Source of the DNA: Nageia nagi
Lineage: Eukaryota; Plantae; Pinophyta
Direction of reading: 5' to 3'
Assembly (NCBI GenBank): GCA_050084985.1
Contig: JBITNC010000001.1
Span: 173,972,001 to 174,036,000, forward strand
DNA length: 64,000 bases
The notes beneath the pieces were generated by a model. That model had not been told where the DNA came from, did not search any database, and saw nothing but the letters and a program-made list of their open reading frames with translations. The translations under genes were made by a program, and so were the position numbers. Within the stretch, counting starts at the first letter, position 1, and each line of letters begins with the position of its first letter. This document shows, one piece after another, positions 1 through 64,000 of this stretch.

Positions 1-2592
1 AAATTTCTACAAGTAATAAACTCAAATTAGTTCTTATATTGGTGATTTTAACAACTAGTGAAAATATATCATCAAACTCTATGCATTTTATTTTAGAAAA
101 CCCCTTGATTATAAGCCTTACTTTGTATCTCTTTTGTCCTCTCATCTCATCCTTTAACTTGTACACCCACTTATTAGTTAAATCCCTTTTACCATTTGCT
201 AGCTCAACCAAATCCCAACTTTGGATGTGAATAAGAGACTCCATCTCTTCATCCATAGCAAGCTCCCACTCATTTCGTGTACTCATCTACATAGCCTCAT
301 CATAATATTTTGGTTCACTAGAATTAGTGTATAAGATATAATAAAGAGCAGGGGGAATATATTAGGTGGTTTACTTTTTCTTATGGACCTTCTAACAATA
401 GGTGGTGGAGTTTGGGCCTATTGTTGTTGATGTCCTTCTTAGTCCTTGGGTTTACATGGATCATCAAGTATCATATACTTGCCTCTTTTTTCTTAACCTA
501 CAATTTATCATTATATCCAAGCACTTTTTATTGAATATAATATTCCTACTTCTAATGGGTTTTTTATTATTATTATCCCATAGTCTATATAAACCATCAT
601 GCCATATCCAAAAAAAAAGCACTTTTGAGCTTTGGCGTATAATTGCTTTCTATCCTCCTTATTGATATGCTCAAAACCTTCACTACCAAATACCTTAAGG
701 AAGGAATAGTTTACCTTTTTACCTGTCCATAACTCTTATAGAATCCATCCATCCAAAGAACTAGTAGTCCCCTTGTTAATCAAGTACACTACAATATCAA
801 CAACATTAGGCCACATAAATAAAGGTAATCCTACATGCAACCTCATGTACCTTTCATGTTTTAAGATTATTTTATTAATCCTTTATGAAATCCTATTCTC
901 TTGAGGTATCATTGGAACTACCTTTATCCTTCTTATTATGTTTTGTGAATAATAGCCATCAAAATGCTTGCTACAATATTCTCAACCATTATCTAACTTG
1001 AGATATTTCAACCTTTTTCATGTTTCATTCTCAACCAATGGTTTCCAATTCTTGAAAGTATTAAACATGTTATATTTATTCTTGATACAATAAATACATA
1101 TTTTCCTTCTTTCATCATTAATGAATGTAACATAATAAGATAAGCCATTAAAATATTTTACTTGTGTAGGTCCCCACACATTCGAGTAAACTAACTCCAA
1201 CTTCTCCTTCTTCTTTTCTTTTTCAACCTTGAGGAATCTCACCCTCTTATGCTTTCCAAAAATACAATTCTCACAAAACCCTAAGTTAACAACTTTTAGT
1301 TTAGGCAACAACTTCCTTGAATGTAGAATTTTCATACTTTTCTCACTTAGATGCCCAAGTATTTGGTGCCATAATTTGGCATCTTCGCCTATGGAAACTA
1401 AGTTCAATGAGTAGTTAGATGTGTCGATGATTAAATATAAACTACCCACTATACTACATCTAGCTACCACCATTAATCCTCTTATAACTTTCCATGAATA
1501 GTTTTTGAATGCAACAATATAGTGCTCCTTATCAAGTTTGCTTACTGATATGAGGTTCCTCTTTAATTCCAGAATATGTATAGCTTCTTATAACATCCAT
1601 GGGCTTCCATTTGGAAATTTTATCTTAATTGTACCAATAACCATAATATTACATGGTTGATCATTACCCAAAAGCACATGTCCATAGTTAATTGGAAAAT
1701 AATCTATGAAATATTCCTTGTAAGAGGTTGCATGGAAGGAAGCATCAAAGTCAATCACACAATAATAACTATTTATATCAAGTAACAAAATGAGAGCATA
1801 TTGTATAATTTCACTAGTAATATTAGCTTCTTCATTATTACCTTTATTTTCAATACCTTCCTCACCATCATCTTTCCTTGACCAACAATACTTCTTGATA
1901 TGGCCTTTCTTCCATAAAACCAACACTCCAAATTTTCTTTGCTTCTAGATTTGTATCTTCCTTTAGATTTTCCTCTTTGTTGACTCTTTCATATTTTCCT
2001 TGTTCATCATATATTTTCAACTATAAAAGTCATGCTTGAATTTTCTCATATCCTCATTAAGAATAGTCTCAACCACTTCATCAAATACCAATGTAGTATT
2101 AGAGGTAGATTTACTTACTACCATGAAAAGGCTATTCCAATTGTCTGGTAGTGAACATAAGATTAGTATTTCTATAATCTCATCATCAAATTCAATCTTA
2201 ACATATAAAAATTGTTAGTAACAATATTGAGTTTATTCACATCATCCAAAAGAGATCCAACTTAATTCATATTCATACTAAATAACTTTTTCATTAAGTA
2301 TACCTTGTTTGAGGTAGATGGTTTCTAATACATCTTGTCTTTTTGTTTATCATCTCTTTGGTGGTTTTTCCCCCTAATATGTTGAACCTAGGCATAATTT
2401 TACCCTACCTAATACCTTTATGTGGAGTAAAGCCCACTCTTCATCTAACATAGTTGAAGGTTTCTTTTATATTACCTCAAGAGGTAAGAATAAATCCTTC
2501 TAATATAGTTAGTCTTCCATTTACATCTTCCAAAATTGGAAATTATAGCCAATATTGAATTTATCCACCCTTTATCTCCCTTATTCTTCCAT
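1..2592 (-). pseudogene. Ty1/copia element A gag-pol remnant (Tnt1/Tork-like): gag, Zn knuckle, protease, integrase, start of RT; runs off window
   Basis: Minus-strand translation from ATG 2592: MEE...DKFN..NFQFWKM*MED*LY*KD. ORF 1018-1473 has LWHQILGHLSEKSMKILH...CENCIFGKHKRVRF...LELVYSNVWGP (GAG-pre-integrase/integrase). Near 1-330: AMDEEMESL...WDLVEL...NKWVYKLK (RT start). Many stops and frameshifts. Confidence 0.93.
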
Positions 2593-2647
2593 TGCTCCCA
2601 CTTTATCCTGAATCCAACCAATATGTCAACTACCTAACAAAACTATA

Positions 2648-2659
2648 GCTCTGATACTA
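2648..2659 (-). promoter_or_regulatory. Primer-binding site of copia A (tRNA-iMet)
   Basis: Reverse complement is tagtatcagagc, one mismatch to canonical tggtatcagagc, 2 nt from the LTR edge. Confidence 0.85.
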
Positions 2660-2661
2660 GT

Positions 2662-3346
2662 TATTAGGATCCACTATATAAAAATATAGGAGATAAATTC
2701 AAAATCTACAAGTTTTCAAATGAAATCAAAAAATAAATAAGTAATTAAATCATTCACACAAGATATGAGACAAGTTTTAACGTAATTCACCTAGTGTAGA
2801 CTACATCAACATAAAAGTTTTCAATCCTTTATTACAATTAGCTTTAAACAAGATATAACCAACAACTCTTTATTAAAACCTTCTCTTTGGTTTATAAAAA
2901 TCCTCTTAATACAAAACTTAATCTCTCTCTCTCTCAAACCTCTTTAATGTCATGATCAAATATTTATAATAAACTATTAGAATCCTATTTCTAAGCGTAA
3001 CTAGAGTATAAAACCATGTAATAAATCTACAATAAAATGGAAAAATCAATTATAAATATATATAACAAAATGAAAGTGAGTTTACATGCTCAAAATAGAG
3101 ATTTTATGCTTTTAGATCATGATCAACTTGCATTAGATTCATCCTTTTTGTTGAATTAGATAACTAAGGTCTAGTTGCCTCTATAATAGAAATATTGCCA
3201 AATTTACCTTCAACAAGATCAATTGATTGATTGGGTCTAGAATATCAGCTAATTGATTGTGTTTATCAGCCTCCACCTAGTTGATTGGTCTTACATATTA
3301 GACTTATCCATGCCAATTAAAAAATAAAGAGAAATAATCTTCCACT
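2662..3346 (-). repeat. 5' LTR of copia A, main part (interrupted by element B)
   Basis: Begins tattagga (tgttagga with one transition) next to the PBS. The matching inverted terminus tcctaaca is at 35970-35977, just beyond the second ccact TSD. Confidence 0.75.
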
Positions 3347-4139
3347 TGTAAGCACCTCAAAATCATCTTTTGGCCTCGATTGTTTGAATCTTAGCCTTTT
3401 TATTCCAATCACTCCCTCATAGTCATTTTTTTACATTATATATTGAGCCTAGATTAGCATACCAGTTGCTCTACATGGTTGACTGGTTCGTTTACTAACT
3501 AGCCAACCAACTAGGTCAACAACCTACCATTCCAATGTTATATCTATAAATTCAAATTCAAAATTCATCTTCCCTCTCTTGTATTTTTGAATATTTCACT
3601 TTTGGACCATTTTGGAGCCTTCTCTCTCATATAGTTGAAGCCTTGAGCAAGATCCCAAGCCCTAATCACCTCTAGCACTCCCTCTCACATGTTTGGATCA
3701 TTCTTCTAAGTGTTGGAGAGCATTGGGATCTACCTTGGAGCCATTATAACAACCATATCCTTTTATTATTACATTTTTATAAGCATTTAGTGTTATTATA
3801 GGATATATTCATGGTATTTTAATCTTGTTTTATAATTATCTTAGCATAGCATGAGCATATCACCTTGCATTATAAGCATTTTCTTACTTTATAATACCCA
3901 TTTGATTATGGGAAAGGGGGTCTACATTCCTTAAAATAAGTTTCATAGATCTCTTTGACCACACTCTAGGGTCTTAAAGGACTAGAGTGTTGAGAGTCTC
4001 TCTAACATTTATCTTTTGCAGGTTTAAACATCAAGAGCATATCCCTTCATAATTTTATCACAAGATGAACTCTAGCAAAATCATGGAAGTGCAACCTTGA
4101 TCCTCCTTTTTATATTATCACCACATTTGGATGCCCACA
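3347..4139 (+). repeat. 5' LTR of element B (793 bp)
   Basis: tgtaagcacctcaaaat...tttggatgcccaca; colinear with 34040-34627 plus 35717-35942. Confidence 0.9.
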
Positions 4140-5615
4140 TACTATAAATCATGGTGGGTATACCTTGGTCCTTTGAGCATCAACTTAGAGGAATTTTTCC
4201 AATCTTTCCCCTCTTTTTTGGCATTTATTTTTCACCCTTTTTCTCATTTTTTCAAATATTTCTCATCACTAAAATGTGTTAATTATTTTAGGATATTATC
4301 TTGAGCATAGTTAGAATCAATTTTTGAAGGTTTAAAGTCCTCATTCCCAACCAAAAGCCAACTTATTTATATTAGAATGGTTCTTAGAGTCAAGTCGATC
4401 CTTAGCAAACTAGTTATTCCCTAGCCATTACGAAGCACATTGATTAGCCCAACAACGATCATCAACATTTCAACTTGCTTGCCATAATTTAGTTAGTCTA
4501 TCATAGATCACTTTATCTTTATCAAATAATTTTTAGTAAATCAATTCATCCTTATCAGTCATTATTATGTGTACCAGTTAGCTCTATTTTCTTTCTTGGT
4601 CATTTTTAGCCAAGTTTAGATCCTTTTTATCATTTTATTAGTAATTCCAACCCTATAACTAGGTGGTAGGAGTCTCCTATCAAAATTTATAGATATGAAT
4701 TATAACCATAGTATTTTATTTTTAGCATTTTATACTTAATTTTTTTAAATTCCTTGTGTACCTTTATGAATCGATTAGTCAACTATTTGATCGATCCATC
4801 AATTGGTACTACTAACTAGTCTATAGTCTACTGGTTAGGATCAAATATTGTAAAATAGGTATTGTTCATTTTAGGAGCTTGGAGTAAGATCTCCCTAGGC
4901 TTATATCCATTGTTTATCATGCTTTAGATTATATTTGCTTATTATTTTCATATTAGGTATTTATTTTTACTTTTGCAGTAATGATAGGAAATATTTCATC
5001 CTTGGGTGGGAATGCCTTATCATATATTGTGAAGGGTGTAATTTATGTTTTGCATTCATTTAGTTGCATATAATTGAAAAATTAATCTTACATTTTAAAT
5101 CACATGAGCCTAGTATTTTTCTAAGCATGTTGATTTCACCACCATGATGTCACCCACACTTAGAGGTCATTACCAAGGTGATGTACTTAACTTAAGCCCT
5201 TAAATGTTTCACACCCACAGAGATCGAGCCTTCATATAAATATACTTGACTAGATTAATCCCAAGGAAAACTAATTAAGAGGTCAAGTTACCATAAATAT
5301 AATCATCATTAATCGAGATAATAGACAAATTGAACAAGAAGTAAATAGATCAAGATAATCACCATTGTTATCTTAATCATCATCAAATCATTAACTATAT
5401 AGGATTGTTATCTTATCATATAAGGTGTTTGTAAATTAACTTTGCATCTAGTAAATCAATATCATAACTAAAATTTTGGCTTGGTATTTCTTTTCTTATA
5501 TTGTTTGGCACTTTTGGGACATTTAAATTTAGTAACAATGTTGTTCTTTCCATTTGTTCCTTTCTTGTTAAGATTAATTAATCCTTGGAAATTTGATAGG
5601 GAGCCTCATGTGAAC

Positions 5616-7752
5616 ATGGTAGCCACCCTTAGGTATAATCAACTAGATCAAGAGCAAGACCAAGATCAATAAGAACATCCACATCATCCCCTTCCATCTA
5701 GGCCAATCACCCCTCACTCATGTTTCAACACCCTCTCATCATTCTCCTCATCAAGCCACTATGCCTCTTGATTCTCAATTGGCTAGTGAAATAAAATCTC
5801 CTCCCATGTTTCTAAACCTTCCTCAAGCTATAAAAGATCAATTCATTGATGATATTATTATTCAAGAGAGTTTTATTAAGCTTTTTAAATAATTTAGCCT
5901 TCAACAACATAAAAAGCAAAGCATGTTGTCATATTCTCATCTTTAAAATATGATTTATCATTTTGATCCTTCATATTTTGATCCACAACCTTCTTTTGTC
6001 AATAATTCACCACTTGTCATAATAACCTAAATCACACCTCAACCTTTACAACAATTAGTTTCATCACAATCCCTAACCATATCCTTTCCAATGAGTCTCC
6101 CTTCCTTTGTATCAAGTGCAAAATATATCAACCGTAATCATGGATCAACATCTCCTTATCACATTCAACAAGTTGGACCTCTTAGTCTATCAATACCTCT
6201 TGTTATTTAATAAATTCCTTTGATCACACCAAGTCATATTGCATCATATGGTTTAGGGATACATCATAATCTTCCTCCCTTGAGAATACCACATCAAAAT
6301 CAATCAACTCAAGTTGCCAACATTGGTCAAATAGGTACCTCCCATCAAGAATACCAACCAAATATAAACCAAATCAAAGGTAACATTCAAAAAATGGGCT
6401 CTAAAGGTATCATAAATCAAGTTTATCAAAATGTGATTCAACCTCCTCCCTTTCAATATATGAATCAACCATCACATCAAAATCAAGGATACATCAATCA
6501 AATGGATCATCCATAAAATCAAGCATATGTACCGTAAAATCAATTTATTTCCAATCCAATATGGAATCAATCCTTGGGACAAAGAATGCAATAAGGCTAT
6601 CAACCAACGTATCAAGTGCAAAGAATAGCAATCCAACAACCTCCAAAAATGCATGATGATATATTGAAGAGATTACAATAGATGGCATCAAGGATCAACA
6701 ATTATAACAAAAGCAATTTATCTTATCAATCAATTGTTAATGAACCTATCAGCCCCATGGTTTCAATCAAGAAATTTCCATACAAGTTTGAAGTTCCTCA
6801 AATGAAAAAATTGAAAGGGAAATAAGGTACAAGAGAGCATTTGAGATAATTCAAGTATTCTTGCTATCTTATGAGCAATTATGATGTCCTCATGCTTAGG
6901 ATATTTCTAATAATATTAGAAGGCCAAGCTTTCTATTAGTACAACTTGCCCAAACATAGCATCTATTCTTTTGAGTAACTAGATAATCTCTTATTGGATC
7001 ATTCTACCATCAACATAAGGAAAATATCATCTATCGCATACTTAACAATAATATCACAATATGATGATGAGACTATAAATGATTATATGGTAAAATGGAG
7101 AGCAATTGTGACATATTTTTTGTATTCCTTACCACGAGAAGAGCTTATCAAGATCTTTAGAAAAATTTGTAACAAGGAAATATTCTGCATCTTGGAAATA
7201 CAACAACATAAATCTTTTGAACAAGTGTTATTATAATTGAATCTCATTGAATAAGTCAAGATTCAATCGGGTGATATCAAATTACATAAGAAGAATCATT
7301 ATCAAAATCAAAAGCATAATGTTAATTACAAAGCATATCAAAACCAACCATCAAGTAAACCATCATATGAAGTCAACCAAGCAAATATAGGAGCATAATA
7401 ACCAATCATGCATAAGAAAGATCAAGTTAACAACCAAAGGTAAAGAAGAAATTTCACTCCTTTGGGGGAGTCATTATCAAATATCCTACCAAAGTTATTA
7501 CAAGCAAATGTTTTAAAATTTCCTCCAATCAAGGAAAATTTAGGAGCATCAACAAGATCTTGGTATAAAGAAAGCAAATTTTATAAGTATCATAGCCAAT
7601 GTGGATACAACACTAGTTGGTGCATGTGATTGAAGCATGAAATCCAAGATCTTATTGATAATGGTCAAGTATCAACAGGAGCACTAATCACACCACCTAT
7701 TCAATATTTGGGGATTTTAAACAATCCTTTTCCTAATCATGATCAAGGATAA
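5616..7752 (+). pseudogene. Degenerate Tat/Ogre-type gag of element B
   Basis: Q/P/N-rich N-terminus, then KFEVPQMKK.KG...REHL..FKYSCYLM...DVLMLRIF and QYDDETINDYMVKWR, and a CCHC-like remnant near 7580-7650. Visibly homologous to the gag of element C at 13990-14960. Confidence 0.8.
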
Positions 7753-9307
7753 GCATAAATATCATATGAGAAAGATTATCATAATGTTGGAACCCCTTCC
7801 TCTTATAGCAACTTCATTGGATGAGCCATTGAACATGAAAAATATCCTTGACTCATCATCAATTAACTTTAGTGATATCAAATTTTATCATTTAAACATC
7901 ATCATGTGAGCATAAGTTATCAAGCATGCATAATAATATTGACATCTTGGGAGTTGATACTAGAAGCTACTCCTCCTTTGTGGTCATATAGTAGTGGAGG
8001 CTTTGGGGTAGGAAAATAGTTACTTATCTCCCTCCATGAATATATCTTACCTTTTTTATCCCTTGTTGATAGCACTAGCATTATCTCTTCATCATTTGGT
8101 GTGCATCCTTATTACATTATCATATTATAATGTTACCATATGTGATTCTCTACCATATTATCATTAGCATCATAACCCTCATCATTAGCATTATCTTTTT
8201 CATCATCCCTATCATTGCCATGCTCTCATTGTTGTCTTTGTATGCTTTCATAAAGTGTGCCTCTCATCTTAGCATCATAATCATGCCATCATAGGCATTT
8301 ATATTTGAGGCTCATTTTACTTAATATCATTGTCACTTTTTGTAGGCCTCATTTTTTGATGAGGACATAATCACTTTGGTCATGATCAATATATCAAGTT
8401 ACCTTAAATCATTCCTTTAGGAGTGATTATAGATTGTTGATTGTTGATAATGGCTTTGATATGGATGAATCTCTTCACTTATACTCTATCATCAATAGTT
8501 AATTAATGAGAAAACATCATTTCATCAAGATCAAGCATCAAATCAAAACATGCAAATTCAAGATCAATTCATCATTTATCATATCTTTTATCATATAGAA
8601 AACCATATAATCAAAGAAAATATTTCATCAAAGGAAAATCAATCAAATCTTGTACCATCAATCAATCTCATCTTTTATCAAATTAAATCTTTAAGCATAT
8701 ATCACATCAAGCAAACATCTCTTAGCATATCAATCATGATCAAATCAAGCATCAATATTATATCATGAATCCTTGAGCATATCAATATCAATTATCAGTG
8801 AGCACTTATCAATGACTTAATGATGTTTTGTTGACATCACCTTATTTTCCTTTATTTGGGCTTGAGATATCAACTATATTAAGTCATAGCTAATATTACA
8901 TTGGTTTTCCAGCATATGAGTAGCATGGCATGCATCATGACTTTAGCCTTTGATTATTATCTTCTTTTCTTTCCATTCAACATGGAGCAAAGATATCATT
9001 TGATCATTGTTATTCCTTATTTTCCATTGAGAATGGGGAAAAATTATCATGTTGAGTATTTATCCTATCTTTTTGAGCATGCAAACTAGCTATGACACAA
9101 TAGTGTTGGCACCAAAAAGGTGTTATAACTATATGCACCCTTGACATGATTGCATCATAATCATCATCATATCCTTTATCTGATATAGACTAGTTATGAT
9201 ATGACAATATTGGTATTATGAGTTATTATAACTATGTGTACCCTTGACATAATTCTATTAGCTTTTAGCATCATATTACACACACATCATTTTGATCATT
9301 TTTATCT

Positions 9308-9866
9308 TTGCTTTCCATTTAGCATGGGGTAAAGAACTCACATGAGGATATATCCTTTGCTTTCCATTTAGCATGGGGAAAAGTTATCCTTTATCATTCT
9401 TTCCTTGCTTTCCATTCAACATGGGGCAAGGCTTATCATCATTTTCTCTTACTTTCCATTCAACATGGGGCAATATTTATCTTTATCTTTTCTTGCTTTC
9501 CATTCAGCATGGGTCAAGATTGAGCATTATTTTTCCTTTGGTTTCAATTCAGCATGGGGCAAAGATATCACTTTATTTCTTGCTTTCCATTCAAAATTGG
9601 GTAATATTTATCATCATCATCTATATTTTCCATTTAACATGGGGAAAATACATAATTTGAGCATTCTTTCCATTCAACATAAGGCAAAGATATTTTTAGC
9701 ATTATTTTTTCGTTTGCTTTCCATTCAGCATGGGGAAAAGCTATCCTTGGTATTACCTTGCTTTCTATTCAACATAGAACAAGGCTATCATTATTTTCAC
9801 TTGCAATAAGGTCACTGCTACCATTTTTTTATCTTTTCCTTCCATTCAACATGGGGTAAAGTTTTC
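9308..9866 (+). repeat. Array of 12 conserved ~25-bp motifs (ttgctttccattcarcatggggcaa) with variable T-rich spacers in the 3' region of element B
   Basis: Copies start near 9308, 9357, 9405, 9449, 9493, 9538, 9580, 9622, 9664, 9714, 9758, 9836; two outliers near 8965 and 9017. Confidence 0.9.
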
Positions 9867-9875
9867 TTTTGGTAG

Positions 9876-10780
9876 TGTAAACACCCAAAATGACCCCTTT
9901 TTAAAAAGTTGGAAGAGGGATAAAAATTTAAGCATTATTATAAAAGTTATAATTAATATTGAAACACTAGCACCCAATAGTTAATTATCTATGATTTGAA
10001 CTAAATATCAATGTCCTCTCTAAGGGCATTAATGGTTTTATAATTAGCAAAATAAAAATAAAAACTTGAGTTGTTGAGTAACTCATCCATCAAATCTATA
10101 GATCAAGGATGATTCATGGTTAATCCTATAGATTTGAGCATGATACCACAATAATTTTGGATTTGGATAAGCTCTTGAACAAGATTTTTTTACCTCCAAA
10201 ATGTGAGATTCAACTAATTTTTAAATTTATAAATAAAACCTTTAGGAATAAAGAAAGGAACCCAAATTCAAAGTAAAGCCACTCTACAAAAATTCATCTA
10301 AGATTTTTTGTGAGTTAAGTGATGTTATTTCATCATTATTTATTCATTTTAGTATCATATATTTTGATATGAGAAGGTATGTTTGATGCTTTGTTATTGC
10401 ATGTGTGTAGGGTCCATAGGTGCTGAGAAATAGAACATTAGATGTTTTTTGAGGTAGCAATAGGTAGGAACCAAAATCTAGCTAAGGAACAACAAGGAGA
10501 GAAATCAATATAATACAAAAAAATTACATAAACACCAATGACTCCCTATCAGATGCCCACAACTAAACACAACCATTGACTACTTCAAATGAAATGTTGA
10601 CAACTCTATAAGAGCCAAAGAGTTTCAAAATCAAAAAAATTTAAAAACCCTTCTAACAAGGTACACCGAATCTACTGATTCACATACATAAAATTGAGGT
10701 CATGCAAAGATGTAATAGAACATTCATTTGTATTAATGAAATTCATATGTATACAAATAAATTGCATTTTTATGTTGATA
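9876..10780 (+). repeat. 5' LTR of element C (905 bp)
   Basis: tgtaaacacccaaaatg...catttttatgttgata; colinear with 32781-33685. Confidence 0.93.
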
Positions 10781-10783
10781 CTT

Positions 10784-10800
10784 TAGCACTAGAAGGAGGG
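10784..10800 (+). promoter_or_regulatory. PBS of element C, complementary to plant tRNA-Asn(GUU) 3' end
   Basis: tagcactagaaggaggg equals tggcgctagaaggaggg with two G>A transitions; plant tRNA-Asn ends ...CCCUCCUUCUAGCG-CCA (recalled). Confidence 0.8.
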
Positions 10801-12628
10801 CTCCTCACACATAGATGACATCAATAGTAAAATATAGGGGTTCTTTAGGTTTTTACAATTTTTGTTGTTGGTTTTTGCATCTTATGATTTTGAAATTGAT
10901 TAAAGGTTATTGTTTTGTATTTTTTCATATATTGTAGTAGAGTTATTAGTGACTAGGTATCGAACACCAATGAATATATAAGGATTTCATTGATTGGATA
11001 AATAATGTTAGCATTTAAATAATTGAGATAAATTCTCCAATTCTTATCAATACAGAAAGTGCAATGTAGGCATTAAAGATTGGGAAATGGGAATGAGCCC
11101 CTTGTTTTTGATTTCTACTCAGAATGCATATAGGAAAGGGTAGTTAATGATATTACTATGGCTTATTAATTAACTTTTGGTTATTAAATTTCATTTAAGT
11201 TCAAATTTTTTGTATGTAAGGTAGGGATCGAGAAAAGCACCTCACTAATTTATTTTTCTATTGAATCCACTTATGCTCTCCCTTTTCATTGAAAAGTGAT
11301 CTGAGGTTATCATAATGGATTTAATATAAAAAATGTAAATGAACCTTTACTTAATGTACTATCATATAATTTGGTAAATGAATTCCCATTAAATTACTTC
11401 CACACTTGGAAGGAGTAATTGACCATCATTAAACTTGGAATGAATCTAAGGTAAATGAATCAAGTTTAAAGTAGAATAGTACATTACATTAGTAATAAAT
11501 ATGGTGATTATGTTTACATTAAATTACTTTTACTTAATAAAGTATGCTCTCAATTTTGCACCTATGGTGATCTAAAATGATCAAAAAAAGTTAACTAAAA
11601 GGGGGAATAAATTCACATTTAATTTTGGAATTTACCTACACATTAAAACTATTTACCTGTCTACCCTTACCACACCAAAAGGTGGTCAAAGGTTGATTAT
11701 GACTCGTAAATAGGGAAAAAGAATTTGCACTTATGGATAATTTATATACACTAAAGGCTCCTTACATATCTACCCTTACCATGTCAAAAGGCAATCTAAG
11801 GTAGATTGTGACTCATAAGGAGAGGTAATGAACCACATTTAATTACTTCCACACTTGGAAGGGTAAATGAACTCCATTTAATTTTGGTGATGATTCTCAT
11901 TAAAAGGTAATGAACCTCATGGGTTGACTAGATCAAGTTATGCATTAAATAAAATAATATTTTAATCACATAAAAAACTTCTAATTAATAGACATGTATG
12001 ATTGGGAGGCTTAGAAATTGCATTCATACACACTTTGCTTTTATTATATGCATAATCACAAGGCATTATAAAATGAACATCAATGAGTTATATGTCATCA
12101 TCAGTCATTGATTCTTATTCTCTTATCTCTTCACCGATAAAATGCAATGAGCCTTAGAGCCAAAACCTAGAAATGAATATTAGGTTTATAGGTTAAAAGT
12201 CATTACTTTCCATTGAATGATTATAAAAAAGTGGACTACACTTGGATTTAATCACCAAGATAGGTCTCAATGGCATCCCTTGAACCCCATTGCACTAAGG
12301 GGACCACTTTAAGTACCAAGATGTTACTTAGCCATAGATAGCTTATTAGGATTACCAACCTACCTTGATTAAACACTTGACTAGAAAAATATTTTTAGAA
12401 AAACTAAAAAGATCAAAATATACAATTCACATCGCTCATATGATAAGATTAATCAAATTTTTCAAAAACTATAATCACATCATAAAAAGTAAGTACTCAT
12501 GTAGGATATTTATGCATTCAATTACTTTCTCGCAAATATAAAATAGAAAATATAAAAATGTAATTATTATGTTTGATCTTTATGTTCTTTTCATAGTTTT
12601 ATAAAAACCAAAAAACTAAAAATAAAAG

Positions 12629-15600
12629 ATGGTGAAAACTCATTCTCAAAGAGCTCGTCAAGAGCAAGAACCTCAAGACGAGTATGATCTAAAAGAAAGA
12701 AAAATTCATAGGTCTAGTAGGAATCAATTAAGAAGAGAAACACCTCGATATGGAAACCTTGGGGCATATCAAGATCTTATTGATAATGATTTGTATGATA
12801 TTATACAATGTCTAACACAATTAAGAAGCCCTTAATCTTTTCTTCATACTCATACTTATAGTCTTCCCTTAGATTTGGAATATTTAAGAAAAGATAAACA
12901 ATAAATAACAAAAGAAACAAAAATTGTAGAAGATAATGAGGAAGGAAATGCTCCTCCTTAAAGAATACAATCATTTGATACTATATTACAAAGAGGTCCT
13001 TATAGACCTAAGTATAATCATGTCACAATATTTACCAAATGGAAACTTATTCCAATCATATTTAAGAAGAGCGGATTATTCACTTTACACAATATCAAGA
13101 CAAATGGAAGAATTTGATGATCAAATTTTCAAACATTCAGGAACTCAAATACCTAAAGCAAGAAACCCTTTGCATGGGTATGATAATCCTTTTCATATCC
13201 TAAAATCATATACACCATATCCTTTATCATGACATAGAAGGGCTAATCAATAACAAGAAGCTCAACATAATTTATTAAAATTTAAGTTGCAATAAATACT
13301 TGCTTATCCTTATAAAAAATAATATGTGCCTCAAGGTAATGTGTAACAACAAAAATAAATATTGGCTCAATATGATCATTAAAAGGAAAATCCAATTAAT
13401 TTTACTAAACAAAATTAAGTGCAAGCTCAACCTGTGTCTAATGTACATCAAAGTAAATATGCTACAACATACCATTATAATAAGCAAAATATTCAAAATC
13501 AAAATCAAGTTGGGTTTGATCAAAGGTTGAATAGAGAGAATAAAGGAAAACTTAAGGCATGATTGTTATCACCATAAGGCCATGAAGTATATAGATATTA
13601 AGATCCTTTTTTTGCTAAGAAATAAGAAATTTCACTCGGGATTAGGTAAAATGAACTTAAAAGATATCATTACCTCCACGTAAGGATAAAGGAAAAGAAT
13701 ATCAACCTCCTTGACCACCATTTCCTCCCTAAACACATCGTTAAAATCCACCTCAAACATCACCATATGATGAGGTTTATTATGATCCAAGAACATCTTC
13801 TGAATAAGGGTATAGACCTTTTCAAGGATATGAAGAAGAAGCATATCCAAGAAATGTAGAATAGCCTATGTACTTGCAAAATCAACCAAAGGAAAAGGCA
13901 ACAATTGAAGATGATAACTTTTGTGAAAGGTTAAAAGAAATAAAAAGGGACATATGTATGTGAGGTAAATAAAAAATATCTTATGAAATAATTTGTAATG
14001 AACCAATTCATCCTAGTATTCCTAAAAAGGAAATTTCTTTTAAATTCAAAATTCTAAAAAATTAAACCATTTAAAAGAAAGGAAGATCCTAAAGAACATT
14101 TAAGAGGATTTAAATATTCAAGTTATATAATTGCTAATGATGATGCACTAATGCTACGTATCTTTCATATGACACTTATTGTTCAAGCAATGAATTGGTA
14201 TAATAATTTACTAGAATATAGTATTAGTTTATACTCTCAATAGGAAAATGTGTTCTTAGAATATTTTAAGATTAATATCAAAGATAAGACTTCCATCACT
14301 GATCTCACAAGGTTACAACAATTTCCTGATGAGTCAATTACTAATTTTATCTCATGATGGAGGGTGATATTAACAACTATGCCTTACACTTTGCCTTGAG
14401 AGGAATTGATTAAATTATTTATTCAAACTTGTTTGAGACTTATTGCTAGTGCATTGTTAATGCAACAACATAAAACTTTTGAAGAAACTACTTCTCAAGT
14501 AGTAATAATTGAAAAAGTTAAATTCCAAGATGGAGAAATAAAAACTAAAAAATGATAAGATTATACTAAAAATAAAAATCAAACAACGGAAACAAATAAA
14601 CAATTACCAGCTAATAAGGTCTCTATTATAAAAGAATTGGAACCATATCCACCTCAAAATGTGGAAAGGGATTCTAGATCTAAAAGAAAGTTCTCACCTT
14701 TGTCAGAATCTCTTTATGATATTTTGAAAAAACTATGTGACCATCAAATAATCACTTTTCTTGATATAAGACAAAAACATCCAAAGACTAAAGAAAGTAG
14801 ATGGTACAATGAAAATGAATTTTTTCACTACCATCATCAAAGGGGTCATGATACATATATATGTAGAACATTTAAAAATATAGTTCAAGATTTAATTGAT
14901 AATGGAATGTTTGTGGTTGATAATCTTGTTGCAATTCCTAATCAAAATTTAGGGATTTATTAAAATCCACTTCCACAACATCAAACTAATAATGTTTCAC
15001 TACATCCACATGAAAATCAAGTTACACATAAATGGAGTTATGATAATTCAACATTCATATGAATTATTAGTGTTGCTACAAGAGCTCAAAAATTATAGGG
15101 GAGGAAAAATATTATACAAAACAATCAATAAGATAAGGTTTATATGTAACCATATATACCTAAGCCACAACCTCCCAAAGTTTCTGTTAAAGAAGCTTTG
15201 CATCAATAATTAAAAAATTCACAAGTAAAAATGTTATTATTTGAATGATTACAACAATCTAAATATCATAGAGATGCAACGAATCAATTATTACAAACAA
15301 TTAAAATATATATGTAAATGATTCTGAAAGCTTTATATCCTTTGTGAAAAATATTAAAACAAGTGAAAAATCCATTATTGCTTTCTATGATCATGAAATA
15401 AAGTATTCAAATGGGACAAAAGGTTAAGATCCACCTTTGCATATCATAACCAAAGTTGATGGAAAAACATTTAAAAGAATCTTAATTGATGAAGGCTCAA
15501 CCATAAACATTATTTCAATGGTTGCATATAAGAATCTAAATCTTACCTTCTCACACATTTTAGTACTATCCACCCAAATAAAAACATTTAATTATGCTTT

Positions 15601-18600
15601 ATGTTTGATAATAGGATTAATCACATTATCTATTACTGTGGGATCAAAAATGATGCAAACTTTATCACAAGTTATTGAAGGGGATATTACACAATATAAT
15701 ATTCTTTTAGGAAGACCTTGTATTAGAGATATGTAATGTGTCTCATCAACATATCATAATAGTTTAAAATATATTCATGAAGGAGTAGTACATTGTGTGC
15801 CTAATCATGAAAATATATATTCACATTGTAACACTACTTACATGCCAAATGATGTATTCTTACCCTCTACTCATTTTTTCATAGCACATATACCAACAAA
15901 TGAACTGTTGGTAGTTGATGTGGGTAAAGATAATCACAAATCTTCAAATACTTTAAAAGAAAAATTAACTATTGATCAACATAATTCATCTAATACTCAT
16001 CAAAATATTGATAATATTCCATAACCAAGAATAAACACAACACCACAAGAGAGGGATTATTGGGAAGAAAGAGCCTATAAATTGAATGAGTTAAATAAAA
16101 CATCTTCATTAAAAGATTTTTCCAAAGTAAATATCTCATCAAAAAATGATGATGATGAAGAATATAATTAATCATCAAATATTTATCCTATAACAATAAA
16201 GTTATCTGACTTGGGTATAGGGGAATATGATATTGATGATGTAATATTTATTATTTCTTCTACTCAAGATATTGGACAACCTAATGAATCCCCTAGTGTG
16301 GTGGGATAATTAATACCATTAAGAAGTGCTCCTAATCAAACACTCTTTGTATATGTAGGCCCTATAGTATAATCATCAATTCCTTTACCTAAACCACATG
16401 AAGGTGTATTTTGTAATTCATTAGAATATTTATCACCTTTTGTACGATCTTTTTTTCAAAGATATTTTAATAGATGTCAATGGAAAAGACATGGTTTAGG
16501 TCATTATGAATAAGGGCCTAGATATATAATTGATATTCATCATCAACTACCAACTAATAAAATAGGATTGGTATATAAAGAAAAAATAGGAGAGAATCTC
16601 ATGCAAAAATAGTTTAATTAGAACCTCAAAGTCTTGAATATGAAAATCTAATTGAAGACTTTGAAAGGATAGAAAATCATACTATTACAGAATTAGAAAC
16701 ATTAATACCTAAAAATATATTCTTCAATATTGTTTCAATTAATATGGTTCATAATGAGGAAATATTTAATTTAAAATTAAAAGAAATCTCTTTTGATTGC
16801 TCTAGAAGTGATGAGTTTAAGTAATTAATTCCATTAGATTCAGAAGAATCTACATCAAATTTTCTTATATATGAAAATACTGTAGATTTTACGTTCATCT
16901 CTAAAAAACCAACAATATAAGAATTTAAATATATAAATATTATATTCCAAACATTTGAACCCACAATAAATACAACCCTTAATGAGAAAGATTTGGGTGA
17001 ATATGAGGAATATAATCAAGATGATAAAAATTGGATTCTAGTACCTAGTCAACTAGAAGAAGAATCCCATATGTTAATAGAAGAAATAATCAAAATGTAT
17101 TTAAATGATGATCCTAGCAATCCAAAAAGTGTTCAATTATGAAAATCCTTAAATGAAGATGAAAGATAAAAGTTTATATCCATTCTCAACCAAAAATAAA
17201 AAGCATGTGCATGATCATATGCAAATATGTCTGGATTGGATTCAAACTTGGTAGTACACAATTTAGGTCTTAAAGAAGATGCTAAGACAAACAAGAAAAA
17301 ATTATAAAAAATGCATCCTATAATAGAATTAATAGTAAAATAAGAATTACAAAAGTTGTTGGAAGTAAAATTTATACAACTAATTGATTATTCTAATTAG
17401 CTTTCCAATATGGTTCCAATTAAAAAGCCTAATGGTAAGATTTGTATTTGTACAAATTTTAGAGATCTAAATAAGGCTTACCCAAAAGATGATTTTATAC
17501 TTCTAAATATTGATAATTTGGTTGATTCCACTATCATACATGAAATTTTATCACTCATGGATGGATTTTTTGGTTACAATCAAATAAAAGTAGCTACAAA
17601 ATATGAACATAAAATAGCTTTTACAACACCATGGGGAATATTTTGTTACAAAGTAGTGTCTTTTGATTTGAAACATGTTGGAGCTACTTATCATCGCGTA
17701 ATTAAATATATCTTTCATGATTACATACATGACATTGTGGAAGATTATGTGAATGATTTATTAGCTAAGTCTAAAACTGGAAAAGATCATCTAGAAGTAC
17801 TTATAAAAATCTTTTATAAGATATTGAAATATAATGTTCTATTAAATCCAAAGAAATGTGTTTTTGGAGTCACTTCAAGAAAGTTATTAGATTTTATAGT
17901 TTCAAGATGAGGTATTGAAATAGACCCAAAAAAAATAAAATCCATAGTAAATATGCCTTCTCCTTCAAACATAAAATAATTACAAAGTTTATAAGGAAAG
18001 CTACAAGCCATAAGATACTTCATATCATAATTATCTAATAAATGTAAACCTTTTAATAAATTATTAAAAAAGGGAATTATATTTGATTGAGGAAAATAAC
18101 AACAAGAAGCATTTGAAGAAATAAAATGTTATCTCATATCACCTCCAGTTTTTATTCCTCCAAGAGAAAAAGAACCATTTTTACATTATTCATCTACCAT
18201 AGAATCTGCTTTAGGAATGATGCTTGCTTAAAAGGACAAAAATTACAAAGAACAAGTCATATACTATCTTAGTATAACTCTAGTTGATTATGAGACAAGA
18301 TATGTATACATAGAAAAATTACGTTTAGTAGTAGTCTTCGCAACAAAAAAACTTAGACACTACATGTTAAATCATACAACTTATGTGATTGCTAAAGCAG
18401 ATCCATTAAAATATATGATGAACAAAACCTATCAAAATTCTAGGAAATCTAAATGGATTATGTATTTAATGAAATTTGATTTACAATTTATAAGCCAAAA
18501 ATCCATTAAGGGTCAATTCATAGTTGATTATCTTGAATAAGCACCATTACAAGATGATCAGCCTCTCATAATTGAATTACCATATAAACATTTTTTCCAA

Positions 18601-20279
18601 TTAGATGAAATTAAAATTATTTTTGATCCTAAAGAAGAATGGGATATTGTAATTTATTTTGATGATTCTTAGTGTGAACAAAGTGGAGGTGTTGGTGTTG
18701 TATTTATTACAACACAAGGAGTGCCAATACCATAATATTTCAAGCTTAACTTTCCATATACAAATAATAATGTTGAATATGAAGCTTTAATATTAGCTAT
18801 GAAGATTGTCATAAAACTAAAAATAAGAAAAGCAAAATTTATTAGAGATTCATTATTAATCGTAAATCAAGTTAAAGGAATATTCCAATGTAAAGAACCT
18901 TTGCTTCAAAAATATAAAACATTGGTGGATACTCTATTACAATCATTTGAAAAATATGAGATAGAGGCAACACCTAGATTAACAAATAGGTTTGCTAATT
19001 CTATGGCATCACTTAGATCTTTAATACCATAAGATCCTCATCGATGAGCTATTCACATTGAAATAATTTAATTCCCACAATCTTCATTGGAAATGGATAA
19101 TGTGAAATATGAAGTTCTTCACATTACAATAGAAGATAAAAATTTATGACATATTAAATTAGTTAAATTCTTGAGAGATGGAGTTTCACCTCTTGATTTA
19201 ACAAAATCAGCTAGAAAAACATTCAAATTAAAAGCTTCTCACTATTTTATGTTAGAATATGTTCTATATCATAGAGGTTTTGATGGAATATTATTTGGAT
19301 GTTTGAAGTGGTCATATTCACAATTTACAATCTCATGTGCACATGATGGAATATGCAGAGGACACTTTAGTGGTCTATCCATCATGAAACAACTAATGCA
19401 CATGGGATATTATTAGCCTATAATGGAGCATGATAGCTATAGAATATTTTACCTCTTCAAGTGGGCACAAATTTATAATAATAGCTATAGAATATTTCAC
19501 AAAATGATTCAAAGCTATCTCTATGATTTCTATAAAAGGTATAAAAATAGTAAAATTCATAGAACATCATATCATATGTCATTTTGAAATTTCAACTCAA
19601 ATTATCACAAATAATGGAAAGAATTTCAAAACTAAAGTATTAGCCATATGTAAAGGATACCATATGAGGAATAGTTTCTTAACACTATATTATCCCAAGG
19701 GAAATGGACAAGTTGAAGCTACAAATAAAAATATTCAGAGTATCTTGCAAAAAATAATTAATAATTTCCATAGAGATTAGCATGTAAGAATTTCACATGC
19801 TTTATGGACATATTGCACTAGCATTAGAACTCCTACTAGAGCAACTCCATTCTCTTTACTTTATGAGGCATAATCAGTATTGGCTCTAGAAATAGAAATC
19901 CCCTCTCTACAAATTGCTTTGCAAGATTACATCAAAGACAAAGAAGCTTGTTAAGCATGATTAGATCAATTATTGTTATTAGATAAGAGATGAGTTCATG
20001 CGAACTAGAGCATATGCAAACTTATCAAAATCACATTAAAAGAGCTTTTGAAAAAAGGTTAAAATTCATGAATTTAATATAGGAGACCTAGTTCTTAAAA
20101 AAAATCAACAAACTTCATGAATGGAACGTAAACTTCATGATAAATTTGCTCCTAATTGATTAAAACTATATATCATTAAGAAAAAATTTGGCTCGAGAGT
20201 ATATCATTTAGCTGATATGGAAGGAAATGATGAGCATGAACCCATAAACATCATGCATCTTCATCCTTTCTATAGTTAA
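12629..20279 (+). pseudogene. gag-pol of element C (gag, protease, G-patch, RT, RNase H, additional RNase H, integrase)
   Basis: MVKTHSQ start; protease RILIDEGSTINI...YNILLGRP (15437-15736); RT MVPIKKPNGKICICTNFRDLNKA...LMDGFFGYNQI...EDYVNDLL (17410-17910); integrase HDGICRGHF and YYPKGNGQVEATNK with an internal deletion near 19440-19490. Confidence 0.95.
18649..19032 (+). pseudogene. Additional (archaeal-type) RNase H domain diagnostic of Tat elements
   Basis: IYFDDS...GGVGVVFIT..G...TNNNVEYEALILAM...IRDSLLIVNQVKG...NRFANSMA, located between RNase H and integrase. Confidence 0.88.
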
Positions 20280-22766
20280 AAATATTTTATGTCATATTGT
20301 GAATATAGTTAAAATAGAAAAAATGTTACATAATGAACTTATAAGAATAAATGAATTAGATAGATGGCAACAAAGAGGAGCAAAAGTGTTCACTTATCAT
20401 CGAAAGGAAGAGGGATATGACAAATACCATGGTTTAAAAAGTCAAGGTATTTAGGAGGTAGAGCTATAACCCAATTGATTCAATTCACTTTTCGAGGGTC
20501 TCAAAACTTTCTTCCACTACCCATAAACATAAAGAGGAATTTAACCTTGAAGAATTATCCAGGTAAATATGATGGATAAGAAATATGTGATAAGGAGACA
20601 AGCTTGATATATGTAAAATATATATAGGGTTATGTACTTTCTATGCTTTTGGAATTATCAAAAACAAATGCATAAAATAAATTTGTTATGCTTATATTGG
20701 CCTACCGCAATACCTAGAATCATACTAGATTATACTTTCAATAATTAGGTTTTAGATATTACATCTCATAATCAACAAAATCTAGATCCAATTATAAGTT
20801 GTATAAATCATATTGCAGGAGATCTATGTCATCAAAAATTAATATATGATTTTTCTGCCATATTTGTGTTCAAACCTCAATGATAATAAAATATTAAACA
20901 AAAGCTAAACCAACAGTTTTCTCATCTCAATTTGAGGTTGCTTCTCCCTCATTTTTGTAATAATCAATGAAAATATTTAAAAAGGAGATGTTTATATGAA
21001 ATTACTTCAAAAACACCCTTCTACACTTATTGCTCATTTTCTTTCTTTACCAAGAGAAATACAAAAAGTGTTAGCCATGAAATATTTTGAGAATCGTACA
21101 TCAAATGCATGGACACTAAATATGAATGATCTAAAGGTTGTAATTGAAGTAAAAGTACAAGAAATGTGAATTAACAAAAATGTGAAATTAGTTCACTACA
21201 TTGGTTTCATCTACACTGACCTTATGATAAACCTAAAATATTGTTGAATTATGTTGAACATGCCAATTTCAAATTTATGGGACATTCAATCGCTCAAAAT
21301 AAAGTTATTTATAATCAAGTAATGTCCTATATCATCCTATCCATTACAAATGATGAAATCATATTTAATTATAGTTCATTATTTAGCAAAAACTATTATG
21401 GAAATAATCCTATGAGTGTAAAAGCGTGATTCAAGCGAATCACTCAATGACTTAATTAAAGAAAACAAGTTAAAAAACAAAGTGTGAAACATCATCCAAT
21501 GTGTATAGAGATTGTGGGTGTTATTTTAGTTATTGAAAATTCGATCCCATAAATTCCATTCCTGCTCTCTTTATTACCATCGATACTACCATTACCTATT
21601 TCATTATATCCTATGTATATACCATCCTTCTTAAAACTCTCTAAAGTACATAATGAAGCATCACCTTCATCTATCAAAACTAAGAGGGTTATTAGAAAGT
21701 TTAAACCAAAACCTACACCATCACCTAAAAAAGTACCTCCACCACTCATTTCATACCTCATTCATTTTCAACCATCCATCCTTGGATGATATCCCACTCA
21801 TCTTCAATTGAGACCCCCTTATTATTACTTTTTTATTCGTGGGCATTGGATTATTCATAAGAGATCCAGTTGACGATGCCACTCAAGAATTGTCAATCAC
21901 TTTACATCGTGATAAAAAAAGTGAAATGAAAAATGAGTGTTAAAATAAAAAATAAAGCAAAAAAATACAAAACAAAATAAAAATAAGAAAATATCAAAAT
22001 TATACCAAAAATATTATTTACATATTATTGTTTGTGTGTGTGTATATATATATTGCTTGAAATATTTTGCATGCATTATTATCAAATTCATGCAAATAAA
22101 GCTATATATATTCTTTTTTACATAAGCTCTTAGTAGTTTATAAATTTTACAAATATAATATTATAGGTAAGCATTTACACATGACACATATATGTCATGA
22201 ACCATCCTCATTGTATTTCCGAATCTACCAATAAACCTATATTTTATCCATTTCAAGTGTCACCCATTAGTTAGGAATTGTCTTCTCCCCATATCATGTG
22301 TTCACCATGTACATTTTCCAGTACACATGTAGATAGATATGTCCCATCAAAAAATGTAGATCTAAATCATTTTCATGAGTTACTTGATTGTATTCAACAT
22401 AAAATCTTTTCTATGGCAACATTTTCCAAGTACTCTTGATAGATCTAATCTAGCATTTAGTGACTTAGATGGTTCTTTATATGCAAGTTTTGTAATCAAT
22501 CATGAACCATGCTAGGGAAATTATTTTATTTATGATATACTTGATGAATAATTTCTCAAAAATCTTATTTATTTTCTTTTCAAACAATATTTTATATGGA
22601 AGATTTCAATCAATGCACATGTCAACACATTTGTATGTCGACTCATTACATTTCTTGGACCCCCATCACTACACCCCCATGATTCATTTGATACACTCAT
22701 CATATTCCATATAATATCATAAAATATTGTTATTGGGATTCCATAGTTTCTTTTGTTGTTACACAT

Positions 22767-23937
22767 CACCCAACCCATTGATCCATCAATCATTCCCTTT
22801 GTACACGATGTCATTTCCATACCATAGCTCATAGTCAGTTATTGCAATGCTTCATATGACATGGATTTAATCATGGAGAGTAAAATGAAGATTAGAACCA
22901 CAAAAAATAATAAAAATAAAAATATTTAAAAAATACATTAAAAAAATGATTTTTTTATAAAAACATAAAAAATTATGTATATATATGTACACTCAAAAAT
23001 TATATTTTTGGAGCATCTTGGCTATTGGGTACATTTCCCTATATACCTATACCATTTCATCATGTTCATTATACTTTTTTTATGTGTTTCATTGTCACAT
23101 GATTATTGAGTTTCAAACACGATGGTTTACTAACTTACCAAATGAATTCCACATCCATTAACATATCATTTGTATATATACATGTATATACAAATAAAGA
23201 AGTAGTTCATGGACTTAATATTCTTATCCAATTTTGTTAAAATATCTTTTGTGAAGTTTTTGAAACTTAGGATGATAAATAAACATAACTTTGATCCATT
23301 TCAAGATATTGTGAACTCTTACACCTTCTCATATCTAAATGATCTCCAAATAATCAAAAACAAGATGTTACTTGAGCATAATTTTGAGTAAAAGAGTGAT
23401 TATTCATTCTATTATTTGCTTCATATCGAACCCAAGAATCATTCCAAAAAAAAAAGATACAAGATTCAAAAAATAAAAAATCATAAAAGAAAAAAATATG
23501 CAAAAAATAATAAATTACATAATTCTTGGGTGATTACAGTATCCTCTACCGAAGATATGGACGTTTGACTAGCAATAGAGTAAGGTTGTAATGGGATCTA
23601 GGGCTTAATCCTCATTAGGACTATGGATGCCTGTCTGGAAGTGGGGTATTCCTTAAGAGTGGTGACATATAAAATCTATATGATGGATCTCTGTGCATTT
23701 CATAATGATGAATTAACTTATATATTTTATGCTCATGAAACATTAAGTCGAGATCATCTAGAGATGAAAATGAACATCATTGCACACACACAAGTTCATA
23801 GTAGGTTTGTATGTATTATAACTTTGTTTTATATCATCCCTAGTAGATAAAACCTAAACAAAGATTATTTTATGAAATTAGTTTATATATTTTATTTATA
23901 ACACTTCTTTATCATATTATATACCCATTGTCATTTG

Positions 23938-23973
<36 letters not shown>

Positions 23974-24337
23974 TATAATCTTGGTAAGTTAGTCAAATGT
24001 TACTTTTTGACACTTAAATAGTTATACCATCCACATATCCATTTTCATAAAGTTTACATTCATAATTTCATCCATTCATACCAACCTATAAATGTGTTAC
24101 CATATTACTTATGATTAAAACCATGTGTATAAAATAATCAAGAATGGAAAATGATGATATCTTATTTTGTACTTTTTTAATTAAAATCTTGTCCTAATTA
24201 TATTTAAATCATTACAAGTATATAATAATAAAATTACACCATTTTTTTAATTTTATTAAATGATCTAAGACTAAAATATTTTAACATCATATCATTCATC
24301 CATCATCATCACATGATACAAAATAATCCATCCATAA
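22767..24337 (+). repeat. Internal direct repeat A (about 1.6 kb), copy 1
   Basis: Colinear with 25067-26709; ORFs 23209-23391 and 25611-25793 are near-identical. Confidence 0.92.
23939..23968. repeat. (TA)15 microsatellite
   Basis: Direct reading. Confidence 0.95.
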
Positions 24338-24565
24338 AAAATAATAAGCGAAAAACTACTCTAACATGTTAGGATAGAATCAAATCGCATATCATCATCT
24401 TATCCACATATGATAATTAATCAAAGGAATTTTTGAACATTCACATATGTGAAATTGTAGATTTATCATCAATTAAACATTATATCACAATAGCATATAG
24501 AGTTGGTAAAAATAAACTCAACAACTACTCATCGTAAAACCATAACATAAAAATAAATTGATCAT

Positions 24566-25066
24566 ATATCAAAAAATCATCATCATAACATAGTTCTTCC
24601 ATCCAATCACATCAATATACCATCATCATGATAAAAAATAAAAGTATCACCAATCAAAAAATATAATTCCATAAGCATATCAAATTCTAATAATAATATC
24701 ATAATATCTAAAAGCCTCCAAAATCAAGGGCATCATCCTGACCACTAGTCTCTCCATCGTGGCCACTAGTCTCACCAACATCCAGTACTCTCTATGTTGA
24801 TGGACTATCCAAACTCCTCTCTTTGCCACTTGTTTGAAGCTTTATAGAAGAAATTCGATGATGAAAGGATATAGTTGTGGCACTCCTACTAGGAATTACC
24901 TAAATCCTACCTCTCGCTCACTGTGTACTGGCACCACCATAAGTATCACTACTTGTTGGATGAGTTAGAGCATGAATATCCAATAGAAAATAACCTGGAG
25001 GAGGTATGGGGTAGTCTAAACTTGGACAATATTCAGGAACACCCATAAGCCATGTGTAAGAAACCC

Positions 25067-25067
<1 letters not shown>
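24566..25067 (+). repeat. Internal direct repeat P (about 0.5 kb), a partial copy of the 3' end of the antisense PMD gene at 31017-31519
   Basis: Shared strings such as ccatcgtggccactagtctcaccaacatcca and taacctggaggaggtatggggtagtctaaacttgga. Confidence 0.92.
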
Positions 25068-26709
<1,642 letters not shown>

Positions 26710-29700
26710 CTCATCATCTTATTCTATACATCCAAAATCCTAAATTTCATACGTAATTTTTTTTTAATTTAGTTTAAACACTTCAAAGATCTAGGAATGG
26801 ATTTAGACAATCCACATGAGCTTGTCAATGCTGCTAGCTAGTCAACACCCACATGGCAAGATTGAATAAAGATCATATTATCCAACCCTAATTAAATTTA
26901 TTCTAGTGTTCACTCCACAACGTTCATCTCGTTGAGAAGATACCTTAAATGTGACCCCACCATTTCCACTTCACAAACTATGTAGCAGACATTTTGGACA
27001 TGATGTAGTGGTTTCCTACTTGGGGCCCATATCATCTGAGAGAACATACATCCACTACGTTACACATCCTCACCCGATGATAACCATCTAACTCAAAGGA
27101 GTAGATAGTTTATCCTAGGTAAACTTCCTTATGAATGGGAAATGGCATCACCTATGGAATAGTTGTCATACTCCCATATGCTTAAATGCATGTAGTATGA
27201 CTACTAAATTACTTTCACCCAATAACCATAGTTTTATCGATTGCTATCCTCATCTGACACCCTGTCGAGGATATGAGATACTAACCTACCCATATCTATC
27301 GACTAGGCTCACCATGGAATTCGGCATCCTCATGCCCATATCTTGGGGAGCCATGGGTATCAAAACAATACCCGCGAGTGTTTTGTATAGTGTAATTAAT
27401 TTTAATAATATTATAAAAACCACTCATGACCTAATGATACCATATTGTATGCAAAAAGACTCAAAACAAATTATTTAGGTAGCCATAAGAGATCTGTAGA
27501 TTTATAAATATACCATACACATGGTACTACATAATTAATATCACTTTATAAAAGTTCTCATATTGATATGTAGTAGCGTGCCTTAAGATGACACTAAAGT
27601 CAGCTACTATTATAAAAGAAGTGCAGCACGAAGTGGTCTATACTCAAGAAATATTCTTTTGGAGTTTCATTTAGTGAGGGAGGTTCAACTAACAAATATT
27701 CTCTATAATTTTCATTCATTATCAAATTCGTGCAAAAATCTCCTTTTTGGTCGAACCAATTCCTTAGGTGTGACTCTTTCATCTAGGTTGTTGTCAAGTT
27801 CATCTTTCCCCTTCTAATCATTATTATAAGATCAATCATGTATTTATGAATTGATATTAAGTTTCAACATACACTTCTATACTTGATTGATAACCTATCA
27901 CACTATAAGTATTTCATTTATTAATCCTCTTTAAATTCATTTTTGATCCTTATTAAGATTCAAGGATTCCTAATATTCAACAATATTTTCTTCTCAATGA
28001 GGACTATATGTGTATGTTCTAAGAATATTAGAATTACCTTGATAAGGTTTCACTTACCATGTAGTATTGTACTAAATTCTCAATTCATCTACAAGGATTT
28101 AATATTAATAGCAATCCATATAGATGATCTAACTTTAATCCCTTTTTCTATGGTATTACTGAGATCTACTCTTAACCATAAATAAAGACTAAGACTATAA
28201 AGTTGTTCAATAATTTCTTGCATTGTAAGGGTGCTAACGTTGATCCATGCATTAAAGTTTACTCCACCTATAAAAGTCAAATTGATACAGTAATAACCAT
28301 AAGAATTCTTTATCATCCTTCACAATATGCTTGTATTATCCCTTGCTTTCATATGGGACTATAGTTCTTGTTTTAACATATATGAGACTTCAAAAGAACA
28401 CATTAAAGAATAGAGTTGTTTACATATAATTACTAATGAAAGTGTTGCCAAATTTTGCATTCAACTAAAAATAGATACATAATGATTTTACTGAAGAAAA
28501 GTTGACTTAATAATGATTTAATTCACTTTTTGTTATTCATGTCCTTGTACTACCTCATATAGTTCCTAATAAATAATTTCAAAAGATTACAATATAGAAT
28601 AAAATAGATCATATATCCATTAAATTAACTTTAAGAGGTTCTATCAAACTTGAATTCCACTAACTTATTACATGAAGATATTAAAATGAGGATAACCCTA
28701 ATCACTTACATGAGGGTCCTTTACAATATAAAACTAGCAATTTCATGGAAGAGAATCCAAAGCTTGATCTTGATCTTTGTTCTCTGGCATAGATCCCTCT
28801 TCGATCTCTTGATATAAAATCTCCTTCATCTTTGAGCTTCTTTCCTAGTATCAATGTAAATTGGGCCGAGTACTAGGAATAGTATAGATTTTAAGGATCA
28901 GGACATCCCTTTTTCAATCTATGACCTTAATGCAAATGATATACACACACCATCTCATTCTTCATAATTATTCTATGGACCTCATGAGGTTTTAAATCCT
29001 TTCTAGGACTACCTCCATTCCTTGGTCTTATGATAAAATCTTACCCACAATTCAAGAAATACAAGATCATAGCAAATTCATGGGTTAACTTTAAAAATAT
29101 ACTATCTAATTGAACAAGTGATATTTCCTTACGTAAATTTTTACCCTTAAGAGTTATCTCGTAACTAAGCATAACAACGATACTAATATCAAAATAACTT
29201 TTATCAAGGTATTGTATCTAATAAATGTTGAAACATATATTGAATAATTCCTTTCAAAAATACATGGTACCTGATTTTTTTAAGAAATATCTTACTACAT
29301 CTTATATCTACCTTATTAAGGTAATATATTAATCAATCTAAAATTTGACCGCCACATATTATTATTACCAATTAGATAATTGGCAATTGTTGAGTAATAC
29401 GAAAGACTTACCTTTTTAATGGTTCTCCAAAATTAATTTAACGGGAATTCATAAAAGGTAGCCATAATCCATAAGCTTATTCTTTAATGAAAGTAGGAAG
29501 AGTACGTAACAGACATTCCTAATTATATAACGTTATTTGATAGTGGAAAATGAACGTAGTATTTTCCACAGATCTAAATCAAGGGACGATTTAAATCAAT
29601 ACATCGTAGATCTATTTGATCCAATTATAAGGCTACGCAGGAAATGGAGATAACAGCGATTCTTTTCATAATTTCCATGAACTTGTTAGAGTACGACAAC

Positions 29701-31134
29701 GCATAGGGTCTTAAGGACTTTCCACAGAGTTCAAATCTTGTTCAACGAACATGGAGAAAGAAAACAAACAATTCCTAGTTTCAAATCCGTAAGAGGATTT
29801 CGTAATATTTAGAGGAACTGATGCAGAGCAGTGTTGTCTGTTCCTCAAAGTTCGAGTCCCTTAAGACTACACAGGAATGATAAAAAAAAGTTTTATCACA
29901 GAGTAGTATATGCCTATCGACCGTTAAGTATTCAAAAATCAATCTGAAACTATGATTCTTACTGTAAGGAATGGATTCTTATCATTCTCTCGACGCCCAA
30001 ATTCATTTATAATACAACTTCAATGGCGATGTAGGGATTTTTACATTTTTACAGGAATGAAGCAAGCTCATATGAACATTTGGTATTCCTGCTACGCCAT
30101 TGGTATTCAAGTCATGGATTTGAAAACTAATGAAAAAAATTCAAGTTCTTTTGCTAGTAAAAGCATATACGGCCAAAGGGTACTTAGGGAGTATTCTAAT
30201 CCATCAATAAAGTAATTTAGCTATCCTTCAAACATTGAACTCAAACACAACAAGCTTTAAATGAAATTTATCACTTTATTTCTCCTTCTAAGAGGAGTAT
30301 AAACCTCACATGCAAATTAATAAAATCTTTATTTCAAGGAAAAGCATACTATTAATAGTCATTAGCTTCATTAATATTTATTCTTAAACCATATTCCTTT
30401 TCCTCAACATACCTAATAATTTCAAAGAATCTTATCGTATCTAGTTATTAACAAAAATGAAGAGGAGAATAATAAACTACACTTCTTTACTTTTAAGAGA
30501 AAAGACAAGGTACCAACCATCACATGTAATATATCACACAAATAACATGTCCTTTTCAAATAAACGAGACTTTTATCAAATAATCCTTACATACCACATA
30601 CCAAGTAAAACTACTTTAACTAAGCATTTTAGCTTTATTGTCTAAAATGCAAAAGAATGCACTTGGATTTCGAGAGGGAGAGACTTCTTTCATCACGTAA
30701 CTTTACACCCAAAGTTTGATAATAACAATAATGAGATAGTAGATAGGTGTTTTCTTAATGTTCCACCCTCCTATTTATAGCCAAAGAGGTTCAAGTGTGT
30801 CCAAATGAACGCCTTCTCATCCCTTCAATAATGTTTGGGGTAGGTTTGATTAAAGTTATTGATGATTGTAATGGCATTTAATACCTTGGAACCTTTTTTA
30901 TTAACTGAAAAATTAGTGCCAACTATTATCCATACCTAACACAAGGAAATAAAAATAAATAGGGTCATTACTCTATTATTTACATCAACTATTAAATATT
31001 TTGGAACAATCATATAATATCAAAAAATCATCATCATAACATAGTTCTTCTATCCAATCACATCAATATACCATCATCATGATAAAAAAATAAAACTATC
31101 ATCAATCAATGAATATAAATCCATAAGCATATCA

Positions 31135-32640
31135 AAGTCTAAGAGTTCTATCATAATGTTTAAAAGCCTCCAAAATTAGGGGCATCATCTTGACCACTAG
31201 TCTTTCCATCGTGGCCACTAGTCTCACCAACATCCAATTCTCTCTATGTTGATAGACTACCCAAACTCCTCTCTTTGTTAGTCGCTTAAAGATTTGTAGA
31301 AGAAGGTCGATGGTGAGAGGATATAATTGTGGCACTCCTACTAGGAGCTACCTAAATCCTACCTCTTACCCCCTATGTATTGGCACCATCCAAAGTATGA
31401 CTACCTGTTGGATGAAGTAGAGTGCAAATATCCAATAGAATATAACCTGGAGGAGGTATGGGGTAGTCTAAACTTGGATAATACATAGGAACACCCACAA
31501 GCCATGTGTTAGAAATCCCTCGATAATAATCTCTTTATCTGCATATATCTCTAATAAAGGCTAAAGAGTGTTACTTTGATCCCTATGTTGTACCCTTAGA
31601 TCCCATATACTAATGTAAAGATTGAATAACAATCTAAGCCATGCCTTTCTCATGGCAATATCTATCCCACTTAACCCTATAATGAATATGATCCTCCTCT
31701 AAATGATGAAACTGTTGAATTTAATCTCTAAGAGCCTAGTTGTCCTGTCAATACTAAGAAAACATGAACCTCCTCCTCTTAAGTGGACTCACCTTAGGGC
31801 AAATCCTCCTTTGCATGAACCTCCATCTTAGGTATATCTCCCTGCTGGGGCATATCCACATAAATTATTTGCCCTCCTACTGGCTCCTCGATCACATCAT
31901 CCACTCTTTATCATACTTGTCGATCCTCATCACCCTCATCATCATCCTCCTCCATCTTTAAAGACCATCAAGCAACATAAACCTCAGTGACTCCCATATC
32001 ATCCTCATTAATCTCCTCATCCACATCCTCATCACTAGTCAAATCTTTGATATTGCACAAATTCTGGAGGGACATATTAAACCAAACCAAATCAGCATCT
32101 GACTCGCTCAAAATGAAAATACTCCAAAAACTTTTTCTTACAACCACTAAGAACTTTGGCCTACCATATGCCCACAAGCTCCTCATCTGGCAATAAATGA
32201 TCAGGTACAATATGACTTAATACTCCATGATAATATTTGACATCTCATCAAAAACCATCTATGGGGTGAATGTAATAGTCCTCATGCCACTTCTAAATCC
32301 TCGCTACATAAGAAATTGTATTTGCAAATTTAGGGTTTAGGAGTTCATGAGGGTGTACAATGGTTATCTTCTCATACGCCCATGCCTGTAGTGTGATAGT
32401 AACTATTAAGGAAGTCCTCTACCCCTGAGTATGGGAAAATATCTCACTTTAGCATTGAGCTATTAAGGTGGGAGCCCAAGCAAACACCATGCTATGCTAT
32501 AACATGTCCACCATGACTTGAATAAGCGACCATGGGAATCAACCACTCCCTATGTCGAGAAATGTATAACACTGGATTAGCCCCATCAAATAGGAGAATC
32601 TAATGCTCCCTTGTTGGTCCTCTCTCTACAACTAATAATA
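31135..32640 (-). pseudogene. Antisense plant mobile domain (PMD, MAIN/MAIL-like) ORF remnant of element C
   Basis: Minus-strand translation: RFSYLMGLIQCYTFLDIGSG...VFAWAPTLIAQC...LQAWAYEKI...EYFHFERVRC*FGLV*YVPP, then an acidic tract. Matches PMD motifs LFPD.SG, YAWG...LA.LY, LQ.W.YE and RV.RQFG..Q.IP. Confidence 0.8.
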
Positions 32641-32766
32641 CCTAATACCACATGATTTGATCTCATACATAATGCTAGAAATAGAGGTAAAAAATACCTA
32701 ATACCACCCACTTTTAAAATAAAAGAAATTTTTGAATTATCCTCCACTTTCATCAGCAAATAATTC

Positions 32767-32780
32767 AAAAAGGGGCAAAA
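32767..32780 (+). promoter_or_regulatory. Polypurine tract of element C
   Basis: aaaaaggggcaaaa immediately before the TG of the 3' LTR. Confidence 0.85.
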
Positions 32781-33685
32781 TGTAGACACCCAAAAATGAT
32801 CCCGTTTTCAAAATTCAAAAGAGGGATAAAAAATTAAAATATTATTATATAAGTTATAATTAATGCTGAAACACCAATGCCCAATAGTCAATTTTCAATG
32901 ATTTGAATCAAATGTCAACATCCACTCCAAGGATGTCGATGATTATAATTAGCAAGATCAAAATTAAAAGGTGAGCTATTGAGGGACTGATCCATCAAAT
33001 CTATGGATAAGGGATGATTCATGGTCAATCCCATAGATTTAATCTCGAGATCACGATGATTATGGATTTAGATGAGCTCTTGGATAAGGTTTTTTGCCTC
33101 CAAAATGTGAGATCTAACTAATTTTTAAATTTATAAATAAAACCTTTAGGAATGAAGAAAGGGACCCAAATTCAAAGTAAAGCCACTCTCCATAAATTCA
33201 TGTAGGCTATTTTATGAGTTAAGTGATGTTATTTCATGATTATTTATTCATTTCAGTATTGTATGTTTTAATATGAGTAGGTATGTTTGATGTTTTATTC
33301 TTGCATGTGTGTAGGGTCCACAAGTGTTGATTAATAAAACATTGGAGGTTTTTTTAAGGTGACAACAGCTAGGAACCAAAATGTAGCTAAAGAACAATAA
33401 GGAGAGAAATCAATAGTTTACACAAAAGTTATAGAAATGCCAACGATTACCTATCAGATGCCCACGACTGAACATAATCGCTAGCAATTTCAAATAGAAC
33501 ATTGGCAACTTTGTAAGAGCCAAAGAGGCTCAACATCAAAATTTTATAAAAGCCCTTCTAATAAGGCACACTGAATCTAGTGATTCGCATATGTAAAATT
33601 AAGGTCACATAGAGATGTAATAGAACATTCATTTGTATTAATAAAATTCATCTATCTATGAATAAGTTGCATTTTTATATCAACA
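32781..33685 (+). repeat. 3' LTR of element C
   Basis: tgtagacacccaaaaatg...catttttatatcaaca followed by TSD gctag. Confidence 0.93.
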
Positions 33686-34039
33686 GCTAGCATGATCGTA
33701 TCATTGGGCCTCACTCACCTCGATTCCTAATTATTTAGCATAGCCATTAATTGGTACCCTTTGCATTTACCATATCATTAAGATCATCTAGCATTTGTCT
33801 CTTATTATGTAGTAGGTTTGCATACCTACGCATACCCTTCATATCAATAAAACATCATTAAACATTGATCATTAATAATAATTATTAATATCTTATTGAT
33901 CATTATCATTTCATCATTAAAAATTATCAATATCTTATTGATCATCATTAAAATATCAATATAATCATTCATCATTTATCAAATCAATAATAAGCATCAT
34001 TAATCTTTAGCTTTTGAGTTGAGTTTCGCATCTGGCATC

Positions 34040-35942
34040 TATAAACACCTCAAAATCACCATTTGGTCCTAATCGTTTAAATCTTAGCATTTTCATCCTA
34101 ATTGCTCCCTCATAGTCATGTTTTTACTTTATATATTAAGCACAAATTGATATACCAGTTTCTCTGGATGGTTAACCGGTTAGCTTGCTAACCGACCAAC
34201 TAGCTAGGTCAACTGACCTACCAATCCAATGTCAGAACTATAAAGTCAAATTTAAAATCCATTTTTTCTCTCTTGTTTTTTCAAATCCTCTTACCTCTTG
34301 ACCATTATGGAGCCTTCTCTCTCATACATCTGAAGCCTTGAGTAAGATCGCAAGCCCTAATCACCTCTAGCACTCCCTCTCACATGTTTGGATCATTCTT
34401 ATAGGTGTTGAAGAGAATTGGTAGCTATCTTAGAGCTATTAGAATCACTATATCCTTTTTATATTGCATTTATTGTATTTGTGTGAGCATGTAATATTAT
34501 TGTAAGCTAGATTCATGGTAGTTTAGTCTTGTTTTGTCATTTTATCATTATCTTAACATAACATGACATATCACCTTACATTATAGGTATTTCCTTGCTT
34601 TATAATGCCCATTTGGTTGTGGGATAGCGATCCGAAAAGGAAATTCCGAGGTAAAAAAAATAAAGGTCTCAAAATGTGTTGTTGTTCTCTTCAAAATCAA
34701 AGTGCTCTTCGCCTACTCTTTAATATTTTTCCAACGTTTTCAAAATCCAAAATTGAATGTGTGAATTATTGAAGTTTGGAATTTATAATAAATAGTAATT
34801 AATGATTACTATTTATTTTTTAAAGGGTTTCCATCATTTGCAATCCCATATTCATGAAATTCCAAAAAATCATGTAAAATTTAATGGGAAAATTAAAATC
34901 CATTAAATGGAAAGGATATGGGCATCCATTTTAAAAATATTGGCAGGTCAATGAAGTCCAAGGAAGCCCAAGGAGCCGCGCATGATGGACGTTATGGGGA
35001 TTGGAGCCCACACTTGGACGACGTGGAGGTCAAATATCATAAGAAGATCCCTGTCATGGAGGGAGCCAAAGTTTGAAGGGAGCCGCAAGCTGAAAAACGT
35101 ATCGAATGCTTGCCAAGACCTGAAGCTGCCCAAAACTTAGATCAACCTGTCATTAATCTTTTCCAATCAAGAAGTCTATTCGCTCGCAGTCTCCATAAAC
35201 TGCCAACGTGATCTCTAAATGGAAGAAACCCACTAGCCTATTGCCAGCCAACATGAGCCTAAAACCATCGTCTTCATCCACGTAAAGGGGATTTAAATGG
35301 GGCTTGTTGGAATCGCCAAAGATATCAGACCTGTCATTCCACGTAGAGGAGGAGCATCGAGCTGTGAGAGCTTCCTACCAAAGTAGGAGATCAGGTAATA
35401 TTGGGGTTGTTGAAGCAGCTGACGAGAAGGATACCAAGGAGAAAAAACCCTTCAAAAGAGATTTAGTGGAGAGCCTACGGTGATCGTGTGTTTCGACTTC
35501 AAAAGAGTAAAGTAAGATGTTACATTCAAATGACATTGTAAAGTGGACTCTAGGATAATGGATCAACTTTTGTTGGATGTATACCACATCAATCGACCCA
35601 GGGTAAAATTGTGTCAATCTTTTTATGTGATTAATTTTTATTTCCACAAGAATAAAAATTAATAAAGTGTAAAGATCCAAAAGTGAACTTGTGAAAAGGG
35701 TTTATAGATCAGATAGGGGGTCTACATTCCTTGAAGGAGGTTTAACACCTCTTTTTGAGCACACTCTAGGGTATTAAAGGACTATAGTGTTGAGACTCCA
35801 TTTAACATTAGTATTTTACAGGTTTAGACATCAAGAGCATATCCCTTCATCATTTTCTCATAAGATAAACTCTAGAAAAAGCATGGTAGTGCAACCTTTA
35901 TCTGCCTCCCTTTTGGAGGATCACCACATTTGGATACCCACA
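34040..35942 (+). repeat. 3' LTR of element B, interrupted by a solo LTR
   Basis: tataaacacctcaaaat...tttggatacccaca; aligns to 3347-4139 on both sides of the insertion. Confidence 0.9.
34628..35711. mobile_element. Solo LTR (1084 bp) of an unrelated family
   Basis: Absent from the sister LTR; (c/t)gatc...gatca termini; exact TSD gatag at 34623-34627 and 35712-35716; no coding capacity. Confidence 0.85.
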
Positions 35943-35947
35943 CCACT

Positions 35948-35977
35948 TAGTAAATGAATTAGGATCCATTCCTAACA
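35948..35977 (-). repeat. Distal 30 bp of copia A 5' LTR
   Basis: Ends ...tcctaaca, the inverted partner of t(g/a)ttagga at 2662. Confidence 0.7.
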
Positions 35978-36989
35978 TTGACAATATGTAACAAAGAGAC
36001 ACCATCTCAACTAACTAGTTTCATACCAAATTCAATAACCTTTGCAAGTATTATTTTGATATGTGAAACTTTGATATGGTAGATACTTTTGCAAGTTTTT
36101 GTTTGATAAGTATTTTTGCAAATACATAATTTACTATTATTATTATTATTATTAAATAATTCATAAAATATTTATTCTATTTTATGAATAAGGGAAAATT
36201 ATATTACTCAACTTACTTGGAGTTTTGAAAGGATATTAGAAAATGTTTTTATGTCAACAAGAATTTGCAATGAAAAGATAATTTTTATTGGTGACAATAA
36301 TAAGTTCATCATCATATTGTCTCTAGTTTTATGCAATACCTACCAATGTTGGATCCCTTTTCTTATAGTATTTACCTACCACTCAAGAGTCATATTATGT
36401 TCTTTTACTCACAAGATGCTTTAAGAATTATGTCAAAAATTAAAGTTGATTCATAAGTTCAACAAAGTTAAAAAAAGTTATAAAATTTAGCATTACACAA
36501 ATGAGATGTTGACATATAACAAAATGGCTATTCCTATAAAGGAAAAAAGAAATCCAACTTGGATTTAGAACTCCATCTTATCTAACATAAAAAATTAAGG
36601 GAAGGTTATAAGGATATAACCCACCTTATATCTTTCACATTGAAAAAAATACAATTATAAAACAACTTTCAATAACAACATAAATATTGGAATCCACTGG
36701 TAATGCCCAATATAATATTATAAATGATGTGATCTTTGAGTTGAAATTATAATTATGTTTACAATAGCATTATCGATATGAACATAACTTATATTATAAC
36801 TATCTCTCTATACATTATTGAAGGACACTCAAGAGCCAAACAACTTGAAATGAAAAGTAAAATGAAAGCAACAAAATTTATCCTAATTTTCCACTCTTCT
36901 TGTTTCTTTGGATCCTTTTTGACATGAGAGAGATTTATTTGAGTGGCTCATTTTGAGGTAATTGGGTAATCTTTTTTCTTGTAATTGGT

Positions 36990-37210
36990 TTATCTTTTTG
37001 GTCGACCATATTTCAAAGCTATTTATTGCATCTCCTATTGTTTGAGAACCATCATTTAGGATGGGTAAGATGTATTCATCCTTTACATGTAATTGATTAA
37101 GCATACTAAAATATTACCGTAATCAATTATGGTAATTATCATTTGAATCAGTATTGTGGACCTTCCCAATCCCAACATGTTCTCCATGATCACCTAGTAG
37201 GAGCACTTTA
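36990..37210 (-). pseudogene. C-terminal domain remnant of a CACTA/En-Spm accessory (TnpA/TNP1-like) protein
   Basis: HVGIGKVHNTDSNDNYHN...YFSML...DEYILPILNDGSQTIGDAINSFEIW resembles the VA.G.V...H...LP.P....TI.DA....I.W signature. Element termini not found. Confidence 0.6.
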
Positions 37211-38639
37211 TCTCATATTTCAAAAAATTTATACCAAAATCATTATCAATTTGACTATGATAAGGCCTCACATTTGTTGTCATATTCAAAACAATTTACA
37301 ACTTCTTGGCCATTTTGAGTATATCCACATTCTTTTAAAAACTTCATGTACTTATTGCAAAGGAAATACTATTAAAAAGTATTTGAATAACTCTTTACAA
37401 CAATCCTTTCCTTTGCACATAAGTTACTTCTTCCTCCTATTCTTTCCTGGTAGCATTTTGTACATTTATGTCTCCTTGTCAAATTTCAATATATATGCAT
37501 TGCTACCTTGGTCCCTTAATTTTTCCCTAAGGGTATCAATTATATAACATGATTATTTTTTCACCTTGAGGAAAAAGAAATGCTCATTCTAGATAACAAT
37601 GAAATAGTTGATTTAATGTTATCATTTTTTATAAATTCCCACAACTCATCAAATGAAGGAGGGCCCTAAATAAATGGAATTTTTTCTTCTAAATCATTAA
37701 GGTGAAGGAAACCAAATAAGAACTTCTCATTAATCAAAATCAACAATCACAACTTTGCATTGATTACTACTGTCAAATCAAAATAACCATCAAGAAAATG
37801 ATTTTCATTTATATCCCATACTTACTTCCACTATGTACATATTATTTTCAATATTAATTCATCAAATTTTATTTTTTTTGGCAAGCAAGTTGGGTTTTGT
37901 TGTAATTAGTTATCTATAATTACTACCAAACCACTATAAGCATTCGACCTTACAACATGTTTACTTCATTAGTCTAATGAAGCCAAAGATGACTTTGTGA
38001 TTAGTTTTATTGTTTCATTTATGGTAAGTAATTTTTCTTTGATGAAACTAGCTTGACTAAAAATAATGTTGCTCATATACAAACCACTTCTATGATTATA
38101 ATCAATTCTAGCCATCTACATTGTTTGCATAGAAATGAATGAAATAAAATGATACTACTTGACTAGATTCTTATTTTCTATTATTAAATATTTTATTGCT
38201 AGAGAATCACATGTTCACCTATGTGGTGTTGACATCATTTTGTGGCAATTATCTAAAGGAATCATCTTTTGCCCCTTCACCTCCTTGAACTTCACACTAC
38301 TACAAGGATTTATGTTAGATATGTAGAAGATATATCAATGCAATAGATATGGAAAAGCTTCAAAACTCTTGCTAGGGATGATCATTACATTTAAATCAAG
38401 GCAAAAAAGAATTTAAAAAATATTATTGAGAATCACATTTTCACCTGCATTTTGTTGACATCAGTTGCATCACCACATGAAATTTGAATAGGTTCATCTA
38501 GTTTTTATTATTCAAATTGTTCATTTGTTATGTCTTATGCTTAAGAAGGAAGAAAACAAAGCTTGGCAATTCTATAGTGATAGAAGTAAAAAGAATGAAA
38601 CTTGGGAACTCCTAGAGTTACCAAAAGAAAAAGATATAC

Positions 38640-38865
38640 TTGTGTATACAAAATTATGGAAGAATTCACAAGGCCCAAAAATTATCCGATAAGGTGCATG
38701 ATGAAAACATTGCTTCATGGATTGCAATTATTAAACATTATGCAATTCATGGTTACAATAAGGATTCCCTTAAACACTTTGATATGATGAAGAACTTGGG
38801 AACTAACTGTGATAATATAACCTTTGTATGTATTCTACTAGCATATAGCCATGTAGGTCTGGTGG
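38640..38865 (+). pseudogene. PLS-class PPR gene fragment (S-P2-L2 region)
   Basis: YGRIHKAQKLSDKVHDENIASWIAIIKHYAIHGYNKDSLKHFDMMKNLGTNCDNITFVCILLAYSHVGLV. Confidence 0.88.
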
Positions 38866-40018
38866 TTACAATACCTCTTTTACAACCTCTTCATGTGTGA
38901 TCATTGTTAATTTGTTGTGGCAATTCTTTGGAGGCATTATCTCTTTCTCCTTCACCTCCTGGAAATTTACACTACTCCATGGATGTGATCTACATGTGGA
39001 AAATATATACCAATACCTCTTAAAGTCAATCTCAAATCAATCAAGAATTTAAAACATTCCAATGCCCTTTTTATAGCCTTTGACTATGTGAACGTTATTT
39101 CTTGTAACGATTGTTCAACTCATCATTTCTTCAAGGATGTATCTTAAATAAGAAAAAGATATATCAAATAAGTGACCAATAACACATAGTCAATTCTATG
39201 AAATGACTAATAATAAATAACAATGCCCATATTTTATGCTTATGAACTTTCTAAAGGATGAGCCTTTTTTATCATATCTCCATATGAAAGGATGACCTTA
39301 ACCTAGAAAGAAGGAATATGCCATGTAACCGTGGTCACAAATGGAACATTGTATAAGTAATAAGGTAATACCAATGTAAGTTTATAAAATCTTGTTTAGT
39401 GGTCACAATACCTCTTTTACAACCTCTTCACGTGTGATCATTATTTGTTGTGGCAATTATCTAGAGACATCATCTCCTTCTCCTTCACCTCCTTAAACTT
39501 CACACTACTCCATGGATGTGCTCTACGTATGGAAAAGAGAGATTAATATCTCTTAAACTCAAACTCAAAGTAATCAAGAATTTAAAATATTTCAGTACCC
39601 CTTTTTCAACCTTTGACCATGTGATTAATATTTCTTCTAGTGATCCTTGAAGTTGTCAATTCTCCAAGGATGTGTCTTAGATATGCAAAAGATAGATCAA
39701 AGAAGGGAACAATAAGAGTCAATAAAATACAACCAAATCTATGAAATGGCTAATAATACCATATATATGAAGGAAAATAATGATGCCCATATTCTAGGCT
39801 TATGAACTTTCTAAAATGTCATCCTTTTTATCATAGCTTCATATGAAAGCATGATCCTAACCTGTAAAGAAAGAAAGAAAGAAAATGCCATGTAACTAAA
39901 GTCACAAATGGAATATAGAATAAGGCGATACCAATATAAAATTATAACACCATGTTAATGGTCACAATACCTCTATATATGTGATCATTGTTTGTTGTGG
40001 CAATTCTCTAGAGGCATT
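38861..40018. repeat. About 540-560 bp tandem repeat: two full units plus a third split by copia D (continues 48174 to about 48295); partial unit near 38205-38470
   Basis: Units begin tggt(t/c)acaatacctc near 38863, 39400, 39959; ttcacactactccatggatgtg-like strings recur near 38292, 38968, 39499, 48206. Confidence 0.85.
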
Positions 40019-40317
40019 TATTATAACCCTAACCTTACCCTTGGGTTAAAGGGAGGTTAGGGAGGTGCTCTCAAGCTATAAATAGAGGGCCTCTCCTCTT
40101 GTAACAGAACTAAGTTTTTGGAGTAAGATTACTCTACTAGTTGTGTAGGAAAGGAAGAGAATAGTTGTAAGAGGGGCATACTTGAGAATTGAGATACTAG
40201 TTGTGGATGTACTCCCAAGGAGGGAGGAACCACATTATATGTGTGTTATCTTGTGTATGATTGAGTTTTCTAGTCTTGGTCCTTGAGGATTTGTTTAGAT
40301 CTAGCTTAAATCCTTCA
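40019..40317 (+). repeat. 5' LTR segment of D (TATA box, R/U5, ends ccttca); has no counterpart at the 3' end
   Basis: ctataaatag near 40076; CA end lies 3 nt before the PBS. Confidence 0.8.
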
Positions 40318-40320
40318 ATT

Positions 40321-40332
40321 TGGTATCAGAGC
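40321..40332 (+). promoter_or_regulatory. PBS of copia D (tRNA-iMet)
   Basis: tggtatcagagc, exact. Confidence 0.95.
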
Positions 40333-41057
40333 TTGGTGTGGAAGCTCTTCTTCTTGGTGTGGAAGCTTTTCTTTTGGTGTGGAAGCTACATCTTGGTGAT
40401 CCTTCTTCATTCCTCATCTTACACTCCATTGGTGAGGTAAATTCCAAGAGAAGGTATAAATTTCCTCCTCATTTGGTTATTTTATGGATTATTACATGAT
40501 GTTACTAACACATTACTTGCTATGTGTTAGTCCTTTTAAATTATGATTAACAAGTTGCAATTTTTTTTACTAATCCTCTATGTTATTTGCAATTTTTAAA
40601 TTGCTATAATTCTTTTAAAAAGGGTTAGTTTACAAAAATTGTAATTTTTTACATATTATATTGGAATTAAATGTATGTGTTGGTTCAATTTATCACAACA
40701 TTTGATTAAATACCAATATATGATGAAAATTGCAATATATACTAACATTCTTTATGTTATTACTATTTGCTTAAAAATAGTAATATATTATTGTGAAATT
40801 TCTCATATATATACTACCATTTTTTATGTTAGTGGTATTTTTATTGGTGAGGCATGAACATTTACAAAAATGAGAGGAGGATAATTTTTTTTTAGTCCTA
40901 CTACAAAATTGTTTTTGAGAAAGGGCACCATAATATATATATATATATATATATATATTTTAAATTTGTTTAAAATATAATCAAATAAAAATCCTTTCAA
41001 TTGCAAATAAATTACACCATACAAAAATTATTAATTTGGGGGGGGTCAAGAAAAATA

Positions 41058-41601
41058 GCGCACGCCCTGTTTGACACAATGCCAAATGTGGAAACGTAGG
41101 AAAGGGCCTGTGAATTGTTTGACAAAATGCCTCCTCACGATGCCGTCTCACAGGTTATGCACCAAATGAATGTGTTGAAAGGAACTATGGTCTGTTTGAC
41201 AAAATGCCTCACTGTAGTCTTCTGGCCTCCTCCACATCCTGCAATGGTCGACGGATCTGCATAAACCAGATACGTTGCTAGGTCTATGAATCATTTGCAA
41301 CACTGCATAATCATAGGATATGCATCAAACGGATACATTGAACGGGTTCGTGAATCGTTTGCCACTATGCATGATGCAGACCAAGTTTCATGACATACAA
41401 TGATCGTAGGTAATGCACAAAACATAGAGAAAGGCTCCGAAGCTGGAAGGAACGAGCGAATGAGTGCAGACAACATTCCCTGGACTACGATGATCGTCAG
41501 ATAAAATGGAAGCATAGAGAAGGCATCCAATTATTTGACTTGTTTGCATGATGCAGACACCAGTTCATGGCCTGCAAATGATCGCAGGATATGCACAAAC
41601 C
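41058..41601 (+). pseudogene. Mosaic of PLS-PPR fragments inside the leader of copia D
   Basis: AHALFDTMP / AKCGNVGK / ACELFDKMPPHDAVS / GYAPNECVERNYGLFDKMP / IIGYASNGYIERVRESFATMHDADQVS*HTMIVGNAQN / WTTMIV / GSIEKA...LHDADTSSW / MIAGYAQ. Confidence 0.8.
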
Positions 41602-43045
41602 AGTTGTTTCATGCTTAAATCCTTTTTAACGTGCCCCTCCTCCCTTGTCACCCTACAGTCATGAATTGGATGGTCAACAGCCACCCCACGCGACTTACCG
41701 ACTCTGCCCACGCTTCTTCCGCCCTGACGGACTGCGTTGGCACACACCTTAACCACACGACCTCCTCACCGACTTTGGCTCCTGCCACCTCTGTCCAGCC
41801 TCTCAACCTCCACGCAGCTTACCTTGGCCACCTTCCCTATTTTTTTTCAACAATAGTTGTTGAGCCTTAATGTAGGGATTTGATTTTTTTTTGCCTTGGT
41901 CAAAATTCAACATTTAAGGGCTTTTCCCTAAGTTTTTTTTTTTAAGTAAACAAAGGCTATATTTACTTAAAAAGCCTACTTCAAAGCCCAATTATAGCAT
42001 CCAAATTTTTTTTGGGATATCACATTACTTAACAAAAAAAGGGAGGAACCATACTTAAACACAATTTTTTAGCATCCAAGTTTTAGCACTTTAAGTAAAA
42101 ATGGGGGGAATTTTTATAATTTTTTTACTTAAATCTTTATGGATCTTGCATGCTAAGTTTATAATGCATGCCTCTTAACCTTGTTAGGAATCAAGCATGC
42201 TTAGTACTTAAAATTTTAAGTTAAATAATGCATGATGCATGTTTATTACTTAATTTTAAGTCATGGAATAATACATGTTTAAGTTATGGATTAATGCTAA
42301 GTAGGACTTAGCCTTTGTAAAATTCATTATTTTTTAACTTGAGCAAAAATATGAAAAATGTAAAAGTCCTTTAGGGGTTAGTACAAAACCCATTGGACTC
42401 TTAAGGTTTCAAGTTTCGTGTGGATGAAGTATTTTTACTTTACTTTATATTTTTGCACAATTGCTTTATACTTGCAATACGCAAAATATTGAAAGTAACC
42501 CCTAAAATGAACACATTCACACGTATTCTTCCACAACATGACTTGTTTGGGGAGCCACGAGGTGAGGACAGGGCAGACTGGAGCCTTTTAGTCCAAAGAC
42601 CCAAGTGGTGGTAAGTCCGTCTTAATTGCCCCTAAGACCTTTGTTGGATTGGACATAACTCTATTAGGTGGACAGGCATGTGTGTAGTGATACCACATGT
42701 TCGCACGTCCATTCAAGGATTATCCTGATAACCTAGGAGGAAAACTGAAAACCTTAATCAAGATAATTAAAATGGCCAGTCCAAGATACATCGGATCCTT
42801 GGAAAATAGTTGGTACTTCTCCTTGTGAGAGTATATTACTGACCAAGGTGAACTGGTTGAGGACTGGTAGTACCTGGGCTCCACTCTGCGGGCATCCAGG
42901 TGAAGGCCTAATTCTATACAAGAAAATAACCTCAACTTTATCCTTCTACGGATCGTGGTTTATAAGTTTGCACATGTTTACTTATGTTTTATTTGTATAG
43001 ATGGTAAAATTTGCATTCTTATTGCATATTTACTTTTTTGTAGCA

Positions 43046-46000
43046 ATGGTTGAAACCTTCATACCCAAGCATATACTCGACGATTCCAACTTTGGAATAT
43101 GGGAACCTCGTATGAAAGCTGAGTTACAAGCAAGGAAGCTATGGCAGACAATTAATGAAGACTTGGTCGCTCCTACCGATGAGAAGGCTCTTGAAGTATA
43201 CAACTCAAAGAATGAGTTAGCAACTTCAATGATTTATCGTGCAGTTTCAGATGACGTCCTTCTCATGATCTCTTCTTCAACATCAGCAAAGGAAGCTTGG
43301 GATAGGCTGAAGAAAATTTACCTTGGGTCAAAATTTTCAAGGAGGTTCACCATTTTACAAAAGTTGTTGCAATATCGTCAAGGTGAAGATGAAAGTGCCT
43401 CTATCTACTTGAACAAAATCATTGACCTCAGGACACAACTGGTTGGTTGTGGGTGCAACTGGATCAATGATGAGTTCATGGTCTTCATCATTCTTCAAAG
43501 CCTTTGTACAAAGTTTAGTAACTTTGTCACAGTTATGGAAACAAGGCTCGATGATGAAGAAGATGTCATCTCTCTTGATAACCTCTCTAGACTCCTTCTG
43601 AAGCATGAGAAACTTTGAATAAGAAAATGTTGAACCTTTCTCCAAAGGATAATAGCATTGCTCTAGGAGCAACCAAAACTCCTTTCAAGAAGAAGTTCAA
43701 ACATTATAAATTCAAAGATAACAAGTCCTCATCTACCTTCAGGAAGTATGAGAAAAAGGGCAACAATAATGGCAACTTCAGGTAAAGGAATGACAAAGCT
43801 GGATCAAGCAATCCAACACCTCAGGAAAAGTTTGATGGAAATTGTAACTTTTGTGGCATCTTTGGGCACAAAGAGTATGATTGTTGTAAAAAGGAATTTG
43901 CTCAAAAAGGCAAGGGAAATGCAAATGTGAGAAATTTCAATAATAGAAAGAAGAACAAGCATGCTGCTACTGTTGCCTACTACTCAATGACTCAAACTGT
44001 TTCAAATGATTGGATTATTGATTTAGGATGCACTAATCACATGTGTTATGAAAAGGATAAGTTTGAAAATTTTCATAAGTACAAGAAAGATGCAGTTGTG
44101 ATAGGTGATAACATAGTCCTTGATGTTCAAGGAATAGGGAGTGTGAAGATTCATGGAAAGACTCTTGATAATGTCTTTTATGTACCTAAACTAAGGATGA
44201 ATCTCATCTCCGTAATTCAGATTACAAGGAAAGGATACTCATTTGAGTTTACCTCACACTCCTGGTGTGTTAAGAAAGGACTTGCCACCTTCATGAAAGG
44301 ATCAGTAAAGGATGACCTTTATATTGTGGATCAAGTTTCTTTAAAGATTTGTCTTGCTGCAAATGCTTGTTCAAAGGGTAATCTTTGGCATCAATGATTA
44401 GGGTACCTTAACCACAAGAGTATTCAAGCTATGAAAACTCAAGAACTTGTGGAAGGTTTACCTAATATTTCACCCATAATTGGTCTCTGTGAAAGGTGCA
44501 TTCTAGGAAAGATGAATAGGTAAAAGTTTGAAAAAGATAAGGCAACTCGGGCCACTCGTCCTCTTCAGCTTGTGCATTCAGATTTGATGGGTCCATTTTA
44601 GACTAAGTCTCTAGGGGGAGCTTCTTATGTTCTGACCTTCATTGATGACTTCAGTAGGATGACATTTGGTTATCTACTTGAGCACAAGGATCAAACTTTT
44701 GACAGGTTTAAAGACTTCAAAGCTCTTGTTGAAAATCAAACTGATTTTAAGATCAAAATGCTGAGATCTGATAATGGGGGTGAGTATAATAGCAATGAGT
44801 TTAATGACTATTGTGTTAAACATGGGATCAAACGGCAATTCACAATCCCTTACACCCCTCAGCAAAATGGAGTTGCTGAAAGGAAGAATCGCACCATTAT
44901 GGAAATGGCAAGATGCATGTTGGGTAACCTTCCTAGTTTCTTATGGGGAGAAGCGGTTCACACTGCTATTCACACCCTAAATAGGTGTCCTACTAAGGTA
45001 GTTGAAGGTAAAACTTCGTATGAAGCATGGACAGGAAAGAAACCTAACCTCTCACACTTTAGGGTCTTCGGTTGTGATGCATTTGCCTTCATTACCTCAG
45101 AGAAAAGAAAGAAGATGGATCAAAGATCAGAAAAATGCATCTTTGTGGGGTATGATAATCAGCATAGAGGTTACAGGCTCTACTCCTCATCCCATAACAT
45201 AGTCTTTATTTCTAGGGATGTCAAGTTCAATGAACTTCCTGAGGATACAACCTCTCATGCTGAGGTGTCTGATACAGATGGTTCTTCGCCAGCACCTAAC
45301 TGGTTGGATGATCATGTAGGGAAGTCACCACAAGAGAAAAATTCTCCAGCTCAGAGAATTACAAGAAGTATGACCTTGAATAACTCTTTATTTGCCAAAA
45401 TTGATAATATGAATGAGCCATCAACATTCAAAGAAGCTTCCAAGCAAGAGTGTTGGATGGAAGCTATGAAGTTGAGTATGAGGCGCTCATGAAAAATGAA
45501 ACTTGGGATTTGGTTCCTTATCCCAATGAGAAAAATATGATTGGAAATAAATGGATATACAAGGTCAAGTACAATTCTGATGGAAAAATTGAAAAATACA
45601 AAGTAAGGTTAGTGGCCAAAGGATTCGCTCAAAAAAATGGTATTGATTATGAGGAAACCTTTGCTCCTGTGGCCAAGATGCCTACTGTCAGGATAATCCT
45701 TGCTTTTTCTACAGCTCAAGGATGGAAAGTTTTCCAACTTGATGTCAAGAGTGCATTTCTCAATGGTGGCTTGGATGTAGAAATCTACATGAATCAACCA
45801 GAAGGATTTATTCCAGAAGGAAAAGAGTCTCTTGTGTGCAAGCTAAAGAAGTCTTTGTATGGACTTAAACAAGCACCTAGAGCATGGTAAAAGAAAATTT
45901 TAGGATTCTTTACAGATATTGGTTTTTCCAAGTGCTTCTCTGACTCAGATCTCTATGTACTCAATCAAGGAAAAGACATGGTCTTAATTCTCCTTTATGT

Positions 46001-46893
46001 GGATGATCTTCTCATAACAGGCAATAATATTAAAATCATCCAAGAGTGCATATCCAAACTGAAGGCAACATTTGAAATGACTGATCTAGGTCTATTGCAT
46101 TACTATCTTGGGATGCAAGTATACCAACACAAAGATTGTATTTATCTTAGTCAATCTAAGTATATATCAGACATCTTGCAAAAGTTTGGAATGGAGGAGT
46201 GTAGATATGCTGCAATACCTATTTCTCCTGGAATCGCTGTATCTCTGAGCTCAGATTCTCAATTGGCTGATGCTACAGCTTATAGGCAATTGATTGGTAG
46301 TCTTCTGTATCTGACTATCTCTCGACCTGATATTGCCTTTGCAGTGAATCTGATGGCACGATTCATGCAAAAACCATATGTTGAGCACCTCAATGCTATT
46401 AAGCAAATCTTGAGGTATGTGGCAGGGACAAAGGATCTTGCTCTTAAGTATTCCAAAGTGCCCTCAATTGTTCTCTCTAGGTTCTTAGATTCTGATTATG
46501 GGGGGATAGAGATGACAGCAAATCAACCTCTGCATATGTGTTTAGCATTGGTTCAGGTGCTATCTCTTGGGCTTCCAAGAAGCTATTTGGCCGAGGCATC
46601 TTTTGAACAAAATTGGGTATAAGCAAAATGGCCCATCTCTTATTTCTTTAGACAATCAATCGGCTATCTCTTTGGCTAAGAATCCTGTGTTCCATCAGAG
46701 AACCAAACATGTGGAAATCTAAGCCCATTTTATCAGGGAGAAGGTTCTAGATGACATCATACACTTGGAGTATTATCCATCTACTGAAAACTCCACTAAT
46801 TTATTCACCAAGCCCCTTCCTGAAGCTCATTTTAGCAAGCTTAGGGATTCTCTCGGGTTGGTGAAGTTGCCCTCAAGGGGGAGTGAAGTCTAA
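43046..46893 (+). pseudogene. gag-pol of copia D (few stops and frameshifts, deletions in RNase H)
   Basis: gag LDDSNFGIWEPRMKAEL; CNFCGIFGHKEYDC; protease WIIDLGCTNHM; integrase LRSDNGGEY...PQQNGVAERKNRT; RT QLDVKSAFLNG, KSLYGLKQAPRAW, LYVDDLL; RNase H NPVFHQRTKHVE. Confidence 0.97.
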
Positions 46894-46959
46894 ACTTTTG
46901 TTAGTGATGACAACTTCACCTCTAAGAGGCTCTTTTGTTGTTGTATAGCATGTGTTGAT

Positions 46960-47425
46960 CATTTTATACCTCCATGGTAAGTTTGCTCTGCGTGACAAAC
47001 TTGTTGTACATTTTATACCTTCGTGGTAAGTTTGCTCTGCATGACAAACTTGTTGTACATTTTTATACCTCCGTGGTAAGTTTGCTCTACGTGATAAACT
47101 TGTTGTACATTTTATACCTTCGTGGTAAGTTTGCTCTGCATGACAAACTTGTTGTACATTTTTATACCTCCATGGTAAGTTTGCTCTGCGTGACAAACTT
47201 GTTGTACATTTTACACCTCCGTGGTAAGTTTGCTCTATGTGACAAACTTGTTGTACATTTTACACCTCCGTGGTAAGTTTGCTCTGTGTGACAAACTTAT
47301 TGTACAATTTTTTGAGCATATAATTTATATACCTCCGTGGTAAGTTCGCTTTGTGTGAGTAACTTATTGTACATTCTATACCTCCGTGGTGAGTTTGCTC
47401 TGCATGAGAAACTCGTTGTACAATT
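46960..47425 (+). repeat. 49/50-bp tandem array (about 9 units) in the 3' region of D
   Basis: Unit cattttatacctccgtggtaagtttgctctgcgtgacaaacttgttgta; the first units alternate as a 99-bp dimer. Confidence 0.95.
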
Positions 47426-47908
47426 TTTATGCTCTATTAATAATCAACACATGTCTATATACAACAGGTGACTATGAGTGATGGCTTGGCATCTCCGTGA
47501 TGACTTATAGTGCACCATTGATTAGTTATTTATAAGATGGCATTATTTGATTCTCTTATTTGAATATATGATGCATCTAACTGATTTTGTTCATGAGTTG
47601 CTTGTAGCATGTAGGATCTTCTTCAGAAATGCAGGTTACTCACCTTGTGAAAGCAAGCTCATGGAGACTCACATGTCAGCTTAAAGTTGATCAACTACTA
47701 TGTACAGTGAAACCAGTTGTGGTTAATGATTGTATTGTAAACCATTTTTTGTCAAATGGTAATGTAGTGAGTCTCATACTAGTTCTCAAAAAGATTCTCA
47801 AATATGTAAATGTTCTCATCTCCACTTGTATCTCTATGGAGGAGAACTCTCTCTTACTCTCTCTCTTCTCTCTTCTACGCTCTATCCCAATATTGCATTA
47901 AAGGGGAG

Positions 47909-48173
47909 TGTTAGAATTTGTAATGAAATATTGTGAATATCTAAAGTCCTTGTAAATTCAATTAATCACTTAAAGGATATGTAGATACCTTAAGGGATTA
48001 ATTGAATTCTTTATTATGTAGACTTTGACTTTACCAAGTGGTTAGTTGGTAGGTTAAAGTCTACATAATAAAGAATTCAATTAATCCCTTAAGGTATCTA
48101 CATATCCTTTAAGTGATTAATTGAATTTACAAGGAGTTTAGATATTCACAATATTTCATTACAAATTCTAACA
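47909..48173. repeat. 265-bp fold-back inverted repeat replacing the 3' LTR of D
   Basis: Arms 47909-48026 and 48056-48173 (118 bp, 1 mismatch), 29-bp spacer, preceded directly by PPT aaaggggag. Confidence 0.97.
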
Positions 48174-49609
48174 GCATTATCTCTTACCCCTTCATCTCCT
48201 TGAACTTCACACTACTCCATGGATGTGTTCAATGTATGGAAAATATAAATCAATACCTCTTAAACCCAAACTCAAAGAAATCAAGAATTTAAATATGAGT
48301 AGGAATTATCATTAGACTTAACTCAAGGAAAAAGAGAATTTAAAACTCATTATTTAGAATAATTTGTTCAACTACATGTTGTTGACATCAACTACCTCTT
48401 CATTTTGTTGAACTCTTCATTGCTTGAAGTGTGTGCCCAGCTCGTGCAAATCACATCTTTATGTCATATTTTCTCTTATACATTTTTGTGTTTATTTATT
48501 TTTTCCTCTCTTTCATAATCCTATATTATTATTTCAATGGTATTGATCGATTTATTTGATAGTTCTTTTTGTATCACACATTTTATTCATGACAACATAT
48601 TTTTACTAGTCTATATCATCTACTCTTACATTGCTTGTTAAGTACGTTAAATCTTCCCATTGTTTCAAATATTGATTTTTATTATACATTTGATTACCAT
48701 TTCATAATTTCAAAATAACTAGATAAATTATGATATTCTAACTTATTCTTATTCAATGTATAGCACTGCTAGTAATCGATATTTGAATATTCACCACAAG
48801 TAACAACCTTGCATATAAACATTAACCTCTTGACCACCCTATTAGCATGACATTCATCGAAAACACCTTATACATATTATTTGTCAACCAATAATAAGTA
48901 AACGAGATCAAATCATAATAAGTTACATGTATAGTAAATTTATATGACCAACAAGAAATGTAGAAATACCAACCATTACAATTTGAAGGTTGCCACTAAG
49001 AGCTAGACCATGGATAGTACGAATTGAAGGTTTCCTTCCACCTATGTATTATTAAGATTGGCTCCCTCTTGAATTTTAATTTGCAAAATTGAAACTTGGA
49101 AAACCTTAGGTGTAATATGAACTAAAATTGAAACTTGAAAACTATTTCAAATAGTATTATGATCATTTATGACCAAGAGTTTGTAACGATCTCTTCAAAG
49201 AAAAAAATTGATGTTGATCCTTTTTACATTTGAGCAATCTTACTAGTCATAGATATGTTGTTAATAACATGAATTTTCTTCTTTAAAGGATTGTAGAGAC
49301 TCCATGTAGGTTTCTTTCACATGCGATTGTGATAACAACTTGCATAGACTTGTATGCAAAATTAGTTTGCTTAAGAATAATTACCTTCTTGTTATCTATG
49401 ATTTTACATTTAATATTGTTTTATGATTCATAAACATGTGGGTTTCTTAATTTTCTTAAACATTTCAAATCCTACTATGACAATTTTTGACCAAGAATCT
49501 ATTTGATCTCTTTAAATAAGAAAAATAATTTTGATCCTCCATTTAAGCAATCTTACTTGTCCTGCAAAAGTTGCTAACGAGATCTTTGAAAATATTGTAT
49601 TAAGTCCTA

Positions 49610-49825
49610 GTCATAATGGGAATGATTTGGAGGCTCTCAAGTATTTTTAGAAAATACAATTGATTAGTTTAAGACCATATTCAATAATTGTTACAAGTAT
49701 TCTTGCTACATGTGTAAGTTTTGCAACTTTTAAATGGACCATGGACATTCATAAACAAATAGTTAAATGCGGATTTTTTTCTCATGCAATTGTGATAACA
49801 ACATTGATAGACATGTTTGGAAAAT
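49610..49825 (+). pseudogene. PLS-PPR fragment (P-L-S)
   Basis: HNGNDLEALKYF*KIQLISLRPYSIIVTSILATCVSFATFKWTMDIHKQIVKCGFFSHAIVITTLIDMFGK; a related shorter piece lies near 49290-49345. Confidence 0.8.
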
Positions 49826-50059
49826 TAGTTTTTATCGAGAATAACTATCTTTTTGTTATCAATGATTGTGTTATTATTATAAGGTAGAATACCATGGTTT
49901 TGGTCTCCTTTCAAGGTAAAATTTATTTGCTTAAGAATAACTATCTTTTTGTTTTTAGGTAGATTGATCTAACAACCCCAAATAATAAGATGTATCACAA
50001 AAGGAGAAGCGATATGGATGGGTATTGTGTTTACCTATAATTAATAAATCATGGTTCAA

Positions 50060-50322
50060 AGATATTAGTCCTGATATGAGATTCATTCTGCAAAATCTCA
50101 AGGAGGAAGGGAAGGAGCAAATTCTTTACCACCACAATGATAAACTAACAATTGCTTTTGGTTTGTTAAATACATCCTCTTGCACATAAGTTGTGAAGAA
50201 CCTTTGAGCATGCAATAAATTTTCTCTTTAAAATGGTTATATGAAACATATTTGTATGGGATGTCGACCATTTTTTCCAATTCAAGGATATACATGAATA
50301 TTCATGTGGTAATTATTGGTGA
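50060..50322 (+). pseudogene. DYW deaminase domain remnant
   Basis: SPDMRFILQNLKEEGKEQILYHHNDKLTIAFGLLNTSSCT*VVKNL*AC...VWDVDHFFQFKD...SCGNYW*; HSE changed to HND and CxxC partly deleted. Confidence 0.88.
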
Positions 50323-50789
50323 GTGACAAAACGATGTTTGTTGTAGAAATAGAATGAATCTTTTTTATAACAAATGATTTATCTTAGCAAAGTCTTTTAC
50401 TACCATGATCTTGTAGTTGTATTGCAGGTAAACAAGGATATAAGCATAATCTCTTTGGGAATTCATTCCAACCTATTATTAGATTTCAAAAACCTTCAAA
50501 TCTTGAGAGGTGATTTTGAGCCCAAACTTTTGCTAAGACCATATAATTGCTACTGTTAAAATACTAAAGCTATTGATATAAAATTTCATTAAAAAAATAT
50601 TTACCTTACAAGATTAGGTCTTTTTTCTTGATGTTGTGTGGTCATATTCTCTTTTGCTACCATCCTTGGAATCTCCCCTACTATATTGTATATACGATTG
50701 CTTATATCATGGGGCTAGAAGGACCATGTTGGATTTTAATATTTAAAACTACTCTATGATTCAAATATTTTGGTGTTTTATATTTTAGG

Positions 50790-51415
50790 ACTAAAGTTCA
50801 TGTACTCCTTGATAAATATGTATGTAAAATATGCTATATAATTCAAACATTTTCATCAAATGTTGTGGTTGTGAATGCCTTGATAAATATGTATGCAAAA
50901 TATGCAATAATATAGGAGGCCTAAGAATTGTTTGAGAATTTGCATGATGTAAACATTGTTTCATGAATTACAATAATCATAAGATATGCATGTAATGGGC
51001 ATTCAACAAATGCTGTGGTTGTACATGCTCAGATAAGTGCATGCAAAATATAGGAGATAACACAAACATGAACAACCCATGAAGTATTACATGCCAAATT
51101 TACACATTTATATGAGCATTAATTGATTCAACAGGAAAACATGGATGTAAAATGGATTTTTGATAATTGTACACATAATATGCAAAATATTATGAAATAG
51201 GTTTAGGTTGAATGTTGTGGTTATGAATGACCTGATAATTATTATGTAAGAATGCATAAGGCTTATGAATCGTATGAGAATGCATGATGCAAACATAGTT
51301 TCATGGACTACAATAATCACAAGATATGCACTTAATGAGTATTCATTTTCAATTGTGGTTGTGAATGCTTGAATAAACATGGATGATGTAAGCATAGTTT
51401 CATGGATTGCAATCA
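50790..51415 (+). pseudogene. Scrambled PLS-PPR fragments
   Basis: FSSNVVVVNALINMYAKYAII*EA*ELFENLHDVNIVS*ITIIIRYACNG; MHDANIVSWTTIITRYALN; repeated short pieces. Confidence 0.8.
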
Positions 51416-51574
51416 TGATATCTTACCTAAAATACTTATGTAGAATCAACTTGGGTTTTGATGACTTGCTTTTCCACAATGTTCATTCAATGAAACACAA
51501 ATGAATTGAATGTGGTTGGTATTAGGATATCATGTAGGGTGGTGAATAATCATCGAGATGTGTGCTTGGAGAAT

Positions 51575-52170
51575 CATATTGGTATCTTTTTATTTAAAAT
51601 TAAAAAACAAGATACTAATGGTATCCTACCAAAGGATACCAATATGATCTTTTTATTTGAAATTAAAAAGCATGATACCAATACCATCCTTCCGAGGGAT
51701 GCTAATGCAATCCTTCTGAGGGGTGCTATTGCGATCCTTCTATTTAAAATTTGAAAAATAGGATACCAATGTGATCATTTTGTTTAACATTAAAAAAATA
51801 GGATACCAATGTGATCTTTCCAAAACTTACCAATGCCATCTTTAAGATACATGGTTGTCCTGAAAGATCCCATAAACATCTTGTATAAAATACTCTTTGA
51901 ACACATGCAACTTTAAAACATGATACTAATGCGATTATGTGAAAAGATACTAATACGATCCTCCACGAAACTACCAATATGACCTTATCCATATATATTA
52001 ATACGATCCTAATAAAGATAGCAAGACGATCCTACTAAAAATACCAATAGGATCATCATATGAAGAAATACCAATGAGATCTCTAGAAAAGAAATACCAA
52101 TGAGATCTCTAGAAAAGAAATACTAATGAGATCTCTAGAAAAAAATACCAATACAATTTTGGAGAATACC
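51575..52170. repeat. Cluster of short gataccaat...gatc motifs in both orientations, ending in a 26-bp tandem (x3); resembles DNA-transposon subterminal repeats
   Basis: Many atac(c/t)aat copies; inverted attggtatc near 51578; aaataccaatgagatctctagaaaag repeated at 52066-52143. Confidence 0.7.
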
Positions 52171-52942
52171 ATTCCATCATGCGAGTCGATGACTTTTTGT
52201 CTCAAAAAGTGGATATCCTTTGCCTTTCTTCTTGTACAACCTTATGTATGTAAGGCGTTGGCTATCTAGCTTCCAAAATTCCCCCTGTGACAAGTTTGAT
52301 ATTATCAAACATCAAAAATAAGCATTAGTAAGGTCTGCAAATTATTTTCGATGCAAAGGTTAATCCCACTTCATTTTCAACGAAATAAGATTAACCCTTT
52401 TTCTATTTTAAATAGTGGAATTTTCTACATGGATACCAGTTAAAATCTTTGTAAAACAATTTTGAAACACTTAATTTTTTTTCACGATTCTTTATAATTG
52501 CGGTTCGATTAACCTGAAAAAATAAACAAAAAACAACTTTCAGCATACTCGAAATTTGCACCATGTCATATTTGTCATAGCAAGCGCCATATATGTAATT
52601 GGGTGATGAAATGGCGAGATCATTCTTTGAGAGGTCTAGAACTAGAAATAGTACGATGATAGAGCCCATCCCACTCTCCTGTACCTCCTTCCATTCAATG
52701 CATGCTTCTTCTATGGTGGTGCTTCATGTCCACCACACATATGACATACAGTGTTGCTGTCACTCATTCCACTTCATCCTCAACGTCATCATCTTTAGCG
52801 TGGTCGTCCTTTTATACTCGGCTCTGGTAGCCTGACCACATTCAACTAAAACCATCCTCATCTTGGTTGAATTGCTTGAAGTTGGAATCCTACTTGGTTT
52901 TAGTAGAGGCTGCTTGTGGTTAGCGTAATTGAGGGAAAAGAG

Positions 52943-53053
52943 ATGGATAATATGCTGGGGCTATTGAAAGTGCGAGTGGTGAAAGGAAAAGACTTGGTCG
53001 TCAGGGACTTGTACAGCAGCGATCCTTATGTTGTTGTCAAGCTCGGAAATCAA
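52943..53053 (+). CDS. CAR: Coding exon 1 of a C2-domain ABA-related (CAR / OsGAP1-like) protein
   Basis: MDNMLGLLKVRVVKGKDLVVRDLYSSDPYVVVKLGNQ, uninterrupted, followed by a phase-0 donor gtaagt at the position known for CAR genes. Exon 2 not found in the window. Confidence 0.9.
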
Positions 53054-56000
53054 GTAAGTTGAACAAGTGTATGGCGATTTCAAGATGAGTAGACTGCAAG
53101 GTCTTTGAGTCGGAATTATGTTAATTAAATTTGTTGGTCGTTGCCCAGAGGGAGAGGAGATGTAGGATAAGTACAGGAACCCAACACCTGTTTTAAAAGT
53201 TTGAATCAGACAAGGTAACAAACTACCCTGGTTTGCTATAAATTTCATTTACAGATCACAACTTGGTAGGCCAAAAATTGGTTACCTAGACCAATACAAA
53301 TTTCCTTGGTAGCCGTCCCATTGGCTACCAATAGCAGATTTCTTTCTTGATTTCCTTCAGGGCTGGTACACATGACCTACTAGTTTGCAGCCTTCAGAAA
53401 CTTTGTTTCTAGACATATTATTATCAGCTCCAATGCTCCGCTCTAAAAGTTATCTTGAAGCATCATTGATTCGAAAGACAAATTTGATAGGGCCTAAATA
53501 ATAAATCATGCTTGTCTTCCTCCTTACAACAGACAAAGAAAAACAAGAGTAGGGTTTTGGATAGCAAAAATCGTTGTATCATGGATCCTTCGCAGTGTGA
53601 GAGAATAAAACTTTGAAGCCCAGCATCTCGCAGGCATGCCCCTCCAACACCCTGTGTTGTTTTTCTGACATGTGCTCATAAGCACTTCTTAGAAAACCCT
53701 ATACTTCCAAACTTGCTATCCTTTGCCCAACGGAATTGTTGTGTTTTCCTCAAAAGATGATGTCGAGGGAGAAAATGGAATTCTTCAGACCTTATGTGCA
53801 CCATGGACCTATGGTCCCCTTTGTAGCCCACCTGAAAGATGATGTCTCAGAACACCAAATCACTCCACCCTTTCCGAGGAATTCCAAAAGTTTTCCTTCA
53901 CCGTAGCCCGAAAAAGGGTTTTATGATACAGTCACCCTTCTTTTGTCGATAACACACCAAATATCTTCCACAAGCGACTCTTTCGGACTGTAACAAATCA
54001 GTTTTTTCTAGTAAGCACATGCTGAAGCATCTGCCGAATTGAGTCCACAGAGAGCTGCCAAAGAGTCTTCATTTCGCTTCCAATAGACTCTGCATCAATC
54101 GTATGCAGATTTTGTAATTGGCTTGGGTTTCCTTCTCCACCATTCTGATCTCACCATGCTGATCTCGCAAGTGATGGTTCTTTTTGATTCAAGGATTCGT
54201 CGTCAATCCAGTTCAAATGTTGGAGTCGCCTTCTCAAGGTTCTGTCAGTTGAGGCCTCCGTTCTTCACATCAGCCCTCCGCAGGCACGCCATATTATAGA
54301 TAGTGTCGCCATTTTCAACAGGGTCACCAGTACACTGTAATCCCACAAACTAAAGCACACAGGCGTGACCGTAATTTCTCCTTGTGTGCATTCTCTCCAT
54401 CCACCATTAGGGTTTCACTTTTTCACCTACGTGAGCAACCCCTGGTTAGTCTGACTTTACTTCGTTCCTACTTCTGCCTTTTTTTTTTGTTTAACAAATC
54501 CATAGTTGGTATCTTTGGGTTTGTCTTCCTCGAGCATTTCAAGGAAGTCATTCACTGAACACCTATTCTCATGGCAATGTGTACGCATGAAAGGGATGGA
54601 TTCATAATGGAATCTTATATGTATTCAATCTTTCCAGTTGCATTTTTTTTTGGGAAGTGATTTGTTTTATTCAAACCTAAGTCAGCACAAACTTTTAATA
54701 CATGGCTCTCGCCATGTAGACATTCTCTAGAATTTCTTTAGCTTGATCAATATTTTTCTTTGCTATTTTCATTTTTTCATTCGGCAAATTGTGAATCACT
54801 TTAGCTTGCTGTCTGTGTAATGCATCGAGACATGTACTATCAAGCTTATATTACTGTTTTAGCATCAGGATTTACATAATTAAATATTTGCTCTTCACAA
54901 ATAGACATACTTTGAAGTCTATAGGAACCATTTGGAAATGGCATAGAACAGTATGTAGACATAATTCCATAACTGGGAAAATCTTGGCAAATAAAAAACA
55001 TTAAAACAAATCTTTGTTATACAAAAACTAGCATCTTGGAAAATGCCCATCTAAGCTTGTCAAAGGCTAGTGAATAGGAAAAGTAACTGGTACAAAAAAA
55101 TTGGTAAAAAAATTGATAAAAAATTGTTAAATTCGGCAAAATAAATAAAAAAGCTCGTGATTTGAGTGAGCTTTATCAAGTTTCTGTTCATTTCCCAATG
55201 CTAGATTGGCAGATGCCCATTTAGCAACCATGGTTTATTTCCTTGCAAAAACGATAGGCAAACCCTGGAGAAGCCTCAAATCCAAATTGTTTGGATTCAT
55301 CAAATTCTGATATGTAAATCAACAGTTTTTGCAACTATGCATTAGGGCTTGTCCTGAGTGAAAACTCTCTTATGTCAAGGACTTCTCAAAATTTTCTGAG
55401 GCTGGAAGTTGGTACTTGGCAACCAATGTGGAGTGTTGCTTGCATATTTCTTAGATATCGTAACTTGTTACATGATTTGGCTTCTAACATCCTGTGTTGG
55501 GAGCCAATAATGTGTTCATCATTGAAAAGACAGAATGGTGGTTGCCTGCCTTAGTGGGCCAAAGTCAGAAATGTCCAAGTCATTAATGGGAGTAGATATT
55601 AAACCTTTGTCGGTCAATCTAGACAAATGGGTGATGATGGCATTGGCTTCTGTCCACCAATGTTTTTGAATTTGGCTGAGTATTGATAGAAGGACAAAAA
55701 AAAAAGAAGAGAAGACCATTTTTTGAGCGTGTAGGAGGAAGTTGTTGCTGTATCCCCGTTCCTGACTACCTAATGCAAATCCTAAGTTTTACATGCAATG
55801 TGTGAGCTAATTCAAAAAACATCTCCCTAGTCATTGATGATACTAAGATCAAAGAACTGACATTGAGGGATAACTAGAACTACACCAAGAATCCATGTGA
55901 TTGTCCATTGTACGCATTGAATATGGGCATGAATGTTTGTAAAATCATAACATCAACCAATCATGCAGTTAATATGATGCGCTTACTTGCCTTCTCACAT

Positions 56001-56499
56001 GCTAATAGTAATTCATGCCTTAACTACACCTGTAAATCTCATCAACTCCACAAGCACCTTCTAATATCTTTTGAGTTCTATGCAACTCATGCACTGCAGA
56101 CGTAAAAGCGGTCAAACTTAGACCCTTAGTCCATGAGATATTGAACCCATCCACTGTTTAAAGAAACTGGGATGAAATCAGAATCGACAAGTTTTACAGA
56201 TATGTCCAGCATAGGAGTTGATTCACTGCATGTCACAGTTAATTAGTGCAGTTCTTGCAGTTGGGAGAAACCCAAATTTTTTTTTCTCAAATTCATATGT
56301 GATTTACCTCTTTGGTGATGTTCAAAGACCATCTCTCAGCCTTTAGAAATGCAGACAGAATCAAGCAACTTCTGTTGGTTTATGAGCATTGCCCTCTGCA
56401 TTACAGTAATGCTTACATGAATGGCATGGAAATTGTGTACGAAGAGTTCATGTATAAAATATTTGAGGAAATGTTGTTGGTTTCTATGATTGAGTTTCC

Positions 56500-58975
56500 A
56501 TCATTTCTCAACAAGATGTAGCCCATATTTAAGACTGGTACCTTCAGAAGTCTTTACATAAACTAGGATTTCAAAGTCTTTATTGCCACTGCATTGATCA
56601 CCAAGATATATAAGTGATAAATTGTTGCAAAGAAATTTATGCGACAATCCTGTCATTTGCATAAGAAATGTGATTCTAATCATTTGAAGTGTCCCATTGA
56701 ATTCCATGTGTTAGTTGCCATTACCTTGTCAAGGAAACTGAATTCAGTACTCTTTCTGGTAGGGATGATTATGATTTAGGTGATAGATTCCTCAACATGG
56801 TTGGCAAACTGTCCAACTTGTAAGAGTCCCAGAGGTAGATGGATTTGCCAGTTGTTTGGATGATGATCATGTAAATAGGAGGAAAAATATCAAAGTAGAT
56901 TTACGCTCAGAGTTTGAGATGATCAGAAATATGTTGAAGATGGTAATGATAGGGAGCTTTCTCATGAGGAGCCACAGACATCTCTTGCTAGATGTAGTTG
57001 ATATACAAGCCCCGGTCATGGAGTCAGATAACAGTTTGTCGTAGCAAGATATTCAATCAGACTTTTGGTTCCTTTCTTCTAGATAAATCACAACTCCACC
57101 TTCATATGGACATATTCATGCAAATATGCAACACATTGTCCAAGTTAAGCAAAGCGCACAATAACAAAGTTTCAATAAAAATAGCTAAGCACCTTTGGTT
57201 GGGGTAGTGAAAAAGGTGATTAGTGACCTCTTTGAGTCTATGAATAAAGAGTAGTACCTGCCTTGAATTTCCTAATAAATGAAGCATCCAAAGATGAAAT
57301 GATGCTCAGTCTGCACCTTCTGAAGGGAGCAAAGGTGGACATCTGTCCTCTTTAGAATAATGGTAATCTGTTGATGAGAACAAACTTTGAGTCAGCCAAG
57401 TGTTATGCTGATGCCATGAGTCCAATATCCAACTCTTTTAAGAAATATATCTAAGCACCTTTGGTTGTAATGGTAAAAAAGGTGATCAATGACCTCTGAA
57501 TAAGCACCAATACTTACCTCGAATTTTGTTATCGATGGTGCATACCCTCTGAATTGAGCAAGGGTGGGAAACTCACCCCTCTATGGAACACAATGCGCAG
57601 CTGTTGAGATCAAATTCTGAGTTGGCCAAGGTAAATGCTGATGCCATGAATCCAATGGCTCTTTATGTAATTGGGGTGTGTGATGATGCCATCCTCCATC
57701 TGTAGGAAATGATATGTGCATATCGCCAATTCGGGATTAAAAGATCTTGGGAGGAGTTTAATTATTTCAAATACAGCCATCACTACTTGTGGGAGCAAAG
57801 TGCTTGTAGCAGCTAATGCTGAACTTATTGAGCATTTTTGAGAATCAAAAAGAAAGAAAGAAAGTATGTCAATGTCGTCGGGTGACCAAAAGTGGTCAAT
57901 GTGATTAGTAAGTACAATCATGCTCGTGAAACCAACAAAGGCTGTACTGGGCATTGTCTAATGAAAGCGTAAAACTACTGTACAAAAGATCCAAACCCTT
58001 AAGAGAGGGAGGAACAAAATCGAAATCAGCTCGAGGGAGCCCGTCTTGGACCTCTCCGGGCGGAAAATGGGGCCGTGCTCTCTACCCTGGGGAGGGATCA
58101 CGCTAATCCCTATGGGATGTGTCTGTGGTACTGCTGCTGGAAGAGAAAAATGATGTGATCTGCGAAGTCCTCAATGGAACCTGGGTGCCTGAATATGGGA
58201 GTGGTTGCTTGTCTTGATATCTCCTACTAGCCTCTTCAAGAAAAGAGGCTTGAAAGAATGATGTAATACATCGGCCCTTGGTTGGCTGCTAGGCACGATC
58301 TCAAAGGGCCCTCTGTAGAAGGAAGGTCTCTTGGAAGTATAGAGCCAAGCAACGCTGATCTGAGTATTGGAGGAATGTAGCTAAAGAACTGTGGGAATCT
58401 TGGAAGAGACAATGTTATTGGCCATGGATCCCGTAGTAGACTGAGCATCGAAAGACAAAGTGTTCTTTGGACTTAGTCTCAGGAGAACAAAGGAGACAAA
58501 CTCGTATATCGTGGGTTATGTTGTGGTTAGTATCAATTTGCAGCTAGTGGGAGCATACTCAAAATTGTCCAAGGGACATCATCAATCCAAGAGGGAGATG
58601 TAGACTCATGTAGCTAGGTGGGGAGATCAAATCTCTCTTGATCTAAAGATAATGGTATGCATAGTGATCCAACTTGGGTGTCAACAACTGTAGTGGAGAA
58701 ACCCAAGTGATCTGGATGAAGGGCCTATAGATTGTCTCTCAGATCACTAAAATACAATTTGAAGTAGTTGAACCCTCTAACAGTGAAGGCATTCTATCTA
58801 GAGAAAAGCCAAATCTCTGAAGCATCTCGATAACCTCGACTAGCCAACATCAACGATAGCCTTGGGCAGCTAGATTGATCAAGGAAGACAAAGCTCTCAT
58901 AGGGAGTCTAGCCATATTGCCCCCACAATCGGATAAACTTTGGAGTTGATGAAGGCAGAGAGGGCTATGGAAGCA
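56500..58975 (-). mobile_element. Highly degraded LINE (L1-like) remnants in the CAR intron
   Basis: Duplicated zf-RVT-like pieces EVTNHLF (about 57210-57230) and EVIDHLF (about 57480-57500); ORF1-knuckle-like VPWT..FEYAPTSCK near 58540-58590; no RT core seen. Confidence 0.4.
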
Positions 58976-58980
58976 ATGGT

Positions 58981-60172
58981 TGTGATGTCCCCCTTGCATT
59001 ATTGTACTTAATTTTGGAATCTAACAGATTCCACCTTTGTATTATATTTAATTATTTAATTGTGCTTTTAGTTAGTACTTGGGATAGAAGACTTAATGGG
59101 TCATTGGACCCCATTGTGAGCCCAAAGTGGGACTTCTCCCTCCCAAGTTTAGATTAGGTGTTTTAATGTACTTGGAGATCTTGATACATGATTGTGGGAA
59201 TCCCAAGCTCTATTTAGCACTTAATGGATGGATGAGCACTTAATGGCCCCAACGTTGAAATTGGGAGCACTTGTACAAATGCACCAGCCTTGGGGAGACT
59301 TCTAGACACCCACATTGGCCCATGACAACCACGTTGCCCCCCTAGATGCCCACGCATGCCTCCTAGATCCATGCATGCATTCATGGACCCACATGGAGCA
59401 TGAGGGAGGCCCAGATACCCACGTTGGATGTGGAATGACTCCTAGGTGCCAACGTTGGGGCATGAGGGGATTGGGTGATGACATTGAGGTGAGATCCAGA
59501 TCCAGGAAAGCTATATTAGCCCTTAGTGCCTTATTGTTGGATATACAAATTTATTATTATCATTCATATCGTCCAGAGGACATAAGACTTAGTGCAATGT
59601 TAAATAGGACCCTAGGTGCAGCATCTAGGACGATTAGCAGGTTGAGGGATCCTATTAGTCTGCGGCTTTGGTGTAGCACCCTAGCCCATCCGATGGTATT
59701 CTGAGGTTGAGCTTCTACCTTCAATGGTTTCCAGGTTTGAGGAGGGCTCCTTTGGTGGAGAGGATTCAGATTTTGAGGGAGCAAGATTGTCCCACACATC
59801 ATCTGTCCGTCGAACAGTGAGAGACATACATTGTGCTCTAGTTGGCTCCTTGGAGGCCAATGTCCAACGTCCAATCCTAGGGGATTGGTATTGTATCATT
59901 GATCATTTCTTATATTCTATACAACTGTTGGGCACTTGGATCTCAATATTTATCTTGTGTATGCTTTCATATTGCAACGCTGTGGTATATTTACTCTTTC
60001 TTGTATATTGTAGCCAAACATTGGCATTGTGAGCTTGTGTATGTTGATATCTGCTAGTCTTGGCCAATCATTGGCATTGTTGAGGTTTAATTTGGATGCC
60101 CTAGGTCAAACGTTGGAGCATACTTGTTTGAATTTGATAAAATTATACTAAAATTGCATTTAGGCTTTTACA
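58981..60172 (+). repeat. 5' LTR of element E (about 1192 bp)
   Basis: tgtgatgtcccc...ttttaca followed after 1 nt by the PBS; the start coordinate is not confirmed by a partner LTR. Confidence 0.75.
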
Positions 60173-60173
60173 G

Positions 60174-60185
60174 TGGTATTGGAGC
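60174..60185 (+). promoter_or_regulatory. PBS of element E (tRNA-iMet)
   Basis: tggtattggagc versus tggtatcagagc. Confidence 0.8.
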
Positions 60186-60256
60186 TTGGATCTGGTCAAC
60201 CTGTGAATGATACTGACATTTACTGTTACTACACCAGATCCACTATCAGAAAGGAG

Positions 60257-61660
60257 ATGGCATCCTTAAGGAAGAGTGGAAACTTGCAGCCCGAAGAGAC
60301 ACCTTCTAGGGCCGCGCAAGAAGAGGATCGTCGGCCATGGATGAATGAAGTTCGAAATGAGGGCGATTCTGGTGAGGAGAATGAGGCATCAAGAGGGAGG
60401 ACTATATCGGCTATTAGGAGAAGCCCTATGTCGGTTCAGGAATCAACACTTGAGAGGCGATTCAGTGAGCTCATTTCGGCCACCCACAGCATGATGGGAG
60501 CTATCACGACCATGCAGAAGTAGATGAACACCATCCATAAACAAGTCGGAGGTCGAGAAGAGCTGTGGAGGCACATTAGCCCCCACGTCCTATGTAGGAT
60601 GAAGCAAAGGAGCTACGGGAGGATGACAGAGCAAATCGAGAGATGACTATGAGGAGATCCTGCAGTTTGAGAGACAGAGAGTCTACCCATCACTGATCAA
60701 TGGGTTGTCCAAAACCCACATTCCTGAGATCCCATTCACATAGAGCTCCACAAGGTACTAACGCTCTCCTAAGGAGGTACCTAGATGAGGACGTTGGCAA
60801 GATGGGGGAACAACCCACTATCCCCAAGCTGTCCAAGCCCATGTTTGCCAAGAAGTCCAAGGATGAGGCAAAGAACAGGGTTCTTGGCCCACTAGAGCTG
60901 AATTAGATTTTCATGGAGTACTCTATGTTGGATTCGAGGTTGAAGAGAGACATCAACTTCAACGGCTACCTGGAGATCCTAGGGTTGAAGGGAAGCAATT
61001 CACACGACCCACATACTCCAAGTAGCTCATGGGGAGATAAAAGAGATCTGCAACAAAAGATCAACAAGATGCAAGTATCGCTATATGACGACAAGAGGAT
61101 GACAACTAGGGCTTGGCTACATCAGTTATAGACATACTTCACCTTAAGCTCGAATATGGTTGAGGAGGATGCAATCCACTTTGCATCACTACACTTTGAG
61201 GGTGACGCCCTCGAATGGTGGCAGCATGGAGTAATTAGCCAGGATTGCTCACACATTACCTCTTTCGATGAGCTTGCCAGATGGTTGGTAAAGAGATTTG
61301 ACAAAAAGAGGGAGACTGATTACTTTCAAGACTTGACATCTTTGAGACAACAGAGTGCAGTGGATGAATATGTGTTAGAGTTTCAGAAGATAGCAATCAT
61401 GATTCACCACTCCTCAAGGATGAATATGTGTCAAAGTTTCAGAAGATAGCAATCATGATTCACCACATTCTTGAGTGGTTGACATTCCTCTTCATAGAGG
61501 GATTGATGGAGCCATTACAAGGGATGGTCAAGGTATCCTCACCAAGGAGCCTTCATGATGCTATTCGAGCTGCATATGATCTACAACCGACTATGAAATC
61601 CCTCAAGGGAGGGAAAACGTACAAGGGGCCGGCCACATGGAAGACCTTTGTTGATAAGGA
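60257..61660 (+). pseudogene. gypsy gag of element E (chromovirus-like)
   Basis: RAWLHQL*TYFTL...EEDAIHFASLHFEGDALEWWQHG...LTSLRQQSAVDEYVLEFQK...LFIEGLMEPL...PRSLHDAIRAA. Confidence 0.88.
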
Positions 61661-63091
61661 GGGGTCTTGTATCTTAGCACAGATCTTCCTCATCTTCACC
61701 TTATTGCTGATATTTCGGAACGACTCCTCATCTCTAAGTGGCCTATGCTCATAGGCTCTCTTCCTCTCTTTCATGTAGAAGCCGTGGATTTTATTCTCGG
61801 GATTATAATGACTAGCGGCAGACATCTTCTTGAAGTTGTACCTTCCCAACTCCTCTATTATGGAATTCACATCTGCCCATGCTCTACACTGGTATTCTCC
61901 CACTATGATCGACAAATTTGAGGTGGCCGATTTCTTTTGCCAGACGTGCTCATGCAAGTGGGTCAATTGCCTCATCATCTCCATCAAGAGCATTTTGTTG
62001 CTCACATATCGGGGCAGTTGATATGGTCCACGGTTGACCCATAAAGTTGAATATAGGAGTAATGTTGGTGATGTATGAAGAAGTCTCTGTGCTTCCTTAG
62101 TGCATCCTTGGCCGAGTTTGAGATTTTGGTAATCGTGATTTCTCCCTTGAGCTCTTTGTAGATCTCATACTCCCATCCATCACTCTTCATCATGAAATTC
62201 TCCCATCTTCTCTCAATCCTCCACTTAGGGTGGCATTTCCACAACGTACGTTGCCTTTTGAATCAGGTTTGCCTCCCCTAAGGCCGTAGGTTTGTACTTG
62301 CCATGAAGCAACAAGTATATCAAATATGAGTTGAGATAGAATTTGTGTGTGGTCCCCAAAGATGACAACTGATTTGCAATGCTATTGCTCAACACCTTGC
62401 TCCACTCAATCTTCTTTCCTCTGGCAATCTTCACAATGAAGTCGAAGAACTCCTTGAACTTAAATGCATCTTCCTTTCCAAGGATCGTCGACAACATTAG
62501 GATCATCAACTCCACGGACACATAGAAGTGGGAACGAGAAGAATTGATGAGGGCATTCTCCTTCAGGCCGTGGTTTTCATCCAGCATCCAACTTCTAATT
62601 GCCACGGCCGCCCTGTTGGTGTCCTGATAGCACGCCATTGACTCTACCTCAGTATATTCAAAACTACCTTTCGAGGTCCGTTGAAATGTTATCTTGATGG
62701 CTTCGGGGTTGAAGTCCATGATGATGTTTCCCTTGATGTCATGGAGCACCCTTTCACTCTTCTTCCAATGCTAATCGACTTCTAAGCACAACTCTGGGAA
62801 TGGAACTGTAAACGGGACGAAGGTACAATTTTAAAGCCCAGAGAAGAACACAATATGTTGTTTCAGCTCATTGATCGACATGTTTTTGGTCTTCTCCCTC
62901 ATTTGCATGGGGTCTACCTTGTGCCAGTCTATGTCTCCGATTGTGGCCAGCCCATTTTTTGAGAACTTGGCCCCTTGGGTTAGGGACTTTTGCCTCTCGT
63001 ATATGGTGATGATGCAATCCTGCCTGATAGTCTCCAAATCTTGTGCAAATTCCTTAGCCGAACTGCTCTTGGAAGTGGTCATGATGCCCAA
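61660..63091 (-). pseudogene. Antisense extra ORF of element E, unknown function
   Basis: Chain of minus-strand ORFs 62831-63091 and 62225-62749 (same frame across stops), 62002-62244, 61553-62005; motifs FPELCLEV..HW and IEWSKVLSNSIANQL...KFYLNSYLIYLL. Confidence 0.7.
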
Positions 63092-63193
63092 GTGAGTGAC
63101 AAAGGCTCTCCAAAGTGATGTGTTGGCTTTCTAGGGAGGCTGTGACTCCCATGTTGCCCCTCTTAGCATCTTGATGTCTTCCCAAGCTTGGCT

Positions 63194-63719
63194 CATGCTC
63201 CCAAAAGTAAAAAAATTGTCTTTTTGAGGCATGCGCCAGCCCCTCTGGTCTTGTTGGAGCTGGATTCGAGCTTTGAGACTCCATGCCTTACCCAAATTTT
63301 GCACTTCGATCCAATTGAGTGCATTCTTGCCCTTGGCACATGCTCTCAAAAGACAATTTTGTCTTTTTGAGGCATGTGCCAGTCTCTTGGGTGGGTGTGC
63401 TTCTATTATCTGTCTTCCAAACTCGCTCTAGCGGCCTCCTGGCTTAGGCCCATGCTCCCAAAAGTAAAAAGATTGTCTTTTTGGGGCATGTAGCAGCTTT
63501 GAAATGTCTCTTGCTAGCTCATTTCGACGTTTGTTCTATCCTGGGCACCTTTTGGAGCCTACGCATGTCCCTAAAAGACAAAATTTTGTCTTTTCGTGGC
63601 ATGTGTTGGGTCTAGAAGTGAGCCGGTTCAACTTTTCGAACTTGAACTCTAGATTGGGCATCCTCCTAGCCCAAGCACACATCCCAAAAAGACAAAATTT
63701 GTCTTCTTTGAGCATGCGC
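63194..63719. repeat. Five dispersed 40-48 bp palindromes (catg..caaaagacaa-ttgtcttttg..catg)
   Basis: At 63194-63233, 63334-63381, 63451-63490, 63561-63606, 63675-63719. Confidence 0.88.
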
Positions 63720-64000
63720 CAGGCCTAGGAGTGGCCCAGACTCACTTGGCTTGGTTCAAACTCGACACAAGTTCCCCTGTTTCACCTAGATTTGACTTAG
63801 ATTTCTAGACTTAGCCCTTTTTGAGGATTATAGCTTTCATCATGACACGAGCAAGATTGCGTAGTTGAACACACTTTTGTGATGGGATAATAGACGTGGT
63901 TTATAGTTAGGCGAATACAGGGAGAGACAGTTCAAAACATGGCATCACATGAGTGTGAGTTGCGGAGGGTTGTGTAGGGCATAACACATTGCAGGGGATT

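Follow-up and report, generated by a model that had tools for sequence, protein, structure and literature searches.

A Ty1/copia retrotransposon copy with a truncated LTR at one end and an inverted U3 at the other: a probable aberrant cDNA that still integrated

Introduction

LTR retrotransposons in chromosomes nearly always display just the finished product of correct reverse transcription. The window analyzed here, a stretch of 64,000 nucleotides of DNA from Nageia nagi, holds a copy that departs from this pattern: its left end is a fragment of an LTR, its right end folds back on itself, and the same five nucleotides flank it on both sides. This raises the question of how such ends arose, and whether they belong to one accident or to a family that replicates in a different manner.

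Results

An 8,155-bp Ty1/copia element lies within a duplicated 5-bp target

The element is a Ty1/copia retrotransposon of 8,155 bp (40019-48173 of the window), and it was inserted into a local tandem repeat whose units measure about 550 bp. Element and flanks comprise the following features:

40014-40018, + strand: GCATT, left copy of the 5-bp target duplication; paralogous empty units carry a single GCATT
40019-40317, + strand: LTR without its 5' part (about nt 166-464, where a normal LTR has about 464 bp), ending ...CCTTCA; read directly, with family contigs entering at 40024
40321-40332, + strand: primer-binding site TGGTATCAGAGC, read directly, three nt after ...CCTTCA
40333-43000, + strand: long non-coding leader with fragments resembling PPR genes (about 41058-41601, LFDKMP motifs)
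43001-46890, + strand: gag-pol in at least six pieces owing to frameshifts and stops, with Retrotran_gag_2, Pol_BBD, rve and SH3_retrovirus, RVT_2 and an RNase H tail
46953-47427, + strand: tandem array with a 49-bp unit in the 3' untranslated region
47900-47908, + strand: polypurine tract (PPT) AAAGGGGAG, directly 5' of U3 nt 1; read directly
47909-48021, + strand: U3 nt 1-113, starting TGTTAGAA, the template arm of the palindrome; from the repeat search, covered by family contigs
48022-48060, + strand: U3 nt 114-152, a natural stem-loop whose top strand has the natural orientation; the fold-back pivots on the 3' base of the stem-loop, 48060
48061-48173, + strand: U3 nt 113-1 as an inverted copy (one mismatch), its 3' tip ...TTCTAACA-3' being a second U3-type terminus
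48174-48178, + strand: GCATT again, the right-hand target duplication; the next letters, ATCTC, are those of the empty units

The coding domains follow one another in copia order on the + strand, with E-values of 1e-26 for Retrotran_gag_2, 1e-24 for Pol_BBD, 2e-30 for rve with SH3_retrovirus, and 1e-48 and 4e-20 for RVT_2. Gag, protease, integrase, reverse transcriptase and RNase H are thus arranged as in Ty1/copia elements, in frames that are now broken, and relatives of the gag were found with up to 84% identity. Both priming sites of a Ty1/copia element are present as well, TGGTATCAGAGC at 40321-40332 and AAAGGGGAG at 47900-47908; the former is known as the classical copia primer-binding site, complementary to plant initiator tRNA-Met at its 3' end.

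The empty paralogous units of about 550 bp read ...GGAGGCATT and then directly ATCTCT..., with GCATT once only. Because GCATT is present once in these uninterrupted neighboring units, comparison with an empty site, and not just inspection by eye, shows that 5 bp were duplicated. A preliminary description of the locus had reported an exact GCATT on both sides and a copia element inserted as a single unit with a 5-bp target duplication; the two copies at 40014-40018 and 48174-48178, the single GCATT of the empty units and the coding domains bear this out. The duplication has the length typical of Ty1/copia, with the reservation that at the left joint the LTR, too, accounts for four of the five letters, as described below.

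The right end is a fold-back that pivots on a natural U3 stem-loop

The right end starts with TGTTAG..., directly after the PPT. A repeat search paired 47909-48029 with 48053-48173 over 121 nt at 98% complementarity, within which the part actually copied is 113 nt (47909-48021 against 48061-48173) with a single mismatch (47946/48136). The 39 nt between the copied arms, 48022-48060, form a stem-loop (DNA fold -13.4 kcal/mol, z = -6.5) that was matched in folding by none of 200 shuffled sequences, and its top-strand orientation is the natural one, unbroken with the PPT and the left arm. The inverted copy begins at the base right after the stem-loop and stops exactly at U3 nt 1; R-U5 is missing from this end, and the inverted U3 stands in its place.

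Earlier, 118 bp were thought to be copied back across a 29-bp stem-loop with one mismatch. The fold-back, the mismatch and the ...CTAACA end stand, while the geometry is refined to 113 nt around a 39-nt stem-loop; that the pivot is the 3' base of the natural U3 stem-loop had been overlooked. The proposal that the right end is the product of a fold-back or a template switch, with an inverted U3 terminus (CA-3'), is supported. Furthermore, neither end piece was found elsewhere in the 64-kb window, in agreement with the earlier statement that the left piece is not repeated on the right, and no direct repeat was found between the two ends of this copy, which therefore lacks the two direct TG...CA LTRs of Ty1/copia.

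Both end pieces belong to one ordinary family LTR

The left end comprises the last 299 bp of an LTR (40019-40317), with U3 nt 1-165 missing, and contains a 9-bp stem, CCCTAACCT/AGGTTAGGG, as well as a TATAAATA box at 40078-40087. We compared both ends with Logan contigs of four public runs from four studies, which hold thousands of contigs of this family per run and mark it as very high-copy. Four of these contigs (two from run X1 and two from run X4; one is 162 nt long, at depth 907) cover 47947-48060 and then read TAGGT[A/G]ATACATT[T/A]AATGTAACCCTAACCT, so that about 18 nt past 48060 they reach TAACCCTAACCT, which is window 40024-40035, the sole match in the window. Since the contigs pass from the left arm through the stem-loop and 48060, and after about 18 nt into 40024, the two end pieces are parts of one ordinary LTR. 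As pieced together from four short contigs with 30-letter overhangs, the normal family LTR would consist of 47909-48060, about 18 nt, and 40024 onward, about 464 bp in all. The two break points of the present copy, nt 152 and nt 162-171, lie 10-19 nt apart in this LTR, on either side of the natural U3 hairpin, a nearness that also had been overlooked.

These contigs bear on several points of the preliminary description. Whether other copies unite the end pieces in one direct LTR was asked there, and the four contigs from X1 and X4 do so; the left end is, as had been claimed, a 5'-truncated LTR of 299 bp, which in other copies is entered from U3, and the 9-bp stem noted in it is present. A one-off aberrant cDNA and a family replicating without direct LTRs had been offered as alternatives, and the former is favored because the contigs of other copies join the end pieces in an ordinary LTR; the latter finds no support, as contigs reaching 48060 go on as normal LTR.

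Among the contigs listed for the four runs, none crosses the fold-back joint 48060/48061 or either flank joint, and flank depth is zero in X1, X2 and X4. One X1 contig with a variant loop aligned from 48051 rightwards. Exact-pattern scans of metagenome contigs for the stem-loop and for the PPT/U3 joint gave 0 matches each.

The left joint is ambiguous

According to the contig overhangs, CATT (40015-18) is also nt 162-165 of the family LTR, which directly precede the left end; this, too, had been overlooked. The left target duplication thus agrees with the LTR in four of its five letters and differs in one, with G in the window where the family has A. Because CATT is common to target and LTR, the left joint is ambiguous; it may be host-made, perhaps with no integrase joint at all. 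The five terminal letters of the left end, TATTA, match the family reading, TAATG, at three positions. It had been suggested that this end is a cryptic att site, tgtta mutated to tatta; the second base in the family is A and not G, which gives a minus-strand 3' end of ...TA instead of ...CA, and the TGTTA reading is therefore rejected. At the left minus-strand end the window has ...ATA-3' and the family reading gives ...TTA-3', compared to ...AACA-3' at the right end; mutation after insertion may have had a part in this. The left end is also unlikely to be the 5' end of the genomic RNA (start of R), as judged from the position of the only good TATA box, TATAAATA, 60 nt downstream.

An aberrant cDNA accounts best for the two ends

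We propose that this copy goes back to one aberrant cDNA, and that its Ty1/copia family, very high in copy number, is otherwise normal and has direct LTRs of about 464 bp, a reading to which we assign a probability of roughly 0.6. A one-off accident of reverse transcription whose product still integrated is the most likely origin, ahead of a new mode of replication.

The order of events that we infer is as follows. Late in reverse transcription, the minus strand, copying plus-strand strong-stop DNA for the left U3, would stop just 3' of the folded hairpin, at about nt 162-171. The stalled strand would leave an open intermediate resembling a 1-LTR circle, and the left U3 would never be completed. 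The plus strand would come round through the PPT and displace its own 5' end; once nt 152 had been made, its 3' end (...GTTAAAGT) could pair with nt 114-121, ACTTTGAC, either on the displaced plus-sense strand or within the same strand, and copy nt 113 back to nt 1. Run-off at the plus-strand 5' end, set by the RNase H cut at the PPT/U3 border, would yield a blunt duplex indistinguishable from a genuine U3 end with CA-3'OH. Integrase would then join this U3-type CA end to the target. For the stalled minus-strand end (...TA-3'), attached at a distance of 5 bp, two routes are conceivable: integrase working on an unfavorable end, or end-joining by the host at the CATT microhomology. Host repair would finally remove the flaps. 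A plus-sense 3' end extended on a plus-sense template predicts that the loop keeps its natural orientation on the top strand, and the orientation seen supports the model.

Two related routes were set aside. Self-priming at the 3' end of a truncated genomic RNA folded at the hairpin, followed by PPT-primed copying, predicts a flipped stem-loop, whereas the natural orientation is seen. A free-standing plus-strand hairpin would have no covalent link to the PPT, and a template switch by a continuous plus strand is preferred.

Several points weigh against an aberrant cDNA. The normal LTR is pieced together from four short contigs and their 30-letter overhangs. The minus strand stopped 10-14 nt from the hairpin base and not 1-3 nt from it. 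The left terminal letters fit the family at only three of five positions, with CATT common to target and LTR. Moreover, the left end is ...TA-3' and not ...CA-3', and two reports on Ty1 integrase indicate that such ends are used poorly or not at all (PMC2939329, PMC8487063); they also describe an enzyme that needs a terminal CA and little else and makes 5-bp duplications (PMC2939329; PMC8487063).

Alternative explanations

One alternative is capture without integrase, in which a cDNA or 1-LTR circle broken at the U3 hairpin was end-joined into a chromosomal break, CATT being element-derived and the target duplication not a true one. Family LTR nt 162-165 are CATT, like the last four letters of the left duplication; the terminal TATTA, with its 3/5 fit, resembles filler, and the left end has no CA. 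Furthermore, a circle opened at the hairpin would contain exactly what is seen here, one permuted unit (nt 166-464, internal region, nt 1-152). However, the fifth letter differs between window (G) and family (A), the duplication is exactly the 5 bp of copia, and the right end stops exactly at U3 nt 1 with CA-3'. Repair synthesis on a sealed circle would not be expected to halt at this point, since a stop there needs the plus-strand 5' end of an unrepaired cDNA, and we consider capture unlikely.

Rearrangement after insertion is slightly less credible. Here, the starting point would be a normal two-LTR element at this site, whose 5' LTR lost nt 1-165 and in whose 3' LTR inverted nt 1-113 took the place of nt 153-464. 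Illegitimate recombination is a frequent cause of truncated plant LTR elements, the hairpin is a plausible fragile site, and the coding region has decayed, but this history requires at least four break points, two of them exactly on the borders between element and target duplication, with both GCATT copies left untouched and an inverted copy that ends precisely at U3 nt 1.

Equally improbable is a recurrent or heritable structure, in which the U3 hairpin makes the lineage repeatedly yield fold-back-ended copies, or in which such copies propagate. The pivot is indeed a natural structure common to the family, and the X1 contig with the variant loop runs from 48051 rightwards. Against this, 48060/48061 is spanned by none of the contigs listed, those that reach 48060 continue as normal LTR, and the RNA of a fold-back-ended copy would have no R repeat for the first strand transfer.

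An assembly artefact, with the palindrome made by the assembler or by a chimeric fold-back read, is very improbable: the evidence comes from Logan contigs of four runs, in three of which (X1, X2 and X4) the flank has no depth, but an artefact would not be expected to pivot at a natural hairpin base, to end exactly at U3 nt 1, and then to continue with a matching 5-bp duplication and the correct target repeat. Least probable of all is that the 265-bp palindrome, short and with perfect terminal inverted repeats, is an independent MITE or foldback element beside a truncated copia, since its left arm is family U3 directly after the PPT and in other copies runs on into the rest of the LTR, and since its own flanks form no duplication (GGGAG on the left versus GCATT on the right) and the window holds no second copy.

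Discussion

If this copy is an integrated aberrant cDNA, it preserves an intermediate, recording a minus-strand stop, a plus-strand template switch and run-off at the plus-strand origin. By this reading, even an intermediate of this kind can enter the chromosome at a staggered target cut, and the copy would be a natural example of a second U3-type end standing in for the U5 end at integration. A small hairpin in U3 would also be able to disrupt the final strand-displacement step; as a by-product, the insertion left 113 bp of promoter-proximal LTR sequence as a perfect hairpin.

Taken alone, the event is a curiosity, and it would gain weight if the same joint recurred. We regard it as a long shot that the U3 hairpin is a built-in switch, repeatedly diverting an abundant copia lineage to integrating, fold-back-ended products without direct LTRs. 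Were this true, the genome would be seeded with perfect hairpin loci matching the promoter region of the family, as possible sources of silencing RNA.

Like plant Ty1/copia elements with a tRNA-iMet primer-binding site and a 5-bp target duplication, this copy has the domain order, the primer-binding site TGGTATCAGAGC, a PPT next to TG... and a 5-bp duplication, and the LTR of its family is contiguous. It differs from them in having no direct LTRs, as the left end lacks U3 nt 1-165 and the right end has an inverted U3 instead of R-U5. By these sequence features the copy is best classed as an aberrant member of Ty1/copia and not as a different kind of element.

Snap-back self-priming at hairpins occurs in HIV-1, where minus-strand strong-stop DNA folds at the TAR complement, and in hairpin-primed synthesis of second-strand cDNA. 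There, as proposed here, a 3' end at the base of a stem-loop is extended on its own or a like-sense 5' part, giving an inverted duplication with run-off at the template 5' end; in the present case, however, the strand would be plus-sense, the site lies in U3, and the product stayed linked to the element and integrated. Foldback elements and MITEs share the short, near-perfect palindrome and TG...CA tips, whereas this palindrome has no target duplication of its own, is continuous with the PPT, and has family U3 as its arm. Literature searches for a described case with such an end structure found none; these searches were noisy and are no proof of absence.

For Ty1 integrase acting on non-canonical ends, the two reports describe a terminal CA-3' as enough for integration with 5-bp duplications (PMC2939329; PMC8487063), and the right end here is a perfect U3-type CA end. 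In the same reports an altered terminal dinucleotide abolished use in vivo, and AA ends were active in vitro at high Mn2+ only (PMC2939329; PMC8487063); the left end of the present copy is ...TA-3'. Finally, retroviral 1-LTR circles arise from incomplete strand displacement as side-products of reverse transcription (PMC13332604). This copy resembles them in consisting of exactly one LTR and the internal region, permuted within the LTR, as an unfinished strand-displacement intermediate would be. Whereas 1-LTR forms normally are dead-end circles, this copy is integrated in the chromosome with a target duplication.

A copia insertion with a 5-bp target duplication and unlike ends

The insertion spans 8,155 bp (window 40019-48173) and interrupts a local tandem repeat. 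We located the following features, given on the forward strand:

38885-40018, resuming at 48174-48293: local tandem repeat hosting the insertion, about 2.7 units of 550 bp
40321-40332: primer-binding site TGGTATCAGAGC, 3 nt past ...CCTTCA, which we take to be the classical copia site
47900-47908: polypurine tract (PPT) AAAGGGGAG, directly abutting TGTTAGAA

When aligned with the flanks, two uninterrupted 550-bp units read ...GGAGGCATT followed directly by ATCTCT..., with a single GCATT. The interrupted unit carries GCATT on each side of the insertion, and its right flank continues as expected with ATCTC, demonstrating a 5-bp duplication against the empty site. A repeat search of the window found no direct repeat joining the two ends of the element, and no copies of either end piece beyond these ends. 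Both results agree with the preliminary description of an insertion with a GCATT duplication whose ends share no LTR. The units of the target repeat, a local tandem duplication and not a large satellite, are 74-87% alike; at 90% likeness the repeat had zero depth in three of the four sequencing runs used.

Judged from its sequence, the insertion is a Ty1/copia element, with Pfam domains on the + strand in the order gag, Pol beta-barrel, integrase core and SH3, RVT_2 (in two pieces) and RNase H tail. The reading frame is disrupted by at least three frameshifts and three stops. A 2.7-kb leader between primer-binding site and gag contains several degenerate PPR-gene-like fragments (41058-41601), with ...LFDKMP... 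motifs recurring in two frames. Beginning on the final base of the primer-binding site, 40332-40387 holds 2.7 repeats of a 21-bp unit, CTTGGTGTGGAAGCTCTTCTT. Downstream of pol and ahead of the PPT region is a tandem array of about nine 49-bp units (46953-47427), each containing a small inverted repeat.

Ordinary family copies carry one contiguous LTR

We aligned contigs (Logan) of four runs from four studies to 47430-48500. Flank depth was zero in three of the four runs, and the contigs report on family copies, not on the insertion locus. Thousands of contigs aligned per run, showing that the family is very abundant. Beyond 48060, two contigs each from runs X1 and X4 read TAGGT[A/G]ATACATT[T/A]AATGTAACCCTAACCT; one of those from X4 is 162 nt long, has a depth of 907 and covers 47947-48060. 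The final 12 letters of this string are identical to window 40024-40035, their sole match in the 64 kb. Right and left pieces thus belong to one contiguous LTR in ordinary copies, which, as assembled from these contigs, is 47909-48060 (nt 1-152), about 18 nt and 40024-40317, some 464 bp in all. Other copies therefore do join both pieces in one direct LTR, and this locus is the exception; a family replicating without direct LTRs, one of the two alternatives proposed, is not supported.

The contig depth of U3 drops in steps across 47909-48060, and six contigs of run X2 diverge after 47935 into another AT-rich sequence, which indicates that several subfamilies have the PPT and roughly the first 25 nt of U3 in common and differ beyond. 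Between thirty and sixty per cent of 31-mers sampled from 42400-48400 recur in air metagenomes and in runs of low coverage that carry at least ten different organism labels, suggesting that the family is abundant across a group of related plants, which are probably wind-pollinated. Scans of metagenome contigs with exact patterns for the stem-loop of U3 and the PPT/U3 joint gave no matches.

A natural U3 hairpin may account for both abnormal ends

The right end is a palindrome: compared base by base, 47909-48021 is the reverse complement of 48061-48173 at all but one of 113 positions. Its centre, 48022-48060, is not copied and forms a separate stem-loop, ACTTTGAC...GTTAAAGT, with an inner ACCAA/TTGGT (-13.4 kcal/mol folded as DNA, z = -6.5; none of 200 shuffles was equally stable). 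Because family contigs continue past 48060, this stem-loop is a natural part of U3, and the breaks at the two abnormal ends, at nt 152 and nt 162-171, flank its 3' base.

The inverted copy begins on the base that follows the natural stem on its 3' side and stops exactly at U3 nt 1. This points to a plus-sense strand whose 3' terminus, at nt 152, would have paired in the stem and been lengthened by copying nt 113 to nt 1 of a plus-sense template. At U3 nt 1 plus-strand DNA has its 5' end, which RNase H defines by cleaving the PPT/U3 border, and to our knowledge this is the only discontinuity at that position; nothing would make repair synthesis halt there on a sealed chromosome or circle. On the strand continuous with the PPT, the asymmetric loop has its natural orientation, as expected if a plus-sense DNA strand was extended. 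Had a truncated RNA primed itself and then been copied from the PPT, that strand would carry the flipped loop, and we reject this alternative. The fold-back interpretation of the preliminary description was essentially right, and can now be tied to the natural U3 hairpin and the family's ordinary LTR. A third GCATT at 47895-47899, 9 nt upstream of U3 nt 1 and just before the PPT, is probably due to chance, since continued snap-back copying would give AATGC.

We infer the following pathway. After the second strand transfer, the minus strand would copy plus-strand strong-stop DNA to build the left U3 and, stalling 3' of the folded hairpin, would leave the left end at about nt 162-171. The stalled molecule would remain open, resembling a 1-LTR-circle intermediate; reverse transcription is known to yield 1-LTR circles as a side-product (PMC13332604). 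The plus strand, extended fully round, would arrive at the PPT and displace its own 5' end, and past nt 152 it would switch at the hairpin to the displaced plus-sense strand and run off at nt 1. The product, with a top strand ...PPT-[1-152]-[c113-1]-CA-3' paired to the plus-strand 5' end, would be a duplex indistinguishable from an authentic U3 terminus. A single structure, the hairpin, would in this way account for both anomalies, for an end point falling exactly at nt 1 and for an unbroken top strand. A single mismatch separates the two arms, which suggests that the event was fairly recent, albeit with a very wide margin of error; the roughly two private differences from the family majority in 479 bp of 3' UTR (47612, 47693) point the same way.

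Integration and alternative explanations

At the left end, the five terminal letters match the family at three of five positions (TATTA in the window, TAATG in the family) and the next 12 are identical; the family reading leaves the proposed cryptic att, TGTTA mutated to TATTA, unsupported. The family LTR reads CATT just upstream, the same as the last four letters of the left GCATT (chance about 0.006 from base composition). Given this shared CATT and the partial terminal match, the left joint can be placed no better than 40015-40024.

Capture of the molecule without any integrase is less likely, because the target duplication measures exactly 5 bp and starts with a G that derives from the target and not the LTR, and because the right end is exact. 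Rearrangement of the element after insertion is improbable: it would take four or more break points, with two coinciding exactly with element borders. We consider a recurrent or heritable fold-back structure equally improbable: the contigs reaching 48060 give it no support, although one X1 contig, with a variant shorter loop, aligned from 48051 rightwards with loose letters TTACCAAAGGGTA before that position; if it runs on the + strand past 48060, it would represent a second fold-back joint, belonging to another copy. An assembly artefact is very improbable, as it would hardly conform at once to the hairpin base, to U3 nt 1 and to the target duplication. A MITE is excluded: the palindrome lacks a separate target duplication, and the family U3 forms its arm.

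We weigh two versions of the left joint about equally: concerted integration with a poor left end, or joining of the right end by integrase and of the left by the host, via CATT microhomology or filler. For Ty1 integrase, published work describes a terminal CA as nearly sufficient and 5-bp duplications as its product (PMC2939329; PMC8487063). By analogy, the right end is an ideal integrase substrate and the left, whose minus strand ends in ...TA-3', is not. The element is an aberrant member of an ordinary copia family, not a separate kind.
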